From NCBI GenBank assembly GCA_049287045.1, contig JBAQFC010000011.1, positions 23,058 through 87,057 of the forward strand: DNA of 64,000 nt, in the 5' to 3' direction. Below the pieces are notes generated by a model. It had not been told where the DNA came from. It was given only the letters and a program-made list of their open reading frames with translations, and did not search any database. A program made the position numbers and the translations under genes. Below are positions 1 through 64,000 of the stretch, one piece after another; positions within the stretch are counted from its first letter, which is position 1, and every line of letters starts with the position of its first letter. The stretch comes from Minisyncoccia bacterium (lineage in GTDB: Bacteria > Patescibacteriota > Minisyncoccia > Phycocordibacterales > UBA9973).

Positions 1-111
1 GTCAGAATTCTCTAAATCTACTTCCACAATGGAAACATTTTACCGAAACGAGATACTACCATTGTTTAACGAGTTAGGTATAAAGGTTAAAAAGTAATAT
101 AAACAAATAAA

Positions 112-150
112 AGTCCCCACCAATGGCGGGGACTTTTTATTTTTATTTAA
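112..150. terminator. Bidirectional intrinsic terminator downstream of rplE
   Basis: Hairpin agtcccc-accaatggc-ggggact flanked by T-runs on both strands. Ends the ribosomal block after L5. Confidence 0.6.
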
Positions 151-159
151 ATTATTTTC

Positions 160-738
160 TTACTCTCTTGCTCTCTTTTTCTTTACGTCGTCTTCTTTCT
201 TGAAAGGAATACCTAGGAGTTCAAAGAATGCGAATCCTTCAGGTTTTGTTTTAGCACTTGAAACCAAAGTAATAGCTAGACCGAAAACATCTTTGATATC
301 TTCATCCGCTGTTTCAGGAAAAATAGTATGCTCTTTGATACCGATAGTAAGATTACCAATACTATCTACTGCTCTGCGGTTGATACCACGGAAGTCTTTT
401 GTACGAGGAAGAGCAACATTGATAAGTTTTTCAAGAAAAGCATACATTCTCTTTCCACGAAGAGTTACCATAACTCCTACAGGATCACCTTGTCTTATTT
501 TAAAAGAAGCGATTGATTGTTTTGCACCTCTTTGAGATGGCTTCTGTCCTGTAATCTTTGCTAGACGTTCTGAGATAGCTTCATTTTTATTTTTATCTTT
601 CTTTACAGCAGTTCCAGTACCCACGTTAAGAACTATCTTCTTCAACTTAGGAGAAGCCATAACATTCTTATAGTGGAAAGCGCCTTTCATTTTTTCAAAT
701 GCCTGTGCTTCTTTTTCTTTTACGGTTAAGTGTTTCAT
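160..738 (-). CDS. rplE: 50S ribosomal protein L5
   Basis: 192 aa product with the typical L5 sequence (…TLRGKRMYAFLEKLINVALPRTKDFRG…). Confidence 0.9.
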   Translation of the reverse strand: MKHLTVKEKEAQAFEKMKGAFHYKNVMASPKLKKIVLNVGTGTAVKKDKNKNEAISERLAKITGQKPSQRGAKQSIASFKIRQGDPVGVMVTLRGKRMYAFLEKLINVALPRTKDFRGINRRAVDSIGNLTIGIKEHTIFPETADEDIKDVFGLAITLVSSAKTKPEGFAFFELLGIPFKKEDDVKKKRARE

Positions 739-758
739 TTATTTCTTTTGTTTACTTA

Positions 759-1064
759 TTAAATCTCTTGACCACTCTTTTTTGAAATTCTAACTAACTT
801 TTCACCAATTTTCTTTTTACCTAAACGTGAAGGTTTTCCAGTCTTTGGATCTGCAATCATAACATTTGAAGCATGGATTGGCATTGCAATGTCGATCATC
901 TGGCCTTTTTCACCAGACTTTCTAGGACGCTGATGTTTCTTCATCATATTTGCGCCTTCTACTACAACTCTGTTTTTCTCAACCAAAACACGAGCAATTT
1001 TACCTTTCTTGCCTTTGTCTTTTCCAGTTATAATTATTACGTTGTCTCCTTTTTTTAATTTCAT
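759..1064 (-). CDS. rplX: 50S ribosomal protein L24
   Basis: 101 aa KOW-type protein (KKGDNVIIITGKDKGKKGKI) in the conserved L14-L24-L5 order. Confidence 0.9.
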   Translation of the reverse strand: MKLKKGDNVIIITGKDKGKKGKIARVLVEKNRVVVEGANMMKKHQRPRKSGEKGQMIDIAMPIHASNVMIADPKTGKPSRLGKKKIGEKLVRISKKSGQEI

Positions 1065-1079
1065 ATATTTTTATTTTTT

Positions 1080-1127
1080 GTCCCTATCCCCGGTTTAGGG
1101 GATTCCCCTAAACCGGGGATAGGGACT
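1080..1127. repeat. 47-nt perfect GC-rich palindrome between rplX and rplN (intercistronic)
   Basis: gtccctatccccggtttagggga-t-tcccctaaaccggggatagggac; the two arms are exact reverse complements. Related to the palindromes at 17699 and 39650. Confidence 0.8.
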
Positions 1128-1131
1128 TTGT

Positions 1132-1503
1132 TTAAATTACTTCTTGCGCCAAGGAAATGATTTTCTGGAATCCTTTTTCAGCAAGCTCTCTTGGAATAGG
1201 TCCGAATACACGTCCTGCTTTAGGGTCTTTCTTTCCTTTTTCTAAAATAACCACAGCATTGTCGTCAAATCTTATGTAAGAACCGTCTTTTCTTCTGAAA
1301 GCATTACGCTGTCTGACAACTACGGCCTGGCAAACATCTTTCTTTTTAACACCTTTTCTAGGACTTGCTACTTTAACAGCAATAATAACTAGATCTCCTA
1401 AGCTAGCGTATCTCTTCTTTGCACTGCCTAAAACCTTAAACACCTTTCCTACGGTGCCTCCAGCATTGTCTGTTATTTTTACTAATGTTTCTGTTTGGAT
1501 CAT
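1132..1503 (-). CDS. rplN: 50S ribosomal protein L14
   Basis: 123 aa product; its sequence is strongly L14-like. Confidence 0.92.
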   Translation of the reverse strand: MIQTETLVKITDNAGGTVGKVFKVLGSAKKRYASLGDLVIIAVKVASPRKGVKKKDVCQAVVVRQRNAFRRKDGSYIRFDDNAVVILEKGKKDPKAGRVFGPIPRELAEKGFQKIISLAQEVI

Positions 1504-1507
1504 AAAA

Positions 1508-1768
1508 TTATTTTATTACTTTAAAGTTTTTATCTTTTGAAATTGGTCGTGTTTCTTGAATTTCAACATTATCTCCTACTTTGTATTTATTTTCTTCGTC
1601 ATGAGCTTTGAATTTCTTACTAACTTTTAGGAATTTTCCGTATTTTGGATGTTTAACAAAACGTGAAACAGAAACAACAACAGTCTTGTCCATCTTGTCT
1701 GAAACAACTACCCCCTTTAGGATATTGCCTTTTGACTCTATTATTTCTTTTTTATTTTTTGTTACCAT
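1508..1768 (-). CDS. rpsQ: 30S ribosomal protein S17
   Basis: 86 aa OB-fold protein located between L29 and L14. Confidence 0.9.
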
Positions 1769-1786
1769 ATATTAATTCTATTACTG

Positions 1787-1987
1787 TTACTTTATATTTT
1801 TATTCATTTCTGTCAAGACTCGAGCAACTTCTTTTCTCAAAGTTGAAGATTCTTTGACATTCTTTACTTTTGATCCCTGTGCTTTGAATCTCAAAACTCG
1901 GATACTTTCCTGTAAGTCAACAAGCTTCTTTTTAAGATCCCCTGTTGCCATTCCCTTTATTGAATTATTTTCTGTCTTTTTTGCCAT
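1787..1987 (-). CDS. rpmC: 50S ribosomal protein L29
   Basis: 66 aa helical protein sitting in the operon between L16 and S17. Confidence 0.85.
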   Translation of the reverse strand: MAKKTENNSIKGMATGDLKKKLVDLQESIRVLRFKAQGSKVKNVKESSTLRKEVARVLTEMNKNIK

Positions 1988-1991
1988 ATAA

Positions 1992-2420
1992 TTATTGTTT
2001 ATGAACTCTTGAGATGATTCTAGTCTTAACTGGAAGTTTTGTACCAGCTTTTCTTAGGCACTCACGAGCAATTACTTCGTCTACACCGTCAACCTCGAAA
2101 ATAACACGTCCAGGGAAAACTTCGAAACAATATCCTTGTGGATCTCCTTTTCCCTTTCCCATGCCCACCTCTGCCGCCTTAGCTGTATATGGTCTGTCGG
2201 GGAAAATACGAATCCAATACTTACCAGCCTTTGTTAGAGTACGAGTCATTGCTTTACGAGCAGACTCGATCTGGTTTGATTTGACACGCGCTTGTGTTTC
2301 AGCCTTAAGACCAAATGAACCGAAAGCAAGTTTTGTACCTCTTGTTTCTGGTGTCATGGCCTTTGGGTTGATACGCATAGTGTGCCACTTTCTGAATTTT
2401 ACTTTTTTGGGTAGTAACAT
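1992..2420 (-). CDS. rplP: 50S ribosomal protein L16
   Basis: 142 aa product with the L16 signature (LPKKVKFRK…GKGKG). Confidence 0.92.
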   Translation of the reverse strand: MLLPKKVKFRKWHTMRINPKAMTPETRGTKLAFGSFGLKAETQARVKSNQIESARKAMTRTLTKAGKYWIRIFPDRPYTAKAAEVGMGKGKGDPQGYCFEVFPGRVIFEVDGVDEVIARECLRKAGTKLPVKTRIISRVHKQ

Positions 2421-2429
2421 ATATTTATA

Positions 2430-3116
2430 TTAGTTTAAGGTTTTTTCTTCTCCTTTTTTCTTTTGGGAAAAGATTTTACCACGATAAATCCAGACCTTTA
2501 TACCGACATCACCGTATGGTAAATGCGCCTTTTCACGCTTGAAATCAATGTCCGCGCGGAAAGTCTGAAGAGGAATAGAACCTCTCTTAAGCTCTTCCGT
2601 ACGAGCAATTTCAGCACCACCAAGTCTTCCTGAAAGAACAACTCTTGCTCCTTCTACTCCACGAGTAGTCATACATTTTTCAATAACTTGCTTGATAACT
2701 CGGCGATATGGCATTCTTTTTTCTAAACCTTCAGCAACCATATATGCAACGATAGCAGCATCAGCTTCTGGGTTTGAAACTTCAACGATTTCAAGCTTGA
2801 AATCTTCTGACTTTGTTAGGCCTAACTTTTGCATCTTTTTCAAGATGTCAGCTTTTAATTTTGTTGCGCCTTCACCAGTGCGTCCGATGATCATTCCAGG
2901 GCGAGAAGTATTGATGATAAAACGAGTAGTCTTTTGGTTTCTCTCGATTTCAATAGTGGAAACATAGTTACCACGTAGTTTCTTTTCTAGAAACTCGCGA
3001 ATAAGCACATCACCTTTCAAGTAATCAACGTATTTTTTAGGCTCAGCAAACCAGCGGGACTTCCAGTCTCTTAGGATTACTAATCTATGTGCATATGGGT
3101 GAACTATTTTTGACAT
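2430..3116 (-). CDS. rpsC: 30S ribosomal protein S3
   Basis: 228 aa product with a KH domain plus the S3 C-terminal domain. Confidence 0.92.
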   Translation of the reverse strand: MSKIVHPYAHRLVILRDWKSRWFAEPKKYVDYLKGDVLIREFLEKKLRGNYVSTIEIERNQKTTRFIINTSRPGMIIGRTGEGATKLKADILKKMQKLGLTKSEDFKLEIVEVSNPEADAAIVAYMVAEGLEKRMPYRRVIKQVIEKCMTTRGVEGARVVLSGRLGGAEIARTEELKRGSIPLQTFRADIDFKREKAHLPYGDVGIKVWIYRGKIFSQKKKGEEKTLN

Positions 3117-3120
3117 ATAA

Positions 3121-3552
3121 TTATTTGGTCTTCTTTACAGCTTTTGCCTTTGCGGGCTTTGCGGCTGGTTTTGTTATTTTAGCTTTTACAACCTTTGCTT
3201 CTTTTTTAATCTTTTTAACTTCTTTTGCAACCTTTTCAGCAAGTACAAGTAAAATATGACTAGTACGCTTATTGATTCTGTGTCCGGTACCCATGGCTGC
3301 TGGCATCATTCTTTTCATTACAACACCTTTGTCCACACGTATTTCTTTAACAAACAAATTTTCAACTTCTGCACCAGTTTGTTTAGCATTTGCAACAGCT
3401 GAAAGTAAAAGCTTTCTGACAGGATCACTTGCACGTTTCGCTAAAAAGTTCAACTCTGCAAGAGCTTCATTAACGTCTTTTCCTCTGATTAAGCCCGCTA
3501 CTAAGCGAACTTTTCGTGGTGACTGTCTGTAGTTTTTTAAAAATGCTTTCAT
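3121..3552 (-). CDS. rplV: 50S ribosomal protein L22 with Lys/Ala-rich C-terminal tail
   Basis: 143 aa; an L22 core followed by a KKIKKEAKVVKAKITKPAAKPAKAKAVKKTK tail. Confidence 0.88.
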   Translation of the reverse strand: MKAFLKNYRQSPRKVRLVAGLIRGKDVNEALAELNFLAKRASDPVRKLLLSAVANAKQTGAEVENLFVKEIRVDKGVVMKRMMPAAMGTGHRINKRTSHILLVLAEKVAKEVKKIKKEAKVVKAKITKPAAKPAKAKAVKKTK

Positions 3553-3562
3553 TATATTTTAA

Positions 3563-3910
3563 TTATTTCTTTTTTGAGTCAGCTGCGGCTGCTGTTGCAC
3601 CCTTTGCTGCTGTTATTTCAGCCTCTTTCTTCTTTTGTTCAAGCTCCTTCTGCATCTTTCCTCCGTGTTTAATGAATTTCTTAGTTGGGGAAAATTCTCC
3701 TAGTCTGTGTCCAACCATATCTTCAGTAACAATAACCTCAACGTGAACTTTACCGTTGTAAACACCAAAAGTAAAACCAACCATTTCTGGAGGAATCTGA
3801 CACGCTCTTTTCCATGTTTTTACCATGGGAGTTTGAAGCGGGTTTTTGCCAGCTATCTTTTTCATTAGTCTTTCGTCAACGAATATTCCTTTTTTGATTG
3901 ATCTTGTCAT
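3563..3910 (-). CDS. rpsS: 30S ribosomal protein S19 with Lys/Ala-rich C-terminal tail
   Basis: 115 aa; S19 core (…[13 protein letters not shown]…). It is the first gene of the ribosomal block; no L2/L23/L4/L3/S10 genes lie upstream. Confidence 0.9.
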
Positions 3911-3925
3911 AAATTAAGTAAACAA

Positions 3926-3977
3926 AAGGCTCTCCATGAGCCTCGAATCATATTAGCAAATTTAAATGTAATGTCAA
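3926..3977 (-). promoter_or_regulatory. Candidate promoter (TTGACA-N16-TAATAT) plus leader hairpin with U-run upstream of rpsS
   Basis: Read on the minus strand: TTGACA at 3977-3972 and TAATAT at 3955-3950, followed by the hairpin gaggctcatggagagcc and TTTTGTTT before the rpsS ATG. Confidence 0.35.
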
Positions 3978-4017
3978 ATTATAGATTAAATACTATTACG
4001 AATAGTGTGGTCTTATA

Positions 4018-4770
4018 CTAAAAAAGAGACTTCAATGTCCACAATGCAATCAGGTCCAACTCTTCTTCTTTAGAAAAAACTTTCTTATATTTGGCACCTG
4101 ATTTACCTTTTACGCGTTTTTCGCACTCCGCCCAAGTTTTGTCAGCGAAAACTTTATCAGCAACCATTGATATATAGGAATAAGCCTGTTTACTTGAACT
4201 TGATTTCTTTGTTGATATTTTTTTTGCGACAGCGTGCTCGACATTCTCTGGCAATTCATAAACTTTTTTATATTCTTTTAAACTACCAGAAAAAAGTTTT
4301 ACTTTTTCTTCAAGACCAAAATCAGAAGCAATATCGTCACATCTTTCGTTTAAAGGATCACCGTTGTGTCCTTTTACTTTATTAAAAATGAGAGTGTTTT
4401 CAAGAGAAAGCTTTTCTTTATATAAACTCAACTCTTCCCAGTATTCTTTATTTAAAACATCCTGTTTGGCTTTAGTCTTCCAACCATTTGCTCGCCATCC
4501 TTCTATCCAGGAGGTTATTCCATTTAAAAGATAATTCGAATCTGAATATATGTTTACCTCTGCATTTTTAGGTTTTATTTTTGTAGCGACATATTTAATG
4601 CCTTCAATCATAGCCTGTAGCTCCATTTGGTTGTTGGTTGCCAACTTAACTCCGCCTCCAAGTTCCATGACTTCTTTGTCATCAATAATTATTATAGTTC
4701 CCCAGCCACCCTTGCCTGGGTTACCTTTTGCTGCTCCGTCTGTATGGATTATGATTTCATTAATAGACAT
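4018..4770 (-). CDS. rnhA: Ribonuclease HI with C-terminal hybrid-binding (Cauli_VI-like) domain
   Basis: The N-terminal 150 aa carry RNase H motifs (TDGA..GNPG, NQMELQA, YSDSNYL, VKGHNGDPLNERCD). The C-terminal segment YISMVADKVFADKTWAECEKRVKGKSGAKYKKVFSKEEE fits the HBD consensus (W.EC…GA.YKKF…EEA). Confidence 0.8.
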   Translation of the reverse strand: MSINEIIIHTDGAAKGNPGKGGWGTIIIIDDKEVMELGGGVKLATNNQMELQAMIEGIKYVATKIKPKNAEVNIYSDSNYLLNGITSWIEGWRANGWKTKAKQDVLNKEYWEELSLYKEKLSLENTLIFNKVKGHNGDPLNERCDDIASDFGLEEKVKLFSGSLKEYKKVYELPENVEHAVAKKISTKKSSSSKQAYSYISMVADKVFADKTWAECEKRVKGKSGAKYKKVFSKEEELDLIALWTLKSLF

Positions 4771-4772
4771 TT

Positions 4773-6533
4773 TTATAGTATATCAGTAATTCTTAATCTT
4801 AACTCTTCCCTACCGGCAAAATGAGACAAATCAAAAGTAGCCAGTAAATTTACACTAAGCCCTACAGCCAGAGGAGCTTTAAAAGAATCAATACTTGAGA
4901 AAAAGGAAATTGCTTTAATTTTATTTTTTCCATTATTACTTGCATCAGAAAAAATTATCTCTAAATGCTCACCGGAATTATTTTTACCGAATTTTTTTAA
5001 ATTTTCGATTTTTACCCCTTCAAAGAAAAATATTGGTTTAGGGTTGGCTAGACCGAACGGTGCTAACTTTTCTAAATCTCTCCAACTCCTCATATTAACA
5101 ATACTCAGACCTGCTTTTACATCGAAAGATATCTCTGTTTCTTTTTGATCACGTTTTAATTTTCCAAAGGCTAATGATAAACTTTCTTCTAGAAAATGTA
5201 TTTTTTTGTTATCGACAGTAAAACCACCTGCCATCTCATGCCCACCGAACTCCATAAAATATTCTCTTGTCTCAGTCATCAGTTCTACAACAGAGACTGA
5301 ACCTTCCGAACGACAAGACCCTTTTATGCAGTCATTCTCATCCCTACCCCATACGAAAACTGGTCTTTTATATTCATCACATATTTTACCTGCCACTAAT
5401 CCCAAAACCCCTACTCGCCATTCTGGGTTACCAATAACTATAACCTCTCTCATTTCACGCAGTTCAAATTTTTTACCAACCTCACGCATTATGTTTGCAA
5501 CGATTAATTTTCTATCGTCATTTATTTTAGAAAGATGTTTGGCGAGCATATCAGCCTCAACTAAGTCATTTGTCGCGAGTAATTCAAAAGCTCTCAGAGG
5601 GTTATCCATACGAGAAGCAGCATTCAAACGTGGGGCAATCATAAAACCAACATCATCTTCTGTAAGGTATCTCTGGTCGATACTCATTTTTGCTAAAAGT
5701 TTAACCAACCCTGGTCTAGGAGATTTTCTTAAAACTTTTATACCAAAACTCGCAATTGCGCGATTCTCACCCAAAAGTGGCACCATATCTGAAAGAGTTG
5801 CAAGACCTGCCATATCTAATAGCCATTTTTCCCAGCCAAGAGAGAGCGGGGTTAGTAATTTTGCAGACGAGGACTGTTTGAGCGTAGCGAGTTCCGCAGG
5901 CAAAAAATTACTAACCCCGCTCTCTCCTCGATAATAACTACCGTACTTTTTTAAAAAACCCTGTACAAGTTTAAAAGCCACGCCAGCACCGCATAGCATC
6001 TGCTCGGGATATTCATCCACTTTCGGATTTAAAATAGCGTATGCGTGTGGGAGGGTCGCTTGTGGGATATGATGGTCGGTGATGATTACATCAATACCAT
6101 CTACTTTTGCTTGGGCCACCTCTTCTACTGCAGTAATACCGAGATCTACGGTTATTAAAAGATTTACTCCACTTTCAGAAAATTGTTTTATAGCTGTAAG
6201 ATTCAAACCATAACCTTCAGAATTTCTTTGAGGAATATACACTTCAAAATTTGAGTAACCAATCTTTTTAAATAAGTCTTGCAAGATAACTGCCCCAGGA
6301 ATACCGTCACAATCATAATCCGCATAGATTACAATCTTTTCTCTAGCTTCCATCGCTTCAAAGATTCGTACACATGCCTTTTCCATATCACGCATCAAAA
6401 ATGGGTCATGTAAGTCACGTTCATAACTAGGATTCAAAAAAATCTCAGCCGATGCTTCATCGGTGATTCCTCTTTTTTGCAAAAGGGTTTGTATGAGTTC
6501 TGAATACTTTTCCATATAAGCAGAGTATAGCAA
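4773..6533 (-). CDS. recJ: Single-stranded-DNA-specific exonuclease RecJ (DHH/DHHA1)
   Basis: 586 aa; DHH motifs (YADYDCDGI, ITDHH) and a DHHA1-like GGHEMAGG motif. Confidence 0.85.
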   Translation of the reverse strand: MLYSAYMEKYSELIQTLLQKRGITDEASAEIFLNPSYERDLHDPFLMRDMEKACVRIFEAMEAREKIVIYADYDCDGIPGAVILQDLFKKIGYSNFEVYIPQRNSEGYGLNLTAIKQFSESGVNLLITVDLGITAVEEVAQAKVDGIDVIITDHHIPQATLPHAYAILNPKVDEYPEQMLCGAGVAFKLVQGFLKKYGSYYRGESGVSNFLPAELATLKQSSSAKLLTPLSLGWEKWLLDMAGLATLSDMVPLLGENRAIASFGIKVLRKSPRPGLVKLLAKMSIDQRYLTEDDVGFMIAPRLNAASRMDNPLRAFELLATNDLVEADMLAKHLSKINDDRKLIVANIMREVGKKFELREMREVIVIGNPEWRVGVLGLVAGKICDEYKRPVFVWGRDENDCIKGSCRSEGSVSVVELMTETREYFMEFGGHEMAGGFTVDNKKIHFLEESLSLAFGKLKRDQKETEISFDVKAGLSIVNMRSWRDLEKLAPFGLANPKPIFFFEGVKIENLKKFGKNNSGEHLEIIFSDASNNGKNKIKAISFFSSIDSFKAPLAVGLSVNLLATFDLSHFAGREELRLRITDIL

Positions 6534-6598
6534 TTAGTTGTACAAACTTATGCTTGACAAAAAGTAAAATAAAGGTAATATCATAACGAAGGTAAATA

Positions 6599-7093
6599 GT
6601 GCCTCGAAATAAAAATAAACTAATAATAAAAAGTATGAAAAAAGTTGCTCGAATTGCAATCGGTGTTGGACCGATTATTTTAATCACCGGTGTTCAAGAT
6701 AAATTGAATACAGAAGTAGAAAACACAAAAACACCCAGAACAAAACATCAAAAAGAAAGAGAGAAAATTCTTCAAAATGTTAGAACTCATGAAATGGTGA
6801 AGGCTGTACCATTTTTAACTGAAGAAGAAATCATAAATGCTTTTGAAACAAGAAAAAGTCAGAAGCTCGACAAGAAATCACGTGTTCCTTCAATTGACGA
6901 AAAGAAGTTAAAAGAACGTATGCATGCATTATCAAATTTTCTTGATAATAACGATGTTTCGTCTTTACCTGAAGATAAAATAGCAGAAGTAAAAGAAAAG
7001 AAATTTGGTTCTGTATTTCATTCATTAGCCAAAGATACCGCTGAATGGCACACAGGAATCAGAAGGCTTGCAAAAAGATACATGCGCAACTAA
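6599..7093 (+). CDS. Hypothetical membrane-anchored protein
   Basis: 164 aa with a Lys-rich N-terminus and a transmembrane helix; followed by a terminator at 7115-7146. Confidence 0.4.
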   Translation: MPRNKNKLIIKSMKKVARIAIGVGPIILITGVQDKLNTEVENTKTPRTKHQKEREKILQNVRTHEMVKAVPFLTEEEIINAFETRKSQKLDKKSRVPSIDEKKLKERMHALSNFLDNNDVSSLPEDKIAEVKEKKFGSVFHSLAKDTAEWHTGIRRLAKRYMRN

Positions 7094-7114
7094 GTTAAAA
7101 TAAATTTTAATATC

Positions 7115-7146
7115 AACACCCCGACATAACTCGGGGTGTTTTTTAT
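7115..7146 (+). terminator. Intrinsic terminator
   Basis: Hairpin aacaccccgacataactcggggtgtt followed by TTTTTT. Confidence 0.6.
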
Positions 7147-7175
7147 TATCTAAAAATCTTTGCTATAATGGCTCT

Positions 7176-7589
7176 ATGGAAGACTGTCTTTTCTGTAAAA
7201 TAATAAAAGGAGAAATACCCAGCGCAAAAGTTTATGAAAATGAAGATATCATCGCCTTTTTAGATCTTCACCCAGTGAATATCGGTCACACTCTGATTGT
7301 TCCTAAAAATCATTATGACAACCTTTATGATACTCCCGACGAAATTCTCTGTGAGATGATGAAACTAACCAAGAAACTAAGTATTGCGATAAAAAGTTCA
7401 ATGCATGCTGACGGTATAAATATTGAAATGAATAATGAAAAATCTGCAGGTCAGATTATAATGCATGCTCACTGGCATATCGTCCCCCGTTTCGGAGATG
7501 ATGGTTTTACTCATTGGCATGGCAAACGTCCATATAACGAAGGAGAAATGAGTAAAGTAGTGGAGGAAATTATCGCTGCTCTAAAATAA
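7176..7589 (+). CDS. HIT-family (histidine triad) hydrolase
   Basis: 137 aa; contains the HAHWHIVPR histidine triad. Confidence 0.8.
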   Translation: MEDCLFCKIIKGEIPSAKVYENEDIIAFLDLHPVNIGHTLIVPKNHYDNLYDTPDEILCEMMKLTKKLSIAIKSSMHADGINIEMNNEKSAGQIIMHAHWHIVPRFGDDGFTHWHGKRPYNEGEMSKVVEEIIAALK

Positions 7590-7686
7590 CAAGAACCTAA
7601 TTTCATAATGCACGGATATTTTTCTGCTGAAAAATTCCTCGTACTCACGCCGTCGCGCTCGCAAGTCATTATGAAATTAGTTCTTG

Positions 7687-8751
7687 CTATTTTAGAGCCT
7701 TGATACCCGGCAAAGTTCCATTAGCCAAAAAATCCAAAGTGGCTCCTCCACCAGTAGAAACAAAAGTAAAATCTTTTTCCATTTTATTTTGAGAAATAAG
7801 AGCAACAGTATCGCCTCCCCCAATAATGCTTTCAGCTTTTGAGCTAGCTACTATTTTAAGAATTTTTTTAGTTGCTCCTCCACCTATCGCTTCATATTTA
7901 CCAAGGGGTCCGTTCCAAAGAACGAGTTTTGATTTTTTTATGTATGGCTCAATCATTTTGATTGATTCACTACCAATGTCTAAAATAGTTTCACTTTTTG
8001 TTACTTCACTAACTTTTTTATTTATTAGTTTGTCACCATCTTTGACTACTACATCAATAGGTAAAATTAATTTTTTATTTTTTAAGATTTTCTCAATCCC
8101 ATAGCCTGTATCATCTACAAGTGACTTGCCTACTTCATACCCTTCTGCTTTTAAAAAGTCATCCAGTAACGCGCCACCAATAAAGACGTAATCAGCTAGT
8201 TTTAAATATTTTTTAATCAAAGGCATTTTCGTAGAAAACTTTGCTCCACCTAAAATAAAAAGAAATGGGTGTTTTGGATTTTTAATGGCTTTTGATAGAT
8301 TTTTTACTTCCAGTTCTAGTTGAAAACCAGCATAAGATGGCAAATACTTAGGTAAACCAACAATCGAAGCATGTGCTCTATGTGAAACAGAAAAAGCATC
8401 ATTTACGTATATATCACCAAGAGAAGCCAGCTCTTTAGCAAAAGCTGGATCGTTCTTTTCTTCTCCTGGGGATTTTCTAATATTTTCGTAAAAAATTATT
8501 TCTGATTTCTTGAATTTAGATATCTTAAAAAATGATTTTATGACTGGCTCAAGACTATCACTACCATCTTTACCTAAATGAGTTATCAAAACTATTTTTG
8601 CACCTTTCTTATACAAGAATTCTATTGTAGGTAAAGATTTTCTTATTCTAAAATCATCCTGCACCTTTCCATCTTTAATCGGTACATTAAAATCAACTCG
8701 TACTAATACGACTTTGCCTTTAATATTTTTTATTTGTTTAATTGATTGCAT
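7687..8751 (-). CDS. pgk: Phosphoglycerate kinase
   Basis: 354 aa with PGK motifs (RVDFNVP, FILGGAKFSTK, GGGDT). Confidence 0.9.
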   Translation of the reverse strand: MQSIKQIKNIKGKVVLVRVDFNVPIKDGKVQDDFRIRKSLPTIEFLYKKGAKIVLITHLGKDGSDSLEPVIKSFFKISKFKKSEIIFYENIRKSPGEEKNDPAFAKELASLGDIYVNDAFSVSHRAHASIVGLPKYLPSYAGFQLELEVKNLSKAIKNPKHPFLFILGGAKFSTKMPLIKKYLKLADYVFIGGALLDDFLKAEGYEVGKSLVDDTGYGIEKILKNKKLILPIDVVVKDGDKLINKKVSEVTKSETILDIGSESIKMIEPYIKKSKLVLWNGPLGKYEAIGGGATKKILKIVASSKAESIIGGGDTVALISQNKMEKDFTFVSTGGGATLDFLANGTLPGIKALK

Positions 8752-8802
8752 ATATTTTATTTTCTACGAAAATTATTTTTTAAAAATTTCACACTAGCGT
8801 TG

Positions 8803-8915
8803 TATTACACGAAAAGTATTTTTTAAAAAGCATTGCACAGGCCGACGGGCCGAGCATAGCAATCCGCCAGCAGGCGGATATGTGCGGTTTTTAAAAGATA
8901 CTTTTCGTAGTAATA
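8803..8915. repeat. Extended-hairpin intergenic repeat, copy 1 of 4
   Basis: Conserved core AAAAAGCATTGCACAGGCCGACGGGCCGAGCATAGCAA…TGTGCGGTTTTTAAAAGATA. The outer stem cgaaaagtat/atacttttcg pairs, and the apical hairpin is tccgcc-agca-ggcgga. Confidence 0.8.
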
Positions 8916-9655
8916 CTTATAATTTCTGTAAACTTTTTTGGGTCTAAACTATCACGTCCGACAAGGAAACCATCTGCGCCTTCTTGTAAAAATCCAAGTG
9001 CATTCTCTGGATGAACCGATCCTCCATAAATTATTCTAGTTTGTTCAATCATCTTAGCTCCAAATTTATCATTCAAAATTTTCTTTATAAAAATGCTCAT
9101 TTCTCTAAATTCTTCAGGGGTCGCTTCTCTGGTAGCATTTTTACCAATAGCCCAAACAGGTTCATAAGCAATAATAATTTTTGAAATTAAATTTCTAGAA
9201 ACTCCTGCCAAACATTCCTCAATCTGAGTCGTTACAAAATTTAAATATTCATGATTTTCATCTCGAACACTTTCTCCAACACACAAAATTGGTATCAATC
9301 CAACAGACATGGATTGTTTTATTTTTTTATTTATATCTTCATTTATTTCACCAAGAGCTCGTCTTTCAGAGTGTCCTAAAATAACATACTTTGCACCGAT
9401 ATTTAAAAGCATATCAGCAGATACTTCTCCGGTATAAGCACCCTTCTCTTCCCAGAAAGTATCTTGCCCACCCAGACTGACCTTCTTTGATAATTTCTTT
9501 AAGTTTTCTAAATATATAAATGGAGGACAAACCACTACTTCAGTTTTTGTTTTTGTGTCTAAATTTTTTAAAATTAGCTTGAAAATATTCTCTGCTTCCT
9601 TTTTTGTAGAGGGGTTCATTTTCCAGTTACCTATGACTATTTTCTTCTTTTGCAT
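8891..9655 (-). CDS. tpiA: Triosephosphate isomerase
   Basis: The TIM sequence begins at MQKKKIVIGNWKMN (start near 9655). The ORF-track extension out to 9739 runs through two terminator hairpins and is rejected. Confidence 0.88.
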   Translation of the reverse strand: MQKKKIVIGNWKMNPSTKKEAENIFKLILKNLDTKTKTEVVVCPPFIYLENLKKLSKKVSLGGQDTFWEEKGAYTGEVSADMLLNIGAKYVILGHSERRALGEINEDINKKIKQSMSVGLIPILCVGESVRDENHEYLNFVTTQIEECLAGVSRNLISKIIIAYEPVWAIGKNATREATPEEFREMSIFIKKILNDKFGAKMIEQTRIIYGGSVHPENALGFLQEGADGFLVGRDSLDPKKFTEIISITTKSIF

Positions 9656-9679
9656 AAAAGCATTATACCAAAAATAAAA

Positions 9680-9760
9680 CCCCGTCGCTCGCAAATGACG
9701 GGGCTTATAAATAATTAGGTAAATAAAAACCCCCGACAACGATTGTTGTCGGGGGTTGAA
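9680..9760 (-). terminator. Two tandem intrinsic terminators downstream of the 9770-11251 gene
   Basis: Hairpins ccccgtcgctcgcaaatgacgggg and cccccgacaacgattgttgtcggggg, each followed by a U-run on the minus strand. Confidence 0.6.
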
Positions 9761-9769
9761 GTAGCTTTA

Positions 9770-11251
9770 CTACTTCATCAAAATCAGCTTCCCTGTTCCA
9801 GATTTATTATTTTCATGATTTTTTATTTCATAAAAATAACAACCGGGAGAAAGGCCTTCAAATGAAAAAACATTCTTCTCATCTTGAACTTTTCGGCTCA
9901 TCAATAACTTACCTGCAATATCGTACAGAGAAAAATTGATATCTTCTTTCCCTGTAAAATTTTTCAGTTTTAATGTTACTTCACCTAAAGACGGGTTTGG
10001 GTATATGCTCCAACCAAAACTTTCGTGTTCTGATGTATTTACTGAAATTTGTAAATCCAAAGAATCCGGTCCGAGTTTTAAAAAAAGTGTACGCCAATCA
10101 ACAGATGCCAATGAATCCTGTTCTATACCCGCAATTACACACCCACCATCTGCAGTTAGACAAGAACTAGTAGACACAAATGAGTGCCCGGGAACACCAC
10201 CTATTTTTTTGGTCCAAAGGGTATCACCATCTTCCGTGATTCTCATAACAAAAGAACAATAATCAGAATTAACCTCAGGACCATATCCCCCTAAAACACC
10301 AAAAGCAACAAAACCAGAATTATTTTTAGCAACAATATTTCCAAACCCACCATTTTCTACTGATAAATTAAAATTCTTGCGAGATAAAAATAATCCATTA
10401 GAATCTAATTTAACGGTAGAATAACTATGAAGGGAAAGAGTATCAGTAGAATTCAGACCAACAAACATAAATGATCCATCAATTTTACTTTTAGTAAAAG
10501 AAGTTGGTTTGAACGTATCTGAAAAATGATATGAATAAACACTATCACCTGCAGCATTTGTCTTTAAAAAAAAGTCTTCTCCAGTTCTTGAATTATAACC
10601 AAGAGTAGTATTATACTTCAATCTAATTAACTGTCCGAAACCATTGTTTAACACAACAACCTTACCAACTAAACCTAAATTAATACTATGATAAAGAGTG
10701 GCACTACTATCTAAGTAGTGATTTTTATACCACAACATAGTTCCAATAGAATCAATTTTCATTAAAAATGAATTTCTTTGTGAATAAGAGTTAGTCCCTG
10801 TTTTTCTTGTTCCTGAAACAATGTAACTATCCCCAACTATATCGATAGATGGAGCAAGGTAATTTGATGAACTACCGTAGTTATGGTTCCATAATATATT
10901 GCCATTTTTATCTGTTTTAATAACAATCAGACGTTGATTGCCTGAAGTTTTCGAACCACAAACAATATATCCATCAGGAGTATCCTTAAGATTAAAAAAA
11001 GAATTACCTAAACCACCTAAGAATGTCTGCCAGAATATATTTCCCGTAGAATCAATTTCTTCTAAAAGGTACTCATTGATACTGTTTCTGAAAACAATAA
11101 CAAAATGTTTGTTATTAGTTTCCACTACACCATATGATGGTCCATGTATACTGTCATTTTTAATAAACTGCCATTTTACTTGTGGAGCAAGGATTGATTG
11201 AGCATGCAACGTGGTTGCAATAACCCAAAATAAGAATACGAGTTTTTTCAT
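9770..11251 (-). CDS. Secreted beta-propeller-like repeat protein with T9SS-type C-terminal sorting-domain-like tail
   Basis: 493 aa with a signal peptide (MKKLVFLFWVIATTLHAQS). The C-terminal 80 aa (YPNPSLGEVTL…FSLYDIAGKLL…GLSPGCYFYEI…TGKLILMK) matches the Por/T9SS CTD pattern. Confidence 0.6.
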   Translation of the reverse strand: MKKLVFLFWVIATTLHAQSILAPQVKWQFIKNDSIHGPSYGVVETNNKHFVIVFRNSINEYLLEEIDSTGNIFWQTFLGGLGNSFFNLKDTPDGYIVCGSKTSGNQRLIVIKTDKNGNILWNHNYGSSSNYLAPSIDIVGDSYIVSGTRKTGTNSYSQRNSFLMKIDSIGTMLWYKNHYLDSSATLYHSINLGLVGKVVVLNNGFGQLIRLKYNTTLGYNSRTGEDFFLKTNAAGDSVYSYHFSDTFKPTSFTKSKIDGSFMFVGLNSTDTLSLHSYSTVKLDSNGLFLSRKNFNLSVENGGFGNIVAKNNSGFVAFGVLGGYGPEVNSDYCSFVMRITEDGDTLWTKKIGGVPGHSFVSTSSCLTADGGCVIAGIEQDSLASVDWRTLFLKLGPDSLDLQISVNTSEHESFGWSIYPNPSLGEVTLKLKNFTGKEDINFSLYDIAGKLLMSRKVQDEKNVFSFEGLSPGCYFYEIKNHENNKSGTGKLILMK

Positions 11252-11405
11252 TTTTATTTTATTTTTTGTTTAACCTAGCTTTGTTACTAGTTTCAAGAAT
11301 TATAAAATCCCTAAAACTAGCAACAAAACCTAAAAAACAAATTTTTTTCAAACAACTTACTACCCGCATAGTCTAACACGAATCAGCAAAAAAAGCAAGA
11401 ATAAA

Positions 11406-11442
11406 AACACCTCTCTAATCTAGATTAGAGAGGTGTTTTTAT
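11406..11442. terminator. Bidirectional terminator
   Basis: Hairpin aacacctctctaatctagattagagaggtgtt with T-runs on both sides. Confidence 0.55.
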
Positions 11443-11454
11443 TAATATAAGAGA

Positions 11455-11727
11455 TTATTGACCACCTGACATAAGCTTTAGTTTTTGTTCCCGGGTAAGA
11501 CTACTAGCACTTCCAGAAGATGAAGGTGCTGCTACTTTATCTAAAATAATAACCTTTTGCTGGTCAGTCAAACTCCCTTCTGCATCTTTACTAAGTTGAT
11601 CTAGAAGATCAATCTTTTGTTTGTCTGTTGTCACATTTTTATTTTTGTAGTAATAAAAAGCACCAACTGAAAGTAAGATGAGCGATAGTATTACTATAGA
11701 GATTATATAAATTTTTTTTCTGTCCAT
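11455..11727 (-). CDS. Small single-pass membrane protein
   Basis: 90 aa with an N-terminal transmembrane helix. Confidence 0.4.
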   Translation of the reverse strand: MDRKKIYIISIVILSLILLSVGAFYYYKNKNVTTDKQKIDLLDQLSKDAEGSLTDQQKVIILDKVAAPSSSGSASSLTREQKLKLMSGGQ

Positions 11728-11762
11728 TTTTTTATTTCAAATATTAACTAACTAATTTAAAT

Positions 11763-13103
11763 CTACTCCCAAGATATTGTAACCTGACCATTAGCACCAT
11801 TGGCTCCACCTCCTCCACTAAAGTGACCTGCGTAGTCACAAGTGTGACCACCAGCTCCACCTCCTCCTCCACCACCAGGAGCAGTTCCGGGATTCCCTGG
11901 ATAGCCTGCATGTTTACAACCCTGATCGGTTCCACCTGCGCCACCTGCGCCACCCGAAGAACCAGCGGCACCAGCGGCACCATTTTGAGTAGTACTAAGA
12001 CCCATATCAGAATTGTTATTATTTGCAGGCACTGTAGGAATTGGAGCTCCAGCACCTCCAGCGGCAGTAACTATAGCGGTAGCGTCTACTGATACACTAG
12101 ATGGGTTTCCAGCTGCTCCGGGGCCAATACCACTACCATCATGAGGCTCACCATTACTACCTCCGCCGCCACCACCAACTTTGACTGCCAATACAGTCGA
12201 AATTGCAGAAATTTGAGGATAAGTTGCTTTAGGAATATTGATAATTTGAGTAGTATAAGCACCTCCAGCACCACCAGCACCACCGTATCCAAAATCACCA
12301 CCGCTTCCGAGGTTAGCATTACTAGATTTACTACCACCACTTCCACCACCACCGGCACCCCATGTTTTTATTGTTAATTTTACAGTATTATACGGCACAA
12401 TAAAATAATAAGTTCCTGGAATATTCCAAGTAAAAGAACAAGGATTAGCATTAGAAGGAATACAGGCAGCTGGAATAGGAGTCAAAGTTGGGATAGTACA
12501 TAAGATAAGTTTACCAGAAGTATCTGAACAAACTTCTCTCAATTTACTCGAACCAGAGTATGGCGAACTAAAAGCAAGAGTATGAGCCAAAGAAGAAACC
12601 TTCATATAACTCTTTACAAAAGGACCTACTGGATTAGTAGTAGTATTATTTTCGTTGACTATCTCCAAGTTTCTAGTTGGATTTTCTCCTCCGTCATAAG
12701 GAACAAGAGTACCAGGGAAAGTAGGACCTGGGCCAAACCAACCACCAACATAAGTTCCACTTCCACCTTGTCCTACACCCATTCTTCCTGAGACGTACAA
12801 ATTGTTTGCAGATAGGATACTTTGATCACCATGAAACTCAGAATTTCCAAAAACAAATAAATTTACAGTTCCAGTTCCATTAACTATTCCTAAACCACCC
12901 TTTTTTAATTGGTTGAATGAACTTGAATTTATTGGAGCAGAAACACCAACAGGATCGAGATATATAGGTGGAGATACAGATGGTGGTGTGAAAGTGAAAT
13001 CTGTAACAACCGAGGCGAAAACAACGCTGGTACTAAACACCAAACAGAGAGTTATAATTTTTATTGATTGAATCAAATGTTTTTTCATAAATTTATACAA
13101 CAT
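11763..13103 (-). CDS. Secreted glycine-rich protein (paralog 1 of 3)
   Basis: 446 aa with a signal peptide; contains LYVSGRMGVGQG and CSDTSGKLILC motifs, long G-runs, and the C-terminus NGQVTISWE. Confidence 0.6.
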   Translation of the reverse strand: MLYKFMKKHLIQSIKIITLCLVFSTSVVFASVVTDFTFTPPSVSPPIYLDPVGVSAPINSSSFNQLKKGGLGIVNGTGTVNLFVFGNSEFHGDQSILSANNLYVSGRMGVGQGGSGTYVGGWFGPGPTFPGTLVPYDGGENPTRNLEIVNENNTTTNPVGPFVKSYMKVSSLAHTLAFSSPYSGSSKLREVCSDTSGKLILCTIPTLTPIPAACIPSNANPCSFTWNIPGTYYFIVPYNTVKLTIKTWGAGGGGSGGSKSSNANLGSGGDFGYGGAGGAGGAYTTQIINIPKATYPQISAISTVLAVKVGGGGGGSNGEPHDGSGIGPGAAGNPSSVSVDATAIVTAAGGAGAPIPTVPANNNNSDMGLSTTQNGAAGAAGSSGGAGGAGGTDQGCKHAGYPGNPGTAPGGGGGGGAGGHTCDYAGHFSGGGGANGANGQVTISWE

Positions 13104-14344
13104 TAATAACTTACATAAATACCCATACCTACCAAAGAAAAATAAGTACCAAATGAATAAGTACCAAATGAAGTAGTTCCACCAGTAACACTAATAAACT
13201 CAAAGAAAATAGGAATTTGTTGTCCAGGAGAAACATATATATTACGTCCAGAAACATTTATTTTAAAAACTCCATCAGGTACATTAAAATAACCTAAAGG
13301 TAAACTAGGGTCATTACCTTCATTACCAGAAAACGGTTGATAACCCTTTGGACAAAAAACAATCTTGCCCAATGTGTCGGAACAAAGATGATTTATTGCT
13401 GATTCATCAGGATCTTCAAAAGCACCAATTTTGACACTACCTACGACATCCAACTTTTCTGTTGGTGCTGTTGTACCGATACCTATTTTACCTGACACAT
13501 ACAAATTTCCACCTGGGAGTGGTGCTGGTAGTTTGTTTGCGGAACCTGTAACAGCGAAATTTAAATATATTGTTGTTGATGGAAGTTGACTGGAGTTATT
13601 AGTCAAAGTTACCTTACAAGAATAACCTCTACTTACTGGATTTGGATCTCCATAATCACCACTATACAAGTGATTGAGGGTAATTTCAGTAGTAACAGGA
13701 GAATTATTGGTACTTGCAGGAATAGAAGTAGCAGAGCTTGAACAGCCGTTTGAAACGGTAAGACCTCCACCTACAAATGATTTAATTTTAAATTTAGGAT
13801 TATAAGCTGAAGTAGAACATACCCATTCATCAGTTCCACTAACATAATTCCCAATAGGACAATCAGTATTACCATTTGGGTAATTTATAAGAACATCTGA
13901 AGTACTTTGTGGATAAACAAAATCTATATCTGGTCCTTGTGGTGGACCATACTGTATAGCATAAGCAATATTTACCTTTAATAAAGATGCAAAAAAATCA
14001 TTGATAGGTTTTGTTATTTTATCCAAGCTAAGACCAGCAAAAATATTATTGGAAGGTTTCATTCCCTGTGAACCACCAGAACCACAGGTAGTACAAAGAT
14101 AAATACTCACATGGCCGTAAAAATTTGTAGTACCAGTAACAGTCAACGGGCCAACAGCCAAACCACCTTCTTTAAGCTGAGAAGTATTTATTACTCCTTG
14201 AGTTATTGGGACAGAAGAAACATCCAAATCTTGGTTAGCAGTAGGAGGTAAGGTTATTGGTGCTGTCCAGCCGAAAGCAAAATTACTACTTAATAGTAAG
14301 CCAAGAGTAGATATTTTTATTATTTTAATTAAATCTTTTTTCAT
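13103..14344 (-). CDS. Secreted protein, paralog 2 (tail-fiber-like GKIGIGTTAP motif)
   Basis: 413 aa with a signal peptide; shares the NLYVSGKIGIGTTAPTEKLDV and CSDTLGKIVFC motifs with its neighbours. Confidence 0.6.
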   Translation of the reverse strand: MKKDLIKIIKISTLGLLLSSNFAFGWTAPITLPPTANQDLDVSSVPITQGVINTSQLKEGGLAVGPLTVTGTTNFYGHVSIYLCTTCGSGGSQGMKPSNNIFAGLSLDKITKPINDFFASLLKVNIAYAIQYGPPQGPDIDFVYPQSTSDVLINYPNGNTDCPIGNYVSGTDEWVCSTSAYNPKFKIKSFVGGGLTVSNGCSSSATSIPASTNNSPVTTEITLNHLYSGDYGDPNPVSRGYSCKVTLTNNSSQLPSTTIYLNFAVTGSANKLPAPLPGGNLYVSGKIGIGTTAPTEKLDVVGSVKIGAFEDPDESAINHLCSDTLGKIVFCPKGYQPFSGNEGNDPSLPLGYFNVPDGVFKINVSGRNIYVSPGQQIPIFFEFISVTGGTTSFGTYSFGTYFSLVGMGIYVSY

Positions 14345-14356
14345 AAATTTTATAAA

Positions 14357-15562
14357 TTACCAAGATATTGTTACTCTGCCATTGGCACCAGCACTACTTT
14401 TACCGCTAGTTCCACTTGCAAGGAAATAAGTGATTCCAGTACCACCGCCACCACCAGCACCTGGAGAAGAAGCTACACCTGCATCTGGAACAATTATATT
14501 AACATTGGAACCACTATATGGAGACATACAATTCTCTGTATCAAAAAAAGCTATTCCACCACTGGAAGCACCATTAGAACCACAAACCCAAGAAGTAACT
14601 GGACCAGGAGGCATATTGCCAGCAGCAGGACTTTGAGAGTTAAAAATAGTTCCTCCACCTCCAAGACCAGAGAATGATCCTCCAACACCAGCAGAAGCTG
14701 GAGCAGGTAATCCAGTTAAGGTTGTACCAGAGTAAGTTGGAACGCCAGCACCACCTCCGCCGCCACCACCATTACCAAGAGCGATAATAACTCCATTACT
14801 AACTCTTGTGACTTTACTTACGGTTCCAGCTGCACCAGGATTACCAATAGACTGGGACACTCTAGATCCAGCGGCACCACCCGAGCCAACAATGATTGAA
14901 ATAGTTTCTCCTTCAGTTACAGGAATAGTAGTTGAATAATAAGCACCACCTCCGCCGCCTGCGCCACCTGCGCCAGTAATTAATCCACTTGCACTACCAG
15001 CACCACCTCCGCCGCCACCACCCCATACTTTGAAAGTAGCTGTTGTTACATTTGAAGGAATTGACCATGAGTATGTACCTGGAGTTGCAAAAGTTATTGA
15101 ACCAAAAGTAAAAGTAGGGGGGCAAATAAGAAGCACACCATTTGTATCAGCACAAACTTTAGCCTGCCCAGCTGTAGTGTGAGCAACGTCACTTATTTTA
15201 GCATTACCAGATACCTCGAATTTAACTGTTGTGGGTGAAACACCTACACCAACTTTACCAGTTACATATAAATCATTAGAATTATCTGGAGATGGCAATG
15301 AAAAAGGATCTGGTCCATTGATATTTATATTACCAGTCATTTCAGATGGACCAGCAACAACTAACGGTCCAATACCGAGAGACCCTTTTTTTAATTGAGA
15401 AACTGAACCAACATCAATAGGAATTGAAACATTAGTACTCGGTAACGCAGGTGCAACAGGGTTTGCTGGTTTAATATTCCATATATTTGCATAAGCAAAA
15501 CTGGCACTGATTATCAGACCAAGAGAAACTATTTTAAATGTTTGAATTATTTCTTTTTTCAT
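14357..15562 (-). CDS. Secreted glycine-rich protein (paralog 3)
   Basis: 401 aa with a signal peptide; contains DLYVTGKVGVGVSPTTVKFEV and CADTNGVLLIC, G-runs, and the C-terminus NGRVTISW. Confidence 0.6.
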   Translation of the reverse strand: MKKEIIQTFKIVSLGLIISASFAYANIWNIKPANPVAPALPSTNVSIPIDVGSVSQLKKGSLGIGPLVVAGPSEMTGNININGPDPFSLPSPDNSNDLYVTGKVGVGVSPTTVKFEVSGNAKISDVAHTTAGQAKVCADTNGVLLICPPTFTFGSITFATPGTYSWSIPSNVTTATFKVWGGGGGGGAGSASGLITGAGGAGGGGGAYYSTTIPVTEGETISIIVGSGGAAGSRVSQSIGNPGAAGTVSKVTRVSNGVIIALGNGGGGGGGAGVPTYSGTTLTGLPAPASAGVGGSFSGLGGGGTIFNSQSPAAGNMPPGPVTSWVCGSNGASSGGIAFFDTENCMSPYSGSNVNIIVPDAGVASSPGAGGGGGTGITYFLASGTSGKSSAGANGRVTISW

Positions 15563-15607
15563 ACGATTTTACCAAAACGTTCTTTAATTATAACATGATG
15601 CAAACTT

Positions 15608-17608
15608 TTAAATCTCTATATAACCAGGTTGTCTCTTTGGACAAGGAGGAGTGCCAAGGGCAGGACATTTTGGAAGAGGACCACTTGGACCGACTTGCAC
15701 AGGAGCAGAATCACCAACTGTAGTACCACCCAAACTACAATTTATTTCAAAAGTAGTGTCGTTAGTAGTATTTATTGCACCAGTAGAACCAGTAACGGCT
15801 TGAGTTGCTCCACTCCAACCTGAATAAGTGAGGTTGGTAGGAATATTCAAATTTGAAGAAACACAGCTTGTTGCACCTGTTGAACTCCATTGTAAATAAA
15901 CATTTCCTCCGACTGCGGGTAATGGAGTAATAATTCTGTTTATGAAAGAAGGATCACTATAAGCTTTCAAAGTGACAGTAGGCATGGCTGATGGACTCAC
16001 AACAACCTGGACGGTGTTACTAATAACATCAGTTCCATCACTCGCTTTATGACAAGTAATTTTATAGGAGTAGGTATTTGCAAAAGAGGTACTTGTATTG
16101 GTTAGTGTGCGTGGAGCATAATCAAGTGGAATAGTTAATGAAGAAGGACATGTCACAGCTCCGGTCCAGTCGATACTTGCAAGACCATTGTTTGCAGTTG
16201 TATTCAAAAGAGAACCGGTGGAAGATAAAGTAATCGTGTCTCCGGTATTGATGGTAATAGGCCCAACAGAAGGAGTAGAACCATTTGCACTAACCTTCAA
16301 AGAAAGAGAAACGACAGACTCAGCTGGTAGAACATTAACTGCAACTGTCTCAGTAAGAGTTTCTCCTGTATCTATTGTATTACAAGTAAGATGATATAGA
16401 TAAGTAGTTGTAACTGTTGTACTTGGATTAGTTAGAGTCCACGCTGAAGGCGTGTAGGTAGTTTCAGGACTCAATGACTGAGGACATCCTTTGGGGTACT
16501 TCCAATTTACATCTGCATTTGGTTCATCAGAACTAACTCCAAAATCAGCTGGTTTTAAATATCCAGGAGTTGCAACGGAGGAAAGTTTAACTACATCTCC
16601 TGAATGAATAGTAATTTCGCGCGCAATACCATTTGCATAAAGAACAAAAGTTGAAGGAGGAGTTGGATTCACATTTATCGTAATAATATTAGAATCAACA
16701 GTACCAGTGGTGGATTTTGTACAATTTAGTTTAAAGGTATAGACGGCTGTAGTTGTCGTACTAGGGTTAGTCAGTTGAACTGAATAATTGACTGGAGTTG
16801 TTCCAGGACATGTTTTAGCACCGGTCCAATCAGAACTTACAACAGTATTCAAAGTACTAGTTGCAGTACCATTTATTGTAGAATTAATAGACACACCGCT
16901 TGAAGTAAGGGTAACAATATCTCCTGAGTTGATTGTCGTTGCACTAGCAGCAAGAGTCAGAGATGGTGGAAGACTGGAAGTAGTTCCATTGAACTGAATC
17001 CAGCCAATAACATCTGAACCCCAAGCATAACCTGTAATAGTATTGGTAGACGAATCAACAACTACACCATAATCATCGTTACTATTGTGTAAGCTTATCC
17101 AACCATCCCAACCATCCGTACGAGTTACACCAGTACAAGCAGTACCACTAGGAAGAGTTTGATTGATTTGAGGATTAGTAATAACACTGTTTAATCCATT
17201 GCAAGCTCTCGCCCAACCGGTAATTTTAGAACCGGATAAGTTTGCGTTTATTGGTGAAGTACCATCACCAGTAGTGTTGGGGAAACTTGAGTTTGCAAAA
17301 CCACCAAACTTTATCCATCCGATATTTGAAGACCAGGCATAACCAGTGACATCTCCATTGTTGGCAATAGTTAGTCCGTAGTTAGAAGTTCCACAAGTAT
17401 TGGTGTTTGTACAATTTAAACTGATCCAACCGATATTTGAAGACCAAGCCCAGCCAGCAACATTGTCAGTAGAAGAAGCTTGTACTTTTTTATCCAACGA
17501 AGAGAAAACTGAAAAGACCATCAGAACTACAAAAAATGAAATTACAAAAAACTTTTTTGTAATATTCACTGACAAAACTTTGGTCTTTAAGTTTTTTAGA
17601 ATACTCAC
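15608..17608 (-). CDS. Large secreted repeat protein (GWAWSSNIGWI repeats + Ig-like domains)
   Basis: 666 aa with a signal anchor. Four or more G(Y/W)AWSSNIGWI(S/K)F repeats are followed by about 90-aa repeats that each end in a Y.F.L.C motif. Confidence 0.65.
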   Translation of the reverse strand: MSILKNLKTKVLSVNITKKFFVISFFVVLMVFSVFSSLDKKVQASSTDNVAGWAWSSNIGWISLNCTNTNTCGTSNYGLTIANNGDVTGYAWSSNIGWIKFGGFANSSFPNTTGDGTSPINANLSGSKITGWARACNGLNSVITNPQINQTLPSGTACTGVTRTDGWDGWISLHNSNDDYGVVVDSSTNTITGYAWGSDVIGWIQFNGTTSSLPPSLTLAASATTINSGDIVTLTSSGVSINSTINGTATSTLNTVVSSDWTGAKTCPGTTPVNYSVQLTNPSTTTTAVYTFKLNCTKSTTGTVDSNIITINVNPTPPSTFVLYANGIAREITIHSGDVVKLSSVATPGYLKPADFGVSSDEPNADVNWKYPKGCPQSLSPETTYTPSAWTLTNPSTTVTTTYLYHLTCNTIDTGETLTETVAVNVLPAESVVSLSLKVSANGSTPSVGPITINTGDTITLSSTGSLLNTTANNGLASIDWTGAVTCPSSLTIPLDYAPRTLTNTSTSFANTYSYKITCHKASDGTDVISNTVQVVVSPSAMPTVTLKAYSDPSFINRIITPLPAVGGNVYLQWSSTGATSCVSSNLNIPTNLTYSGWSGATQAVTGSTGAINTTNDTTFEINCSLGGTTVGDSAPVQVGPSGPLPKCPALGTPPCPKRQPGYIEI

Positions 17609-17698
17609 AACATAATTATATACTTTTTAAAAAAACAAAACAATAAAAATTAACAAGGATGTGGAAAACTGTTCACAAAATTCATCACACGAAACTTT

Positions 17699-17743
17699 CC
17701 CCGACCCCCGGGATAGGGGATTCCCCTATCCCGGGGGTCGGGG
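17699..17743. repeat. 45-nt perfect GC-rich palindrome in the divergent region upstream of nusA
   Basis: ccccgacccccgggatagggga-t-tcccctatcccgggggtcgggg; it shares the core taggggattccccta with the palindrome at 1080. Confidence 0.8.
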
Positions 17744-17802
17744 AAGTTGGTCTTTTAAAGATATTGACTTTTTTGACCAAATAAAATAACATATTAAGTA
17801 TT

Positions 17803-17830
17803 AGTCCGTCACGAAACGGGCTTTTTTAGT
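17803..17830 (+). promoter_or_regulatory. Leader hairpin + U-run (candidate attenuator) in the nusA 5' region
   Basis: gtccgt-cacgaa-acgggc followed by TTTTTT, about 65 nt upstream of the nusA ATG. Two further hairpins lie at 17850-17877 and 17878-17892. Confidence 0.4.
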
Positions 17831-17892
17831 AAAATTTAATAAAAATTGGTCGTGCCAATATAAAGGTTGCACGACATGATTTCACAAAATCA

Positions 17893-19080
17893 ATGTTAGA
17901 TATAAAAACATTTAAATCAGCGTTAGAACAACTAGAAGAAGAAAGGAAGATTCCAAAAGAAAAAATCTTGGATGCAATCGAACAAGCTATGGCTGCCGCT
18001 TATAAAAAAGATTACGGCAAAAAAGGTCAGATAATACGTGCCAAGTTTGACTTAGAAACTGGAAAAACAGACTTTTTCCAGGTTAAAATCGTTGTTGATG
18101 AGTCTATTGTTAAAATGGATGAAGAAGAAGGTGAAGGAAAAGAGTATTCAGTAAGAGAAGAAGGCGATGAACGTGCACATTTTAACTCAGAACATCATAT
18201 CCTTCTTGAAGACGCTCAAAAAATGAAAAAGGGAGTAGAACTCAATGATGAGGTTATTTTCCCATTGGAACCAAAAGAAGATTACGGACGTATTGCTGCA
18301 CAGACTGCTAAACAAGTTATAATCCAGAGAATCCGAGAAGCTGAACGTACATCTATTATAGATGAGTATGGAATCAAGGAAGGTGAGATAGTTTCTGGTA
18401 TCGTCCAAAAGGTAGAAAGAGGTAATGTTTATGTTGATTTTAGTCGTGCGACTGGTATCTTGCCAGCTGAAGAACAGATTCCTGGTGAATTTTTCCAGAG
18501 AGGTCAACGTGTCCGTGCTTATCTTTACTCTGTAGAAGACACAGCAAGAGGAATCAACCTTCGCCTTTCACACACTCATCCAAAATTCTTGGAGAAACTT
18601 TTTGCAGCTGAAGCTCCTGAAGTACAAAGTGGTATCGTGGAAATCAAGGCTATCGCTCGAGAAGCTGGAACTCGTTCCAAAATCGCTGTACATTCCAATG
18701 ATGAACACATTGATCCAGTTGGTTCATGTGTCGGACAAAAAGGTACACGCGTAAATACTGTTACTGGAGAACTTTCTGGAGAAAAAATCGACATCATCCC
18801 TTGGTCAGCCGATCCAAAAGAATTTGTTTCTAATTCCCTTTCACCAGCAAAAGTTATTTCTATTGAAATTGATGAAAAAGAACATAAAGCTGTCGTAGAA
18901 GTAGCTGATGATCAGCTTTCATTAGCAATCGGTAAAGGTGGACAAAACGTACGCCTTGCTGCCAAGCTAACTGGTTGGAGAATCGACATTCAAGGAGATG
19001 GCAAAGCTGTCGCTGCGACTGACGGAGAAAAAGTCAAAATCTCAAAGGAAGTTGAAGAAGAAGTTGAAAAGGCTGAATAG
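17893..19080 (+). CDS. nusA: Transcription termination/antitermination factor NusA
   Basis: 395 aa: an N-terminal domain, S1 and two KH domains, and no C-terminal AR domains. Confidence 0.9.
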   Translation: MLDIKTFKSALEQLEEERKIPKEKILDAIEQAMAAAYKKDYGKKGQIIRAKFDLETGKTDFFQVKIVVDESIVKMDEEEGEGKEYSVREEGDERAHFNSEHHILLEDAQKMKKGVELNDEVIFPLEPKEDYGRIAAQTAKQVIIQRIREAERTSIIDEYGIKEGEIVSGIVQKVERGNVYVDFSRATGILPAEEQIPGEFFQRGQRVRAYLYSVEDTARGINLRLSHTHPKFLEKLFAAEAPEVQSGIVEIKAIAREAGTRSKIAVHSNDEHIDPVGSCVGQKGTRVNTVTGELSGEKIDIIPWSADPKEFVSNSLSPAKVISIEIDEKEHKAVVEVADDQLSLAIGKGGQNVRLAAKLTGWRIDIQGDGKAVAATDGEKVKISKEVEEEVEKAE

Positions 19081-19114
19081 TAAAGTGATTTATTACTTAT
19101 TTAACTAAAAATTT

Positions 19115-19699
19115 ATGGCAAATATAAACGTTCCTCCAAGTAAATACATGTTGAATCTTTTACACATTCTTCCACCTTTGACCGAAGGAAAGGAAGGAGT
19201 CATTAATGCAATAATTGAAGTATCAACTGGTTCAATCAACAAATACGAAATAATTACTGAAAGTGGACAGCTGAAGCTTGACCGTGTTGGTTATTCTTCT
19301 CTTTCTTATCCTTTCACTTACGGAGCAATCCCTATGACTTGGGATTATGATGGTGATCCTCTTGATGTAGAGATTGTAAATATTACAGAACCTCTTGTTG
19401 CAGGATCATTGGTAGAAGCACGCATTATCGGTGTTATGAAATTCATCGATGGTGGTGAAGTAGATGACAAAATCATTGCTGTACTAAATGATGACAAAAG
19501 ATCCGACCATATTAAAAGTTACACTGACCTTGGTGAGTACTGGGAAAAAGAAACCAGATACTACTGGGAAAATTACAAAGCTTTAAAGAAGCCCGGTACT
19601 GGTGTCGTTGAAACATTTTTTGGACCCGAAGAAGCAATCAAGGTCATCAAAGAATGTGAAGAAAGATACAAAAAAGACTACGCTCCAAAATTTATATAA
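19115..19699 (+). CDS. ppa: Inorganic pyrophosphatase (family I)
   Basis: 194 aa with DYDGDPLDV and IIGVMKFIDGGEVDDKIIAV motifs. Confidence 0.88.
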   Translation: MANINVPPSKYMLNLLHILPPLTEGKEGVINAIIEVSTGSINKYEIITESGQLKLDRVGYSSLSYPFTYGAIPMTWDYDGDPLDVEIVNITEPLVAGSLVEARIIGVMKFIDGGEVDDKIIAVLNDDKRSDHIKSYTDLGEYWEKETRYYWENYKALKKPGTGVVETFFGPEEAIKVIKECEERYKKDYAPKFI

Positions 19700-19705
19700 A
19701 ATACA

Positions 19706-19738
19706 AAAATACCTCGACCTAGTCGGGGTATTTTTGTA
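19706..19738 (+). terminator. Intrinsic terminator
   Basis: Hairpin acctcgacctagtcggggt followed by a T-run. Confidence 0.55.
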
Positions 19739-19788
19739 TTAACAACATAGGTTTGATAAACATTTTATGTTTGTTGTATAATTAACTC

Positions 19789-20031
19789 ATGGAGCCAAAT
19801 AAAATACAACATGAAGAAAGAACAAGTGGTGCTTTAATAGGTTCGGTTATTATTATAATAATTCTCATTGTTGGTGGAATTTATTTCTGGCAAACAAGTT
19901 TAAAAGAAAAATTAGATCAAGCGCCTGCAAATACAAATTTAGAAAATACTACTGATACTTCTGGTCTTCCTTTAAATATTCAAAAAGATTTAAACAATAT
20001 CAATTCAAATAATCCTGATGAAGCCATCTAA
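19789..20031 (+). CDS. Small membrane protein
   Basis: 80 aa with one transmembrane helix; followed by a terminator at 20045-20082. Confidence 0.35.
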   Translation: MEPNKIQHEERTSGALIGSVIIIIILIVGGIYFWQTSLKEKLDQAPANTNLENTTDTSGLPLNIQKDLNNINSNNPDEAI

Positions 20032-20114
20032 ATAAAAAATAAAAATAGCCCCGTCGCTCAAGAGCGACGGGGCTATTTTTTGACAAAAAAGACCAATAAA
20101 TATAATATACGAAG

Positions 20115-21188
20115 ATGCTTAAAACAAATATAAAAAAACTACCCAATAGTGAGATCGAAATCGAAGGAGAATTAGAAGCCGAAGCTTTTGAAAGCTTTTA
20201 TCATAAAGCACTTAAAAAGATCGGTGAAACTGTCGAGCTTGATGGTTTCCGAAAAGGAAAAGCACCTGAAAATGTTTTACTTTCTCATGTTCAAGAATTA
20301 CATATCTTGGAAGAGATGGCGCAAATGGCTCTTGGTGAACATTATCCAAAGATAGTTGAAGAAAATAAAATTGATGTCATCAGCCGTCCAGAAATCTCAA
20401 TCACAAAACTTGAACGTAATAGCCCACTAGGTTTCAAAATAAAAACTTCCGTCATGCCAGAAGTAAAACTTCCTGATTATAAAAGCCTTGCAAAAGACAT
20501 CACATCTAAAATTACTGATGCTGAAAAAAATATCGTTGTTACTGATGAAGATGTAGAAAATACCATCATGGATATTCGCAAGTCTCGCGCTCCAAAGAAA
20601 CATGTTTCTGAAAAGGTACACGAGCATAAAGAAGATGAAGAACATACCCATGAAGAACCAAAAGAAGATGAGTTACCGGCTTTCAATGATGAATTTGTAC
20701 AACAGCTTGGACCCTTTGAAAACGTAGAAGATTTCAAAGAAAAACTTAAAATAAATATAAAACTTGAAAAAGAGAATCAGCAAAAAGAAAAAACAAGACT
20801 TAAAATTGTTGAAAAAATAATCGATGAAACAGAGATTGATATGCCTGAAGTTTTAGTTGAAGCCGAACTAGATAAAATTTTATTCCGTATGGAATCTGAT
20901 ATAACTCAGATGGGTTTGAAGTTTGAAGATTATCTAAAACACTTAAACAAAAGTGTTGAAGACTTAAGAAAAGATTTTAGAGGTGATGCTGAAAAGAAAG
21001 CAAAACTTGGCTTAGTTCTAAACAAACTTTCTGAAGTTGAAAAGATAGAAGCAGATCCTGAGCAAGTTGAAAAAGAAGTCGCTCATTTAATAGAACACTA
21101 CAAAGATGCCGACCCAGAAAGAGCTACTCTTCATGCTCAAAATGTTTTGATAAACGAAAAGGTTTTCCAATTCTTGGAAACACAATAG
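20115..21188 (+). CDS. tig: Trigger factor lacking the PPIase (FKBP) domain
   Basis: 357 aa. The N-domain (GFRKGKAP) runs up to …VTDEDVENTIMDIRKS, then comes a 24-aa His/Glu-rich linker, then the C-domain starts at LPAFNDEFVQQLG. The roughly 95-aa FKBP segment is absent. Confidence 0.8.
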   Translation: MLKTNIKKLPNSEIEIEGELEAEAFESFYHKALKKIGETVELDGFRKGKAPENVLLSHVQELHILEEMAQMALGEHYPKIVEENKIDVISRPEISITKLERNSPLGFKIKTSVMPEVKLPDYKSLAKDITSKITDAEKNIVVTDEDVENTIMDIRKSRAPKKHVSEKVHEHKEDEEHTHEEPKEDELPAFNDEFVQQLGPFENVEDFKEKLKINIKLEKENQQKEKTRLKIVEKIIDETEIDMPEVLVEAELDKILFRMESDITQMGLKFEDYLKHLNKSVEDLRKDFRGDAEKKAKLGLVLNKLSEVEKIEADPEQVEKEVAHLIEHYKDADPERATLHAQNVLINEKVFQFLETQ

Positions 21189-21303
21189 GACTGAGGAACA
21201 TGTACTGATTAACAAAAAAACCGGCCATTAGGTCGGTTTTTAGTTTTAATAAATTAAAATAAAAAAATCCCAAGACTGTCATAAGACAATCCTGGGATTT
21301 GAA

Positions 21304-22143
21304 CTATAAATGTAAAAATACGTAGCCCTTTATCGACTTGGATTCTTGACTATATCCGATTCCCAATAAAGCACCTAAATGCTCAATTGAAAAACTTTTA
21401 AAAATTCCCCATTCACCTCGGATCAATTTCCAATTGTTGGAATTAAAACCAACATCTGAATAAACTGACAACCCATGTGTTTTTGGAATTTCCAAAATAT
21501 CAAGAACTCCTGCATTCTGTTTATTATTAAACACAACGACAGTTGAGAAAAATTTGTAGCTTAAATTTAAAGCTCCACCAAATGTTTTCGACTGCGCCAT
21601 GTAATAACCAGCAATTTGCGCATTAGGAATCTTTATACCAAATTCAGTTGAAGCATCGTTGCTTCTCCAGAACTCTCCTGCAATAAGTGAAAAGTTTTTT
21701 GCATTCAAAGTAACTTTTCCACCCATTGCTGAGCCCAATATCTGAGCTTTTGTCCATGGTTCAAACTGACCACTTCCAGAAGTTGGTATTGGGCGAAGTT
21801 CTGTCATCGGTGTTGCTATTTTCCCGACTGTTATAAAAACAGTTTTGCAAGGAGAAAACTTTGCACCAATAAGAGAAAAAGGTGTTACTGTTCCTGTTTG
21901 ATCAATTTCACCTGCTCCTAATCCAGTCAATAAAAAAAACTTGTTAGGCTTCCATGTAACCATGCCACCAGCTCTCAACGTCACAAACCCAAGTGCTTTT
22001 GAATTTTCAGTGGATAATTTTGGACCACCAAGCACCCCAAGATATGTCGTTGCACTAGTATGATTAATCGAATCGTTATATACCACTTGTCCATAAGAAC
22101 AAACAGAAATAATCGTTGTAAACAATATTGCTATATTTTTCAT
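21304..22143 (-). CDS. Secreted hypothetical protein
   Basis: 279 aa with a signal peptide (MKNIAILFTTIISVCSYGQ). Confidence 0.45.
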   Translation of the reverse strand: MKNIAILFTTIISVCSYGQVVYNDSINHTSATTYLGVLGGPKLSTENSKALGFVTLRAGGMVTWKPNKFFLLTGLGAGEIDQTGTVTPFSLIGAKFSPCKTVFITVGKIATPMTELRPIPTSGSGQFEPWTKAQILGSAMGGKVTLNAKNFSLIAGEFWRSNDASTEFGIKIPNAQIAGYYMAQSKTFGGALNLSYKFFSTVVVFNNKQNAGVLDILEIPKTHGLSVYSDVGFNSNNWKLIRGEWGIFKSFSIEHLGALLGIGYSQESKSIKGYVFLHL

Positions 22144-22181
22144 TTTTTAAAGTATTTAAAAGTTAATAAATCAATTTAATT

Positions 22182-23441
22182 TTAAATTAGATTGATTATA
22201 ACTTTAGGAACACCATCGATATCAAGCAAAAAACCTTTCATGGTTTTCCAAACTTGATTCGTAAAATAAATAATATATATTGTTGACGAATTAACAATCC
22301 GGACCAATGGAACAATAACAGCTTCATAATATGAAACATCGATATGAAAGCTATTCCCCACATCATGATCAATTCCTCCATTATCAATATTTGTAATATG
22401 AATAATAGTACCAAAAGAAGCTGCTGGAATTATCATTCTCGGTGTAATTACCAGACACAAAATAACAACAAGTGCTAAAGCAAATGAATGCTTCCGCACC
22501 ATGCCAATATTTTCCAAATGTTCACGAAATTCTTTAAGTGACATTTTTTTACCAATCTCAACCAGTTTTTTATCTGATCTTGAAAGGAGAGAAAACATAT
22601 TCTTGCGTCTTGATAAAACTTCAACCTTTCTTAAGGTTTCGTTCAGACGATTTCGGATATCTATCCACAAAATTATAGGCCAAAATAAAAGAGAAACTAT
22701 AAAAGATAAAGGTGCAAAACCAAAATTAAATTCTGGTTTTTTCCTATCTATATACTGCCAATAAGTTTCTTCAACTTCCTTTTTGAATTTAATTCTCCAA
22801 ATAAGAAACAATAAGAAAGCAACCGGCAATCCTCTCATATAAATATTTTTAAGCCAAGTAATAATAGGCATAAAAATATCAGACCAAAATCTTACAGGTG
22901 GAACCAATAATTCTCTTGCTACGTCAGAAGGAAACCAATATCGTCTAGCTTCTTCTATACTCATGATTTTTCTCATATATCCCGAGTGCTGTGTATGATT
23001 TTGAGCAGCAAGTCCGTCTACATCAATTTTTCTCCAATTCTCATCGCGGAGATTAACTAATTGACCTTTTGAACTCATACCCATACCTGAAATACATGAA
23101 ATTATTACACACCTTCCATTCCCTGTTTTATTTAATGAATCTAGATAAACTTTTTCAAACATTTCATATTGTTTAAGGTCACGAAAATACAGATACGGAT
23201 CATATACTCCGGTTTTTTGTATTAATCGTGTTCTTTCTTGCACCAAACTGTCTCCATAAGCAATAGCATTGTTTGGATTCATTTCAAGTGTCGCAATTTC
23301 TGAACTATCAAATGTGTGAATACTGTACTTTTCAGATTCACCAAAATTAAATTTATGAAACTGTGTAAATATTCCTGTGGTCCATATGAAGCCAACAGGA
23401 ATTAAAAGGTACCGTAGTACCCATAATATTGTTGATTTCAT
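22182..23441 (-). CDS. Polytopic membrane protein
   Basis: 419 aa with multiple hydrophobic segments. Confidence 0.5.
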   Translation of the reverse strand: MKSTILWVLRYLLIPVGFIWTTGIFTQFHKFNFGESEKYSIHTFDSSEIATLEMNPNNAIAYGDSLVQERTRLIQKTGVYDPYLYFRDLKQYEMFEKVYLDSLNKTGNGRCVIISCISGMGMSSKGQLVNLRDENWRKIDVDGLAAQNHTQHSGYMRKIMSIEEARRYWFPSDVARELLVPPVRFWSDIFMPIITWLKNIYMRGLPVAFLLFLIWRIKFKKEVEETYWQYIDRKKPEFNFGFAPLSFIVSLLFWPIILWIDIRNRLNETLRKVEVLSRRKNMFSLLSRSDKKLVEIGKKMSLKEFREHLENIGMVRKHSFALALVVILCLVITPRMIIPAASFGTIIHITNIDNGGIDHDVGNSFHIDVSYYEAVIVPLVRIVNSSTIYIIYFTNQVWKTMKGFLLDIDGVPKVIINLI

Positions 23442-23600
23442 ATTTATATATTTTTAATTTTTCAAAGGGCAAATTTGAGCCGATTTAAACCCGTAGGTAT
23501 TGAAGGCGGTTTCTACCTTCAACCTTTGCATTATATATCTTTTTTGACAAAAAGTCAAGACCAGACAGGGCTACTGAAGGTTACCCATCGTAGAATATTT

Positions 23601-23700
23601 AAGAAGTGTAACTTTTAAAAAGCATTGCACAGGCCGACGGGCCGAGCATAGCAAATTTTCAGCAGAAAATTATGTGCGGTTTTTAAAAGATATACTTCTA
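23601..23700. repeat. Extended-hairpin intergenic repeat, copy 2 of 4
   Basis: Same conserved core as copy 1. The apical hairpin is aattttc-agca-gaaaatt, a compensatory change relative to copy 1. The outer stem is gaagtgta/tatacttc. Confidence 0.8.
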
Positions 23701-23729
23701 AAATATTCTTTCAAATAAAAACACCAAAC

Positions 23730-23757
23730 TTGCAAAATTTGGACTAAGATATATTAT
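23730..23757 (+). promoter_or_regulatory. Candidate clpP promoter TTGCAA-N16-TATTAT ending 6 nt before the ATG (leaderless-like)
   Basis: -35 box at 23730-23735, -10 box at 23752-23757, and the ATG at 23764. Confidence 0.35.
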
Positions 23758-23763
23758 ATAGAC

Positions 23764-24363
23764 ATGTTAATACCAACCGTTATTGAGAAAAGCCAATTTG
23801 GAGAGAGAGCTTATGACATTTATTCACGTCTTTTACGAGATCGAATCATATTTTTAAGTGGTCCTATTGATGATAATACTGCAAACATTGTCATCGCTCA
23901 GCTTCTGTTTCTTGAATCTGAAGATGCAAAAAAGGATATTTATCTTTACATAAACTCACCCGGTGGATCAGTCACTTCAACTATGGCAATGGTAGACACC
24001 ATGAACCATGTTCGTCCTGATATTGCCACTTTCTGTGTAGGTATCGCAGCTTCTGGTGCAGCTATTGTTTTGTCAGCCGGTAAAAAAGGTAAAAGATTTA
24101 TATTACCAAATGCTGAAATTATGATTCATCAACCTTCAGGCGGAGTGGAAGGTCAGGCCACAGATATAGAAATCACTGCTAAGCATATCCTAAAAACAAG
24201 AAACAACTTAAATAAACTATTGGCCAAAAACACAGGAAAAACTCTTGCCCAAATAGAAAAAGATGTAGAGCGTGATTTCTACATGGACGCAGAAGAAGGT
24301 AAAAAATACGGTATCATCGACGAAATCGTTACAAAATCCAAAGCCGTCACCAACAAAGATTAA
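23764..24363 (+). CDS. clpP: ATP-dependent Clp protease proteolytic subunit
   Basis: 199 aa containing the [13 protein letters not shown] (Ser) and MIHQPSGG (His) active-site motifs. Confidence 0.92.
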
Positions 24364-24561
24364 ACTATCTAAAAATTTCAAAATAGACAAAAAATCCAGC
24401 ATCTGTTATATTAAAGATGTTGGATTTTACAAATTTATTTACACTCGGTTTACAGGAATACCCTTTATATTATGTGCTTCACAAAAAACTTTCAAATATT
24501 TTGCAGTAAAGAGACGAAATCACACATATAGTGAGCGTTCTTGTAAGTCGACATTAGACTT

Positions 24562-26091
24562 ATGAGCACAATAACAATAATCTTACTTGGAGTCGTAGCA
24601 CTCCTTTTAGGCGTTGGCGTAGGATACTACTTACGATTAATCATCGCCTTGGGGAAAAAGAGATCTATCGAGATCGACATCAAAGACATGATGGTCGGTG
24701 CAAAAGAAGAAGCACAAAAAATCACAGACGAAGCAAAAGCAAAGTCTGAAAAAGTTTACGCGGAATTAAAAGAAGAAGAGAAAAAGAAAGAACAAGAAGC
24801 TAAAGAGACAGAAAAAAGACTCATTAAAAAAGATGAGCTTTTAGACGCTCGACAATCTGAAATAGACAAAGAGGTTGAAAATATAAAATCAAAGGTTGAG
24901 GAAATAAAAAAGATTCAAGAAAGAGTTGTAGGTATCGAAGCTGAAAAGAGAGGCGAACTTGAAAAAGTAGCAAAACTTTCAGAAGAAGAAGCAAAGGAAG
25001 TTTTGTTTAGTGATATTGAAAAGAAATATGAACAAGATCTTTTGGTAAGAATGCAGAAGTTTGAAAACTCAAATGATGAAAAGTTGGATAGACGTGCAAA
25101 GGATATCCTTGCCACATCCATCCAACGTTTAGCATCCAGTACTGCCTCTGACATAATGACAACTGTCGTGGCTATTCCAAACAATGAAATAAAAGGAAAA
25201 ATTATTGGAAAAGAAGGACGCAACATCCGAGCTTTTGAAAGAGCTTCCGGTGTTGAACTTATTGTCGATGATACTCCAGGTACAATCGTAATTTCTTCAT
25301 TTGATCCAGTTCGCAGACAAGTTGCTCGTTTTGCTCTTGAGAATCTTATCTTGGACGGACGTATTCAACCAGCCAAAATAGAAGAAGTAGTTGAAAAAGC
25401 AAAAGAAGAAATAAATAAAATCATTAAAGAAAAAGGTGAACAAGCAGTCTACGAATGTGGAATCTTCAACTTTGATCCACGTATTGTCGCGATTATCGGA
25501 AGACTTTATTTCCGTACCAGTTATGGTCAGAATGTTCTCCAACACTCTATCGAAATGGCTCATATTGCTGGTATGATTGCCGAAGAATTAGGAGCTGATG
25601 TCGCGATAGCCAAGGCCGGTGCTTTGGTACACGATATCGGAAAAGCTTTAGACCATGAAGTGCAAGGTACACATGTCGAGATTGGTATGCGTATCCTTCA
25701 GAAGTTCGGAGCAGATGAAAGAATCATTACTGCTATGAAATCTCACCATGAGGATTATCCTTATGAAACTATTGAATCCATCATCGTGCAAACAGCTGAC
25801 GCTATCTCTGGTGGTCGCCCTGGAGCTCGCCGAGACTCAGTTGAGAACTACTTGAAACGTTTGCAAGAACTTGAAGCATTAGTAAATGGCTTCCCTGCTG
25901 TTGAAAAATCATATGCTCTTCAAGCCGGACGTGAAATCCGTATCTTCGTCACACCCGAAAAAATATCCGATGCCGAAGCAAAATTGATGGCTCGTGATAT
26001 TGCGGTAAAAATAGAACAAGAATTGAAATATCCAGGAGAAATCAAGGTTACGATGATACGTGAAACTCGAATAATAGAATACGCCCGGTAG
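24562..26091 (+). CDS. rny: Ribonuclease Y
   Basis: 509 aa: an N-terminal transmembrane helix, a coiled coil, KH (GKIIGKEGRNIR) and HD (HDIGK) domains. Confidence 0.9.
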   Translation: MSTITIILLGVVALLLGVGVGYYLRLIIALGKKRSIEIDIKDMMVGAKEEAQKITDEAKAKSEKVYAELKEEEKKKEQEAKETEKRLIKKDELLDARQSEIDKEVENIKSKVEEIKKIQERVVGIEAEKRGELEKVAKLSEEEAKEVLFSDIEKKYEQDLLVRMQKFENSNDEKLDRRAKDILATSIQRLASSTASDIMTTVVAIPNNEIKGKIIGKEGRNIRAFERASGVELIVDDTPGTIVISSFDPVRRQVARFALENLILDGRIQPAKIEEVVEKAKEEINKIIKEKGEQAVYECGIFNFDPRIVAIIGRLYFRTSYGQNVLQHSIEMAHIAGMIAEELGADVAIAKAGALVHDIGKALDHEVQGTHVEIGMRILQKFGADERIITAMKSHHEDYPYETIESIIVQTADAISGGRPGARRDSVENYLKRLQELEALVNGFPAVEKSYALQAGREIRIFVTPEKISDAEAKLMARDIAVKIEQELKYPGEIKVTMIRETRIIEYAR

Positions 26092-26190
26092 AATAAATTA
26101 AAACAATAAAAAAGAAACAGCCCGCGACAGTAGTCGCGGGCTGTTTTGATACAATTAGGAATTAAAAACCGTAAATGTTAACATATTTTT

Positions 26191-27600
26191 ATGGATACTT
26201 CTGATAAGAAAATCATTATTATAAATGGAGTAATGGGAGTTATAGGTTCCCCTATTTTTTCATACTTTGCTGAGCAAGGAGAGAATTTTATTTATGGTAT
26301 AAGTCGCCGAGGATTTTATTTTGAAGAATATGTAGATAGCAGTGGAGAACTTCCTCAAAAAGATATAGTTTTTTCTCTTGCGGATTATAAAAAAGAAAAT
26401 TACGAAATCGATATAGATAGTTTTATTGATGCATTACCGGACCTTCCTATAGTTTTTATTCATACAATGGGAGAATATGTTACTGAAATGACTAGAGATG
26501 GTAAATTACAAGTAGAAAATGACAATGATGGCGACGGAATTAACGACAACGTAAAACGTCTAACTTATGAAGTTCCAATAATATTTGCAAAAAAACTAGG
26601 TAAACGAAAATCTCCAACAACCTTTATTCAAATAGGATCACTTTCTGATAAATATAAGATTGATATTCATGGTTCATGGGTCAAATCTATGGATTTATTA
26701 AAAAATGATCTTAAAAAGATTTCTGATAATAATAAAAACTTTAATGCCTTAATATTAAATGTTTCATCTGTCCTAACTCCAAAAGAACTGACTGACAGAC
26801 CTTATGTTTCACTAAAAACAAATGCGGATATGCGATACTGGTTACCTCCCACAGAAATAGCAAAGTTTATCGATGAATATACCAAATCGATAAAAACAGG
26901 ACTTCATGAAGAAGAATTATATAAAAAATGGCCAAATATTTCACCAGATCATTTTAGTTTAAGTAAATATAAAGAAAGAAGAGGAAAAGAAATATATGAT
27001 ACTCTTGCGTTTGAACACAAAGATATATTAAATCTATCAGAAGGAGATAACATTTCATTTAGCTTTAATAACCCATTTCATATGGATAAACTTTGGGGTG
27101 ATTTAACTATATTACTCTCTAGACAACATAAAAAAACACAGCCAGTTATTTTTTATAATCCACATCCTTGGTTTTTTATAGTAAGAAACAAAACAGAACA
27201 TGAAGTTTTTTCAGTTCTTAATGATGAAGGTTATCTGGTTCTTTTAACTTGTGGTTCAAATACGTATTTAGATAAAACAACACTAGAAAAGGAACTTATA
27301 AAATATCGACATAAATTTAATATTTCTACCTCTACAAAATTTGAAAATAATTACAATCTTAATATTTATGATGACTTTATAATTGAGGTAACTTTTGATA
27401 AAAATACATCAAATGAAATAGATAACTTTTTTATAAAAAATAAAGAAGTTAACCCAGAATTAGTTAAAGAATTAAAGGATATAGTCTCTAAAAATGGAGA
27501 AAATAGATTAACTGTATACAAAAACAAACAAAAAGCTGAAGAATTAAGAATAGAATTATCAAAAGATTTTGAAATATCTGCTCCATACAAAATACAATAG
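26191..27600 (+). CDS. Hypothetical protein with N-terminal Rossmann-like NAD(P)-binding motif
   Basis: 469 aa; IIIINGVMGVIGSPIF resembles the SDR/epimerase TGxxGxIG motif; the C-terminal two thirds are unrecognised. Confidence 0.5.
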   Translation: MDTSDKKIIIINGVMGVIGSPIFSYFAEQGENFIYGISRRGFYFEEYVDSSGELPQKDIVFSLADYKKENYEIDIDSFIDALPDLPIVFIHTMGEYVTEMTRDGKLQVENDNDGDGINDNVKRLTYEVPIIFAKKLGKRKSPTTFIQIGSLSDKYKIDIHGSWVKSMDLLKNDLKKISDNNKNFNALILNVSSVLTPKELTDRPYVSLKTNADMRYWLPPTEIAKFIDEYTKSIKTGLHEEELYKKWPNISPDHFSLSKYKERRGKEIYDTLAFEHKDILNLSEGDNISFSFNNPFHMDKLWGDLTILLSRQHKKTQPVIFYNPHPWFFIVRNKTEHEVFSVLNDEGYLVLLTCGSNTYLDKTTLEKELIKYRHKFNISTSTKFENNYNLNIYDDFIIEVTFDKNTSNEIDNFFIKNKEVNPELVKELKDIVSKNGENRLTVYKNKQKAEELRIELSKDFEISAPYKIQ

Positions 27601-27610
27601 ACAAAAAGAA

Positions 27611-27644
27611 AAAGCCCTGTGCAACATTGTGTGCACAGGGCTTT
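27611..27644. terminator. Bidirectional terminator between convergent genes
   Basis: Hairpin gccctgtgca-acattgtg-tgcacagggc with T-runs on both sides. Confidence 0.6.
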
Positions 27645-27645
27645 T

Positions 27646-28281
27646 TTAATTTACAGCTGCTTCTTTTAGCAGTTTAACCTTTTCTTTTCCTTCCGGTATA
27701 TTGTTGAAAATGGTACGTTTTAAATTTCCATTATTCGATTCTACCCATTTTACTAATTTTTCTAAGTCTTTAGATAAATCTGGATTGAAAACTCTAAAGG
27801 ATTTCAAAATCTGATCTTTCTGTTCGACATTCAACTGGTTTACCAGATATTTAGGTCCACCAAAAATCATAAATCCGATTTTATCTCTGAATTTTTTGTT
27901 TTCCAAAGAAATAACAAAGTGTTTAAACCAAGCCATTACCTTATCAAAGAATTGATCGGGAGACAAATCAGCCAAATTGTTTAATTCTTGCGGAGAGATG
28001 TAATTAATTGCTGACATTCGAGCATTTAAATATTTCTCACGCTTAATAAAGGCTTTTTCCACCCAGGAAATTTGTTTTGGGTTTAAAAAAATAAGTTCTT
28101 TACCCCAAGTTCCACCATAAGTCCATTCCTCATCAGTATTTGGAAGCAACTTTTCCTTTTCGAACTTAGAGGGCCAATACTCTCCTCCTGAATTAATATA
28201 GATAACCTTTCCATTCATACGGCAAAGGAAATTACCCGCAATAGTAACGTAAGCCACAGGGCTAGTAACGATGTTTTTCAT
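27646..28281 (-). CDS. Hypothetical protein
   Basis: 211 aa; no recognisable motif. Confidence 0.45.
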   Translation of the reverse strand: MKNIVTSPVAYVTIAGNFLCRMNGKVIYINSGGEYWPSKFEKEKLLPNTDEEWTYGGTWGKELIFLNPKQISWVEKAFIKREKYLNARMSAINYISPQELNNLADLSPDQFFDKVMAWFKHFVISLENKKFRDKIGFMIFGGPKYLVNQLNVEQKDQILKSFRVFNPDLSKDLEKLVKWVESNNGNLKRTIFNNIPEGKEKVKLLKEAAVN

Positions 28282-28449
28282 GATTCATGATTTTAATTAG
28301 TAATTATTAGATTATTTACTCTTTTTAAGGATCAAAAATCCCTAGAAAGAGTAAAAAATCTCATAAAACTACTATTGAAAAGAACTTGAACCAACAATAA
28401 TATATCACATATAACAAAAAAGTCAACATATTCTCCTAACCTGAAAAGG

Positions 28450-28478
28450 TTGCCCTTAAAAAACCCTTGTTATATAAT
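28450..28478 (+). promoter_or_regulatory. Consensus-like sigma70 promoter TTGCCC-N17-TATAAT upstream of hup
   Basis: -35 box at 28450-28455 and -10 box TATAAT at 28473-28478, about 100 nt upstream of the hup ATG. Confidence 0.5.
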
Positions 28479-28581
28479 AGGGATGTAGGAATTTTACAAG
28501 AAGGGGTCGAAAATATTAATAATTAAATTTTAATTACTCGTTACTTGTCTCACAATTGTGTGATAAAACGAAAAAAAATAT

Positions 28582-28854
28582 ATGAATAAACAAGCATTAG
28601 TTGAATTAGTTCATGAAAAATTAGGAGGTACAAAGGTACAAGCTGAAGAAATCGTAGATGCGATGTTTGGTGCAATCGTTGGTACAATGAAAAAAGGAGG
28701 TGAAGTATCAATAGCTGGATTCGGAATCTTTTCCGTAAAAGCTCGTGCTGCTAGAATGGCTCGCAATCCAAAGACTGGAGAACAAGTCAAAGTAGCTGCT
28801 AAGAAAGTTCCAAAATTCAGAGCTGCAAAGGCTTTGAAGGACGCAGTAGAATAA
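28582..28854 (+). CDS. hup: DNA-binding protein HU
   Basis: 90 aa HU/IHF fold (GFGIFSVKARAARMARNPKTGE); followed by two tandem terminators at 28866-28950. Confidence 0.9.
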   Translation: MNKQALVELVHEKLGGTKVQAEEIVDAMFGAIVGTMKKGGEVSIAGFGIFSVKARAARMARNPKTGEQVKVAAKKVPKFRAAKALKDAVE

Positions 28855-28945
28855 TATTTTATCTCGAGATAAAAAACAAAAGCCACCGAAAGGTGGTTTT
28901 TGTTTTGCAAATAAAAAAACCGACATCATTCTAGATGTCGGGTTT

Positions 28946-29488
28946 TTATTTTTTTAGTACCTTTTTAGTGATACCAAGGAAATAGTAATAATTTCCATTC
29001 CATTTACCCTCTGAAGGGTACAAGCCTAAAGCCAATCCTCTCTTGGGATCAAGGATCAATGGTACACTTTTGAAACCATCAAACACAACTTCAGATCCCA
29101 GAGCTACAACTCCGAACCCTTCAATTAAATGAGTTTCAATTCCAAATGATTGAAGTTCTTTGATTGTTGCAGGACGTAAGCCATGACTTTGCATAGAATC
29201 TAAAACATTCTTTGATGTTATGAAACCAGGTAAAGAAACAAGGATACCAGTGAGTGAATCTTTGCCAATAGATTTTTCTTTTTTAAATAAAATATTTGAA
29301 ATTTCATTTTTATAAAAGAAATAGCCTCCAGTAGTACTTAATTGCTCAACTGTATTTTTGTAATTAACAAAAAACTTAACAGGAGTCTGGTTCGGTAGGG
29401 CTGGTACACTTTTTTGACCAGCACAACTAAAAGAAGAAATGCTGGTTACTATTAAAAGTAACTCAACAAAAAAGATTAACTTTTTCAT
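28946..29488 (-). CDS. Secreted/lipoprotein-like hypothetical protein
   Basis: 180 aa with a signal peptide and a Cys shortly after it. Confidence 0.45.
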   Translation of the reverse strand: MKKLIFFVELLLIVTSISSFSCAGQKSVPALPNQTPVKFFVNYKNTVEQLSTTGGYFFYKNEISNILFKKEKSIGKDSLTGILVSLPGFITSKNVLDSMQSHGLRPATIKELQSFGIETHLIEGFGVVALGSEVVFDGFKSVPLILDPKRGLALGLYPSEGKWNGNYYYFLGITKKVLKK

Positions 29489-29575
29489 ATGTCTGGTTTT
29501 ATTTAAGGTTAGTATTTATTACGAGGTTCTATATAACTGACCATATTGTAACACACTTTATATATAAAAGTCAAA

Positions 29576-30142
29576 CTAATATTTTCGGATTACTGCTTTT
29601 AAAACAGCAATAACATTGAGACTATTTTCTGGGTAGATAGGTTTATAATTTTTATTAGCAGGCTGAAGCCAGACCTTACTGCCCTCTTTACGGAAATATT
29701 TCATTGTAAATTCTCCATCTACTTCAGCGATAACAATCTGCATATCTTTGGCTTGATTTGCCTTCTCAACAAGAACCATATCACCTTTTTCTATGTGTGC
29801 ATCAATCATTGAATCACCATCAACTTCCAACATATAAGTAAGAGATTTGTTCTGGATCAAAAGATCGTCGAGTTTTATCTTATCAGTCAGTTCTTCTTCT
29901 ACGCTCGCTGGTAATCCAGCTGTCACATAACCAAGCATAGGAATTTCTCCAAAAGATTCTGCAGGAATTAATCTACCAAGATGATCTTTTGCAACGACAC
30001 CTGCCTCAAGAAGTTTATTCACAATTTTAAAAATAGCATTCTTTGACTTGAAACCAAAAAGGTTCATCATCTCAGAGTAAGTGGGCATTCTTTTATTTTC
30101 CAAGTAAAAGGATTCTATTTTAGTTTGATAAACATTCTGCAT
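29576..30142 (-). CDS. lexA: LexA repressor (S24 peptidase with N-terminal wHTH)
   Basis: 188 aa with the GDSM catalytic Ser motif and a downstream Lys in an S24 fold. Confidence 0.85.
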   Translation of the reverse strand: MQNVYQTKIESFYLENKRMPTYSEMMNLFGFKSKNAIFKIVNKLLEAGVVAKDHLGRLIPAESFGEIPMLGYVTAGLPASVEEELTDKIKLDDLLIQNKSLTYMLEVDGDSMIDAHIEKGDMVLVEKANQAKDMQIVIAEVDGEFTMKYFRKEGSKVWLQPANKNYKPIYPENSLNVIAVLKAVIRKY

Positions 30143-30207
30143 AAATTAAATAATTTGAATTAAAAAAATTTGGGAACTAAAGCATTTTTATAAAATGCTC
30201 GTTCGAA

Positions 30208-30402
30208 CTAGCTGAAAGCTAGTTTTAGGAAAAATTTACTCAAAAAACCTTTTTTAGAATTATAACGAACCTTCTTTAGAAGTAATTTATGGTCTCTCGC
30301 CTCTTTGATATAAACTTCACCCTGCATGATCTTCAAATCAATTTTCTTATTGATGTTTTGTATCTCTCTTTCTAGTAACTTAAGATATTGTGTTTGTGAC
30401 AT
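30208..30402 (-). CDS. Small coiled-coil protein preceded by an SOS-box promoter, immediately upstream of lexA
   Basis: 64 aa ORF; a LexA-box promoter lies at 30443-30471; same strand as lexA. Confidence 0.4.
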   Translation of the reverse strand: MSQTQYLKLLEREIQNINKKIDLKIMQGEVYIKEARDHKLLLKKVRYNSKKGFLSKFFLKLAFS

Positions 30403-30442
30403 TGATTTTTATAAGTTATTTATTGATAAGTGACCTATACAT

Positions 30443-30471
30443 AGTATAGGTGAACGCTCGTTCACTGTCAA
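30443..30471 (-). promoter_or_regulatory. Promoter TTGACA-N17-TATACT with LexA (Cheo-type) box GAACgagcGTTC in the spacer
   Basis: On the minus strand the sequence reads GTTGACAgtGAACgagcGTTCaccTATACT. The -35 box is at 30471-30466, the SOS box on plus coordinates is 30452-30463, and the -10 box is at 30448-30443. Confidence 0.65.
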
Positions 30472-30518
30472 CAAAATAGTTGTGGATAACCTAAACAACA
30501 AAAAAGACTAGGTTTTAC

Positions 30519-31430
30519 CTAGTCTTTTTTGTTGTTTTTCTCAAAATCTTCTATTTTTTTTCGTTCTTCATCCTTTTTATTCTTTCCATCAATTTTGAAG
30601 CTTAATCCCCCTGTCACACTCACGTCCCCAGTAGTCTCTTCTTGTATAGACCCTTTCACTGAAATATTTTTTGTTAATCTTCCAGTCCCTTCAACATACG
30701 CATTCATCTTTCCTACACCAGACTGTTGCATATTATAAAGTTCTTGGTCGGTTCCACTAAAATTTTTTATTGGTAATGTTACTTTAACACCTCCTTCAAT
30801 ACTTCCATATTTTTCTCCACCTTTTTTTATATCAAGCTTTATAGACGGGTTAACCTTAAAAGAACCGTAAACATTATTATTTTTATAATTTATCTCTGGT
30901 CCTGCTTCATAATTAAAGTGCACTTTTTTTGTTGGGTCTTCTTTGCTTTTTACTGATATTCCAACATGGGCCGATGGTATTGTTTTATTTCCTTCAGAGG
31001 TGATTGTAGGTGTTTCAGAGATAAAACCATCAGGCCCAACTGGCATTATAGTTTTACCTGAGTAATCATTGTAATTATCTACTCCAATGCCCCCTTCTAG
31101 TTTAAGTGCAACGTCACTTGAATCTTTCTTTGCTAAAGTATAATCAAAATTAATAGATTTACTTTCTTGTAATAAATTATTCCTAAGACCTGAAGCTCCG
31201 GGGTTTACAATAAGCTCTTGTTGATTTATCTTGTCTCCGGTTATTTTTTTCTCGTCAGAGATATTTATAGTAAAACTTTTTTCTAATTTACTATCAGGAG
31301 CAACAACTTCAATAGTGTCTTTTTCTTTAGTGTCTGCCAAATTTTGAGAAATTGCTTTATCGGGTGTGGCTGCTACTGCTGTAGTGATACCAACAGCAAG
31401 CCCGATTTTTTTAAAAAAATTTTTATCCAT
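30519..31430 (-). CDS. Secreted hypothetical protein
   Basis: 303 aa with a signal peptide; a terminator lies at 30486-30535. Confidence 0.45.
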   Translation of the reverse strand: MDKNFFKKIGLAVGITTAVAATPDKAISQNLADTKEKDTIEVVAPDSKLEKSFTINISDEKKITGDKINQQELIVNPGASGLRNNLLQESKSINFDYTLAKKDSSDVALKLEGGIGVDNYNDYSGKTIMPVGPDGFISETPTITSEGNKTIPSAHVGISVKSKEDPTKKVHFNYEAGPEINYKNNNVYGSFKVNPSIKLDIKKGGEKYGSIEGGVKVTLPIKNFSGTDQELYNMQQSGVGKMNAYVEGTGRLTKNISVKGSIQEETTGDVSVTGGLSFKIDGKNKKDEERKKIEDFEKNNKKD

Positions 31431-31458
31431 AGTTGTATTATAACACCTTTATTTTCGA

Positions 31459-33015
31459 TCAGGAATTTACTTTTGGTCTATATTGTATAGCCTCAAGAAT
31501 GTGATTGGCGGAAATATCGTCTGAGTTTTCCAAGTCAGCTATTGTGCGAGCTATTTTTATTACACGGTGATATGCTCTTGCAGAGAGCGCTAATCTTTCT
31601 GCGCTATTATCTAAAAGATTTCTGACTTCATCCGTTAGCTTCACAATATTCGACAAATCTTTCACATTCATCTCGCTGTTTGTTTTTATATTTCGATCAA
31701 ATTTTTCAAATCTTTTTTTCTGTATTTCTCGAGCATTAGTTACTCTGTCTTTTATTTTTTCACTCTTCTCTCCCCCACCTTCTTCACCCAATTTTTTATA
31801 ATCAATATTATTTACTGAGACCCACAAATCAATACGATCCATTATTGGACCCGAAAGTTTTCTTTTATACCTATCAAGGTCTGATGGTTTACAAATACAA
31901 GCTTTTTGTTTTGATCCAGCATTACCACACGGACAAGGATTCATTGCAGCGACTAAAATAAAATTTGATGGAAATATTGCTGACCCTCGTGCACGAGAAA
32001 TCGAAACAATATTATCTTCCAATGGCTGTCGCAAGGATTCAATCACCCGTTTTTCAAATTCAGGAAACTCATCTAGAAACAAAACACCTCTATGTGCGAG
32101 TGTCACTTCTCCGGGTTTTGGATATGACCCTCCACCAATAAGTGATACATAAGACGAGGTATGATGCGGTGCACGAAAAGGTGGAGCTGAAACAAGTTCT
32201 CCATGTGTTGCTCCTGCCACAGAATGTATACCGGTAATTTCTAAAACTTCTTCTAAACCAAGGTCAGGTAAAAGTCCCGAGAAAGCTCGAGCGAGCATGG
32301 TCTTACCAGTCCCTGGTGGGCCATACATCGCAATATTATGTCCACCAGCTGCAGCTATTTCCAAACCACGTTTTGCACCTTCTTGTCCGCGAACATCTGC
32401 AAAGTCAGAACCTTTTCTTTCTTTGCTGTAATTTATTTCTGTTTTTGGTTGAACCGAAATTTTGCCCTGTCCCGCGGAGCTCTTTGAGCGAAGTGGGATT
32501 TCATCTGTGTGTTCTACTACTTCTTTTAAACTACTAGCACCAAAAATTTTAATACCATCTACAAGTGCCGCTTCGACAGCATTTTCTTTTGGTAAATATA
32601 TTTCTTCGAAACCCATTTTCTTGGCTTCCTGGGCTAGAGGCAAAGCACCTTTAATCCTCCTCAATGTTCCATCGAGTCCAAGTTCTCCCAAGAAAATCTT
32701 TTTCTCTGGATTAAATTTAATATCGCCAGCAGCGAGCATATAAGAAAGTGCAATACCAAGGTCAAAAAAAGATCCTTCTTTTTTAAGGTCTGCTGGTGAA
32801 AGAGAAACTATTATTTTTTGATTCTTTGCTTTTGGAGATTTAAAACCAGAATTTTTTATAGCTGAGCTGACACGGTCTTTTGATTCATCTACGGCTTTAT
32901 CTGGTAAACCAACAAGACTAAAAGAGTGGAGCCCTTTAGAAAGGTCCACTTCAATAGTCACGACAACCCCGGTGAGTAAATTTACTTGTGCTGAGTAAAC
33001 TTTCGCAAAACTCAT
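31459..33015 (-). CDS. YifB/ComM-family Mg-chelatase-like AAA+ ATPase
   Basis: 518 aa with a Walker A motif (GPPGTGKT) and the conserved ChlI/ComM architecture. Confidence 0.85.
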   Translation of the reverse strand: MSFAKVYSAQVNLLTGVVVTIEVDLSKGLHSFSLVGLPDKAVDESKDRVSSAIKNSGFKSPKAKNQKIIVSLSPADLKKEGSFFDLGIALSYMLAAGDIKFNPEKKIFLGELGLDGTLRRIKGALPLAQEAKKMGFEEIYLPKENAVEAALVDGIKIFGASSLKEVVEHTDEIPLRSKSSAGQGKISVQPKTEINYSKERKGSDFADVRGQEGAKRGLEIAAAGGHNIAMYGPPGTGKTMLARAFSGLLPDLGLEEVLEITGIHSVAGATHGELVSAPPFRAPHHTSSYVSLIGGGSYPKPGEVTLAHRGVLFLDEFPEFEKRVIESLRQPLEDNIVSISRARGSAIFPSNFILVAAMNPCPCGNAGSKQKACICKPSDLDRYKRKLSGPIMDRIDLWVSVNNIDYKKLGEEGGGEKSEKIKDRVTNAREIQKKRFEKFDRNIKTNSEMNVKDLSNIVKLTDEVRNLLDNSAERLALSARAYHRVIKIARTIADLENSDDISANHILEAIQYRPKVNS

Positions 33016-33027
33016 TTTTAAAAAAAA

Positions 33028-33396
33028 TTATCCGTTTAAATGTTCTTTACAAGTTCGAGCTGCTGGATTAGCTTCCATGCGAGCTGCCTCGATTTCTTTT
33101 TTACATACTTCACACTTTCCAAAAGACTCTCTACTAATTCCTTTAAGAGCACGCAATATACTATTTAGTCTTGAGCCAAGTTCTCTTAACATTGAACTCT
33201 TTTCTTCATAATCAGCAAATCTATCTGCCATATCATTCTGATCAGCTTCAGGGATGTCCTGTTCCATTGGAGTTGCCTCCCATTCGCCTGTTTCTGGGTT
33301 TAATTTACCCATATCACGGACTTCTTCTAATAGAACATCTCTCTCTTTTTCTAGGTCTTCTTTTATTTTTTTCTTGTCTAATGTCATACTGAACAT
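33028..33396 (-). CDS. DksA/TraR-family C4 zinc-finger protein
   Basis: 122 aa with a C-terminal CEVCKKEIEAARMEANPAARTCKEH motif. Confidence 0.7.
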   Translation of the reverse strand: MFSMTLDKKKIKEDLEKERDVLLEEVRDMGKLNPETGEWEATPMEQDIPEADQNDMADRFADYEEKSSMLRELGSRLNSILRALKGISRESFGKCEVCKKEIEAARMEANPAARTCKEHLNG

Positions 33397-33443
33397 GATA
33401 ACATTTTAAATACTAATGGCAAATAACCCTTTTTTGTAAAAAA

Positions 33444-34298
33444 TTATTTCTTGATTTTACTAGAAGCCAATCGAAGCATTACTTCATTGGCAACATCCTC
33501 TTTATTTGTAATAATCACAGAGTTTTCGTCTGCAAAGACATACATTAATACTATCTTACCGTCTTTATCATAAAGGATACGAGCATTTTTATTCACAACA
33601 ATTCCATCTTCAAAATTTTTGGTCAATAAATAGCTCGTATCTGTTGAGATATCAACACCAAATAATCCATGTAAATCAAAAAACATTTTACCTTCCCAAG
33701 CCTGTAATGCTGAAAAAATATCAAAGAAAGAACGTGTTTTTAACAAAATAAATAAATCGTTTGTATCATTTTTTGTGATTCCTATTAGGAAATTATCACT
33801 TACGAGTGGAATCTGACTTTGATTAAGATTCGCGTTAATCAAACTTAAAAACTTCTTTAATCCTATAGGTGCAGATTTATTTTCTGTTAGATAAATTCCC
33901 TCTACTCCACCCTTTTTAACTTTTGTGGCATTTACTTGGCTATAAATTGTTTTAACAACATTTTCAACATTCAATCCACCAACTTCTACAATTTTTGCCT
34001 CGTCTGTAAAAATTAAAGGTGAAAATTGCAAAGCCACTGGCACTGTAGAGATTTGTTGTTTCAAGATAAGAATAAAAGCGACGGATCCAACAGCCAGAAT
34101 AACAAACACAATACTAATCAACATAAAAGTTTTATTTCTTCTACTTTCAGGAGATAAATTTTCTTTTTCTTGTTCCTGCTCTTCTTTTTCGTGAATTATT
34201 TTCTTAATAAGTCCTCCTTCATTAATTTCAATAACCTTCGCCATATCCCCGGCATAAGTTTGAACAATCTTATTCTGTTTCTTATTTTCTGGTATCAT
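33444..34298 (-). CDS. Membrane-anchored hypothetical protein
   Basis: 284 aa with one transmembrane segment near residue 60. Confidence 0.45.
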   Translation of the reverse strand: MIPENKKQNKIVQTYAGDMAKVIEINEGGLIKKIIHEKEEQEQEKENLSPESRRNKTFMLISIVFVILAVGSVAFILILKQQISTVPVALQFSPLIFTDEAKIVEVGGLNVENVVKTIYSQVNATKVKKGGVEGIYLTENKSAPIGLKKFLSLINANLNQSQIPLVSDNFLIGITKNDTNDLFILLKTRSFFDIFSALQAWEGKMFFDLHGLFGVDISTDTSYLLTKNFEDGIVVNKNARILYDKDGKIVLMYVFADENSVIITNKEDVANEVMLRLASSKIKK

Positions 34299-34335
34299 TA
34301 TTTTTAACTATTCCAATACATCCTTATTATACAAA

Positions 34336-34593
34336 TTAATTGTACAATTCACTATGTGTACCAATATGAGTAAATATAACAGTGTCACCCACTGCTTCAT
34401 ATAAAGCACGAACATCACCTGTTATATTTACACTTCTGCATCCTTCGTATGGATAATGCACATAATGATTATTTAATATTTCGGAAAACTGGTCAATTCC
34501 GAAAATAGTCAATCTCTCATAAAATTTTTCCTGGATTTTTATAGGAAGTTTCTCAAACTTTTTGTTAAACTTTTTATGAAAAGTAATTCTCAT
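34336..34593 (-). CDS. Type II toxin, RelE/ParE family
   Basis: 85 aa ending in the RelE-like pattern …GCRSVNITGDVRALYEAVGDTVIFTHIGTHSELYN; overlaps the upstream antitoxin by 4 nt. Confidence 0.65.
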   Translation of the reverse strand: MRITFHKKFNKKFEKLPIKIQEKFYERLTIFGIDQFSEILNNHYVHYPYEGCRSVNITGDVRALYEAVGDTVIFTHIGTHSELYN

Positions 34594-34862
34594 AATTTCT
34601 TTAGAAAATCAATTGCTTCTTTTGTTGTACTAAAAGGCCCAGACAAATTCTTACCAGCCTTAATATCTCTTCTTGCCTCTTCGATAACCTTAATAGTTTT
34701 TTTATTAGGCATCGGTGCGGTAAACAATGCCTGTCTTTCTATGACAAAAGTCTTTAAATAATTATTCACCAAAGTACCAAGCGGAAGCCCCATCTCTTTT
34801 GCGAGCTTTTGAGCTTTTGTTTTTAATACCTTATCTGTTTTTATAAGCATTGTTGTATTCAT
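34590..34862 (-). CDS. Type II antitoxin, RelB/DinJ-like (RHH)
   Basis: MLIKTDKVLKTKAQKLAKEMGLPLGTLVNNYLKTF is DinJ-like. The start is probably at MNTTM (34862) or MLIKTD (34850) rather than the ORF-track start at 34919. Confidence 0.55.
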   Translation of the reverse strand: MNTTMLIKTDKVLKTKAQKLAKEMGLPLGTLVNNYLKTFVIERQALFTAPMPNKKTIKVIEEARRDIKAGKNLSGPFSTTKEAIDFLKKL

Positions 34863-35074
34863 ATACTCAAGTATATATTTTGGTATAGTTTTGTCAATAT
34901 GAAAAGGTAATGTGCACACACATTTATTGACAAGTTAACATATAAATGATATTGTGTTTTAGTGTCAGTTCTTTAATATCTTGTTTTAGTTTTACTTGTT
35001 TGGGTTATTTTGTATTTCCATTTTGGAATTTAAAGTAATCCAAATAAGCATCAACAATCTAAAACTTTATAATA

Positions 35075-36034
35075 ATGAAAAAACCAACTTTAATTTTAAC
35101 TACAGTTATAACGGCTTTAGTTGTTATATTATTTTTTAGTAATAAAATTGAATCAATGATAAGCTTTACCAATATGAATTGGCTTCCATATTCAATTGCA
35201 TCAACAATATTATTGGGAATTTCAATGTCCTTATATAAAATGCCCTCATTTAAAGGGTATAGTAGTTTCTTTTCTACTTTTTGGACAAATATTTTCTCTG
35301 CCTTTTTTGTTTTATTATCTCTAATAATCTTCGGCCAAAGTTACTTGTCCGGATTATTAAGTATTTCTTGGTATGCAATAATTTGGGGAGGATTCTTTGC
35401 TATCAATATGGTACTGCAAAAGATTTTACTTCATAGTGTTGAAACAAATTCAGCATATCCAGTTACATCTTCTATTGGAAGTATTGTTACTGTTTTGATC
35501 GGTATAACTGTTCTTTCTGAACATGTCTCCCTTGTACAAGCATTAGGAGTTATTATTATTTTGCTTTCCGTTTTTCTTTTTACAAGAAAAAGTGGTTCAT
35601 TCCCGTTGGATCAAAAGACAATTTTGCTTTCTCTTGGAATTATCGCTTCATCAACAGCATCAAAATATGTTCAAAAATTAGGAGCAGTCAATGATTCAGT
35701 TACTCATTTTATGTTATGGCAATATTTAGGAGCAGCAATTTTTGCCATTTTTATTGCTTACATTTTTGAGAAAAGAAAATTTAAAGAAATAACGCACTTG
35801 GGTAAATACTGGAAAGGTTCCGCGCTTATTGGTTTATTTTCTGTTTTAGGAGGTTATGCAATATTTAAAGCACTTTCTATTGGTCCACTTTCTGGAGTGT
35901 ATGCAATTCACCCAGCTTATACTTTTATAGCAGCAATTTTTGGTTTTGTTTTCTTTAAAGAAAAACTAACGAAAAAGAAAATAATTCTAGCACTAATAAG
36001 TATTGTGGGTATAATTCTTTTAAAGATTGGATAG
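35075..36034 (+). CDS. EamA/DMT-superfamily transporter
   Basis: 319 aa with about 10 transmembrane helices and the duplicated EamA topology. Confidence 0.7.
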   Translation: MKKPTLILTTVITALVVILFFSNKIESMISFTNMNWLPYSIASTILLGISMSLYKMPSFKGYSSFFSTFWTNIFSAFFVLLSLIIFGQSYLSGLLSISWYAIIWGGFFAINMVLQKILLHSVETNSAYPVTSSIGSIVTVLIGITVLSEHVSLVQALGVIIILLSVFLFTRKSGSFPLDQKTILLSLGIIASSTASKYVQKLGAVNDSVTHFMLWQYLGAAIFAIFIAYIFEKRKFKEITHLGKYWKGSALIGLFSVLGGYAIFKALSIGPLSGVYAIHPAYTFIAAIFGFVFFKEKLTKKKIILALISIVGIILLKIG

Positions 36035-36046
36035 AACTATATTAAA

Positions 36047-36076
36047 GGGCATGTCATAAATGACATGCCCTTTTTT
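36047..36076. terminator. Bidirectional terminator
   Basis: Hairpin gggcatgtcataaatgacatgccc followed by TTTTTT. Confidence 0.6.
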
Positions 36077-36103
36077 ATTTGTCTTTGTTTTTTAGATTAA
36101 GTA

Positions 36104-38224
36104 TTAAACCTTCGGTGCGAAGAAATCTTTATTTGCTTCTTTGATTGAAAGACTTATCTTGCCTCTTTGTGCATCAATAGCGATAACTTTCACTGGAACA
36201 ATCATACCTTCCTTTATTAGATCACTCACTCTTTCTACTCTAAATGGTGCTATTTCAGAAATATGAACCATACCGTCAGTCGCAGAATTCAAGCGAACGA
36301 AAGCTCCGAAGTCTGCAATCTTTACGACTTCACCTTGTAGGATTTCTCCAGGCTTGAACTCATGTGTCATTTCTTCTACGATTTTCTTTGCCTTTCCTGC
36401 AGAACCGTCTCTACCTGTGAAGTACACAGTACCATCGTCTTCGATAGTTATTTCTGCACCTGTTCTCTCTTTGATATCTTTAATCACTTTTCCACCAGAA
36501 CCAATAACTCCTCCGATTTGTTCTGGTTTGATTTTGATAACTAAAATTTCTGGAGCACTTGGAGAAATATTTTCACGAGGTTTTGGAATTTCTTTTTCGA
36601 TAGCATCGAGCAAAGTTAAACGAGCTTTCTTTCCCTGTACCATTGCTTCGGATAATATTTTAATTGAAACACCATCCACCTTCACATCGAGCTGAATTGC
36701 AGTAACACCTTCACGAGTACCAGCAACTTTGAAATCCATATCACCGTGATGATCTTCTGGTCCTTGAATATCTGTCAAAACTTTATACGCATCATCATGT
36801 TCATACATCAAACCCATCGCAATACCTGCGACAGGATTTTTAATCGGAACACCAGCATCCATGAGTGCGAGAGTGGACGCACAAATACTTGCTTGTGAAG
36901 TAGAACCATTCGATGCCATTGATTCAGAGACGATACGAATAGTGTAAGGGAAATCTTCTTTACTTGGAAGAACCATCGCAAGAGCTTTTTCAGCGAGAGC
37001 ACCGTGTCCGATTTCTCTGCGATTTGTAAATCCACTACGTCCAGTTTCTCCGGCTGAGAATGGAGGGAAATTGTAGTGGTGCATAAATCTTCTTGAAGCT
37101 TGTAAGTCCATTCCATTCACTTCTTGTTTATCACCAGGTCCACCGAGAGTGAGTGCTGAGAGCACGTGTGTACCTCCGCGGTAAAATATTCCTGAGCCAT
37201 GCAAAATTTTTGAGAGACCTCCAGCCTGTGCGTAAAGTTCACGAACTTCATCCATCGCACGACCATCAGCTCTCTTGTTTTCTTTGACAGCTTTTTCATG
37301 AAGCATGTCATTTTCTGTATCATCAAAAATGTCATCCTCAAGTTGAAAATCTTTTCGATCACCATTTATATATTTCTCTTTTACCAAGTTATTCCATTCA
37401 TTATGAAGTGCATCGATTTTCTTTTTTCCTGGTCCAGCAAAAATTGCTTCCTCCATTTTTGGTAAAATATTTTCATTGAACAACGCAACAGATTCTTCAG
37501 AAATTTTGTCATGGATTATTACTCTTTTTTCTTTACCGATTTCTGCAATTATTTTTTTCTGAAAATCTTCAAGCTTGGTTATTTCAAGACTTGCTAGTTG
37601 AAGAGCTTCGGTAAGTTCCTCTTCTTTTACTTGTCGAGCAGCTGCCTCGATCATATTGATAGTACCCTCTCTTCCACAAACAGTCAGATCAAATTTGTAT
37701 GGGTATTCTTCTTGTCGAAGATTAGTTGATGGATTTATTTTTAATATTTCAGTGTCATACTTTCCGACACGGACACAACCGATCGGACCCTTCCATGGAA
37801 TATTGGAAACAACGAGTGCAAGTGACGCAGCATTCACAGCGAGCATCGCAGGATCGTTATCATCACAAGCAATAACAGTGACGATGATCTGTACTGCATG
37901 TCTCAAGTTTTGGTCAAAGAGTGGACGAATAGTTCTGTCGATAACACGACATGCAAGAATGGCTTCATTGGAAGGTCTGCCTTCACGTCGGACATATTGT
38001 GATCCCAATATTTTTCCTGCAGCATAAAACTTTTCTGCATAGTCGACAGTCAAATTAAAAAATCCAAGACCTGCTTGTTTGTCTTTTGACATACAAGCAG
38101 TAGCGAGAACTATCGTCTCACCATATTTCAACATCACTGAACCATGAGCTTGGTCAGCTAAATCTGAAAAAATAGCGGTCATGATTTTTCCACCGATTTC
38201 TACTTCATACTCTTTCTTTTGCAT
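36104..38224 (-). CDS. pnp: Polynucleotide phosphorylase
   Basis: 706 aa: two RNase PH domains followed by KH and S1 domains. Confidence 0.92.
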   Translation of the reverse strand: MQKKEYEVEIGGKIMTAIFSDLADQAHGSVMLKYGETIVLATACMSKDKQAGLGFFNLTVDYAEKFYAAGKILGSQYVRREGRPSNEAILACRVIDRTIRPLFDQNLRHAVQIIVTVIACDDNDPAMLAVNAASLALVVSNIPWKGPIGCVRVGKYDTEILKINPSTNLRQEEYPYKFDLTVCGREGTINMIEAAARQVKEEELTEALQLASLEITKLEDFQKKIIAEIGKEKRVIIHDKISEESVALFNENILPKMEEAIFAGPGKKKIDALHNEWNNLVKEKYINGDRKDFQLEDDIFDDTENDMLHEKAVKENKRADGRAMDEVRELYAQAGGLSKILHGSGIFYRGGTHVLSALTLGGPGDKQEVNGMDLQASRRFMHHYNFPPFSAGETGRSGFTNRREIGHGALAEKALAMVLPSKEDFPYTIRIVSESMASNGSTSQASICASTLALMDAGVPIKNPVAGIAMGLMYEHDDAYKVLTDIQGPEDHHGDMDFKVAGTREGVTAIQLDVKVDGVSIKILSEAMVQGKKARLTLLDAIEKEIPKPRENISPSAPEILVIKIKPEQIGGVIGSGGKVIKDIKERTGAEITIEDDGTVYFTGRDGSAGKAKKIVEEMTHEFKPGEILQGEVVKIADFGAFVRLNSATDGMVHISEIAPFRVERVSDLIKEGMIVPVKVIAIDAQRGKISLSIKEANKDFFAPKV

Positions 38225-38235
38225 AATTTTTTATT

Positions 38236-38262
38236 CTCTCCAACTTCAAATTGGAGAGGTTT
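38236..38262 (-). promoter_or_regulatory. pnp leader hairpin sequestering the GGAGAG Shine-Dalgarno-like element
   Basis: Minus-strand RNA reads CUCUCCAAUUUGAAGUUGGAGAG-AAUAAAAAAUU-AUG. Confidence 0.45.
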
Positions 38263-38289
38263 AGTTCGTATCCAGACTGCAGTATTGTT

Positions 38290-38435
38290 CTCTGTACTGA
38301 ATACCCGAATGTGGAACATCCTGATTACCTAAGTGATTAACACCTTGATTACCTCGGTTGATTAACATTTCGAATACCCAAATATGGAACACTACCTTAT
38401 GTCTAGACGCGAACTGATTAACTAATAAACTACTG
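38290..38435 (-). repeat. Repeat array in the pnp leader (five TGATTA/TAATCA motifs; A1-B1-B2-A2 direct repeats)
   Basis: gaatacccgaatgtggaaca and gaatacccaaatatggaaca flank ctgattacctaagtgattaaca and cttgattacctcggttgattaaca; a fifth ctgattaacta lies at 38424. Confidence 0.6.
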
Positions 38436-38497
38436 ATAATGTTAGCATTTTTAAGATAAAACGCAAAAAAAATCTCCCCTTTCGGAGAGACTCTTTT

Positions 38498-39004
38498 TTA
38501 TTTCACACCAAACAAATATTTTCTAGGATTTTCAGATAGATCTACGAAGTCATCAGCCACTTCACGAAGTTTTGCAGAAGTAGATTTCCCAAAGGAAATC
38601 ACTTCCACCTGTGTCATAGTCTGAAGATATTCTACTAATGGTACGAAGTCCCCATCACCCGAAACAATAACAATAGTATCTAGGCGTGGAGCGTTTTTAA
38701 TCGCATCAACAGCTAGACCAACATCCCAATCTCCCTTCTTTGTTCCAGTATGAAAAATTTGTAAATCCTTGGTTTTGGTTTCAATACCAAGCTTGGTCAA
38801 TGCTTCAAAAAAATTCTTTTCCTCACCAGCTTCTGTCGTGATGACATATGCTACGGCTCGGACAAGTTTTCTTCCTGCCACCGCTTCTTTTAAAACTGCT
38901 CCGAAATTCACTCTAGCTTTATATAAATTTCGTGCACTGTGATACAAATTTTGTGTATCAATAAAAACTCCAACTCTCTGTTCTTTATGTTTAATTACTG
39001 TCAT
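38498..39004 (-). CDS. NYN-domain (LabA-like) protein
   Basis: 168 aa with RVGVFIDTQNLYHSA…VIVSGDGDF (PIN-like NYN); it lies between rpsO and pnp. Confidence 0.7.
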   Translation of the reverse strand: MTVIKHKEQRVGVFIDTQNLYHSARNLYKARVNFGAVLKEAVAGRKLVRAVAYVITTEAGEEKNFFEALTKLGIETKTKDLQIFHTGTKKGDWDVGLAVDAIKNAPRLDTIVIVSGDGDFVPLVEYLQTMTQVEVISFGKSTSAKLREVADDFVDLSENPRKYLFGVK

Positions 39005-39081
39005 ATATAAAAATTATTCTAATAATAAAAAATACCGACCTATCAAGATTATAGCACTTTTATAAAAACCACTGTTAATGA

Positions 39082-39262
39082 GAAGTAAAGTATTTTTTAA
39101 AAAGCATTACGCCGTCCACAGGTGCACATCAATATCCGATGTGCCAGGCCGACGGGCCGAGCATAGCAAATTTTTGATTCTGCAGAATCATGCCGCGCAA
39201 TGTCCATTGAGGCGCGGCCAGTATTTTTTTATGTGTGGTTTTTAAAAGATACTTTACTTTGA
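39082..39262. repeat. Extended-hairpin intergenic repeat, copy 3 of 4 (with inserted extra hairpins)
   Basis: The core aaaaagcatt…aggccgacgggccgagcatagcaaa…tgtgtggtttttaaaag is retained but interrupted by ggtgcacatc…gatgtgcc and gccgcgc…gcgcggc hairpins. The outer stem is gtaaagtat/atactttac. Confidence 0.75.
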
Positions 39263-39287
39263 AATTAACCTAAAAAAACCAAACAAA

Positions 39288-39316
39288 AAATCTCCGCCAG
39301 AAGCGGAGATTTTTTA
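39288..39316. terminator. Bidirectional terminator downstream of rpsO
   Basis: Hairpin tctccgc-caga-agcggaga with U-runs on both strands. Confidence 0.6.
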
Positions 39317-39325
39317 TTGTTTGAT

Positions 39326-39595
39326 TTAAGCTAAACCCATTTTCTTCATTAGAGCGTCATAACGAGGTTTACTCTTTCTCATTAGATACTTTAAGTGAGT
39401 TCTTCTGTCGGCAACCATTTTGATTAAACCACGACGAGAATGAAGATCCTTTTTATGTTTCTTTAAGTGTTTTGCTAGTTCATCAATCTGAGTGGACAAA
39501 ACAGCAACCTGAACCTCGGAAGATCCTGTGTCTTTGTCGTGAACTTGATTTTTCTTTATAACTGCTTGCTTTTTCTTTGTAGTTAACATGTGCAT
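39326..39595 (-). CDS. rpsO: 30S ribosomal protein S15
   Basis: 89 aa S15 (…HSRRGLIKMVADRRTHLKYL…). Confidence 0.88.
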   Translation of the reverse strand: MHMLTTKKKQAVIKKNQVHDKDTGSSEVQVAVLSTQIDELAKHLKKHKKDLHSRRGLIKMVADRRTHLKYLMRKSKPRYDALMKKMGLA

Positions 39596-39649
39596 ATCTT
39601 AGCACAAACACGTAAAAATTGCAAATGATAGAAAATAGTCTTTCTGACC

Positions 39650-39674
39650 TTCCCCTACACCTGGTGTAGGGGAA
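39650..39674. repeat. 25-nt perfect GC-rich palindrome
   Basis: ttcccctacacc-t-ggtgtaggggaa; shares the tcccct/agggga ends with the palindromes at 1080 and 17699. Confidence 0.7.
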
Positions 39675-39678
39675 TTTT

Positions 39679-39785
39679 GAGAAATAAAGTATTTTTTAAA
39701 AAGCATTGCACAGGCCGACGGGCCGAGCATAGCAAATTTTCAGCAGAAAATTATGTGCGGTTTTTAAAAGATATTTTGTTTTCTC
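39679..39785. repeat. Extended-hairpin intergenic repeat, copy 4 of 4
   Basis: Core identical to copy 2, including the aattttc-agca-gaaaatt apical hairpin. Confidence 0.8.
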
Positions 39786-39837
39786 AAAAAATAAGAAACA
39801 AAAGTATGTCGCACAATATTTCTGTTATAATTAAATT

Positions 39838-40758
39838 ATGGTTTCTGAAATCGAACAGCTAAAAAGAGAATACTTGGAACACATGGAAATCGAAAAGGGT
39901 TCCAGTTTGAAGACCATAGAAAACTATGAACGATACATGACACGTTTTTTGGATTTCGCAAAAATAAAAACTGCAAAAGAAATCACTGACGAGCTAGTTC
40001 GAAACTTCCGATTATTTTTAAACCGCCAATCTGCCGGCAACAATCGCGCGACTGGAGCGACTCTCAAGAAAAAAACTCAAAATTATTATTTGATTGCTCT
40101 ACGTTCATTTTTGAAATATCTTGCAAAGAGAGACATCACTTCCCTATCAGCTGAACGCATCGATTTAGCAAAAGTTCCCGAGCGTTCTCTCGATCTCATC
40201 TCTTCACAAGATTTAGACAGACTGCTCGCTGCACCCGAAGGTAACGATTTAAAATCTCTTCGTGATCGAGCCATTTTACAATTATTGTTTTCAACTGGTC
40301 TTCGTGTTTCAGAATTATGTTCACTGACACGAGACATTGATTTTTCGACAGATGAATTTTCAATCAGAGGAAAAGGTGGCAAAGTGCGAGTTGTTTTTAT
40401 TTCAGATGAAGCGAGAAGGGATGTAAATAATTATTTAAAAAAACGAGATGATATGGATGATGCTTTGTTCGTAAAAGTTGATCTTGAAAAAGCGACGAAA
40501 GAAAAGGAAGCTCTTGCTCGTAGATCAATAGAAAGAATTGTAAAATATTATGCGATCAAAGCAGGTATTTCTAAAAAAGTTACTCCCCATATCATACGCC
40601 ACTGTTTCGCGACTGATCTCCTGCAAAATGGCGCAGACATCCGCAGTGTACAAATAATGCTAGGACATTCAAGTATTTCCACCACACAGATCTACACACA
40701 TATAACCGATAAACAACTAAGAGAGGTTCATAAAAAATTTCATTCTAAAAGAGAATAA
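39838..40758 (+). CDS. xerC: Tyrosine recombinase XerC/XerD
   Basis: 306 aa with the C-terminal catalytic motifs (HIIRHCFATDLL…LGHSSISTTQIYTH). Confidence 0.85.
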   Translation: MVSEIEQLKREYLEHMEIEKGSSLKTIENYERYMTRFLDFAKIKTAKEITDELVRNFRLFLNRQSAGNNRATGATLKKKTQNYYLIALRSFLKYLAKRDITSLSAERIDLAKVPERSLDLISSQDLDRLLAAPEGNDLKSLRDRAILQLLFSTGLRVSELCSLTRDIDFSTDEFSIRGKGGKVRVVFISDEARRDVNNYLKKRDDMDDALFVKVDLEKATKEKEALARRSIERIVKYYAIKAGISKKVTPHIIRHCFATDLLQNGADIRSVQIMLGHSSISTTQIYTHITDKQLREVHKKFHSKRE

Positions 40759-41113
40759 AAAAAATCTCCTTCGTTGAATAAACAACGAAAGAGATTGATA
40801 CGATAAAACCAAAAAGTTTAATAAGATAAAAAGGAAATTCTTTGACCTTCCCATTTTCTTGTTCCACCATAACACAAGGAGATAAAACATCTATCTTCTT
40901 TTTCTGCAACAGGAATTACAGGCTCTTTTACTTTAACTTTTACCGGAGCCGGGGCAAAAAGCATTAAAATTGAAACTATTACATTAGTTTCTTTCCCTTT
41001 TTTCATTTGGTTTGTTTTTTTAATTGTGAATACTATTGTATTTAAAGAACGAATCCAATCCTAACTAGGACGGAAGACTAGTATACCTGCTTCATATAAA
41101 AAAGCAAACTTTG

Positions 41114-41122
41114 GTGTACAAT
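41114..41122 (+). promoter_or_regulatory. Extended -10 (TGtTACAAT) 6 nt before the xth start codon (leaderless-like)
   Basis: ttggTGtACAATatatgcATG, with the ATG at 41129. Confidence 0.35.
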
Positions 41123-41128
41123 ATATGC

Positions 41129-41902
41129 ATGACAAAGATAGTTTCCTGGAATACAAACGGTCTACGAGCCACAGCCAAAAATGGTTTTTTTGCTCCATTA
41201 TTTAAAAATAAAAAAATGGATATTTTGTGCTTGCAAGAAACAAAAGCAGAAGCTGACCAACTCCCTCTAGAAGTACGAGATGTCCCAGGCTACTCTTCTT
41301 ACTTTTCTCATTCTAAATTACGAAAAGGTTATAGTGGCGTAGCAATATATTCAAAAATAAAACCAATAGAAATTTTTTACGGTATAGGTATAGAAAGATT
41401 TGATATTGAAGGACGAATAGTCGGAACCAAATATGAAGACTTCACTCTAATAAACGTTTACTTTCCAAATGCTGGCACAGACCCAGAGAGACTAAAGTAC
41501 AAACTTGAGTTTTATGATGAATTCTTGAAATTTGTCTTGAAACTAAGAAAAAAAGGTGAACATGTAATATTTTGTGGGGACGTAAACACAGCCCACACAG
41601 CTATTGATCTAGCTCGACCAAAAGCCAACGAAGAAAATACTGGTTTCCTACCAATAGAACGTGAATGGATTGATGAAGTTATAAATAATGGATTTTCTGA
41701 CGTTTTCAGGCATTTTTACCCAACCAAAAAAGATGCCTATACATATTGGGATATGAAAACCTTCGCGAGAGACCGAAATGTAGGCTGGAGAATTGATTAT
41801 TTCTTTGCTAGTAATGAAATAGTTTCTAAAATAAAAAAAACTGGTATAGATACTGACTATATGGGCTCTGACCACTGCCCTATCTGGATGGAAATTGAAT
41901 AA
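41129..41902 (+). CDS. xth: Exodeoxyribonuclease III / AP endonuclease
   Basis: The ExoIII sequence starts at MTKIVSWNTNGLRA; the ORF-track start at 41111 adds 6 unlikely residues. Confidence 0.85.
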   Translation: MTKIVSWNTNGLRATAKNGFFAPLFKNKKMDILCLQETKAEADQLPLEVRDVPGYSSYFSHSKLRKGYSGVAIYSKIKPIEIFYGIGIERFDIEGRIVGTKYEDFTLINVYFPNAGTDPERLKYKLEFYDEFLKFVLKLRKKGEHVIFCGDVNTAHTAIDLARPKANEENTGFLPIEREWIDEVINNGFSDVFRHFYPTKKDAYTYWDMKTFARDRNVGWRIDYFFASNEIVSKIKKTGIDTDYMGSDHCPIWMEIE

Positions 41903-41908
41903 AAAAAT

Positions 41909-41940
41909 AAGCCAGACGTTTTAATGTCTGGCTCGAAGAT
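41909..41940 (-). terminator. Terminator downstream of the sigma factor gene (minus strand)
   Basis: Hairpin gccagac-gttttaat-gtctggc followed by a U-run on the minus strand. Confidence 0.5.
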
Positions 41941-41973
41941 TATTTTACTTCAAGGCTTTGTCTATTTCCTTTT

Positions 41974-42903
41974 TCAATCTAAGACCTTATTACCAATTTC
42001 ATCCTGTCCGAGATATTCCTTTAAAAATTTACTGCGACTACTCTGTTTTAATCTTCTAATGGCTTTCTCTTTTATTTGAGAAACTCGTTCTCGTGTTAAA
42101 TTAAATTTTTCTGCTATTTCCTCAAAAGACAAACGAGGAGAGCCAATGCCAAAATAAAATTTAATAACATCTTTTTCACGTTCAGCAATAGTATTCAATG
42201 CTCTTTCTATTTCAATACCAAGAGATTCTTTATGAAGAATCTCGAAAGGAGAAAATTCATCAGTACCAAATAAATCAGTTGCTTCAAATTCAACAGATTC
42301 AAACGTGTCTAAATTTAAAAAAACTTTATATGGCTCATTAGTGGAAACAATCCTTTTAGGAACTCCTAAAATCAAGTTTAATTCATGCTCACACATTTCT
42401 AATTCTTTGGAGATATACTCATTTTCTGGGTAATAACCATTCTCTACAAAAAATATGTTACTTATTTTCTCAGCCTTTGATCTTGTTGAAGCTATGTTCT
42501 GTGGCAACCGAAAGAATTTATCAAATTTAATTGATGCATCTAACATGCTTGCTTGGATACCCCATACAGCATAGGACAAAAATTTTGCTCCTCTGGTGTC
42601 ATCATATCTGAAAGCAGCTTTAATTAAACCAATACAACCCTCATTAATCAAATCATCTAAGTTCAATAAGCATTTATTAGCTTGATATTTTTTCGCAACA
42701 GAGATAATAAAAAAAATATGAAGTTTTAAAAGATTTTTAAGAGATTTTTCATCTCCCTTTTTAACTTTTTTAATTAATTCTATTTCCTCATCGCAACTAA
42801 TTGGTTTATGACTATCAATTTCTTTCAAAAGATTTTTAAAAGAAATTGTTCGACTAGAAATATATTTAATTCCTTTGTCTGTTTTGAATTTAAAAGATCC
42901 CAT
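41974..42903 (-). CDS. RNA polymerase sigma factor, sigma-70 family (regions 2-4)
   Basis: 309 aa: region 2 (DLINEGCIGLIKAAFRYDDTRGAKFLSYAVWGIQ) and a region 4.2 HTH (LSFEEIAEKFNLTRERVSQIKEKAIRRL). Confidence 0.8.
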   Translation of the reverse strand: MGSFKFKTDKGIKYISSRTISFKNLLKEIDSHKPISCDEEIELIKKVKKGDEKSLKNLLKLHIFFIISVAKKYQANKCLLNLDDLINEGCIGLIKAAFRYDDTRGAKFLSYAVWGIQASMLDASIKFDKFFRLPQNIASTRSKAEKISNIFFVENGYYPENEYISKELEMCEHELNLILGVPKRIVSTNEPYKVFLNLDTFESVEFEATDLFGTDEFSPFEILHKESLGIEIERALNTIAEREKDVIKFYFGIGSPRLSFEEIAEKFNLTRERVSQIKEKAIRRLKQSSRSKFLKEYLGQDEIGNKVLD

Positions 42904-42933
42904 ATATCTGTATTTTTAAATTGTTTAAGTGCA

Positions 42934-42985
42934 TCTGTTTCGTCCTTTTGGACTCATCAGTCGAAATACACATTTCGAGACAGAG
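42934..42985 (-). ncRNA. Hammerhead ribozyme (type III), copy 1, in the 5' region of the sigma factor gene
   Basis: Minus-strand RNA reads 5'-CUCUGUC^UCGAAAUGUGUAUUUCGA-CUGAUGA-GUCCAAAAGGAC-GAAAC-AGA. Stem I is a 7-bp hairpin, stem II is GUCC/GGAC, stem III is ACAGA/UCUGU, the cleavage triplet is GUC, and all invariant core nucleotides are present. Confidence 0.8.
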
Positions 42986-43069
42986 CAGTGAGTATTTTTT
43001 CTCACTGCATACACTTTTCAGTTTCAGGATGTTGCGTTCCTAACCAGAGGTTTGAGTTACTCTATTCGC

Positions 43070-43717
43070 TCAACTTTGTTTGGGTTTTTTCTTAGCCTCA
43101 ACTCGAAAGACTCCATCTCTTACCGTTTGTATTGCCTTGAAATGCATATTGATAATATCGGGGGTAATCGCAATTACTTCCTGAGCTAAATCAATTGCTT
43201 CTTCAATTAAATACCCACGTTTGGATTCACGCATTTCCTCCAGGCAGTCGGAAATAATCATGAGACATGATGCCTTAGGCATGTAGTGGTCATAACCACG
43301 TGCGAGAGGTTTCCCTTTCTCGCCATAACCTGCAAGAATATTATTCCCTGTTACTTTTCTATCTTTATTCAGAGCAGCACAGCAGAACTGTGATGGTTGA
43401 GTTATAGATTGAGTAGATACAGTTAATACATCTTCTTTCGGATAATGCACATACACAGCAACCCCTGCTTGATTATTCCAATCTGTACCAAAAACATCCG
43501 AAATACTTTTAAGCGCATTGGCGGCTAATTGTTTATATGGTCTTGTCGATCCAGTATAAATATAACCACCCCTTGGCTCTAGGGAATCTGGGGCGATACT
43601 GCGAGAATCTCTGCCCGAATTGAAATGCTTAAGTAAAGCTTCGTGATTTTCCTGCTTAAGTAAAAACAGTACGTTAATGCTTTGAGTCAAAACGGGAAGT
43701 TTATCTATTTTTTTCAT
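43070..43717 (-). CDS. Hypothetical protein (between two hammerhead motifs)
   Basis: 215 aa with no recognised domain. Confidence 0.45.
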   Translation of the reverse strand: MKKIDKLPVLTQSINVLFLLKQENHEALLKHFNSGRDSRSIAPDSLEPRGGYIYTGSTRPYKQLAANALKSISDVFGTDWNNQAGVAVYVHYPKEDVLTVSTQSITQPSQFCCAALNKDRKVTGNNILAGYGEKGKPLARGYDHYMPKASCLMIISDCLEEMRESKRGYLIEEAIDLAQEVIAITPDIINMHFKAIQTVRDGVFRVEAKKKPKQS

Positions 43718-43748
43718 GGCTATTTAGTTTTAGATTTAACAAAGAACA

Positions 43749-43798
43749 TCTGTTTCGTCTTTTTAGACTCATCAGTCGAAATACACATTTCGAGACAG
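43749..43798 (-). ncRNA. Hammerhead ribozyme (type III), copy 2
   Basis: Same core as copy 1: …GUC^UCGAAAUGUGUAUUUCGA-CUGAUGA-GUCUAAAAAGAC-GAAAC-AG. Stem II shows the covarying pair GUCU/AGAC versus GUCC/GGAC in copy 1. Confidence 0.8.
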
Positions 43799-43907
43799 TG
43801 TGGCAAAAATATTTTCACCACTATTTGGATAATTTTACTTTGAGGCTTGTCCGTTTCCTTTTTAATATTAAGCGGTGAGGTGAGAATACTCAACCATATT
43901 CCTTGAT

Positions 43908-44096
43908 TTACTCAACAACTTTTCCTGACCCACTACAAGGTATATCTCTAACATTCCTCAAGTGGACACCCTCGTCTGAATCATCTAGTTCGCGAGGTGC
44001 TACTCTTGTGTGAGATAATAATTTAAATTTACCCTGAATCTCAGTTTCCTGAGCGGAAATTTCTTTTCCGCATTCTGGACATATACTTTTTTTCAT
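43908..44096 (-). CDS. Small zinc-ribbon-like protein
   Basis: 62 aa with a CPECG motif; it would be the first cistron of the ribozyme-punctuated transcription unit. Confidence 0.35.
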   Translation of the reverse strand: MKKSICPECGKEISAQETEIQGKFKLLSHTRVAPRELDDSDEGVHLRNVRDIPCSGSGKVVE

Positions 44097-45163
44097 ATCT
44101 GTATAATTTTAAGTTAGACAATATATTAAAGAACAATCTCTACAGAACGATCATTCGACTTCGCTCATGACAAGCAAACAAATCACAGTTCTGATAAAGA
44201 GGAGAAACATTTGCCGTAGCATTTGTTTCTCCAAAATTAAACTTTTCTCTGTTACCAGAGAGGCATCACGTTCCACCGTGAAGGTTTTTACCTACCACAC
44301 CCTAGGATTAGGATAACCGACAAATGTCGATTAGATTTCTGGATTACAACGATTGTGTATTCCAAATTGCACAATATCTCTGACAATACGTTTTTGTCAT
44401 AAATTCTTAGCTGTGCTTGGTTTGGAAAACCATACACAACCAAGAAGAAGATCTGCTCCCTACTGGTCTCTCCGGCGCTGGCTCCCGGAACTTGCTTCTT
44501 TGCTCATATTCCAGAGTGGAAATTGAAATTTGGTTTAAAAGAAGTTGCACTGTGAATCGTCAACTAAACACAGGCTCCAAATTTCAATTTCCACCCTAGA
44601 ATTATTTTTAAAAAACATTTACACTATCAATCCACGAAACATTTCATGAACTGAATAATGTGGGTGACTTTTACTAAAGGTGTCACCCGGGTTTTCCTTG
44701 GATGTTTTTATTGGGCACATCTTTGCCTTTTTATACGATGAGCTAATTAGTTCGTACTACCTGAGTTCTTATCTAGAACCATTACCCATTGGGGTCTTCA
44801 GAATTCTTCTTTCGAAGAACCTCTGGCTGCGTGACATCGCCTTTTTAGGGGATCCGTCGGCAGTAAAACCATTTTGGGCAAGTAGCTTATTAGCCATTCT
44901 GTCCAACTCTTTTGTGTCTTTCATACACTTGGGGTTTGATTGGTTACTAATATCTCCATATATAGAGACAATAGTAACCAATCAAACCTTTATAAAATGA
45001 ACAAGTTTGAATTTTTGAAATAACCTTTATCAAACTTCTGAATTTAATTTAGCAATAATTATTTACTTTGTCAACTAGTTTTGTCATGTTATTTCTGTTA
45101 AAATCATATAAAGTAAGCATATAAACAATTTATTATTAATCTAACAAGAATTTTTGTCATTTT
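44097..45163. other. About 1 kb ORF-free, GC-elevated, hairpin-rich region (candidate structured RNA/regulatory region)
   Basis: No credible ORF. Contains 17-18-bp perfect inverted repeats (gtggaaattgaaatttgg…ccaaatttcaatttccac at 44516-44596; ggtttgattggttacta…tagtaaccaatcaaacc at 44935-44990) and many shorter hairpins. Confidence 0.4.
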
Positions 45164-45946
45164 ATGATTGAAATACCACAAGAAATTAAAAAAGTATTAA
45201 GAGAAATAGGATTGGATCGCACAGAATCCCAAGTTTACGTAGCTCTTCTAAAAAAAAGTCTTCTGGGTATTCAAGACATTTCAAACGAACTCAAGCTTCC
45301 ACGTTCTTCGGTACATCTTGCGTGTGAAAGTTTAGTCGACAAAGGAATCGTAAAGATAACTAAATTAGGCAAAAGACGAACTTTTTATATTGAGCATCCA
45401 AAAGATATTGGAAATTTTTTAGTACAACAGGAGAACAGTATTTCTTCTAAAAAGAATTCACTGAATGAGATTCTACCTCGACTAATTGCAACATACGCAA
45501 CATCCCAAGAATCCGAGCCCATCGACATAGAAGAACTTCAGGGAGAAGACGGACTCGTAGAGATATTTTACCGTTCCTTGGATCAGCCTAAAAATGGAGA
45601 AGTTTTAAGATTTGGAGCTGACCCGGCTATGTTTACTGTTGCAAGAAATAGACTTGTAGAATATAGAGAAGAAAGAATGAAAAAAAAGATTTATACTCGC
45701 TTGTTGTTAACGGAATCAGAATATTCAAAGGAAGAAATTAAAGATGCTCGTTTTAAAATGCGTGAGGCTAGAATTTTACCAAAAGAAGTCTACAATCCAA
45801 ACACTCAAACTTCTGTCTGGGCTGACAACGTAACAATAACTATTTGGGACAAAGGCCTCCACTCCATAATAATAAAAAACAAAGCTATTGCTGAATTTAT
45901 GAAGCAAATGTTTGAAATTGCATGGAGCCAAGCCAGGAAAGACTGA
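45164..45946 (+). CDS. TrmB-like wHTH transcriptional regulator
   Basis: 260 aa; the N-terminal TESQVYVALLKK…ISNELKLPRSSVHLACESLVDKGIV stretch is a TrmB-type wHTH. Confidence 0.6.
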   Translation: MIEIPQEIKKVLREIGLDRTESQVYVALLKKSLLGIQDISNELKLPRSSVHLACESLVDKGIVKITKLGKRRTFYIEHPKDIGNFLVQQENSISSKKNSLNEILPRLIATYATSQESEPIDIEELQGEDGLVEIFYRSLDQPKNGEVLRFGADPAMFTVARNRLVEYREERMKKKIYTRLLLTESEYSKEEIKDARFKMREARILPKEVYNPNTQTSVWADNVTITIWDKGLHSIIIKNKAIAEFMKQMFEIAWSQARKD

Positions 45947-46085
45947 TTAGACCGTTGTATAAATTTAAAACTCCTAATCCTCTGGATTACTTTACTTTTT
46001 AATCCAAAAGTGTTATTGTATATTCGAAATTCTAAAATAGAATATTCATTGCATAGTTCTTAAACAATTTAACTCCCCAAATAAA

Positions 46086-46553
46086 ATGAAAAATTTAATT
46101 ATTTTTTTAATGCTTTTACAAGCACCAATTATTTTAGCTCAAGAAACATTTACTAGCAGGATAAAATCCTCTTTTAAAAATGCAAAGAGTCATCTTATGG
46201 CGCATGACACCGTTAGTATTTACAAAGATACTGCCTTTAAAGTAGTAATGATGCCATTCAAACGGTCTGATTATCAAACCGAAAGAAAAGATGGTTATTT
46301 TATTTTTAAAGCAGTTGGTCACTCGAAAAATAGTGACCTCGATTCTGCAAGAGCTATGGCTTTTCTAAATGGTTATGAGATATTAAAATCTCAAGTATCC
46401 AGTGAAACAAAAAGTTATCTTAATAATGTAAATGTTAAAGACGAAAAGATTTTTCAAAAAAAAGATGAAGAATATTACGAAGTTTTTATTTTATTGGAGG
46501 AAAATGAAAAAGATGTACATCTTTGCAGGGTTGGTATTTGTAAACATAACTAA
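46086..46553 (+). CDS. Secreted hypothetical protein
   Basis: 155 aa with a signal peptide. Confidence 0.4.
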   Translation: MKNLIIFLMLLQAPIILAQETFTSRIKSSFKNAKSHLMAHDTVSIYKDTAFKVVMMPFKRSDYQTERKDGYFIFKAVGHSKNSDLDSARAMAFLNGYEILKSQVSSETKSYLNNVNVKDEKIFQKKDEEYYEVFILLEENEKDVHLCRVGICKHN

Positions 46554-46600
46554 TTGTAGTTTACAATAAAAATTCTGTCTAACCTTCAAACTTATACATC

Positions 46601-46957
46601 ATGACTAAAATAGAATTAGAAATAAAATGGAAAGAAAAAATTAATCTTTTATTACATAAAAGAAACATAATTCCAGAAATAGATGTTAAATTATTTCTCA
46701 AAGAAAATTTCTTTGAAATTTCTCTGGATTTTGATTTAGTATTACAACTTTCCGGTGAAAAAATTTCATTAAGTAAATTTGTTACCAAAATGGTAAATTA
46801 TGCCATTAAAAATCAGCTGAGTAATAAAGGAGGTTACATAGGAATTTGCGAACCACTCCCTGGATTAGATTATTACGACAACAAAATAGATAGGTATAGC
46901 AATGGTGAATCTGCAAAATATCAATCTGCTTTTGGTAAATGGTATGGTGATAATTAA
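46601..46957 (+). CDS. Hypothetical protein
   Basis: 118 aa; followed by a terminator at 47004-47036. Confidence 0.4.
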   Translation: MTKIELEIKWKEKINLLLHKRNIIPEIDVKLFLKENFFEISLDFDLVLQLSGEKISLSKFVTKMVNYAIKNQLSNKGGYIGICEPLPGLDYYDNKIDRYSNGESAKYQSAFGKWYGDN

Positions 46958-47043
46958 CAAAAAAAACAAGGAAATAGATGAGCCTCGAAGTAAAATCATC
47001 CACGAGTCGGACATAACAATGTCCGACTCTTTTTTTAAATTAA

Positions 47044-47844
47044 TTAAAGTTTTACCAATTTGAGTTTAATACCTGATCCAAACCAGTCTTGAGCATGTTT
47101 TTTAAAGCTTTTAGTAATATCAGTTACAAGGAATTCTCTCTTTCCATTTTTTTGAAGCATTTCTCTAACTTCATCTTTATTCGCAAGATACTTTTTAAGT
47201 CGCTGAGCTATTAATTCATCTTGAGAAAAAACTATTACATCTTTACCCACCATTTCACGGATCTCTTTTTTTAATATTGGGTAATGAGTGCAACCCAAAA
47301 TGATTGCTTGTACTTTATGTCGCATTAATTTTTCAACATACTCTTTTAATATAGGCTTCACCCATTTAATTCCTCCATTCTCAATCATTGGGACCAAGAG
47401 TGGAGCTTCTTGCTGGTAGACTTTTATTTTTTTGTTGGCTTTTCGGAATTCTTGTGGGTATTTATTGGAAATGACAGTACCTGGAGTTGCCAACACACCA
47501 ATTTTTTTTAAATCTTTATTTTCTACTACCTTTTCAATCGTTGGAACTAAAATACCAAGAACTTTTCTGTCTGGCCAATATTTAGGTAGATATTCTTTTC
47601 TTACTCTATCAATACCTTCTGCCGAAGCCGTGTTACAGGCAACCACAACTAGTTTACAATCCTTTTTGTACAAAAAATTCAATGCTTCTTTCAAGAATTC
47701 ATAAACAGTATCTGCTGATCTGTTTCCGTAAGGCACTCTTTTTGTATCACCCAAATAAATATAATCATATTCAGGTAATTCTTTGATTATTCTTTTTGTA
47801 ACCAAAAGACCACCAAGACCTGAATCAAAAATACCGATTTTCAT
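47044..47844 (-). CDS. murI: Glutamate racemase
   Basis: 266 aa with the GIFDSGLGGL and VVACNTAS/GCTHYP motifs. Confidence 0.88.
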   Translation of the reverse strand: MKIGIFDSGLGGLLVTKRIIKELPEYDYIYLGDTKRVPYGNRSADTVYEFLKEALNFLYKKDCKLVVVACNTASAEGIDRVRKEYLPKYWPDRKVLGILVPTIEKVVENKDLKKIGVLATPGTVISNKYPQEFRKANKKIKVYQQEAPLLVPMIENGGIKWVKPILKEYVEKLMRHKVQAIILGCTHYPILKKEIREMVGKDVIVFSQDELIAQRLKKYLANKDEVREMLQKNGKREFLVTDITKSFKKHAQDWFGSGIKLKLVKL

Positions 47845-47907
47845 CCTTTTATTTTAGCACGTATTAAGCATATTATTTTTATCCTAAATTTATGCTATTA
47901 TTTCAAT

Positions 47908-48528
47908 ATGAAAGCTTCAAGATTAGAACAATTATCCGACGGTATTTTTGCAATCGTAATGACAATCATTGTTTTCGAATTAAAAGTACCTGCGTTACCT
48001 ATAGGCACAGGAAATTTAGATGTTTGGCGTGCTCTTGTATCTATGTCTCCTCTTTTTATGAGTTACATCCTTTCTTTCGCAATGCTTTTCACTTATTGGA
48101 GAGCACACCATTTTTTCATTTCTGTTTATGCCAAAAATATAGACATGACTCTTACCAATATAAATGCACTCTTTTTCCTTTTCGTTGGACTTGTACCCTT
48201 CTCCACATCACTTTTAGGACGAGCAGGTGGATTAGAACTACCAATAATAATCTTTTCTACAAACATTATCCTTATAGGTCTTTGTCTTTACTGGATGAGA
48301 GACTATATATTTCATTCTGAGCATATTAAAAATATTGAAGTAAGCCACGATGAAATAATACGTGGAACAATCCGTATGCTAGTACCAGTATTTTCTGCTC
48401 TTATAGCTATCCCTCTTTGTTTCTTCTATAAACAAGCAGCTCTAGCTCTTTTGGCAATATCTATTCTATTTAATTTCTCTCACTACAGTACCCACTTCTT
48501 GGTTAAACTAAATAAACTTTTTAGATAG
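47908..48528 (+). CDS. TMEM175/DUF1211-family potassium-channel-like membrane protein
   Basis: 206 aa; RLEQLSDGIFAIVMTIIVFEL matches the DUF1211 signature, and there are six transmembrane helices. Confidence 0.7.
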   Translation: MKASRLEQLSDGIFAIVMTIIVFELKVPALPIGTGNLDVWRALVSMSPLFMSYILSFAMLFTYWRAHHFFISVYAKNIDMTLTNINALFFLFVGLVPFSTSLLGRAGGLELPIIIFSTNIILIGLCLYWMRDYIFHSEHIKNIEVSHDEIIRGTIRMLVPVFSALIAIPLCFFYKQAALALLAISILFNFSHYSTHFLVKLNKLFR

Positions 48529-48530
48529 CA

Positions 48531-48551
48531 CCCACATGTCCGACATGTGGG
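48531..48551. repeat. Terminator-type palindrome CCCACATGTCCGACATGTGGG (copy 1)
   Basis: An identical 21-nt core recurs at 49456-49476. Confidence 0.7.
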
Positions 48552-48668
48552 AATTTATGTGTGTTTGCATATTACCGATATTTCTTGCATAAAATATACT
48601 TTTATTGTAAAGTAATAAAAATTCAGAATTTAAATACAGTATAAATCGTTCCTAAAAAACAAAATAAC

Positions 48669-49439
48669 ATGAAAAAATTAATCCTCAAAAAAGCAGCTTA
48701 CTGCTTAGTAATTTGTAGCTTGGTTTTCACAACCTCAGCGTTGACTGGAAATTACAAACAAATTTGTTTATTGTCATATATTGCTATTTTTGTTCTAGCG
48801 AGTATCTCTATTGTTCGTTTCCTTAAAACAGAGAGAAAACTTAGTTTATTATACAAAAGACAAGAAAGTAGTATCTGGCTGCTAAATCAAAAAGAGTTGG
48901 GAAGGATAGAAATAAAAATTGAAAATCCAACAATTGACGGAGTAATTTTGCTAATTATTGGAATATTTTTTGAAGGACTACTTACTTATAATTTTTTTCC
49001 TTCACTAGCAGATAATAGTAATTTAAATCAGCTATTTGGTGTCGGATTTATTATCGTTGGTATAGTCCTCTTTTTTTGTCTCTTCGCTTTATCCTTTTGG
49101 TCATCTGTTTTTAATCACCTAAGTTTTGAAATAAAAACATACGGATTAACTTCCAAAGAAGTTGAAAAGTTGGTTAAGAGTGATTTTTTGGAAAGGGCAA
49201 AAAAAGAAAAATTCAAGTTTGAATATGTTAGCTTTTTTTATATTGAAAAAGCCGACAATCAATCTGAAAACAATATTGATGTTCCAAGCCCCAGAGTAAT
49301 AGCTAATTTTTTTAGAGAACATCGAAAGCTACTGGAAATTAATTTCAGTAATTTCCTTGAAAAAAAGAACGTAGAAAATGAAAACAAGATCAAAGATGAG
49401 AAAAAATTAGAAAAAATCGCTAGTTATCTAACAGATTAA
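48669..49439 (+). CDS. Membrane hypothetical protein
   Basis: 256 aa with several transmembrane segments; flanked by two copies of the same palindromic terminator. Confidence 0.4.
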   Translation: MKKLILKKAAYCLVICSLVFTTSALTGNYKQICLLSYIAIFVLASISIVRFLKTERKLSLLYKRQESSIWLLNQKELGRIEIKIENPTIDGVILLIIGIFFEGLLTYNFFPSLADNSNLNQLFGVGFIIVGIVLFFCLFALSFWSSVFNHLSFEIKTYGLTSKEVEKLVKSDFLERAKKEKFKFEYVSFFYIEKADNQSENNIDVPSPRVIANFFREHRKLLEINFSNFLEKKNVENENKIKDEKKLEKIASYLTD

Positions 49440-49452
49440 TTAAAATGCAAAA

Positions 49453-49485
49453 TCCCCACATGTCCGACATGTGGGGATTTTTTTA
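49453..49485. terminator. Bidirectional terminator (palindrome copy 2) between the 48669 gene and cca
   Basis: atccccacatg-tccga-catgtggggat followed by TTTTTTT. Confidence 0.65.
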
Positions 49486-51177
49486 TTTCTTTACTCCATG
49501 TTTCTCGTGTAACTTTGCAACCTCCTCTTCTTCTAATTCTTCCTTTTTTTCTTTCGCTTTTTCACCTAAACTCCTTAATTCTTTATCAGATAGTTTATCC
49601 AACTCCAGAACTCTGTCCTTTAGGATACTAACTTCATTCTTTGTTGGATCTTCCAATACCTCTTCCAATAAAGCATTTAAAATCCAACCCATTCTTGGTC
49701 CGGGTTTCATGCCTATGTCCTTTATCATAAACTCTCCATTTATTTTTAGCTGTCCGACAGATATCGGATCATGCAGAGCTTCTTCTATCATTCCAAAATA
49801 TTTTCGCAAACGATAAGGTGCTTCTTTCTTTTTCATTCCTACCCTATCACACTCACGGACATTCATCAGATACCAAATGTTTTCCACACCCACCTTTGCA
49901 ATAATTCTTCTCACAGCTGAAAGTGTTATTTGTTCCGTATCTGAGAAAAACATATGACTACGAACAAGTTTCTCAACAAGCTCAATTTCCTTTTTTGGGA
50001 ACTTCATTCTTTCCATGATTACCTTTGCCATTCTTGCACCGACAACTTCATGTCCATAAAAAGTATATTTTCCTTTTCCACCTGCTTTCGTAGCATCATA
50101 TCTGCGAGTTCGAGGTTTACCAATATCATGAAAGAGTGCAGTCAGTCTTATTTCTAAAGGCCAATTTTTATCTGCCGCATGTTGGAGAGCGTGCAATAAA
50201 TGATCCCAGACATCATAAATATGTTCTCCTAGTTGTTCACAACCTATTCCCTCCTCTAGTTCAGGAATAATGTTTTTCAACAATCCAAACTTTTGAAGCA
50301 TTACAACACCACTAGCAGGAGTTGCAGACATAATAATTTTTACAAACTCATTATTGATTCGTTCCTGTGAAACCTCTTTTATAAGGTTCGCATTTTTAAA
50401 TATACTTTCTGATGTTTCATGAGAAACAGTGAAACCGAGTTGCACACTAAAACGAACAGCTCGGAGCATTCTGAGAGCATCCTCTTGGAAACGATCATCG
50501 GGACTCCCTACGGTTCTCAATACTTTGGAATTGATGTCCTTTAGACCGTCAAATAGATCAATCAGATGTCCTTTAGACTCCTCACCTGATGCTGAAGGTC
50601 GAAAAGCTAGAGCATTAATAGTAAAATCACGTCTTTTTAAGTCGTCCTCTAGCTTATCGCTAAACTTTACATCATCTGGATGTCTGAAGTCACTATATTT
50701 TGATTCAATTCTATATGGTGTAACCTCAATAATCTCGTATTTTGTTTCACGTTTAACATATTCTTCAGTTTCACAGGTAACGTTATCTCTTGTTTCACGA
50801 TTAACGTCTTTTCTTTCCTCCTCTCTTTTATAAGGAGAGGATTGAGGTGAGGTTCTTATTGTTTCACGATTAACCTCCTCAGTTGTTTCATGGGAAACGT
50901 TATTCCTTAGAACACACACCCCAACAGTACCAAAGGTATTCTCATACACAGTTTTCTCGAACAAGGCAATTATTTGCTCTGGTTTAGCATTTGTCGTCAC
51001 ATCCCAATCCTTTGGTGTTCTATTCCCCTCTGTTTCACTTAAAACCTGAGACATCACAAGATCACGGACACAGCCACCGACAAGGTATGCTTCGAAACCA
51101 GCTTTCTCTAAAGTTTCAGTTACATATGAAACTTCTTTGGGTATTTTTGTTATTATATTTTTTATAAGTGTTTCCAC
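49483..51177 (-). CDS. cca: CCA-adding enzyme / tRNA nucleotidyltransferase with HD domain and an internal repeat insertion
   Basis: Pol-beta NTase head (GGCVRD…) and an HD domain (HDIGK). The start is probably GTG at 51177, because the ORF-track start at 51243 lies inside tRNA-Gly. A roughly 70-aa insertion (…VSHET…VNRET…VNRET…VTCET…VKRET…) is encoded by degenerate gtttcacg(a/t)ttaac repeats at about 50740-50900. Confidence 0.8.
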   Translation of the reverse strand: METLIKNIITKIPKEVSYVTETLEKAGFEAYLVGGCVRDLVMSQVLSETEGNRTPKDWDVTTNAKPEQIIALFEKTVYENTFGTVGVCVLRNNVSHETTEEVNRETIRTSPQSSPYKREEERKDVNRETRDNVTCETEEYVKRETKYEIIEVTPYRIESKYSDFRHPDDVKFSDKLEDDLKRRDFTINALAFRPSASGEESKGHLIDLFDGLKDINSKVLRTVGSPDDRFQEDALRMLRAVRFSVQLGFTVSHETSESIFKNANLIKEVSQERINNEFVKIIMSATPASGVVMLQKFGLLKNIIPELEEGIGCEQLGEHIYDVWDHLLHALQHAADKNWPLEIRLTALFHDIGKPRTRRYDATKAGGKGKYTFYGHEVVGARMAKVIMERMKFPKKEIELVEKLVRSHMFFSDTEQITLSAVRRIIAKVGVENIWYLMNVRECDRVGMKKKEAPYRLRKYFGMIEEALHDPISVGQLKINGEFMIKDIGMKPGPRMGWILNALLEEVLEDPTKNEVSILKDRVLELDKLSDKELRSLGEKAKEKKEELEEEEVAKLHEKHGVKK

Positions 51178-51186
51178 TAAATTTAG

Positions 51187-51257
51187 TGCGGCTAGGGAGA
51201 ATCGAACTCCCGTCTCATCCTTGGCAAGGACGTGTTCTACCACTAAACCATAGCCGC
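51187..51257 (-). tRNA. tRNA-Gly (GCC)
   Basis: 71 nt; acceptor stem GCGGCUA/UAGCCGC, anticodon loop UUGCCAA, T-loop GGGAGUUCGAUUCUCCC. Confidence 0.85.
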
Positions 51258-51319
51258 AGTAGTTAACTACTAATATTTTATTAAACCTACCACCAGGGCT
51301 TTTATGACACGATAAACCC

Positions 51320-51343
51320 CTAAACCATAACCGCAGTAGTTAA
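51320..51343. repeat. 24-nt direct repeat of the tRNA-Gly 5' end plus flank (ctaaaccataRccgcagtagttaa)
   Basis: It matches 51242-51265, which spans the tRNA-Gly 5' boundary, with one mismatch. Confidence 0.6.
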
Positions 51344-51480
51344 TCTTTATAATTTAAATAACTTTACTAACAAAAACTATTATAATATTTTTTATACCAG
51401 AATGCAATTTATACAAGCTTATCTATTACAAAAATAATAACTTTGTTTAAATCAAATAATTTTGTATAATTGTCCTTAAT

Positions 51481-51552
51481 GCACCCGTAGTGAAATGGAT
51501 ATCATGCCTGCCTTCGAAGCAGTTGTTCCAGGTTCGAATCCTGGCGGGTGCA
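51481..51552 (+). tRNA. tRNA-Arg (UCG), tentative anticodon assignment
   Basis: 72 nt; acceptor stem GCACCCG/CGGGUGC, T-arm CCAGGUUCGAAUCCUGG, anticodon loop CUUCGAA; there is one C-U mismatch at the base of the anticodon stem. Confidence 0.6.
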
Positions 51553-51733
51553 CACTAAAATGCCAAAAGTTACATCCCCTTTTAATTAAAGATATTATAC
51601 TAAAAACTGTGGATAACTATGTGTGTAATGTTTATAAGAGACATATATTGGACAAAAGTCAAAGGTGCTTTTTATTAAAAATAGCTATATAAATATGGAT
51701 ATTATATTAAAGGACACAAAATATACTAAAATA

Positions 51734-51747
51734 GTTTCACGTGAAAC
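51734..51747. promoter_or_regulatory. Perfect palindrome GTTTCACGTGAAAC upstream of the YraN-like gene
   Basis: GTTTC-N4-GAAAC-type palindromes also occur at 50414-50427 and 50885-50898 inside cca. Confidence 0.35.
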
Positions 51748-51782
51748 ATTTTTAGTTATGTTATACATGAAACACCATTAAA

Positions 51783-52190
51783 ATGCCCAAGGTTTTCACT
51801 TCTGAAAAACAAAAAACAGGGGAAATAGGTGAGAACATTGCCTGCAGGTTTCTTTCAAAACACGGTTTTTCAATCATCGATCGAAATTACACAAAGAAAT
51901 GGGGAGAAATAGATATTGTTGCTAGAAAAACCGGAAAGTTATACTTTATTGAAGTAAAATCTGTTTCTAGGAATTTAACCTCTGTTTCACAAAGAACATT
52001 AGACGAATATCAACCAGAAGATAACATGCATCCTTGGAAACTAAAACGTTTATCAAGAACCATTCAAACCTATCTAGTTTCTAAGAAAATACCAGAAGAA
52101 ATGGAATGGCAAGTTGATTTATTGGTTATTTTCCTAGATCTAAAGGACAAAAAAGCTAAAGTTAAGGTTGTAAATGACATAATTTTATGA
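51783..52190 (+). CDS. YraN/UPF0102-family endonuclease-like protein
   Basis: 135 aa with GEIGENIACRFL…GEIDIVARK…YFIEVKS motifs. Confidence 0.65.
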   Translation: MPKVFTSEKQKTGEIGENIACRFLSKHGFSIIDRNYTKKWGEIDIVARKTGKLYFIEVKSVSRNLTSVSQRTLDEYQPEDNMHPWKLKRLSRTIQTYLVSKKIPEEMEWQVDLLVIFLDLKDKKAKVKVVNDIIL

Positions 52191-52203
52191 TATAATCTCA
52201 TGT

Positions 52204-52659
52204 ATGACAGAAAAAGGAGGGACATTTGGAATAGATGGAGGTGGTTATAAAAAGATTGCTACAAATTCACTAAGTGCAAACAAAGTGGATTCTCAACCAG
52301 AGAATCCAAGCAAATTAAACCCTGCAATTGAAGCAAAAATGGAACATTGGAAAGAAATGGTATTAGAAAAATGGAATATTTTTCATGACAATAAAAGTGA
52401 AGAAAAAAATGTTACTGATTGTAAAATTGAAAAAAATAGTAAGATAAAAATCTTAAAATCAATTCTAGAAGATATTTCAGCATCACCTTCAAATAACGAA
52501 GGACAAGATGAAAGACAAAAGGAACTTTCTAGGTTCATGGATAAAATAGAAAAAATAGAAAAAAGTTCTACAGAAAAGGTCACGGATTTTTTAATAGAAA
52601 TCAAAGAAATAGAAGGGGTAAAAGACAGTATTCGTGATTTCTTTTTTAAGAATTTATAA
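52204..52659 (+). CDS. Hypothetical protein
   Basis: 151 aa, Lys/Glu-rich. Confidence 0.4.
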   Translation: MTEKGGTFGIDGGGYKKIATNSLSANKVDSQPENPSKLNPAIEAKMEHWKEMVLEKWNIFHDNKSEEKNVTDCKIEKNSKIKILKSILEDISASPSNNEGQDERQKELSRFMDKIEKIEKSSTEKVTDFLIEIKEIEGVKDSIRDFFFKNL

Positions 52660-52702
52660 ATCTTGTTATTTTGTTTGAATATGCTAAAATAAATAAGTTT
52701 TT

Positions 52703-52773
52703 CGGGCTGTAGTATACCGGTAGTACAAGTGCTTTGGGAGCATTTAGACTGGGTTCAATTCCCAGCAGCCCGA
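52703..52773 (+). tRNA. tRNA-Pro (UGG)
   Basis: 71 nt; acceptor stem CGGGCUG/CAGCCCG, anticodon loop UUUGGGA, T-arm CUGGGUUCAAUUCCCAG. Confidence 0.8.
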
Positions 52774-52774
52774 C

Positions 52775-52897
52775 ATAGGAGGGGAGCAGCGAGCAAATTT
52801 ATTTGCTCGTGTTGGGTATTGAAAGGCTTTTCCTTATTTAGCTTTGCTAAATGGAAAAGCACCTGGCTATGTAATAGCCAATTCCCAGCAGCCCGAC
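52775..52897 (+). other. 104-nt hairpin-rich insert bounded by a 19-nt direct repeat of the tRNA-Pro 3' end (att-like)
   Basis: caattcccagcagcccgac occurs at 52756-52774 (inside tRNA-Pro) and again at 52879-52897. The insert contains the hairpins gagcaaatttatttgctc, gcttttcc…ggaaaagc and ggctatgtaatagcc. Confidence 0.6.
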
Positions 52898-52901
52898 TAT
52901 T

Positions 52902-52972
52902 GCGGGATTAGTTTAATGGTAAAACGTCAGTTTTCCAAACTGAGGTTGGGAGTTCGATTCTCCCATCCCGCA
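52902..52972 (+). tRNA. tRNA-Gly (UCC)
   Basis: 71 nt; acceptor stem GCGGGAU/AUCCCGC, anticodon loop UUUCCAA, T-arm GGGAGUUCGAUUCUCCC; a terminator follows at 52982-53007. Confidence 0.85.
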
Positions 52973-53118
52973 CAGATAAAAAAGAGCAACTTTCGTTGCT
53001 CTTTTTTAGTTTTTATCTTGACTTTTTTTAAAAATACTCTATTGTATGTAAAGAACTACAGATAATCTAATATTAATCAGACAAGCTATATAAGGCTCGT
53101 TTACAAATAAATAAAAAA

Positions 53119-53658
53119 ATGAAAAAACAAACTTCACTTCGCCAAGTAAAAATTGGAGCTGGCAAATCAACACTTGTTTATGCATTCATTATGTTAATTG
53201 TTGCATTTGTTGCCTGGATATTTACTATTATTTTTTTCCCAATTTATTTTGATATCAGTGCTTTTTCCAATGAATCATTTAAAGTGATGTCACTTGTTGC
53301 AGTGCTTTTTGTTGTTATTTTGATACCAAGTGTTTTATTTTTATTTGGTTATTATAATAAAAAACTTCAATTGGAACATCTAAAAGGATTAATAGAAGAT
53401 GAAAAATCTCAAATTCGTCATTATAGAAATTCTATTGAACGTAATAACAAAGAAACAAAAGAAAGAATTAATAATGAAATGATTGAAAATAATCTTAGTT
53501 ACGAAACCACAAATCTAATCAATCAAAAATTGATTTCAAAAATTAAAGATTACCACGAAGTTATAAATACTGATGCCAAAATAAAAATTCTTACTAAGAT
53601 CACAAAACATGAAGAAATTCTCATAGGATTACATAAAACATTAAAATTATTTAACTAA
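53119..53658 (+). CDS. Membrane hypothetical protein
   Basis: 179 aa with two transmembrane helices followed by a charged coiled-coil tail. Confidence 0.4.
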   Translation: MKKQTSLRQVKIGAGKSTLVYAFIMLIVAFVAWIFTIIFFPIYFDISAFSNESFKVMSLVAVLFVVILIPSVLFLFGYYNKKLQLEHLKGLIEDEKSQIRHYRNSIERNNKETKERINNEMIENNLSYETTNLINQKLISKIKDYHEVINTDAKIKILTKITKHEEILIGLHKTLKLFN

Positions 53659-53765
53659 ATACACCCCTGCTTACCAATCAAATGGTTAGTGGGGTTTTTT
53701 GTTTATCTATTTAAATGTTATGATAATTCTATATTTGATAAAATTCCAGATAATTATATTTTATT

Positions 53766-55148
53766 ATGCCAAAAAAACACGAAAAAAGTAATATAGAAAA
53801 AATATTTGAAGAACCAGCAGAACTTCTAGAAGAGGGAATTGAATTCCTTAAAAAGGAAGAAAAAATAATTGTTAACAAGAAACCTTTCAAGCTAGCAGAA
53901 GAATACTGGAACACCTTAGGTCCTGGGCTTGTCACAGGAGCGTCAGACGACGATCCATCAGGAATAGCGACATATTCTCAAGCAGGAGCTCAATATGGAC
54001 CACAGCTTCTTTGGCTCTCATGGTTTACTTTTCCTCTTATGGCAGTAGTCCAGGAAATGTGTGCTCGTATCGGAGTTGTGACAGGACATGGACTTGCAGC
54101 AAATATCCGCCATAATTATCCGAAATGGACACTTTATTTAATTACCTCGCTTCTTTTTATTGCTAACACGTTCAACATCGGAGCTGATTTAGGGGTAATG
54201 GCAAAAGGTGTGCAACTTGTATTGCCCAATGCTAATTTTGTTTTTCTCATTATTGGTCTAGGTACAGTAAGCTTGTTACTTCAAATTTTTACTACCTACG
54301 CTAGATATGCTAAATATTTAAAATATTTAGCTTTTGTTTTACTTGCTTACATCTTCTCCGCATTAATGAGCCACATGAATTGGTCTGAAATTCTTAAACA
54401 CTCATTTATCCCTTCTATTACATTCAGTAAAGACCAAATTTTTCTAATCTGTGCTATTTTAGGAACAACAATCTCTCCTTATTTATTCTTTTGGCAAACA
54501 TCACAAGAAGTAGAAGAACAAAATCTTAAAGGAAGAGAGAATGAAGCCAATTGGCATCAACCTGTTTTCAAAAAAGAAATCCGACATATCCGTTCCGATG
54601 TGTGGAGTGGAATGTTTTTTTCAAATCTTGTTATGTTTTTTATCATCGCGGCTTGTGCTAGTACTCTATTCACAAATGGAATAACTAACATAACATCAGC
54701 AGCTGATGCTGCTCTCGCTCTACGCCCACTCGCAGGGGACTTTGCGTTCTTTTTATTTGCAATTGGTATCGTTGGTACAGGAATGCTTGCAATACCAGTA
54801 CTTGCTGGATCTACCTCATATGCAATCTCTGAGAGTTTCGGATGGAAACATGGTTTATACCGTAAACTAAAAGAAGCTTATTCTTTTTATGGCGTCATAA
54901 TAGTATCAATAATAATCGGAATTGGTTTGAACTTTATTGGATTAGATCCAATAAAAACCTTGATATACTCAGCTGTTGCAAATGGCATCATTGCTCCTGT
55001 TATTTTATTCTTTATAATTAGAATCAGTAACAACAAAGAGGTTATGGGGCATTACAAAAATAATAAGACTGCATCAACTATCGGATGGATGACTATTGGG
55101 CTTATGGCTGTTTCAGGAATTGCCGCTATTGTTACTTTGTTTTTATAA
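53766..55148 (+). CDS. mntH: NRAMP-family divalent metal transporter
   Basis: 460 aa; GPGLVTGASDDDPSGIATYSQAGAQYG is the Nramp signature. Confidence 0.85.
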   Translation: MPKKHEKSNIEKIFEEPAELLEEGIEFLKKEEKIIVNKKPFKLAEEYWNTLGPGLVTGASDDDPSGIATYSQAGAQYGPQLLWLSWFTFPLMAVVQEMCARIGVVTGHGLAANIRHNYPKWTLYLITSLLFIANTFNIGADLGVMAKGVQLVLPNANFVFLIIGLGTVSLLLQIFTTYARYAKYLKYLAFVLLAYIFSALMSHMNWSEILKHSFIPSITFSKDQIFLICAILGTTISPYLFFWQTSQEVEEQNLKGRENEANWHQPVFKKEIRHIRSDVWSGMFFSNLVMFFIIAACASTLFTNGITNITSAADAALALRPLAGDFAFFLFAIGIVGTGMLAIPVLAGSTSYAISESFGWKHGLYRKLKEAYSFYGVIIVSIIIGIGLNFIGLDPIKTLIYSAVANGIIAPVILFFIIRISNNKEVMGHYKNNKTASTIGWMTIGLMAVSGIAAIVTLFL

Positions 55149-55161
55149 ATAACAAAAACTA

Positions 55162-55190
55162 AAAGCCCCCGACATAGTCGGGGGCTTTTA
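55162..55190. terminator. Bidirectional terminator
   Basis: aaaagcccccgacatagtcgggggctttt. Confidence 0.6.
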
Positions 55191-55202
55191 GTTTATTTTA
55201 AT

Positions 55203-56279
55203 TTACTTCTTCCAAGACCAATCAACTCCTGGGTTTCTTGCACCACGAACCTCGAAGTGGATATGTGGGCCAGTTGAGTGTCCTGTTGAACCAACATAAC
55301 CAATGACTTGTCCCTGTATAACATTTTGTCCTACAGAAGTTCCAATTTTTGATTGGTGCGCATAATAAGTTTCTGTTCCGTTTGGATGCTTAATAATAAC
55401 TAACCCACCAAAACCTCCATTTGAATATCTACTTTTAGTACCTGCTTTTGCAAAGATAACAGTACCAGAAGCTGCAGCATAGATAGGTGTACCTGTTGGT
55501 GCTCCTATATCGATAGCTCTACCTTTATCGTGAAGCCCTTGGGTTTTATGACCTGTAGGTACTGGGTTTATATAATATCCAGAAGCATTCTTCACAGGAT
55601 TTTTAATATAATAATCCTGGTCTTTCTTTGCACTTATTTCTAAGTTAGGTGCAGGTTTATCGCTCTCGCTGATTATTTCAGCATCAGGAATGATAAGTTC
55701 TTGTCCTATCACTAAATCTGAGTCTAAAGTTACATCATTCACAGCAATAATATCTGACACATCTGCATTATATTTTTTAGCAATCTTTTTCAAGGTATCT
55801 CCTTTAATAACAACATGATTAACTCCATCTATCGGTAAAATCAAAAGGATATCACCTTCCACAAGCTTTTCGCCTTTCTTCATATCATTCGCCCAAAGAA
55901 TAGTATTTATTGAAACATCAAACATTTTTGCTACAGCTGCGACAGTGTCTCCTTTTCTAACAACATAAACACTTGTATCTTCAGAAGAAAGATCAGCGGA
56001 ATCGGTACTATCAGAAACACCCATTAATCCTGTTGAAGGGACAAGGGCACTATCAGAAAGAATGTTAACATTGGCGTTGTCTTTTATTTCATCATCCTTA
56101 CTTGTTTTGGCCTGAAAATCCAAAGCAGAGGAAGCGTTGGCTTGTAGGAGGACCATATTTTGAGAATTATTTATTTTAGTAGAATCTGGAACCTCTTCTT
56201 CAGCAGAAGCGTTAATCCCGAAGATTGAGGAGAAAAAACCCGCCTGAGCTTGGACTGGCACAGAAAAGGCCCCAAACAC
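55203..56279 (-). CDS. LysM-domain M23 metallopeptidase (murein endopeptidase-like)
   Basis: 358 aa with two LysM repeats (YVVRKGDTVAAVAK…, HVVIKGDTLKKIAKK…) and a C-terminal M23 domain (HxxxD…GSTGHSTGPHIHFE). Confidence 0.8.
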   Translation of the reverse strand: MFGAFSVPVQAQAGFFSSIFGINASAEEEVPDSTKINNSQNMVLLQANASSALDFQAKTSKDDEIKDNANVNILSDSALVPSTGLMGVSDSTDSADLSSEDTSVYVVRKGDTVAAVAKMFDVSINTILWANDMKKGEKLVEGDILLILPIDGVNHVVIKGDTLKKIAKKYNADVSDIIAVNDVTLDSDLVIGQELIIPDAEIISESDKPAPNLEISAKKDQDYYIKNPVKNASGYYINPVPTGHKTQGLHDKGRAIDIGAPTGTPIYAAASGTVIFAKAGTKSRYSNGGFGGLVIIKHPNGTETYYAHQSKIGTSVGQNVIQGQVIGYVGSTGHSTGPHIHFEVRGARNPGVDWSWKK

Positions 56280-56542
56280 AAGGGAAAACGCTAAAAACAG
56301 GCTATAGATTTTTATTTGAGGTTTTATGAGATAAACTAATTACCGCAAGAATTCCTTTTCTAGCCTTTTAAAATAAGGGTAGAAATTACAGGACGACCAA
56401 TAGTACTGCAAACAAAGGTTCTCACGATGGTTACTGTCTTTTATCTGTGTTCGGTCAACTTATTTCCCGCTTCTATTCAGAGCTATACCTAAATGGTAGC
56501 GTGATAGGGGTCAAAAGTCAACCCATTTGTGGAAAACTCCTA

Positions 56543-56571
56543 TTGACAAAATACCTAAAAATACATACAAT
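56543..56571 (+). promoter_or_regulatory. Consensus-like promoter TTGACA-N17-TACAAT
   Basis: -35 box at 56543-56548 and -10 box at 56566-56571, about 70 nt upstream of the 56640 ORF. Confidence 0.5.
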
Positions 56572-56639
56572 TTAGTGAGTTAAAGAGCAATTTTTTATCG
56601 AAATTAGTAAAAAAAGAGCAAAGACTTTATAATAAAATT

Positions 56640-58964
56640 ATGTTAGAAAATAATAAACAATCTAAAAAAGTATACAAGAAAGAAGGGGCTGTACCTCAAT
56701 ACAGTCAACCAATGCTGCAACAAAATGAAGAAGAGGTAGAAGATGATACATCTATAAAAATTACAGTTGAGACAACACCCGAAGCAATCAAAGAAAGAAT
56801 AAGTCGAACAAAGGCACAAGAAACCTCTTTTAATGAAAAGGGGAAGAAAGGGGGTATAAAACCAAAAGGAAACGAAGACAAAATGGGAAATATAAATCCT
56901 CAAAAAGGATCCATAGACAAAGTAGTACAAGCTTTTTTTGGAGAATATACAAAAAGACCAAACGAGGAAGAAGCAACACCCAGAAAAGAGCTATTGGAGC
57001 TTGCTTTAAAAGATGGCGAAAAGAAGAAAATCGGTATTGGAAGTAAATTCACCTTAAGAGGAACAGTAGGCCATAATAAAGAAAAAGTGCGTAGTGGTAG
57101 TTATATGATTGTCGGAACCAGAACTACTGCCAAAGACAATATTCTTTTAATCCAATCTAAAAAAAATGCGAACGACAAAAACGAGAAACCTCTAGAGCTG
57201 ACACGAGCTCAATTTGAGCAATACTTTAAAAAAGACGGTATCTTATTCACAGCATCAGACAAAAGACAGGAAGCATTAAATAAATTTGAGAAAGAAAATT
57301 CAAAAAAAACAATAGTAACCAAGGAAGAAGACAAGGTTGAGGTTAAAACTGAAACAAATGAGCCACTTATGGACGACAACAAAGAGGAGACTCCTGTTGT
57401 TATAGAAAATTCAGTTGATCTAAAAACAGAAAGTAAAATAGAAACCGAAGAAGAGACAGAAGAAAGAATTGTTGAAATACTAAAAAACAACAAAATCAGT
57501 GAGGTTATCGTCAGTGCTGGAAACAAAAGAATTAAAAATGAAAAACAAGCTAAACTTCTTGGTGGAAAAATAGGCGACCCCATTGCGACTTTTAATCAAG
57601 ATTTAGATTCACAAACTTCTTTATTACTTTTGAATGATTTCAATAAAAATAAACCTGAGGAAATTTACAATGAAGGTGCCAAATCCACAATAATCGATAT
57701 TCGAAAAGGAGAAATGGAACCAAAAGAAAAAGTAGAAGGCGTGAGAGTTTTTCTTGATACCGGAGGCAGCTGGTTGAAGCTCGAAGAAGATGGAAAGACA
57801 ACCACACTTCGTATTGACCATCATGGAACAGGGCAAAGAAAACCAACATCAGGAACAAAGATGATGTATCGGATATTGGAAAAAGCAGGTTTATTGAAAG
57901 AGAAACCAGAATGGTTGAATAAATTTGTTAATTTTGTTAATGATTTTGATAATTTATCTTACCTAGAAAATGAAGATGCAAAAAAACCAAGAACTTTTAA
58001 CGAGAACTATTTTAGAAACAAATGGCCTGATTCTCTTTACTCTATGGCCGAGAAAATCCCTTACAATACCTTGCTTGAATTGGTAAGATCTGGAAAGATA
58101 AAAGATCCTTCTGTTCCGTTCACTCAAGAAGAACTGGAAGGTGAACTTGGAAAAACCAAAGTAGGGGAATTTAGTATTGCAGAATTATGTAAAAAATCAC
58201 GCACAGAAGATGTAGAACAAACAATCACCGGTATTAAAAATGCAAAAAAAATAGAAAATACTTCTTTAGGAAAAGTTGTTTATCATGACTTCCGACCAAT
58301 AAAAGAAAAAGATGGAAATAGTTATAAACCAAACCAAATTCCAAACAACCGAGCTTTTATTGGAACCAAAGCTCTTGGTTATGATACTTTTGTAAGTTGG
58401 AGCAAAAACAAGAGCAATAAAACATTTTTCATAAATTCAAAACACCCTAATCTAGGTAAAGTTATTGAAAAATTAAATGAAGTTGATCCTGGTTGTGCAT
58501 CAGAAATAAGAGGTGTGATGGTTTTTGGAAAAATAAAAAATCTAACCGAGAAACAATTTTTGGATATCATAAAAAACCCTGATGCTTCAGTGGAAGCAAA
58601 AGAACCTTATTCTTTTACTAAACACATGAAAGAAAAAGAGCTTGAAATACAAACAAAGGACGAATCAAAAACAAACGAGCCAATAAAAAAAGAAGAGATG
58701 GAAGAACTACCAAAACAGGAGACGTCTGAAACAGAAAAGAAAATAAAAGATTTAGAGAACAAAATAGCGGTGCTTATGAAAGGGATGCCAAACCAAAACA
58801 TAGATGAGCTAGATAATTTCGAAAAGTTCTTTATAGATATAAAGAATAAACCAGAAAACCCAGAGATTATGGAAGCTATTAAAACAGGGGATCTGGACAA
58901 GAAAAAGGATTTATTGAAAAAAATGTACGAAGAGAGCGAATTTGCACCAACAAAAACAAGATAG
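56640..58964 (+). CDS. Large Lys/Glu-rich hypothetical protein
   Basis: 774 aa with no recognised domain. Confidence 0.5.
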   Translation: MLENNKQSKKVYKKEGAVPQYSQPMLQQNEEEVEDDTSIKITVETTPEAIKERISRTKAQETSFNEKGKKGGIKPKGNEDKMGNINPQKGSIDKVVQAFFGEYTKRPNEEEATPRKELLELALKDGEKKKIGIGSKFTLRGTVGHNKEKVRSGSYMIVGTRTTAKDNILLIQSKKNANDKNEKPLELTRAQFEQYFKKDGILFTASDKRQEALNKFEKENSKKTIVTKEEDKVEVKTETNEPLMDDNKEETPVVIENSVDLKTESKIETEEETEERIVEILKNNKISEVIVSAGNKRIKNEKQAKLLGGKIGDPIATFNQDLDSQTSLLLLNDFNKNKPEEIYNEGAKSTIIDIRKGEMEPKEKVEGVRVFLDTGGSWLKLEEDGKTTTLRIDHHGTGQRKPTSGTKMMYRILEKAGLLKEKPEWLNKFVNFVNDFDNLSYLENEDAKKPRTFNENYFRNKWPDSLYSMAEKIPYNTLLELVRSGKIKDPSVPFTQEELEGELGKTKVGEFSIAELCKKSRTEDVEQTITGIKNAKKIENTSLGKVVYHDFRPIKEKDGNSYKPNQIPNNRAFIGTKALGYDTFVSWSKNKSNKTFFINSKHPNLGKVIEKLNEVDPGCASEIRGVMVFGKIKNLTEKQFLDIIKNPDASVEAKEPYSFTKHMKEKELEIQTKDESKTNEPIKKEEMEELPKQETSETEKKIKDLENKIAVLMKGMPNQNIDELDNFEKFFIDIKNKPENPEIMEAIKTGDLDKKKDLLKKMYEESEFAPTKTR

Positions 58965-59175
58965 TCTATAGAAATATAAAAAAACACAAAACACCCTAAT
59001 ATATAGGGTGTTTTGTGTTAATGCTTGACAAATGGCTCAATAATATGTTATACTTGATGCAGTACTGTAGGTCTTTGAAAAAGGTTATTGGTTATTTAAA
59101 TGAAACCCCAAAACTGTAATAAGTAAGGAGTTTCTATAAATAATCAAAAATATTAACCAAAAAAAACCGTTTCCA

Positions 59176-59694
59176 ATGAAAAAATCATTTTTTTCTGCCT
59201 TTATGGCAATTGCTCTCCTTTTTGGATTGAGCACAGTATGTAATGCACAAAAAGCAAAAGAACCTGAAAAAAAGACGACCTTTAAAGAAAAAGTACAAAA
59301 TTTTACAAAAAATGATGCTACAGCCAAAAAATCAACTAATACCAAAACTGCTGCAAAAAAACCGGTAGCTTCAAACACTACCACTACTGCTGAAGTTAAA
59401 AAAACAGAAAGTTCAGCACCTGTAGTTCCTATAGTTGCTGAAAAAAAAGAAGATCCAAAAATTGCGGAACTTCAAAAACAACTTTCTGAAAAAAATGCAG
59501 AAAACCTACGCCTGCAAGCCATAGCTAATGCAAACAAAGTAGAAGCCGATTCGATGGCTAAACAATTGTATGCATCAAAATATGGATCAAAAACAGAAGA
59601 GAAGGAAACACAAACCCAGGCTCCCAGCCCAACGCACATAGAACCAACCGCAGCTGCACCTGAAAAAAAATCACATAAGTGTAAAAGAAAATAA
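59176..59694 (+). CDS. Secreted Lys/Ala/Thr-rich hypothetical protein
   Basis: 172 aa with a signal peptide (MKKSFFSAFMAIALLFGLSTVCNAQ); a terminator follows at 59714-59750. Confidence 0.45.
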   Translation: MKKSFFSAFMAIALLFGLSTVCNAQKAKEPEKKTTFKEKVQNFTKNDATAKKSTNTKTAAKKPVASNTTTTAEVKKTESSAPVVPIVAEKKEDPKIAELQKQLSEKNAENLRLQAIANANKVEADSMAKQLYASKYGSKTEEKETQTQAPSPTHIEPTAAAPEKKSHKCKRK

Positions 59695-59920
59695 AGAATT
59701 ACACTTAAAATCCAAACCGCCCCAAAAAGGCGGTTTTTTTTATTTTTCATACAGAAATAACAATATATTAAGAGATATTGTGGACATATTTAGCTTGACT
59801 ATTTGGTTAAAGTATGATATACTTAAGAAGTAATATACAACAAAAAACGATTTAATTGGTATAATCAAATTACAATAAAAAAAGAAAATTTGTTGAAAAC
59901 ATTTTGTAGAAATAAATAAA

Positions 59921-61369
59921 ATGGAAAAATCAAAAGAAAATACAATAGATAATAAAAAGGAAACTTTTGAAACAAAAAGAATCGAAAAGATTTTTTCTGA
60001 TCCATCAAAAGCCAATATAGATCATTGGAAAAATTTATTTACAGAAGACCTAAAATCAGAATCCGAATATTTAAGAAATAGAGCTCAAAAACTTCTAGGT
60101 TTAATTCAAGAAAAAGAAAATTCACTTTCTAAAAAAGAAACAGTTCAAGAAGTAATAGAACAATCTACAGAAATAAAAACTGAGGCTGTAAGTGAGCAGG
60201 CAGCCCCAGATGAAGTTATTAATATTGAAAAAGAAGAAGTATTACTTACTAAAGAGGAAACACCAAAAGAGACAGAAAAAGTACTTACCGAAACAGAAGA
60301 AATAAAACCTACAGAAACACTTGAAACACAGGAAGTTGTCAAACAAAAACAAGAAGAAAAATTGGTAGAAAGTCTTTCAAAAGAAGAGATAAAGACTGTT
60401 CAAGAAGAAATAAAGACATCAACTCTAGAAGAGTTCGAACCAGAACAAGTTAAAACCAACCTTGGTTTATTTTTGCGCAACCAAGTAGTAAAACTTGCAT
60501 CAGGATTCAAGGTTTCAGAAAAAATGAAAGCTATCTCTCAGAAAATGAGACGAGGGGTTTTGTTGGGTACAGGAATACTTGTTCTTTGGCCTTCAGTCCT
60601 TGGCAAAGAAGGAAAAACCGTATTGCCAGACAATGTAAATGGAAAGGTAACAACAATCAGCCATGAAAAAGTAGCAAAGGTGGCTTTGGAACAAGACAAA
60701 AAGACTATTGATGCATCGTTTTATTACAAACTTTCACCAAATGCTCAAGAGATTTATCTTTACTCTTTCAAAAATATAGTTGACTCAAGTTTTCTTATTC
60801 TTGATAAGCCAACAGCAACTATGTACGTAATTGGAAAAGACAAAAAATTGATCGGTTCATTCCCTGTGCTCGTTGGAAAAACAAAAGGAGAAGCGCCAAA
60901 CAGATCTGATGTAGATAGTGATTTAGCTGGACCACACGCAACGACACCAGCCGGTAAATACAAAATAGGACGTAAAGAAATAAACAGAAGTGACTATGTA
61001 GAATACCAAGGAAAAATATTTAGTATCTATGGAAGTGATGATCTGGGTATACATATGACTTACCCTGGAGAATATGCAAAAAGAACAAAAGCACTCAATA
61101 CTCCTACCTCTAGTGACAACAAAGCAACCTTCGGGTGTGTTAATGCAGACAAAGAAAACTTCAAGTATCTCGACAATCTTCCAGAAAATACGACATTGTT
61201 TATCACCACGGATAACCCGAGTTTGTCCTTGAACCCACAAACAGGAAAGATTGGAAAACAAACATTAATCCATCAATACGCAGTAAACCCTAAAACAGGA
61301 AAAGTCGAAAACAAAAGTATAGCCCAAACACAACAAACAAAAAACATTAATACAAAATTACAAGGTTAA
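59921..61369 (+). CDS. Glu/Lys-rich protein with C-terminal L,D-transpeptidase (YkuD)-like domain
   Basis: 482 aa. The C-terminus (…IHMTYPGEYAKRTKALNTPTSSDNKATFGCVNADKENFKYL) fits the His…Ser-x-Gly-Cys catalytic pattern. Confidence 0.6.
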   Translation: MEKSKENTIDNKKETFETKRIEKIFSDPSKANIDHWKNLFTEDLKSESEYLRNRAQKLLGLIQEKENSLSKKETVQEVIEQSTEIKTEAVSEQAAPDEVINIEKEEVLLTKEETPKETEKVLTETEEIKPTETLETQEVVKQKQEEKLVESLSKEEIKTVQEEIKTSTLEEFEPEQVKTNLGLFLRNQVVKLASGFKVSEKMKAISQKMRRGVLLGTGILVLWPSVLGKEGKTVLPDNVNGKVTTISHEKVAKVALEQDKKTIDASFYYKLSPNAQEIYLYSFKNIVDSSFLILDKPTATMYVIGKDKKLIGSFPVLVGKTKGEAPNRSDVDSDLAGPHATTPAGKYKIGRKEINRSDYVEYQGKIFSIYGSDDLGIHMTYPGEYAKRTKALNTPTSSDNKATFGCVNADKENFKYLDNLPENTTLFITTDNPSLSLNPQTGKIGKQTLIHQYAVNPKTGKVENKSIAQTQQTKNINTKLQG

Positions 61370-61385
61370 TATAATAAACAAATTT

Positions 61386-64000
61386 ATGAAAGATATACCA
61401 CCTAAAAACAAAGACTTCAAAAGAAACAAAGAAAAAATTGATAAAAGAGTTTTAGAGTTAGTTGAAGGTGGATATACCAAAGAAACTGCTGCGAAAATAG
61501 CAGATGTTGAGTTTGTTATTATGGCGACAAAAGCTCGTAGAGAAGCAACAGCAAATGATCCTTCTTTAAAGGATGAGGAAAAAGAAGAGGAATTGTTTAA
61601 AAAAGATGATGTCTTGTCTGAAAATACAATAAGACTAGGAGAACTTCTTGCAGAAAAAGGAGAGAAAAAAACTGCGGGTACTGAAAACGTAGTAGAAACA
61701 AAGGATACTGTAAACCCAGTAGCAGAAACAGCAGCTATACCAACAGAAAAAGTTGAAAAGACAGAAGCCGAAGAAAATGAAGACATAATGAAAAGAATCA
61801 ATGAAAATTCAGAACGAATAATAGCAGAAGACAATACAAAGTTTGAAGAAAATATAAAAAATATCCATGAAAAATCAGAAAAGATGATCACAGAAGCGAA
61901 AGAAAAATTTGATAAAAAAATGGAAGAGATAAAAAATAAAATTGATGATGGTTATAAAGACACAAAAGATAGTGCAATAACAGAAAAAAAAGAAATAACT
62001 AAAGAAACAGCAACTGCAACAGTAGAGAAAAAAGAAAACACCCACGTGGATGTAGAGCTAAATGAAATTGAAAAAATAAAAGCTCTAAAGATAGAACTTA
62101 AAGCTGAAAAAGAAAAATTAAAAAATCCTATAGCAAAAGTTGAAGATACAAAAATTTCAGAAAAAAAGCCAGAAGAGAAAGTTGTTGAAAAAGTATCTGA
62201 ACAAGTACTTCTAGCACAATTAAATAACGCCAGAATACAATATGCAGATGGTTATAAAAAGTTTCTTGCAGACAGAAAGAAAGATTCTAGTTGGTATAAA
62301 AATCTTGGTAGAAAAATCTTTGGATCAAAAGTAACAGAATCTGAAACTCCACAATATTTGAAAGACCTAGAAAAAGAATATGAAAAAAATACAATCGAAT
62401 ATGGTAAAAACATGTATTCTGAAAAAGAGGCAGAATTAAAAAATTCCAAACTAACTTCAGAACAACAAAAGACAGAATTAAAGAGATACAAGGGTAATGA
62501 GATTTTCACAAAAGTAATAGCCGAAGAACAGATAAAATTAAACGCTCTTAAGGCAGAAAATCTACCGTTGAAAGAAAAAGCTCTTTGGAGACAAGGTATG
62601 GATTGGTATTTGAAACAACCTAGATGGAAAAAAATTGCAATTTCTACCGCGTTGTCTACTGCAGCAATTGCTGCTTTTCTACCCAGTTCTATCGCGGCAG
62701 GAGGAGTGACAGCTACATATTTAGGTACTAAATACGCAAGAGCGCTAACAGGAAGTTTTGTTGGACAGGGTGCATCTTATGCTTATGATTGGTTACTTAA
62801 ATCAAAATCTGCAGAAAACAGAGAAATGGAAGAAAGAAACTTGGCTAAACAATTTTCTGAGGAATCTTTTGATACAAGTTTTGCAAAAAACAAAAAAGAA
62901 TTTGATGAAATATCAGAAAAAGAACGAAAAGCAAAAAGAGAAAGATTGATTACCAAGGCTTTGATTACAGTTGCAGCTGGTGGAATCGCTTCTTATGAAA
63001 TGGGAAATGTTTTACATACTATCTCACCCGAACAAGCACTTGCTAATGGTGACCTACAAAAATCTGGAGCTGGCGGTCATGGAACAGTAAAAATAGACAA
63101 CGCACCAGAAACACCTAAAGCACCTGAAATAAAAATAGAATTAAAAACAGAGAGCGTAGACTATAGTTCAAGAGGAGCAATACAAACTATTCATGACCTA
63201 AAAACACAGATTAGTCATGATTATCCAGATATTTCAAAAGCTCCAGCAAGTGTGCAAGAATTTATGAAGACAGACTCGACACAAGAGGCTATTAGACTCG
63301 GTATGTACAACCCAAATTCTCCGGCAGAAAGTATGACTGTCCAAAAAGGAACACTTTCTTTTGAGAATGGAACTTTAAAAACACACTACCTTGATATGAA
63401 AGGTGTTGAGCATGACCAGGTTCTAATCAAAGGAGCTGATGTTGAACAATTTAAAGGTGACATGTTTAATTCAGATCATCAGGGTCAACATGCAGGATCT
63501 CAAGAAGGTTCAACACACGCAACTCCTGAAGACGGAGAAATAGATCAACAACTAGAACAAAACCAGGTAAGCCCAGCAGAAACTCCTGCAATCGATGAAC
63601 ATCTTAAACAAAATCAAGTAAATCCAACTGAAACTCAAGCTCAAAATACTGCATCTGGAAAACATATACCAGAAAGTCCAATAGAACCAACTGGAGAAAT
63701 CCTTCAAAGCCTTCTAAAACAACACCTGGAACAAGCTCATCTAGTACGTGCAGAAAATATTAATCATCTTTTTGGTAAAAACACCACCTTATGGGACAAT
63801 GTGAAAAATTCACACTCACCAAGTCTAACAGCAGACAAAATGATGCATTTGAAAACTGAAGGTATGACTGAAGATACAAAAAAACTTGTTTCATATCTTA
63901 ACAAACTGCATGAAGTTACAGGACTTAGTCCTCTAGAGGAGACTTTAGTTTCTGCAGCTGAAACAAATGATGAATTTATTACACGAAGTTTAGAAAAAGC
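61386..64000 (+). CDS. Large Lys/Glu-rich membrane protein, partial (continues past the window end)
   Basis: The open frame from ATG 61386 runs to 64000 without a stop (≥871 codons). It is absent from the supplied ORF track because it has no stop codon inside the window. Two transmembrane-like segments are visible (ISTALSTAAIAAFLPSSIAAGGV; LITVAAGGIASYEMGNVL). Confidence 0.5.
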   Translation, partial: MKDIPPKNKDFKRNKEKIDKRVLELVEGGYTKETAAKIADVEFVIMATKARREATANDPSLKDEEKEEELFKKDDVLSENTIRLGELLAEKGEKKTAGTENVVETKDTVNPVAETAAIPTEKVEKTEAEENEDIMKRINENSERIIAEDNTKFEENIKNIHEKSEKMITEAKEKFDKKMEEIKNKIDDGYKDTKDSAITEKKEITKETATATVEKKENTHVDVELNEIEKIKALKIELKAEKEKLKNPIAKVEDTKISEKKPEEKVVEKVSEQVLLAQLNNARIQYADGYKKFLADRKKDSSWYKNLGRKIFGSKVTESETPQYLKDLEKEYEKNTIEYGKNMYSEKEAELKNSKLTSEQQKTELKRYKGNEIFTKVIAEEQIKLNALKAENLPLKEKALWRQGMDWYLKQPRWKKIAISTALSTAAIAAFLPSSIAAGGVTATYLGTKYARALTGSFVGQGASYAYDWLLKSKSAENREMEERNLAKQFSEESFDTSFAKNKKEFDEISEKERKAKRERLITKALITVAAGGIASYEMGNVLHTISPEQALANGDLQKSGAGGHGTVKIDNAPETPKAPEIKIELKTESVDYSSRGAIQTIHDLKTQISHDYPDISKAPASVQEFMKTDSTQEAIRLGMYNPNSPAESMTVQKGTLSFENGTLKTHYLDMKGVEHDQVLIKGADVEQFKGDMFNSDHQGQHAGSQEGSTHATPEDGEIDQQLEQNQVSPAETPAIDEHLKQNQVNPTETQAQNTASGKHIPESPIEPTGEILQSLLKQHLEQAHLVRAENINHLFGKNTTLWDNVKNSHSPSLTADKMMHLKTEGMTEDTKKLVSYLNKLHEVTGLSPLEETLVSAAETNDEFITRSLEK

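Follow-up and report, generated by a model that had tools for sequence, protein, structure and literature searches.

The genomes of Patescibacteria are tiny and streamlined and are thought to be poor in repeats. Among the short repeats described from other bacteria, classical MITEs carry fixed terminal inverted repeats that match a parent IS and are bounded by direct target-site duplications (e.g., TA). REP elements have a conserved 5′ GTAG-type leader, are strictly extragenic, and are accompanied by a cognate RAYT gene that is flanked by the same repeats. The Rickettsia palindromic elements (RPEs) are short palindromic repeats that lie in frame inside unrelated housekeeping genes and add peptide to them (PMC10969869), and template switching at bacterial inverted repeats is among the topics taken up in PMC5941160. 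The family of repeats analyzed here was found in a 64-kb stretch of Minisyncoccia DNA, referred to below as the window, and is probably a non-coding, non-autonomous, structure-dependent mobile hairpin element of Patescibacteria that is RPE-like and moves by a copy-and-paste process in which the flank is copied by fold-back.

The window contains five copies of the element (Table 1), each about 100–180 nt long and non-coding, and this density of one copy per 13 kb runs against the repeat-poor view of Patescibacteria genomes. The 25-mer CAGGCCGACGGGCCGAGCATAGCAA has exact matches at 8838, 23630, 39145 and 39711, all on the plus strand of the 64-kb window, for which zero matches are expected from shuffles, and the 3′ block ATGTGCGGTTTTTAAAAGATA lies at 8880, 23672, 39231 (one mismatch) and 39753. 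These four exact-core copies are real and had been recognized in the initial annotation, which overlooked copy 5, a diverged minus-strand member. Scanning the whole window with a covariance model based on 35 copies gives a match to it at 7592–7684 (E = 5e-14). The apical stems quoted earlier (tccgcc-AGCA-ggcgga and aattttc-AGCA-gaaaatt) and the quoted outer stems are present exactly as given, and the neighboring genes pgk, tpiA, clpP and rpsO had been named correctly. Adjacency to these four genes says little in so small a genome.

Table 1. Positions, scores and gene context of the element copies in the 64-kb window
Copy	Position	Strand	Arms	Core or P2b	Covariance model score (bits)	Gene context
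1	8803..8915	+	8803-8830 / 8888-8915	core 8831-8887	101.8	3′ arm covers final codons and stop of tpiA (8891..9739, minus strand)
2	23592..23709	+	23592-23621 / 23680-23709	core 23623-23679	99.6	gene with no assigned function (22182..23441, minus strand); clpP (23764..24363, plus strand)
3 (expanded variant)	39082..39262	+	39083-39106 / 39236-39259	P2b 39147-39158	35	
4	39675..39789	+	39675-39702 / 39762-39789	core 39704-39760	102.2	rpsO (39326..39595, minus strand); xerC/D-like integrase gene (39838..40758, plus strand)
5 (diverged)	7571..7705	-	7571-7596 / 7680-7705	core 7611-7666	55.2	convergent HIT-family gene (7176..7589, plus strand) and pgk (7687..8751, minus strand)

The four plus-strand copies have minimum free energies of −53.1, −36.2, −36.8 and −66.8 kcal/mol and z-scores of −6.7 to −10.3. 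Every copy forms a long hairpin, as had been claimed, but not a simple one; in the RNAalifold consensus of 35 copies a long outer stem, P1, closes a 57-nt three-way junction of P2 and P3. The P2 arm consists of P2a (UGC/GCA), an internal loop in which RCA stands opposite GA, and P2b, a 4-bp stem capped by a GACG loop, and is followed by a UA linker. The P3 arm consists of GCR/YGY, a bulged A, a 7-bp variable stem (UCCGCC-AGCA-GGCGGA in copy 1) and a loop that is mostly AGCA. The constant parts of the element are the GACG and AGCA loops, the GA internal loop, the bulged A, and the CAUUGC and GAGCAUAGC strands. In the window, the inner 19 bp of P1 are common to copies 1, 3 and 4, and the diverged copy 5 has GCGC/GCGU as P2b and GGA/UCC as the base of P3. 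Copy 3 has a weakened P3 base and carries extra hairpins, which had been counted as two and are three in two insertion blocks, one in the P2 internal loop (39122–39144) and the others replacing the P3 loop (39176–39189 and 39192–39218). Different expansions occur at the same two places in other loci.

The core helices vary in a correlated manner. The RNAalifold alignment of 35 copies shows double changes in 24 of 34 pairs, and a pairing census was made on 88 matches (84 distinct) that were collected from the window, genomes and metagenomes and aligned to the covariance model. For the 84 distinct copies, standard pairs fill 95.8% of cells compared to 71.7% in shuffled alignments, with none of 500 shuffles reaching 95.8%; the covariation score is 0.616 against 0.179 in shuffles, and both sides change in 24 of 28 pairs. 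Sliding the partners by 1–3 columns reduces pairing to 38–55%. As an alignment fitted to a model favors the structure of that model, a separate ascertainment-free scan of metagenomes kept the flanking core constant, put no constraint on P2b, and required a base other than the canonical G at position 41. All four P2b pairs are Watson-Crick in 36 of the approximately 41 genuine elements recovered in this way, the remaining elements having one G.U pair (three elements) or one mismatch (two), and the stems include GUGC/GCAC, GCGC/GCGC, GCCC/GGGC, GAGC/GCUC, GUCC/GGAC and GUAU/AUAC. The GACG loop is unchanged across these elements, and P2b is unpaired in the 13 chance matches of the same scan. Diverged copies vary helices that are otherwise constant, such as the base of P3, where GCA/UGU is replaced by GGA/UCC and GAA/UUC. 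There is strong support that compensatory change maintains all four core helices, and the claim of compensatory change, made at first from four copies, is upheld well past that number by the census and the forced-variation scan. Further copies do occur in Patescibacteria, and their covariation exceeds that of shuffles.

Such strong covariation in every helix, together with invariant loops, is what would be expected of a structured RNA, or of a DNA or RNA protein-binding site, that serves the host and is kept at each locus by selection, its mobility having merely seeded it. We consider this reading unlikely, and the roles that it might entail (a site for RNase III or other processing, a terminator-insulator, or a platform for a conserved Patescibacteria protein) are equally doubtful. 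Excellent covariation by itself is not proof of a host-functional RNA, and the element serves as a caution for RNA discovery.

The absence of a recognized family, stated in the initial annotation, agrees with the Rfam results. Only four tRNAs pass the gathering threshold in the whole window, nothing on the element reaches E < 0.1 at permissive thresholds in positions 38900–39900, and no Rfam family of known self-cleaving ribozymes matches the element at the gathering threshold. The defining motifs of hammerhead, twister and K-turn structures are absent as judged by eye. A retron-like RNA was rejected because the G at the end of P1 (position 30) is A in half of the copies, and a small ORF was rejected because neither the 33- and 44-nt insertions nor the compensatory changes in the stems look like codon changes. 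No earlier description of the element came up in the literature, whether it was searched by topic or by core sequence.

The two strands of the element differ in how well they fold. The plus strand is more stable than the minus strand by 6–14 kcal/mol in all four plus-strand copies of the window and gives the better fold in 37 of 38 copies. In the P1 stems of 37 copies, folding of the plus strand yields 46 G.U pairs and 6 A.C mismatches and folding of the minus strand 19 G.U pairs and 23 A.C mismatches, and wobble pairing at G59.U84 of P3 is seen in 34 of 84 copies. As the copies are related rather than independent, these counts are soft, and they are suggestive only of a favored single-stranded form of the plus strand, RNA or DNA alike. 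The better fold of the plus strand and the excess of G.U pairs over A.C mismatches would suit an RNA with a host function; they would equally suit the mobile element, for which a strand-specific structure is a feature of two candidate routes of transposition considered below.

The element is distributed across the superphylum. In a collection of species-representative genomes, the core 20-mer occurs in 41 loci, comprising 38 in AT-rich Patescibacteria and three chance matches in GC-rich coding DNA; its hosts are assigned to Paceibacterota, Minisyncoccia, Nomurabacteria, Taylorbacteria, Saccharibacteria and the ‘Parcubacteria group’. The core is also present in metagenomes, and a scan of viral contigs gave zero matches. 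Two contigs binned as Burkholderiales resemble Patescibacteria DNA, one of them (L041) being 80% identical to a Paceibacterota locus. L041 and L018 carry the element at the same site in opposite orientations. Genomes that are just 70–80% identical share occupied sites with near-identical cores upstream of serS and at yidC-jag (three genomes each), upstream of fpg (two genomes) and within uvrD, and these sites are old. The persistence of a near-identical core at the same site in distant genomes, where the flanking intergenic DNA is unalignable, and the conservation of the core over classes of the superphylum could equally signal selection for a function in the host, and a conserved distal tandem G.A motif in some of the longer subfamilies also favors such a function.

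Between close genomes the copies come and go. The nearest available relative, JAVHNX01 (loci L037, L042 and L033), is 88–97% identical to the window over syntenic stretches and contains at least 11 copies of the element. It has orthologs of copies 1 and 4 only, with copies 2, 3 and 5 absent, and copies 2–4 are all absent from a more distant relative (L043). The ortholog of copy 1 (L037:778–866) has kept the outer arms; the interiors of the two are set apart by a further hairpin and by a compensatory change (C-G to U-A) in P3. The ortholog of copy 4 (L042:1008–1099) has GGCU/AGCC in place of GGCC/GGCC as P2b, and its P3 is altogether different. The rare expanded interior of copy 3 is absent from its orthologous site in L042 and recurs in JAVHNX01 at a non-homologous locus, L033, with 90% identity. 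Core variants are genome-specific: the window has A37, nine of the ten simple copies of JAVHNX01 have G37, and H43-bin105 combines A37 with AUGCGUGG. The genome-specific variants and the differing interiors of orthologous copies indicate that interiors spread or are homogenized within a genome. Copies that come and go between genomes of approximately 90% identity, and genome-specific signatures that denote concerted evolution or bursts, argue against a function for the host that is maintained at each locus.

The gene context of the copies gives little sign of a regulatory role. All four plus-strand copies of the window lie upstream of a minus-strand gene, a pattern that fails elsewhere, and orientation relative to flanking ORFs is random (10, 9, 9 and 7 copies in the four classes). 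Only 1.1 kb, with no switch in GC skew, separates copies 5 and 1, which are oppositely oriented, and a link between orientation and the direction of replication is thus not supported. Simple promoter and terminator scans of positions 7400–9100, which include copies 5 and 1, found no consensus inside the elements. The random orientation, neighboring genes without a common function, and the lack of a promoter or terminator consensus in copies 5 and 1 weigh further against a host-functional RNA. A REP-like mRNA stabilizer, a terminator-insulator and a protein-binding site, each of which had been proposed, fit poorly as the primary nature of the element in view of the random orientation, the presence/absence differences at approximately 90% identity, and the 13 copies that lie in frame inside genes.

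These 13 copies, out of approximately 83, are located within uninterrupted ORFs, 12 of them in the sense orientation. The host genes, named via Pfam with the exception of UvrD, which has its name from the source, encode UvrD, KsgA, RsmE, TsaD (twice, at the same site), a DHH/RecJ-like protein, RecO, the C-terminal domain of an M1 peptidase, and three RecG-like proteins, whose helicase domain is the site of one copy and whose wedge domain is the site of two; one host ORF has no Pfam match and was read as glycosyltransferase-like. Of the sense frames, that encoding SIAQxDGxSIA is used in ten copies and that encoding HCxxRRxEHS in two, the third being stopped within CATAGC. Judging from these open frames, the in-gene copies are apparently translated with the host protein. 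A word-index search of proteins with the two peptides encoded by the element returned no candidates. The uvrD copy is canonical in the window genome and JAVHNX01, decayed yet recognizable and open in many homologs at 75–83% identity, partly deleted in one homolog that is 90% identical, and absent in others. In the UvrD protein, GQD on the far side of the insert mirrors the native ILS that precedes EVAILYR, which is consistent with the rule of inverted flank copying described below. An AlphaFold model of the UvrD of the window genome (mean pLDDT 67) places the insert in a coil (residues 346–378, pLDDT below 50) between a helix and the AILYR strand. As read from the coding sequences, in-frame insertions into genes are shown to be tolerated and afterwards to be inherited and to decay. 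In-frame copies with frames skewed ten to two that are still open when decayed, and the decay of the core in several uvrD lineages, oppose the host-function reading, which is possible and less likely than that of a mobile hairpin element.

The junctions bear on how the outer part of P1 is made. Two filled/empty pairs are clean, copy 5 compared to L037 and copy 2 compared to L042; the junctions of L002 compared to L033 and L026 and of copy 4 compared to L043 are too diverged to be read, and L058 and L073 differ by a complex nested polymorphism with no clean empty site. At the empty site of copy 5, L037 has GGTATCAAGGCCTT followed directly by AAATTAGGTTCTTGCTATTTTAGAGCAG, which is the old pgk stop, seven bases, and the complement of the final HIT codons. 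The filled site in the window has GGTATCAAGGCTCT, then AAAATAGCAAGAACTAATTT, then CATAATGAC, the core and GTGCATTATG, and then AAATTAGGTTCTTGTTATTTTAGAGCAG, where the native end of the HIT gene forms the 3′ arm, the 5′ arm repeats that end in inverted form, and pgk now takes its last codons and stop from the 5′ arm. At the empty site of copy 2, L042 has CGTAGAATA followed directly by TTTTAAAAGTTACACTTCTAAAATATTC, and the filled site has CGTAGAATA, then TTTAAGAAGTGTAACTTTTAAAA, then AGCATTGC, the core and GCGGT, and then TTTTAAAAGATATACTTCTAAAATATTC. About 22 nt of 3′ flank, present singly in L042, recur inverted as the 5′ arm of copy 2, and this arm agrees with the flank of L042 (GTTACAC) more closely than does the present 3′ arm in the window (GATATAC). 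At both sites the insert consists of an inverted 20–25 nt of 3′ flank and the core, which may bring a few donor stem pairs with it. The copied arm is the 5′ one, and the junction overlap is just 3 nt (AAA and TTT), with no direct duplication beyond it. The outermost stems, taken in the initial annotation to covary, are in these two testable cases an inverted duplication of flanking target DNA and not the product of compensatory evolution.

Both clean targets held a small inverted repeat beforehand, of 11 nt at the site of copy 2. Insertion into existing long palindromes was rejected for the in-gene copies, and the intergenic targets had only this small inverted repeat. Deletion between short direct repeats could in principle make the ‘empty’ alleles, so that gain and loss are unpolarised in these comparisons. 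Two tsaD lineages have similar flanks and yet unrelated arms; the arms are thus not always target-derived, so that part of P1 moves with the element or evolves fast. We read P1 as a donor-derived inner part with an optional target-derived outer part, and the defining unit of the element is probably the 57-nt folded core and not terminal inverted repeats.

For the mobile hairpin element, the inverted flank copies suggest a route of insertion that would begin when an A/T-rich target offers a DNA 3′ end, which switches to a donor core, present as ssDNA or RNA, and copies it. The switch would be aided by microhomology with the self-complementary A/T-rich inner part of P1 (TTTTAAAA). The new strand may then snap back on its own hairpin, copy the target flank backwards, and return to the original template at a short homology, the outcome of which would be a locus-specific extension of P1. 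This scheme would account for the locus-specific stems and their differing lengths, the constant polarity, the overlaps at the junctions, and the missing target duplication. The constancy of loops and junction strands across the superphylum goes beyond it and calls for a specific partner protein or a use of the core by the host. The constant loops would imply a putative structure-specific protein acting in trans, such as a nuclease, a Y1/HUH-type transposase or a reverse transcriptase. We treat long hairpins at gene ends, new C-termini and extra protein loops as side effects of insertion.

The surroundings of the copies contain no candidate for such a protein. No transposase, reverse transcriptase, other partner or parent IS was found beside the 88 copies; only syntenic housekeeping genes recur as neighbors, which rejects a recurrent neighbor as transposase, and genes bracketed by pairs of copies are ordinary (e.g., rpsP and a holB-like gene) rather than mobile. 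A Y1_Tnp/RAYT-like gene is present in JAVHNX01 (L037; Pfam PF01797, 32.6 bits compared to a cutoff of 23), where it is located on a 1.36-kb island that is missing from the window and is flanked by three copies of another hairpin, ACTTGGGAGTTCAACTCCCAAGT, that is absent from the window; tblastn found no homologs of this gene in the window or the other 98 loci, including those that bear the element. The presence of this gene in a sister genome, the strand-specific structure with its conserved hairpin loops and bulges, and the lack of fixed-sequence terminal inverted repeats and target duplication would agree with a REP/REPIN- or IS200/IS605-type element that moves as ssDNA via a Y1 (HUH) transposase (RAYT/TnpA) encoded elsewhere. 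We regard this as quite unlikely, as the gene is bracketed by a different hairpin and lacks homologs in the loci searched, REPs are extragenic whereas the element is also intragenic, peel-and-paste transposition leaves the inverted flank copy unexplained, and the opposed copies 5 and 1 lie close together with no switch in GC skew.

The inverted flank copy could also arise by reverse transcription. Group II intron, DGR and retron-type reverse transcriptases are common in Patescibacteria, and cDNA snap-back is a known behavior of reverse transcriptases. A SINE-like retroelement, whose folded RNA would be recognized by a reverse transcriptase and whose cDNA, primed at a nick in the target, would snap back to give the inverted flank copy, is in keeping with the G.U-tolerant and strand-specific structure, the RNA-like modular loop expansions (copy 3, L033, L012 and L028), and the fixed polarity, the copied arm being the 5′ one at each of the two clean sites. 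No reverse transcriptase gene lies near the copies, which also lack a 3′ tail of poly-A or any other kind, scans around copies 5 and 1 found no promoter belonging to the element, and P1 does not end in the conserved G (position 30) of a retron-like RNA; we give this route a slim chance. The Y1/HUH and reverse-transcribed routes, each with the low probability stated for it, are mechanistic variants that name an enzyme for the same mobile element. A broader and tentative view is that the element represents an undescribed, Patescibacteria-specific mobile class in which a structure-specific enzyme recognizes the folded 57-nt core and insertion adds the target flank in inverted form, so that the element makes its own terminal stem at each site, and/or that the core has been co-opted as a binding or processing site.

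Taken together, the data point to a family that appears to be superphylum-wide, to invade essential genes, and to be undescribed. A conserved centre, locus-specific ends and an inverted target duplication reverse the usual logic of transposons, and this reversal points to a structure-specific enzyme or to a replication-based route of copying. A family that extends from Saccharibacteria to Paceibacteria, adds loops to DNA-repair and RNA-modification enzymes, and reshapes gene ends is a real force in genome evolution, and the element is a likely source of assembly breaks and wrongly called gene ends in MAGs.

Among known systems, the term ‘MITE-like element’ was the nearest of the four functions offered initially, and it holds only in part. 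The element is small, non-coding, multicopy and presence/absence-polymorphic as MITEs are, and it resembles the Correia/NEMIS, ERIC and RUP elements in forming long hairpins when transcribed, in being mostly intergenic, in altering gene ends, and in being invertible in place (cf. L018 and L041). Its termini are locus-specific and its centre conserved, and fixed terminal repeats are lacking, as the arms differ between copies in one genome and only an inner stretch of approximately TTTTAAAA is common to them. The duplication at the two empty sites is inverted and not direct, which also sets the element apart from MITEs. With REP/BIME/REPIN and IS200/IS605-derived elements it shares a one-strand hairpin structure without terminal inverted repeats or target duplication and, through JAVHNX01, a RAYT-like gene in a sister genome. 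It differs from REPs in having no GTAG-type motif, in being intragenic as well, and in folding into a three-way junction where REPs form simple imperfect palindromes, and the only RAYT-like gene seen has its own hairpin. Quasi-palindrome template switching likewise writes one arm of an inverted repeat from the other and leaves short junction homologies (TTT and AAA), but it is a mutational process and alone cannot explain a 57-nt core conserved across a superphylum.

The closest likeness is to the RPEs, which are also palindromic, non-coding repeats of approximately 100–150 bp in a reduced genome, are found in intergenic regions and unusually often in frame within genes, and have, like the element, no known transposase. 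The in-frame palindromic repeat in coding genes that characterizes RPEs is found here in the 13 copies with putative translation, mostly in one frame and in the sense orientation, with the UvrD insert predicted in a low-confidence loop. The element differs in that its hosts are Patescibacteria, a different phylum, making the relationship one of analogy rather than membership, in its presumably unrelated sequence, and in that it has a central, covarying three-way-junction core with constant loops that is superphylum-wide and an outer stem that is partly made from the target. We file the element among the selfish palindromic repeats, as one with an unusual architecture of conserved centre and target-built ends.

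The element is ruled out as the rpsO terminator by a separate terminator-like hairpin of typical form, AAAAAATCTCCGCC-AGAA-GCGGAGATTTTTT, which lies 3′ of the gene, between rpsO and copy 3. The two genes adjoining copy 2 have no matches in Pfam, NCBIfam or PADLOC and are found in the tig-clpP interval of the window genome only, both being absent from L042, a locus of the sister genome JAVHNX01, and from L043, a more distant relative.

Features in the window and in compared loci from other genomes and metagenomes
Feature	Position or loci	Strand
Two genes adjoining copy 2	window 21304..22143 and 22182..23441 (within 21244-23560)	-
Bidirectional intrinsic-terminator-like hairpin	window 39283-39320	
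TCCCCTA / TAGGGGA palindromes	window 1080-1126, 17697-17745, 39650-39674	
TCCCCTA / TAGGGGA palindrome	L042 about 1500-1555	
Island-less site equivalent to L037 4790-6148	window 4764-4789	
Element at shared intergenic site	L018 204-296	-
Element at shared intergenic site	L041 41-133	+
Element beside DnaA-box-like sequences	L014 about 2150-2200; L031 about 2700-2780; L038 about 2350-2400	
Element with distal module	L012, L016, L032, L035, L013, L018, L027, L028	
Element with distal module, metagenomes	L047, L055, L057, L059, L061, L071, L093	

Longer subfamilies of the element carry a conserved distal module outside the outer stem P1, which the window copies lack. The module consists in one example of 5′ GCGAGG and 3′ CCGAGC, which could form tandem G·A pairs, and in another of 5′ CTCGTTGCAGGCG and 3′ GCCAAGAAAGAG; in both examples an additional stem lies farther out. 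At one intergenic site shared by two related genomes (L018 and L041), the element lies in opposite orientations over its entire length, asymmetric outer loop included, which suggests either in-place inversion via the long arms or independent insertion. L041, which shares 77-80% identity with a Paceibacterota locus, and L013 are AT-rich, element-bearing contigs from a MAG labelled Burkholderiales; they are probably mis-binned Patescibacteria contigs. In three genomes, DnaA-box-like sequences (TTATCCACA and variants) directly adjoin the element, and these copies may therefore be adjacent to the replication origin.

A second repeat family comprises perfect GC-rich palindromes with TCCCCTA / TAGGGGA motifs and variable arms, one of which adjoins copy 4 of the element in the window; in the sister genome, another fills the site that corresponds to copy 3 of the window. 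A different hairpin, ACTTGGGAGTT(C/G)AACTCCCAAGT, has no occurrence in the window or among the other compared loci, and its three copies flank a 1.36-kb island on contig 7 of JAVHNX01 (L037) that is missing from the window. Besides an ORF of 113 aa, the island carries a Y1_Tnp/RAYT-like transposase of 217 aa (Pfam PF01797, 32.6 bits).

Follow-up and report, generated by a model that had tools for sequence, protein, structure and literature searches.

A predicted autoregulated lexA operon of Patescibacteria with a conserved small helical-hairpin gene and an upstream DnaA-box consensus

Within the 64-kb window (the whole stretch of DNA analysed, 64,000 nucleotides), a strong promoter-like sequence on the minus strand precedes a 64-aa open reading frame (ORF) and a lexA-like gene (Table 1). 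This arrangement raises the question of how the lexA gene is controlled and what the small protein made alongside it might do. The first-pass annotation had proposed an autoregulated smallORF-lexA operon whose small product could be a division inhibitor analogous to YneA or SulA. Comparison with related loci makes it quite probable that the locus is an autoregulated lexA operon of Paceibacteria/Nomurabacteria-type Patescibacteria, operating by the mechanism and with the second regulatory input described below, all taken together. The Patescibacteria that carry this operon are largely uncultured.

Table 1. Features of the lexA operon and its borders (positions in the window).
Feature	Position	Strand	Basis
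Promoter-like TTGACT-18-TACAAT with TG extension, for the next gene (28946-29488)	29545..29574	-	promoter scan
lexA, 188 aa: wHTH, Ala75-Gly76 cleavage site, Ser111, Lys148	29576..30142	-	profile matches and E. coli LexA alignment
Two AT-rich hairpins (30206-30224, 30181-30199), lineage-specific insertion at the small-ORF/lexA junction	30181..30224	-	comparison with relatives
Small ORF, 64 aa, predicted helical-hairpin protein of an unannotated Patescibacteria family; C-terminal tail lineage-altered	30208..30402	-	ORF and family comparison
GGTCA, instance of conserved RGTCR, near the expected transcription start	30431..30435	-	60/85 loci
-10 hexamer TATACT, 1 nt past the operator	30443..30448	-	sequence and promoter scan; 82/87 loci
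Predicted LexA operator GTGAACG-AG-CGTTCAC, fills the promoter spacer	30450..30465	.	conserved in 88/88 loci
-35 hexamer TTGACA	30466..30471	-	sequence, promoter scan and loci comparison
TTATCCACA, perfect DnaA-box consensus, 9 nt upstream of -35	30481..30489	-	window scan and 88 loci
Intrinsic-terminator-like hairpin AAAAAAGACTAGG-taaaa-CCTAGTCTTTTTT, end of the upstream 303-aa ORF	30500..30530	-	read from sequence

The downstream gene of the pair encodes a genuine LexA repressor (TIGR00498/COG1974), as had been assigned at first pass. The 188-aa protein scores 122 bits against the TIGR00498 equivalog profile, above its cutoff of 111, over residues 10-187, and matches PF00717 (Peptidase_S24) with an E-value of 1.8e-28. 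An alignment with E. coli LexA spans the wHTH (residues 17-50), the Ala-Gly site and the catalytic Ser and Lys, with VTAG/LP aligned to VAAG/EP of the E. coli protein, GDSM to GMSM and TMKY to TVKR. No match to PF01726 in Pfam reaches an E-value of 0.01, so the wHTH domain is divergent.

The promoter upstream of this gene pair can be read directly from the window, with a 17-nt spacer between its hexamers, and is the top-ranked promoter of the region in a promoter scan, matching the consensus at 11 of 12 positions. Its hexamers, spacer and the GAAC-gagc-GTTC palindrome that lies within the spacer (30463-30452, minus strand) were placed to the exact base in the first-pass annotation, although the palindrome is longer than was claimed there, since its two 7-bp arms enclose a centre of only 2 bp. 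The GAAC-N4-GTTC core is the B. subtilis SOS box consensus of the Gram-positive type (PMC4234289), and the palindrome is accordingly a predicted LexA operator of this class, as first proposed. The bare pattern is not significant (one occurrence in the 64-kb window against 0.79 expected, and at least one in 51 of 100 shuffles), and the significance of the operator therefore lies in its position and its conservation; for the extended form TGAAC-N4-GTTCA, every match elsewhere in the window carries at least two mismatches.

Conservation of the operator is complete: the 16-bp sequence is kept in each of the 88 related loci with upstream sequence, which comprise the window, 79 genome loci and 8 others. 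Its register is constant throughout, with 0-1 nt separating it from the -35 box and 1 nt from the -10 box, and the 5'UTR that flanks this fixed element differs among loci in both sequence and length. The TATACT form of the -10 box was found in 82 of 87 loci, and an RGTCR motif occurs 5-13 nt past the -10 box in 60 of 85, compared with 5.5 in shuffles. The region of the lexA operon is base-identical between two independent assemblies.

A search for further LexA targets covered 633 kb, made up of the window and 80 genome loci. With up to three mismatches allowed, it returned the lexA-operon sites and two unrelated three-mismatch matches; no second operator with two or fewer mismatches was present in this sequence. 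The 64-kb window contains neither recA nor uvr genes, and the recJ gene that it does contain is without an operator. The metagenome matches to the exact operator that were listed comprise promoters of lexA, terminator-like hairpins and coincidental hits in contigs of high GC content, and none among them is a convincing second regulon member from the clade.

The coordinates and lengths originally given for the two genes are correct, and their arrangement is maintained across relatives. In all 80 genome loci lexA lies directly downstream of the small ORF on the same strand, the two frames overlapping by 8 nt in approximately 40% and standing 0-8 nt apart in many of the rest. The small gene also adjoins lexA in five divergent members of its family and in 26 metagenome loci, as it does in every locus with enough sequence; gene order is flipped in two cases (P0344 and L139), where the small gene lies immediately downstream of lexA. 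No minus-strand promoter between the two genes was predicted by the promoter scan of the window. As the small gene is conserved, is always found beside lexA and often overlaps it, the proposal of an autoregulated smallORF-lexA operon is well supported by comparison.

At its upstream border, a putative terminator hairpin shields the lexA-operon promoter from read-through. It was not flagged in a simple terminator scan because the counted stem holds fewer than three G-C pairs, and weak Rfam matches fall on it, though nothing between positions 29400 and 30700 comes near the gathering score of an Rfam RNA element. At the other border, the promoter-like site ahead of the next gene delimits the operon on its 3' side.

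The window copy departs from its relatives at the junction of the two genes, where 65 nt separate the small ORF from lexA and the gap carries two hairpins. These correspond to two 8-bp palindromes that had been noted between the genes; their coordinates stand, but the one at 30206-30224 is not strictly intergenic because it contains the stop codon of the small ORF (30210-30208), and neither belongs to the conserved system. Both are part of an insertion of approximately 45-50 nt that is confined to this lineage, is missing from L001, L005 and L016, and replaces the usual C-terminal tail of the small protein. The hairpins fold at -23 kcal/mol (z = -3.1), have a sequence unique in the window, and could attenuate read-through into lexA in this copy. 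A role as conserved regulatory sites or as a terminator was rejected, the insertion being missing from the closest relatives and unflagged in the terminator scan; an assembly artefact is likewise excluded by the identity of two independent assemblies.

The 64-aa ORF is a real gene under purifying selection, with a dN/dS of approximately 0.07 and variability mostly at third codon positions. Its product has 389 close homologues, and the family comprises 267 clusters at 50% identity and occurs in at least 130 species-level genomes, with M1, N18, I21, D22 and H38 invariant throughout. The protein had been described as a coiled coil; in view of the AlphaFold model (mean pLDDT 88), antiparallel helical hairpin is the more apt term. 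The tail that follows the hairpin has a mean net charge of +3.8, an aromatic content of 24% and a mean hydrophobic moment of 0.67, an amphipathicity that is modest relative to shuffles (mean z of approximately 1). The maximum Kyte-Doolittle value over 19 residues is 0.09 in the window copy, with a family median of 0.02, and exceeds 1.6 in 3 of 271 members; a true C-terminal transmembrane segment occupies the place of the tail in one relative, P0373.

Nothing meaningful was found for the small protein in Pfam (a LysM domain included), NCBIfam, PHROGs or PDB sequences, or by Foldseek against the PDB. A KwaB match (E 0.0095) and Lon_lid matches in 6 of 29 members (best E 0.01) fell below cutoffs and were taken as helical noise. 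The Foldseek matches were all generic helical hairpins with E-values above 0.4, none at or below 0.001, and a profile search of all PDB sequences at E-values up to 10 gave only an irrelevant match to tau. The replication checkpoint protein Sda is present in the PDB, and neither this profile search nor Foldseek detected homology to it in sequence or fold.

These elements suggest a simple regulatory cycle, in which the predicted near-consensus sigma-70 promoter, with its spacer filled by the operator, drives both the small gene and a canonical LexA. By occupying the spacer between the two hexamers, a LexA dimer would exclude RNA polymerase, and after DNA damage RecA would stimulate LexA to cleave itself at Ala75-Gly76, which would derepress the promoter. 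Newly made LexA and the small protein would then appear together, with translational coupling of the two implied by the 8-nt overlap in many relatives; as the new LexA would re-close the promoter, the small protein would come as a pulse. A second input would be provided by DnaA bound at TTATCCACA, a box set upstream of the -35 hexamer in phase with the helix.

The preferred reading of the small protein, held tentatively and at somewhat less than an even chance, is by analogy that of an SOS-induced checkpoint effector of division or replication that acts at the membrane, comparable to SulA, YneA, SosA or SidA in its action and to Sda in its regulatory logic. Induced by damage or replication stress, it would attach to the membrane through its cationic aromatic tail and delay division or initiation. 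Control by a LexA operator combined with adjacency to lexA is the synteny rule behind YneA, SosA, ChiZ and DivS (PMC6851548), and the combination of a DnaA box with a LexA box resembles the logic of the checkpoint gene sda, which is regulated by DnaA (PMC8203912). The cationic and aromatic composition of the tail and its moderate hydrophobic moment, together with the transmembrane anchor that P0373 carries in its place, are consistent with a membrane location, and autoregulation would yield the pulse-like expression expected of an effector. Against this, the tail is poorly conserved across the family and replaced in the window copy, no similarity to known inhibitors emerged from Pfam, NCBIfam, PDB sequences or Foldseek, and a 1:1 coupling of inhibitor to repressor would be unusual. 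The analogy to YneA and SulA thus holds insofar as a gene under predicted LexA control lies beside lexA, and does not extend to the protein itself, which has no LysM domain and no sequence or fold similarity to those inhibitors, nor to the orientation of its gene, which is co-directional with lexA; lacking a transmembrane segment, the small protein is not of the YneA/SosA type.

Alternatively, the small protein could be a partner of LexA, made in fixed proportion to it and either acting as co-repressor or anti-repressor or modulating RecA-dependent cleavage, a possibility that falls on the unlikely side. The strict linkage to lexA in the genome loci, the divergent members and the metagenome loci points this way, as does the persistence of adjacency where gene order is flipped, and the 8-nt overlap suggests matched stoichiometry as well as coupled translation. 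Linkage alone does not discriminate, since effectors transcribed together with lexA are known, as in the lexA-sulA pair of Pseudomonas and the lexA-dinF pair of E. coli. A polar invariant patch around the hairpin turn (N18, D22, Y31 and H38) suggests a specific protein contact, although a soluble LexA partner would have no obvious need for a conserved cationic, aromatic tail. The known division inhibitors adjacent to lexA are transcribed divergently from it and span the membrane (PMC6851548), and the small gene and its product do neither.

The proposed link of the operon to replication is the conserved TTATCCACA box, which had been overlooked in the first-pass annotation. The box matches the consensus (PMC8203912) at 9 of 9 positions in 81 of 88 loci and with one mismatch in the remainder. 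It is in helical phase with the promoter in nearly all relatives, its distance to the operator being 6-7, 14-17 or 25-26 nt, three classes that are in phase with one another on the helix. DnaA acting as a transcription factor is the most likely explanation of such a site, and with DnaA bound there the lexA operon would answer to replication status besides DNA damage. A role in an oriC was rejected: the window holds only three perfect boxes, which are scattered, and no oriC-like cluster occurs in any locus searched. The window also contains no dnaA gene.

It is on balance improbable that TTATCCACA instead binds another transcription factor or is a promoter element particular to the lineage. Each lexA-operon promoter has a single box, whereas regulation by DnaA often involves several, and no oriC-like cluster that would attest the specificity of Patescibacteria DnaA occurs in the sequences searched. 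The box also tracks the small ORF, being present in 24 of 25 lexA loci that have the ORF and in 1 of 6 that do not (p = 2e-4), a co-occurrence by which it could be part of a clade-specific circuit. Opposed to this stand the full matches to a near-universal DnaA-box consensus in most loci and, for a general promoter element in particular, the rarity of the sequence and its absence from the neighbouring promoter that follows lexA. Of the other perfect boxes, 11 of 17 are intergenic where 17% would be expected, an enrichment that fits the regulon of a transcription factor and again speaks for a DnaA site.

The reading that the promoter and its palindrome look regulatory by mere coincidence and that the small ORF is a spurious frame, for which the chance frequency of the bare GAAC-N4-GTTC pattern and the absence of database annotation might be cited, has next to nothing left to it and is refuted by the comparative data, namely the fixed register of the operator in 88 of 88 loci, the dN/dS of the small ORF and the adjacency of all 267 clusters to lexA wherever context is readable.

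The core of the operon is ordinary, as LexA autoregulation through GAAC-N4-GTTC is textbook; the novelty lies in what surrounds it, an unannotated family of small proteins and a phased DnaA-box consensus. This family is locked to lexA across deep divergence, often through overlapping frames. In its broadest form, the proposal would be that LexA is made throughout a large clade of Patescibacteria only together with an obligate hairpin partner, from a promoter that integrates DnaA and LexA, and that the hairpin is either a new co-regulator or a checkpoint effector that does not span the membrane. Such a sweeping claim is rather unlikely to hold, yet if true the operon would be a joint checkpoint of replication and damage with no described counterpart in model bacteria. 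Should it modulate LexA or stop division or initiation, the small protein would add a new component to the SOS response. Patescibacteria have tiny genomes and few regulators, so a two-input promoter and an additional SOS gene imply an indispensable function. The SOS network of this group is the subject of a 2017 paper, referred to here by its citation in a later article (Sanchez-Osuna, Barbe and Erill, Environ Microbiol 2017, cited in PMC8565304). Literature searches outside that paper returned no text on a small-ORF-lexA operon.

Among known systems, the predicted operon stands closest in its core to the Cheo-type LexA autoregulation of Bacillus, Clostridium and Actinobacteria, with which it shares the repressor family, the GAAC and GTTC half-sites with their 4-bp centre, an operator that overlaps lexA's own promoter, and the logic of derepression. 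It differs in the extension of the arms to GTGAACG and CGTTCAC, in the exact -35/-10 register of the operator throughout the clade, and in the position of lexA, which is second in the operon after a conserved small gene. Small proteins that modulate a repressor of the S24 family are known from UmuDAb-DdrR in Acinetobacter and LexA-gp7 in phage GIL01. Here too a small protein is genetically tied to a self-cleaving S24 repressor, but the DdrR gene is transcribed divergently and gp7 comes from a phage, whereas the present gene is a co-directional bacterial one, and the likeness is one of logic.

The division inhibitors YneA, SosA, ChiZ and DivS each have one transmembrane helix, may carry a LysM domain in addition, and are encoded divergently from lexA (PMC6851548). 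Like them, the small protein is poorly conserved and linked to lexA with a LexA box, and it would be expected to appear as a pulse after damage; unlike them, it is a soluble-looking hairpin with a short cationic aromatic tail and no detectable homology, whose gene runs with lexA and often overlaps it. The E. coli genes uvrB, recN and dinJ, which are co-regulated by DnaA and LexA, likewise combine a DnaA-box consensus and a LexA operator in one promoter region (PMC6015884). There the DnaA boxes overlap the promoter and repress, whereas here a single putative box lies upstream of the -35 box in an activator-type geometry, and the target is the lexA operon itself. A parallel to a second input of this kind is sda of B. 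subtilis, a checkpoint gene of replication stress that DnaA activates (PMC8203912), which shares with the operon described here a small helical protein under putative control by replication status.

The first-pass annotation proposed an autoregulated operon of a 64-aa ORF and lexA, and the gene order, operator, and register conserved among relatives support this arrangement well (positions are collected in the table). The 188-aa downstream ORF is indeed lexA: its product passes the NCBI LexA equivalog model (122 bits, cutoff 111, residues 10-187), contains Peptidase_S24, and aligns with E. coli LexA structures across the wHTH, the Ala-Gly cleavage site (A75-G76), and the catalytic Ser (S111) and Lys (K148). 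A Minisyncoccia MAG encodes an identical protein with a LexA annotation, and near relatives are labelled Paceibacterota or Nomurabacteria, which places the window in the Patescibacteria (CPR). The small ORF has the coordinates claimed for it and is conserved in relatives. When an alignment of its homologues was scanned against one genome per species, 130 encoding loci were obtained and 80 kept, with lexA directly 3′ of the small ORF on the same strand in 80/80. The two genes overlap by 8 nt in ~40% of loci and are separated by 0-8 nt in many others; overlapping junctions place the lexA ATG inside TAT-GCN-TAA, which accounts for the '...YA' ending of many of the small proteins. Divergent members P0307, P0382, P0264, P0338, and P0275 are each encoded directly 5′ of an S24/LexA gene, while at P0344 and metagenome locus L139 the order is reversed, lexA then small gene, the two still adjoining and co-directional; P0295, on a 560-nt contig too short for a neighbor, falls outside the adjacency count.

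Read on the minus strand, the reported -35 and -10 hexamers, their 17-nt spacer, and the GAAC-gagc-GTTC core within it are all exact. The promoter matches 11/12 consensus positions and is the top-ranked promoter-like site of the region in a consensus scan. The palindrome exceeds its earlier description, extending to GTGAACG-AG-CGTTCAC (7-bp arms, 2-bp center), and in the window abuts the -35 box and leaves 1 nt to the -10 box. It falls in the class defined by the Bacillus subtilis SOS box, 5′-GAACN4GTTC-3′ (PMC4234289). The bare GAAC-N4-GTTC count in the window is statistically unremarkable (1 vs 0.79 expected); no second TGAAC-N4-GTTCA with <2 mismatches occurs there, and 633 kb (window and 80 genome loci) holds no further operator with <=2 mismatches. 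The operator GTGAACG-NN-CGTTCAC is present in every genome locus with upstream sequence (79/80; L034 is cut) and in 8 further loci of divergent relatives (GC 39-50%), a GTAC half-site occurring in one. In the window and all 87 related loci, 1 nt separates the operator from the -10 box and 0-1 nt the -35 box from the operator. The 5′UTR ranges from ~25 to >140 nt, in some relatives with inserted GC-rich hairpin repeats; because these flanks vary while operator and hexamers stay, the latter form a clear phylogenetic footprint.

Several features accompany this core. A third conserved element, RGTCR, lies 5-13 nt 3′ of the -10 box, around the expected transcription start, in 60/85 loci vs 5.5 in shuffles; it often reads AAGTCG or AGGTCA and in many loci forms part of a small hairpin (TGACC-AAGTCG-GGTCA), as loop or stem. 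The GC-rich palindromic repeats (e.g., CCCCTACCCAACCTCCCCCTA..TAGGGGGAGG..GGAGGGGGTA), inserted in the otherwise AT-rich leader of several species, look like REP- or MITE-type insertions. Two tandem GTGAAC-N4-GTTCAC operators, within and just 3′ of a TTGACA promoter, occur in metagenome contigs L116 and L172 (56-61% GC), and the extended operator is therefore used beyond low-GC Patescibacteria too. Metagenome lexA loci with the same operator and no small ORF (L168, L186, L196, L180, L104, L122) probably come from other lineages and could serve for contrast; in several of them lexA starts ~15-50 nt from the operator. The 303-aa ORF upstream of the promoter matches nothing in Pfam or NCBIfam and is a lineage-specific insertion, since in most relatives the TTATCCACA box immediately follows the end of comM. 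No operator is found in the window at the DksA/TraR-type, HU, recJ, XerC/D-like, or sigma-70-family genes.

The two 8-bp palindromes noted at the junction do not belong to the conserved system. Alignment with the closest relatives (L001, whose LexA is 97% identical, L005, and L016) places them within a ~45-50 nt insertion found only in this lineage, and therefore a local peculiarity; it is real, as two independent assemblies match base for base over 965 and 265 nt. The insertion, unique in the window, swaps the usual small-protein tail ...PSFFKFQF for ...LKLAFS and pushes the two genes 65 nt apart. It is AT-rich and folds at -23 kcal/mol (z = -3.1), has no T-run directly after it, and received no call in a terminator scan; it might attenuate read-through.

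Upstream of the -35 box by 9 nt, and absent from the first-pass annotation, lies TTATCCACA, the canonical DnaA-box consensus (PMC8203912), perfect in 81/88 loci and with one mismatch in the remainder; the lineage's own DnaA box may differ. An oriC is ruled out as its explanation because the window has just three perfect boxes, scattered, and no oriC-like box cluster occurs in the window or related loci. These sequences also contain no dnaA gene. Among the loci listed, the box stands 14-17 nt from the operator in 104, 6-7 nt in 4, and 25-26 nt in 3, three classes that differ by steps of about one helical turn, and in one locus it is inverted; phasing and position 5′ of the -35 box would be the geometry of an activator. 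Among the matches listed, the box accompanies 24/25 metagenome lexA loci with the small ORF vs 1/6 without (p = 2e-4 in operator-scanned loci, kinship ignored). Elsewhere in 700 kb, 11 of 17 other perfect boxes are intergenic (17% expected, p = 1.4e-5), several directly 5′ of promoter-like sequences, which suggests a small regulon of a box-binding protein. One such window box follows a tRNA gene, and in several relatives a perfect box separates clpP from an argH-like or asnA-like gene. DnaA, a known transcription factor, is a reasonably probable ligand of the upstream box. In E. coli it regulates uvrB, recN, and dinJ jointly with LexA (PMC6015884), and in B. subtilis it activates the checkpoint gene sda (PMC8203912).

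The small ORF is a genuine gene, and its family is unannotated. In 81 sequences compared across their first 47 codons, median dN/dS is ~0.07 and variability at codon positions 1, 2, and 3 is 0.12, 0.06, and 0.36. All 389 close homologues (62-94 aa) are labelled 'hypothetical', and 267 clusters, essentially all 60-100 aa, emerge when a family profile is run against 1.84 billion representative proteins. M1, N18, I21, D22, and H38 are invariant family-wide, and K24, I25, G28, and Y31 nearly so. The AlphaFold2 model is an antiparallel helical hairpin with helices at residues 3-27 and 32-61 (mean pLDDT 88). Nothing rises above noise in Pfam, NCBIfam, or PHROGs, a PDB sequence search gives no match, and Foldseek returns generic or designed hairpins only (E >0.4). 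SulA and other SOS proteins are Lon substrates; weak Pfam Lon_lid (PF22667) matches in 6/29 members of the family alignment (best E 0.01, below cutoff) are probably helical noise. Little sequence is conserved in the C-terminal 15-20 residues, yet their cationic (mean net charge +3.8) and aromatic (24%) character is consistent, with a moderate hydrophobic moment; the small protein has no transmembrane segment, and divergent member P0373 carries a true C-terminal transmembrane helix in the tail's place. Our preferred reading, held tentatively, is a membrane-located checkpoint effector; direct partnership with the LexA encoded beside it is a somewhat less probable alternative.

The anatomy of the operon and its conservation are the demonstrated part. 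Given what is established for LexA, a repressor dimer on the spacer-filling operator would block RNA polymerase until RecA-stimulated self-cleavage lifts the block; small protein and new LexA would then be produced together, and the new LexA would shut the promoter again.

Positions of the features discussed
Feature	Position	Strand	Remark
recJ	4773-6533		
HU protein	28582-28854	+	flanks locus
lexA	29576-30142	-	
Two 8-bp palindromes	30181-30224		within insertion
Small ORF	30208-30402	-	
RGTCR	30431-30435	-	
-10 box TATACT	30448-30443	-	
Operator	30465-30450	-	
GAAC-gagc-GTTC	30463-30452	-	
-35 box TTGACA	30471-30466	-	
TTATCCACA box	30489-30481		
303-aa ORF	30519-31430	-	
comM	31459-33015		
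DksA/TraR-type C4 zinc-finger-like protein	33028-33396	-	CEVCKK...CKEH; flanks locus
XerC/D-like recombinase	39838-40758		
Sigma-70-family factor	41974-42903		
Other perfect TTATCCACA boxes	window 51608-51616; L042 7803; L049 7714; L061 7620; L015 7825; L079 4365		intergenic, 5′ of promoter-like sequence
Tandem operators	L116 10802-10842; L172 ~1009-1050		
GC-rich repeats	L027, L028, L030, L038, L039, L051-L053, L068, L072, L078		-10 box to small-ORF start

Characterized relatives of the small protein were not detected, and for an invariably lexA-coupled small gene together with a phased DnaA-box consensus on the master repressor's own promoter no described counterpart was found. An account of an SOS network in Patescibacteria has been published (Sanchez-Osuna et al. 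2017, cited in PMC8565304 and PMC7739468) and may mention the small gene or the box. The core of LexA, operator, and autoregulation is of a known kind. The suggested analogy to YneA/SulA stands in part: the YneA/SosA class is defined by a transmembrane segment and divergent transcription (PMC6851548), both of which the small protein lacks, whereas the LexA-operator promoter and the lexA neighbor are shared.

Follow-up and report, generated by a model that had tools for sequence, protein, structure and literature searches.

Gene organization of the locus

The analysed window comprises 64,000 nucleotides of chromosomal DNA from a Minisyncoccia (CPR) MAG. Its minus strand, to which the operon genes and the modules described below belong, carries a putative operon of co-directional genes: a 62-aa zinc-ribbon ORF (43908–44096; a weak Zn_ribbon match, E 0.0014), a 215-aa ORF with no function assigned (43070–43717) and a 309-aa sigma-70 family factor (41974–42903), the last aligning over its full length to compact Bacteroidota RpoD with 45% identity. 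An intrinsic-terminator-like hairpin followed by a U tract (41909–41934) lies 3′ of the sigma gene and marks the end of the operon. The operon promoter is a candidate only: the best promoter-like site (45046–45074, TTGACA-17-TAAATT with TG) is weak evidence, and promoter-like matches in the region do not outnumber those in shuffled sequences. A 36-nt stretch is repeated 3′ of the stop codons of both the sigma and the zinc-ribbon genes.

The neighbouring genes encode S15, PNPase, a XerD-like recombinase, ExoIII, a TrmB-type regulator and MurI. No phage hallmark was found among these neighbours, and the only PHROGs match was the sigma factor, which gives no sign of a prophage or mobile-element context. 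NusA, RNase Y and PNPase are all encoded in the window, NusA being the only Nus factor found there in a search that was non-exhaustive for nusB. No close homologues of the 215-aa ORF or of the sigma factor were found, and a metagenome scan with a stem-I-specific pattern for close relatives of the locus gave zero matches; locus-level comparison was therefore impossible, and comparison at the level of the ribozyme family was used instead. The 215-aa ORF belongs to a small family (about 9 representative clusters, no fold assignment) that is not tied to the ribozyme, a distant homologue in locus L174 lying in a context without a hammerhead. Independent support comes from two sequencing runs, whose Logan unitigs match the window exactly over 41076–42953 and 41834–42980; both end inside HHR-B, the ribozyme element upstream of the sigma gene described below, and breaks of this kind are expected at a repeat.

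Two type III hammerhead elements and their family

An earlier note, made from the sequence alone, had claimed two minus-strand hammerheads containing every core nucleotide, which our reading of the sequence and the Rfam E-values confirmed. HHR-A (43750–43798) and HHR-B (42934–42984) each possess the complete invariant core (C3 U4 G5 A6 U7 G8 A9, G12 A13 A14 and an N-U-H triplet) in the strings CUGAUGA and GAAA and the cleavage triplet GUC, and cleavage is predicted 3′ of C43794 (between 43794 and 43793) in HHR-A and 3′ of C42979 in HHR-B. Both have the type III topology that had been described: loops close stems I and II, and stem III is open. Stem I is the same 7-bp hairpin in the two copies (UCGAAAU-GUGU-AUUUCGA), and stem III comprises 4 bp in HHR-A (CUGU/ACAG, 43798–43795 with 43753–43750, C17 at 43794) and 5 bp in HHR-B (UCUGU/ACAGA, 42984–42980 with 42938–42934, C17 at 42979). 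The compensatory change in the 4-bp stem II was also found as claimed (GUCU-AAAA-AGAC in HHR-A versus GUCC-AAAA-GGAC in HHR-B, C-G to U-A). The start codons at 43717 and 42903 do lie 32 nt past HHR-A and 30 nt past HHR-B, respectively; the gene framed by the pair, however, is the 215-aa ORF and not, as had been stated, the sigma-factor gene.

Rfam cmscan with Hammerhead_3 (RF00008) detected the two elements at 42932–42986 (45.0 bits) and 43747–43801 (41.1 bits), with E-values for HHR-B and HHR-A of 3e-8 and 4e-7 in the sub-region and of 1.3e-6 and 1.7e-5 in the whole window. The covariance check that the earlier note had suggested was thus favourable in its E-values and unfavourable in its scores, both of which are under the Hammerhead_3 gathering score of 48.5 bits, and neither hammerhead is listed by a default Rfam search. 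Since all 12 other CPR family members tested on Hammerhead_3 also scored under this value (31–47 bits), the threshold is too strict for the CPR subfamily and a result below it is uninformative here. A family-specific covariance model, to whose training set both window hammerheads belonged, gave 76.8 and 73.7 bits for the HHR-B/HHR-A pair and no more than 10.5 bits for the rest of the window. Minimum-free-energy folds did not form the three-way junction, which, together with the shortness of stem III in HHR-A, indicates that the junction would depend on tertiary contacts or on folding during transcription. Judged by sequence, both elements are genuine-looking type III hammerheads for which self-cleavage is predicted.

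Pattern scans yielded about 170 near-identical ribozyme architectures, the bacterial ones mostly from CPR genomes, and the family is located mainly in CPR (Patescibacteria) chromosomes with some members in phages. The 693 kb of CPR loci retrieved contained 181 hammerhead matches, some of which form arrays of as many as six within 3 kb. Chromosomal hammerheads are thus common in CPR genomes; the housekeeping context that had been called unusual is not so in this group. Covariation was computed on an alignment of 136 sequences, in which stem I is 99.1% paired with double changes in 6 of its 7 pairs, and stem II is 99.6% paired and covaries, including its fourth (closing) pair, the one that differs between HHR-A and HHR-B (CG 103, GC 16, UA 10, AU 2). 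Covariation was also seen in the fifth pair of stem III, and the observed covariation score was reached by 0 of 500 shuffles. The nucleotides of loop I (U-G) and loop II (AAA) are nearly invariant across the family, which suggests a tertiary contact between the two loops.

An invariant catalytic core combined with covarying stems over about 136 diverged copies indicates purifying selection on the fold, and this argues against regarding the modules as selfish or relic repeats, spread by duplication or recombination along with orphan cassettes, bringing no benefit to the host and perhaps having lost cleavage. Such repeats would account for copies that are nearly identical within a locus and diverge between genomes, for the recurrence of the 36-nt stretch after two of the stop codons and for the predominance of orphans among module-associated genes. 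Function is nevertheless compatible with spread by duplication, and we consider the selfish or relic explanation improbable.

The distribution of the family also bears on the control of sigma-factor expression that the earlier note had put forward, according to which the hammerheads would act after transcription, and perhaps only under certain conditions, as a switch dedicated to setting the sigma level. The position of HHR-B immediately before the sigma gene is in keeping with such a switch, as are RpoA-CTD-like sequences recognized by eye downstream of modules in three other loci (L113, L156 and L158). Elsewhere in CPR, however, modules precede about 90 unrelated, mostly small orphan genes among which no family recurs, and in L075 a hammerhead is located 7 nt upstream of a tmRNA (detected by Rfam, missed by ARAGORN), a position suggestive of a general function in generating RNA 5′ ends. 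Moreover, stems I and II are minimal closed hairpins, and the element shows no extension that could sense a ligand or a protein. Dedicated regulation of sigma is accordingly very unlikely, and the heterogeneity of the downstream genes across the family identifies the element as a generic intercistronic processing module. Hammerhead-boxA modules within rRNA operons were also considered and rejected, as no multi-signature rRNA matches were obtained.

Hairpins, boxA-like motifs and motif b

Four modules punctuate the operon, and their general layout in the family is a hairpin, then the hammerhead, then, in part of the copies, a boxA-like motif. The upstream hairpin ends 0–2 nt before stem III across the family, and the 32 nt upstream of the hammerheads have a mean folding energy of −10.4 kcal/mol compared with −4.8 kcal/mol for a control region and −3.8 kcal/mol for shuffles. 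In the window, hairpin 1 of module 3 (43800–43821, 9 bp) stops 1 nt short of stem III in HHR-A, and that of module 4 (42985–43008, GCAGUGAG-8 nt-CUCACUGC) adjoins stem III of HHR-B. The earlier note had mentioned neither the upstream hairpins nor the boxA-like motifs nor the two modules with motif b.

On the downstream side, module 3 carries the boxA-like motif UGUUCUUUGUU (43738–43748) 1 nt after HHR-A, and module 4 carries the divergent motif UGCACUUAAACAA (42921–42933), which fails the strict GNTCHTT test. Over its last 12 nt, UGCACUUAAACAA agrees at 10 of 12 positions with GCUCUUUAACAA, the boxA of the E. coli rrn operons, and GCACUUAAACAA after HHR-B has two mismatches to that boxA. In the family, GNTCHTT was found no more than 30 nt downstream of the hammerhead in 63 of 131 CPR copies (48%) and in 1 of 43 phage copies, against a background of 2.3/177 in shuffles and 5/177 in the upstream control region; boxA-like strings in the window as a whole are not significantly enriched. 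The family consensus (A/U)GUUCUUUNAAA matches almost position for position the published gamma-proteobacterial boxA (NusB/NusE) consensus GYTCTTTAANA (PMC5725501). Counted by eye against this gamma-proteobacterial consensus, GUUCUUUGUUA after HHR-A agrees at 9 of 11 positions and GUUCUUUAAUA before the zinc-ribbon gene at 11 of 11.

We propose from these sequence matches that the motif 3′ of the ribozyme is a boxA. Alternatively, the ribozymes could be real while GUUCUUU serves as a translation enhancer, as an RNase- or protein-binding site, or in a refolding that inactivates the ribozyme once it has cut. The string AAAGGAC, to which GUUCUUU is complementary, consists of loop II and the 3′ side of the most frequent stem II, and the motif is present as well in two leaders that lack a hammerhead, those of the zinc-ribbon and EamA genes; furthermore, since a Shine-Dalgarno sequence is absent from all three window genes by sequence reading, a leader element could act in translation. 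Pairing of GUUCUUU with stem II was nonetheless rejected for want of covariation: where stem II differs (e.g., GUCG-GAAA-CGAC), the sequence of the motif stays the same. The near position-for-position agreement with the boxA consensus also disfavours these other roles, which we regard as unlikely.

In modules 1 and 2 the slot of the hammerhead is occupied by a conserved bulged hairpin, termed motif b. Module 1 consists of hairpin 1 (44662–44688, GGGUGAC...GUCACCC; z = −5.7 for the fold of 44600–44692), a class 2 motif b in the form of a bulged hairpin (44621–44661, ACAUUAU-U-CAG...UUG-AUAGUGU) and the degenerate boxA-like motif AUGUUUUUUAAAA (44606–44619). The class-1 covariance model gave its motif b only 18.9 bits (E 0.12), and close sequence relatives were found in loci L062, L064, L069 and L073. 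Module 2 comprises hairpin 1 (44201–44232, GGAGAAACA...UGUUUCUCC, by sequence and fold), a class 1 motif b with a long P2 insert (44136–44200, UCUUUA-U-CAGAAC...GUUCUG-UAGAGA, z = −6.8) and the boxA-like motif UGUUCUUUAAU (44125–44135), situated 29 nt before the zinc-ribbon start codon and likewise 3′ of a non-hammerhead element. The short-form covariance model did not detect the motif b of module 2, of which a homologous long form is present in L069 (651–719). A degenerate hammerhead upstream of the zinc-ribbon gene was considered, but its alignment was unconvincing and the element there turned out to be motif b. The stretch separating modules 1 and 2 also contains a long inverted repeat (44508–44602) with 26-nt arms that are 92% complementary and a 43-nt loop.

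Motif b matched no Rfam family in the window (E up to 5) or in six loci with motif b or hammerhead arrays (E up to 0.5), and it did not match the covariance models of twister, twister-sister, pistol, hatchet and HDV-like ribozymes; an Rfam search of the 1-kb leader returned only spurious miRNA-like hairpin matches. Arrays elsewhere in CPR mix hammerheads with motif b in up to six units. These mixed arrays fit serial mRNA processing better than the formation of circular RNA, in which the hammerhead pair would excise an 815-nt RNA (43793 to 42979) containing the 215-aa ORF, and an RtcB-type ligase would join its 5′-OH and 2′,3′-cyclic phosphate ends to give a DNA-encoded analogue of retrozyme or viroid-like circles. 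HHR-A and HHR-B are indeed direct repeats in the same orientation, 815 nt apart and flanking the ORF, and their identical stem I and CUGU/ACAG stem III core mean that a ligated junction would rebuild a complete ribozyme; retrozyme hammerheads, with their type III topology and short stem III, offer a resemblance that counts in the same direction. No RtcB was seen among the window ORFs in an incomplete scan, and Perreault et al. sought circular or spliced products of clustered bacterial hammerheads and found none (PMC3088659), which leaves circularisation a highly improbable outcome.

Proposed action of the modules and relation to known systems

The reading that we favour, and hold to be reasonably probable, is that functional type III hammerheads in modules of the order hairpin, cleavage element, boxA-like motif and gene cut the operon mRNA, and that the boxA loads Nus factors. 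Cutting of a polycistronic RNA, as the earlier note had suggested, is the natural reading of hammerheads between co-directional genes and has a precedent (PMC3088659), the cut itself being a prediction. We infer that transcription of the minus strand would start near 45.05 kb and pass through the four intercistronic modules before reaching the terminator at 41.9 kb. In modules 3 and 4 the hammerhead would fold during transcription and cut 3′ of C17. The upstream product would then end in the hairpin and CUGUC with a 2′,3′-cyclic phosphate, an end that may resist 3′ exonucleases, among them the window-encoded PNPase, and the downstream product would start with a 5′-OH and keep the folded ribozyme as a cap-like structure at its 5′ end. 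Stem III, with its 4–5 bp, would melt after the cut, making cleavage effectively irreversible. The GUUCUUU-type boxA would load or re-load NusB/NusE together with NusA and NusG on the polymerase, which could in this state read through the hairpins, and the freed untranslated 5′ RNA would trigger no termination.

A broader and more tentative proposal, which we regard as possible rather than probable, is that CPR bacteria use a repeated, modular device of hairpin, cleavage element and boxA to split long transcripts of arrays of rapidly evolving small genes into stable single-gene messages and to re-arm the polymerase with Nus factors at each cut, the middle slot being filled by either a hammerhead or motif b. 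Motif b would then be a new self-cleaving RNA or the site of a dedicated endonuclease.

Modules of hairpin, ribozyme and antitermination box form a large family that is common in CPR and apparently undescribed; the literature searched contained no report of the enrichment in CPR, of the coupling of boxA to a ribozyme or of the interchangeable element. If correct, our interpretation would bear on the role of bacterial hammerheads and on gene expression in the mostly uncultured CPR. It would provide the first link of RNA self-cleavage to Nus-factor antitermination and would give hundreds of bacterial hammerheads a concrete role that can be tested. It would also mean that the Rfam threshold systematically hides a whole CPR hammerhead subfamily and that an unclassified RNA element occupies the hammerhead slot; twister, pistol and hatchet were discovered likewise. 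The modules could further serve as compact natural insulators for synthetic operons.

The proposed action resembles that of the RNase III sites of phage T7 early mRNA and of the synthetic RiboJ, which combine an intercistronic cut with a protective hairpin at the upstream 3′ end and a defined, context-independent downstream 5′ end; the modules differ from these in that the cut in modules 3 and 4 would be RNA-catalysed instead of being made by RNase III and in that the element is natural. With the type III hammerheads of RF00008 (sTRSV and plant satellite or viroid RNAs), the window copies share an identical core, a three-way junction with stem III open and conserved loop nucleotides suggestive of a loop I–loop II contact. 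Unlike them, the window copies are bacterial and chromosomal, lie between protein genes, have a stem III of only 4–5 bp and score under the gathering threshold of the family, and CPR-type copies always have a separate preceding hairpin and often a boxA-like motif after them.

Gene-flanking clusters of hammerheads were described in 2011 in A. tumefaciens, A. caulinodans and C. scindens; these ribozymes cleave in vitro, one set also in vivo, and for those in prophages the processing of long transcripts into gene-length mRNAs was proposed (PMC3088659). The CPR arrays are similar in that several hammerheads lie close together in one orientation and frame single genes or short blocks. In contrast to the prophage regions of those clusters, the host here is a CPR bacterium and the neighbours are the housekeeping genes for S15, PNPase, ExoIII and MurI, and the CPR module adds a boxA-like element and alternates with a non-hammerhead hairpin. 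Finally, as in the boxA/Nus sites of rrn leaders, lambda nut, suhB and CRISPR leaders (PMC5725501, PMC7665894), GUUCUUUNAAA resembles GYTCTTTAANA and is situated in an untranslated leader no more than about 50 nt from the start codon, behind a stem-loop as in the boxB-boxA arrangement of rrn; unlike in those sites, the candidate boxA is here repeated before each cistron and directly coupled to a predicted self-cleaving ribozyme.

Two type III hammerheads in a housekeeping neighbourhood

The two hammerheads claimed in the earlier note were confirmed on the minus strand as HHR-A (43750-43798) and HHR-B (42934-42984) by reading the sequence and by Rfam Hammerhead_3 (41.1 bits for HHR-A and 45.0 for HHR-B; E 1.7e-5 and 1.3e-6 in the whole-window search). 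They are identical at 52 of 55 positions, possess the full set of invariant hammerhead nucleotides, and share the layout CUGU-C(17), UCGAAAU-GUGU-AUUUCGA (stem I), CUGAUGA, GUCY-AAAA-RGAC (stem II), GAAA, ACAG; since stems I and II end in loops and only stem III is open, the topology is type III. The stem anatomy in that note was borne out for the closed stems and for the compensatory C-G to U-A change at the stem II closing pair, and had to be corrected for stem III, which measures 4 bp in HHR-A and 5 bp in HHR-B. Start codons follow 32 nt past HHR-A (43717) and 30 nt past HHR-B (42903). The proposed Rfam covariance check thus found both copies, at scores lower than the gathering score of 48.5 bits, so that a default Rfam scan of the window lists four tRNAs only. 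Two Logan unitigs, each from a separate sequencing run, match the window exactly along their whole length and end inside HHR-B where the repeat starts, so the sequence is no single-assembly artefact.

The window encodes ribosomal protein S15, PNPase, a XerD-like recombinase, exonuclease III, MurI and the CCA-adding enzyme as neighbours, together with NusA, RNase Y, trigger factor, RecJ and four tRNAs, and its sole PHROGs match is the sigma factor; the "housekeeping context" was therefore rightly described. The minus-strand unit is built of modules, each an upstream hairpin, a putative cleavage element (hammerhead or the element termed motif b below) and a boxA-like motif placed before a gene. 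It starts with module 1 (motif b), followed by ~370 nt in which a long inverted repeat lies, and continues with module 2 (motif b) and the Zn-ribbon ORF, module 3 (HHR-A) and the 215-aa ORF, and module 4 (HHR-B) and the sigma factor, ending at an intrinsic terminator (41909-41934). The pair accordingly frames the 215-aa ORF, not the sigma-factor gene as had been proposed. The Zn-ribbon and 215-aa ORFs, the first two genes, are of the orphan kind seen throughout the family; for the 215-aa protein, 1.8 billion representative sequences yield only ~8 distant relatives, and the locus of one of them is without a ribozyme. The sigma factor, the third gene, aligns end to end with compact Bacteroidota RpoD at 45% identity, scores below every NCBIfam cut-off and has no paralogue in the 64-kb window.

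A 36-nt stretch just past the sigma and Zn-ribbon stop codons (41938-41973 and 43828-43863, 72% identical) hints at duplication of cassette-like units. The MAG is labelled Minisyncoccia (CPR/Patescibacteria), despite which the closest relatives of the sigma factor (41974-42903) are Bacteroidota RpoD, and a Por_Secre_tail (T9SS sorting) protein is encoded at 9770-11251 (minus); these two could reflect horizontal transfer, or binning worth checking.

A hammerhead family with a fixed composition

The exact pattern CTGATGAGTCNNNNNNGACGAAACAG, scanned against IMG/VR and bacterial genomes, matched 51 IMG/VR stretches and at least 120 bacterial-genome stretches. Among the bacterial matches listed, 85 of 120 carry CPR names (for example Saccharibacteria, Paceibacterota, Nomurabacteria, Taylorbacteria, Kaiserbacteria, Doudnabacteria), a further 25 lack a name and 10 come from other phyla. 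This search of other genomes, suggested earlier, returned a near-uniform architecture, that of the window's hammerheads being common to almost all bacterial and IMG/VR matches. In a 136-sequence family alignment, stem I is 99.1% paired with many double changes in 6 of 7 pairs; the fourth pair of stem II is CG in 103, GC in 16, UA in 10 and AU in 2 sequences; and stem III comprises four invariant pairs and a covarying fifth (69% paired), with nothing further. None of 500 shuffles reached the observed covariation score. Positions in loop I (U-G) and loop II (AAA) are nearly invariant, consistent with a loop-loop tertiary contact.

The covariance model R1, derived from this alignment, detected HHR-A, HHR-B and no further copies in the window, and 181 copies in 693 kb of fetched CPR loci, so the supposed rarity of the arrangement was not upheld. 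Arrays reach six copies within 3 kb. All CPR copies put through Rfam scored 31-47 bits, under threshold, which is probably why the subfamily goes unannotated. Family-wide, downstream ORFs start at a median of 57 nt past the ribozyme, mostly encode 50-300 aa, are largely without Pfam domains where scanned, and formed no recurrent gene family. One type III hammerhead, in a Candidatus Doudnabacteria MAG (L075 2252-2444, minus), is followed after 7 nt by a tmRNA match (Rfam 56.9 bits; no ARAGORN call). A sigma factor follows HHR-B in the window; with such varied ORFs and one tmRNA elsewhere, the sigma-specific role was not sustained, and we rate it very unlikely.

The hammerhead of L067 (Bacterium D16-36, a 532-nt scaffold) is sTRSV/RiboJ-like and adjoins the cloning-site-like CTGCAGGTCGAC, probably representing synthetic-construct contamination of the assembly.

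Folding energy over the 32 nt preceding stem III averages -10.4 kcal/mol, compared with -4.8 for a control 40 nt farther upstream and -3.8 in shuffles; the hairpin stops 0-2 nt short of stem III and in the window occupies 43800-43821 (HHR-A) and 42985-43008 (HHR-B), both minus. Downstream, GNTCHTT occurs within 30 nt of the ribozyme in 63 of 131 CPR copies and 1 of 43 phage copies, spaced mostly 2-6 nt (shuffles, 2.3 per 177; upstream control region, 5 per 177). The motif shows no covariation with stem II and is hence a sequence signal, not a pairing partner. Its consensus, (A/U)GUUCUUUNAAA, is identical to the Gram-positive rrn boxA. It is also a near-match to GYTCTTTAANA, the published gamma-proteobacterial boxA consensus (PMC5725501). 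A non-boxA role for the motif appears unlikely. On the minus strand of the window it reads UGUUCUUUGUU past HHR-A (43748-43738), the more divergent UGCACUUAAACAA past HHR-B (42933-42921) and UGUUCUUUAAU before the Zn-ribbon gene (44135-44125). The leader (34951-34991, plus) of an EamA-family gene (35075) holds GUCAGUUCUUUAAUAUCUUGU, near-identical to the boxA-like Zn-ribbon leader GAUUGUUCUUUAAUAUAUUGU, without a ribozyme nearby.

Motif b and other structured elements

Examination of the sequence before boxA-like motifs lacking a hammerhead revealed motif b, a recurrent bulged hairpin (YUCUUUA-U-CARG...YUUG-UAGAGAR) in which one bulged U and C-G and A-U pairs separate P1 (YUCUUUA/UAGAGAR) from a variable P2 hairpin. 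As with the hammerheads, a separate hairpin precedes it and a boxA-like motif follows. A strict structural scan gave 15 matches against 0 in shuffles, and 12 ungapped copies, chosen partly for pairing, are 93% paired with double changes at 10 pairs. R2, the corresponding covariance model, found 24 copies in the same 693 kb, and in seven fetched loci (L054, L062, L069, L107, L129, L136, L159) motif b is interspersed with hammerheads of the same orientation. Rfam searches of the window and of six loci with motif b or hammerhead arrays gave no family matching it.

Within the 1 kb preceding the Zn-ribbon gene, supposedly non-coding, lie two copies on the minus strand: one of a divergent class (44621-44661; R2 18.9 bits, E 0.12; close relatives in L062, L064, L069 and L073), and a long-P2 form (44136-44200) that R2 did not detect, which matches the conserved flanks and has a long-form homologue at L069 651-719. 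The two window copies fold as predicted (z-scores -5.7 and -6.8, respectively). Motif b may serve as a processing site or constitute a new small ribozyme. The long P2 inserts of 44136-44200 and L069 651-719 have YUGUCAUGAG-NNNN-GUCGAAUGAU in common and loosely resemble a hammerhead that lost stem I (UGUC + AUGAG ... GUCGAA).

Elsewhere on the plus strand, a structured repeat of ~86 nt without an Rfam match has four intergenic copies (8816-8901, 23608-23693, 39689-39774 and 39079-39265, the last with two additional inserted hairpins). It combines a long basal stem with two hairpins, one invariant (GGCC-GACG-GGCC) and the other with changes that are fully compensatory. Rfam also gave two plus-strand matches below threshold, manA RNA at 28818-29014 (31.2 bits, gathering 55.2, E 3e-4) and, probably by chance, Thr_leader upstream of the trigger factor gene at 19968-20081 (35.5 bits versus 55, E 0.007). 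A perfect palindrome with 24-nt arms (TTCCCCGACCCCCGGGATAGGGGA and its complement) lies between a 666-aa ORF and nusA (17697-17745).

Proposed processing and relation to known hammerheads

The earlier interpretation is partly supported: ribozyme processing of a polycistronic RNA is retained and sigma-specific control dropped. The best supported reading is that the hammerheads work between cistrons as constitutive processing elements that cleave in cis. Cleavage would leave the upstream RNA with a hairpin-CUGUC end bearing a 2',3'-cyclic phosphate and the downstream RNA with a 5'-OH and the folded ribozyme at its start, and the short stem III would favour product release. Among the alternatives, formation of circular RNA is highly improbable, and that the modules are selfish repeats we consider improbable. 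The PNPase gene lies near the hammerhead operon. More speculatively, each cut may deprive a Nus-modified polymerase of its RNA tether, and each module may consequently need to reload it, which could rationalize one boxA per cistron.

In 2011, clustered hammerheads that flank genes, with cleavage both in vitro and in vivo, were reported from prophage regions (PMC3088659), so the basic finding is already known in kind. Clustering and gene-flanking are common to both systems, whereas the setting in the window is chromosomal and non-prophage. In the literature searched, no paper links natural hammerheads with boxA or CPR lineages, and four features appear new: this setting, the strong CPR bias of the family, the fixed hairpin-ribozyme-boxA composition, and the interchangeability of the hammerhead with an unclassified hairpin element.
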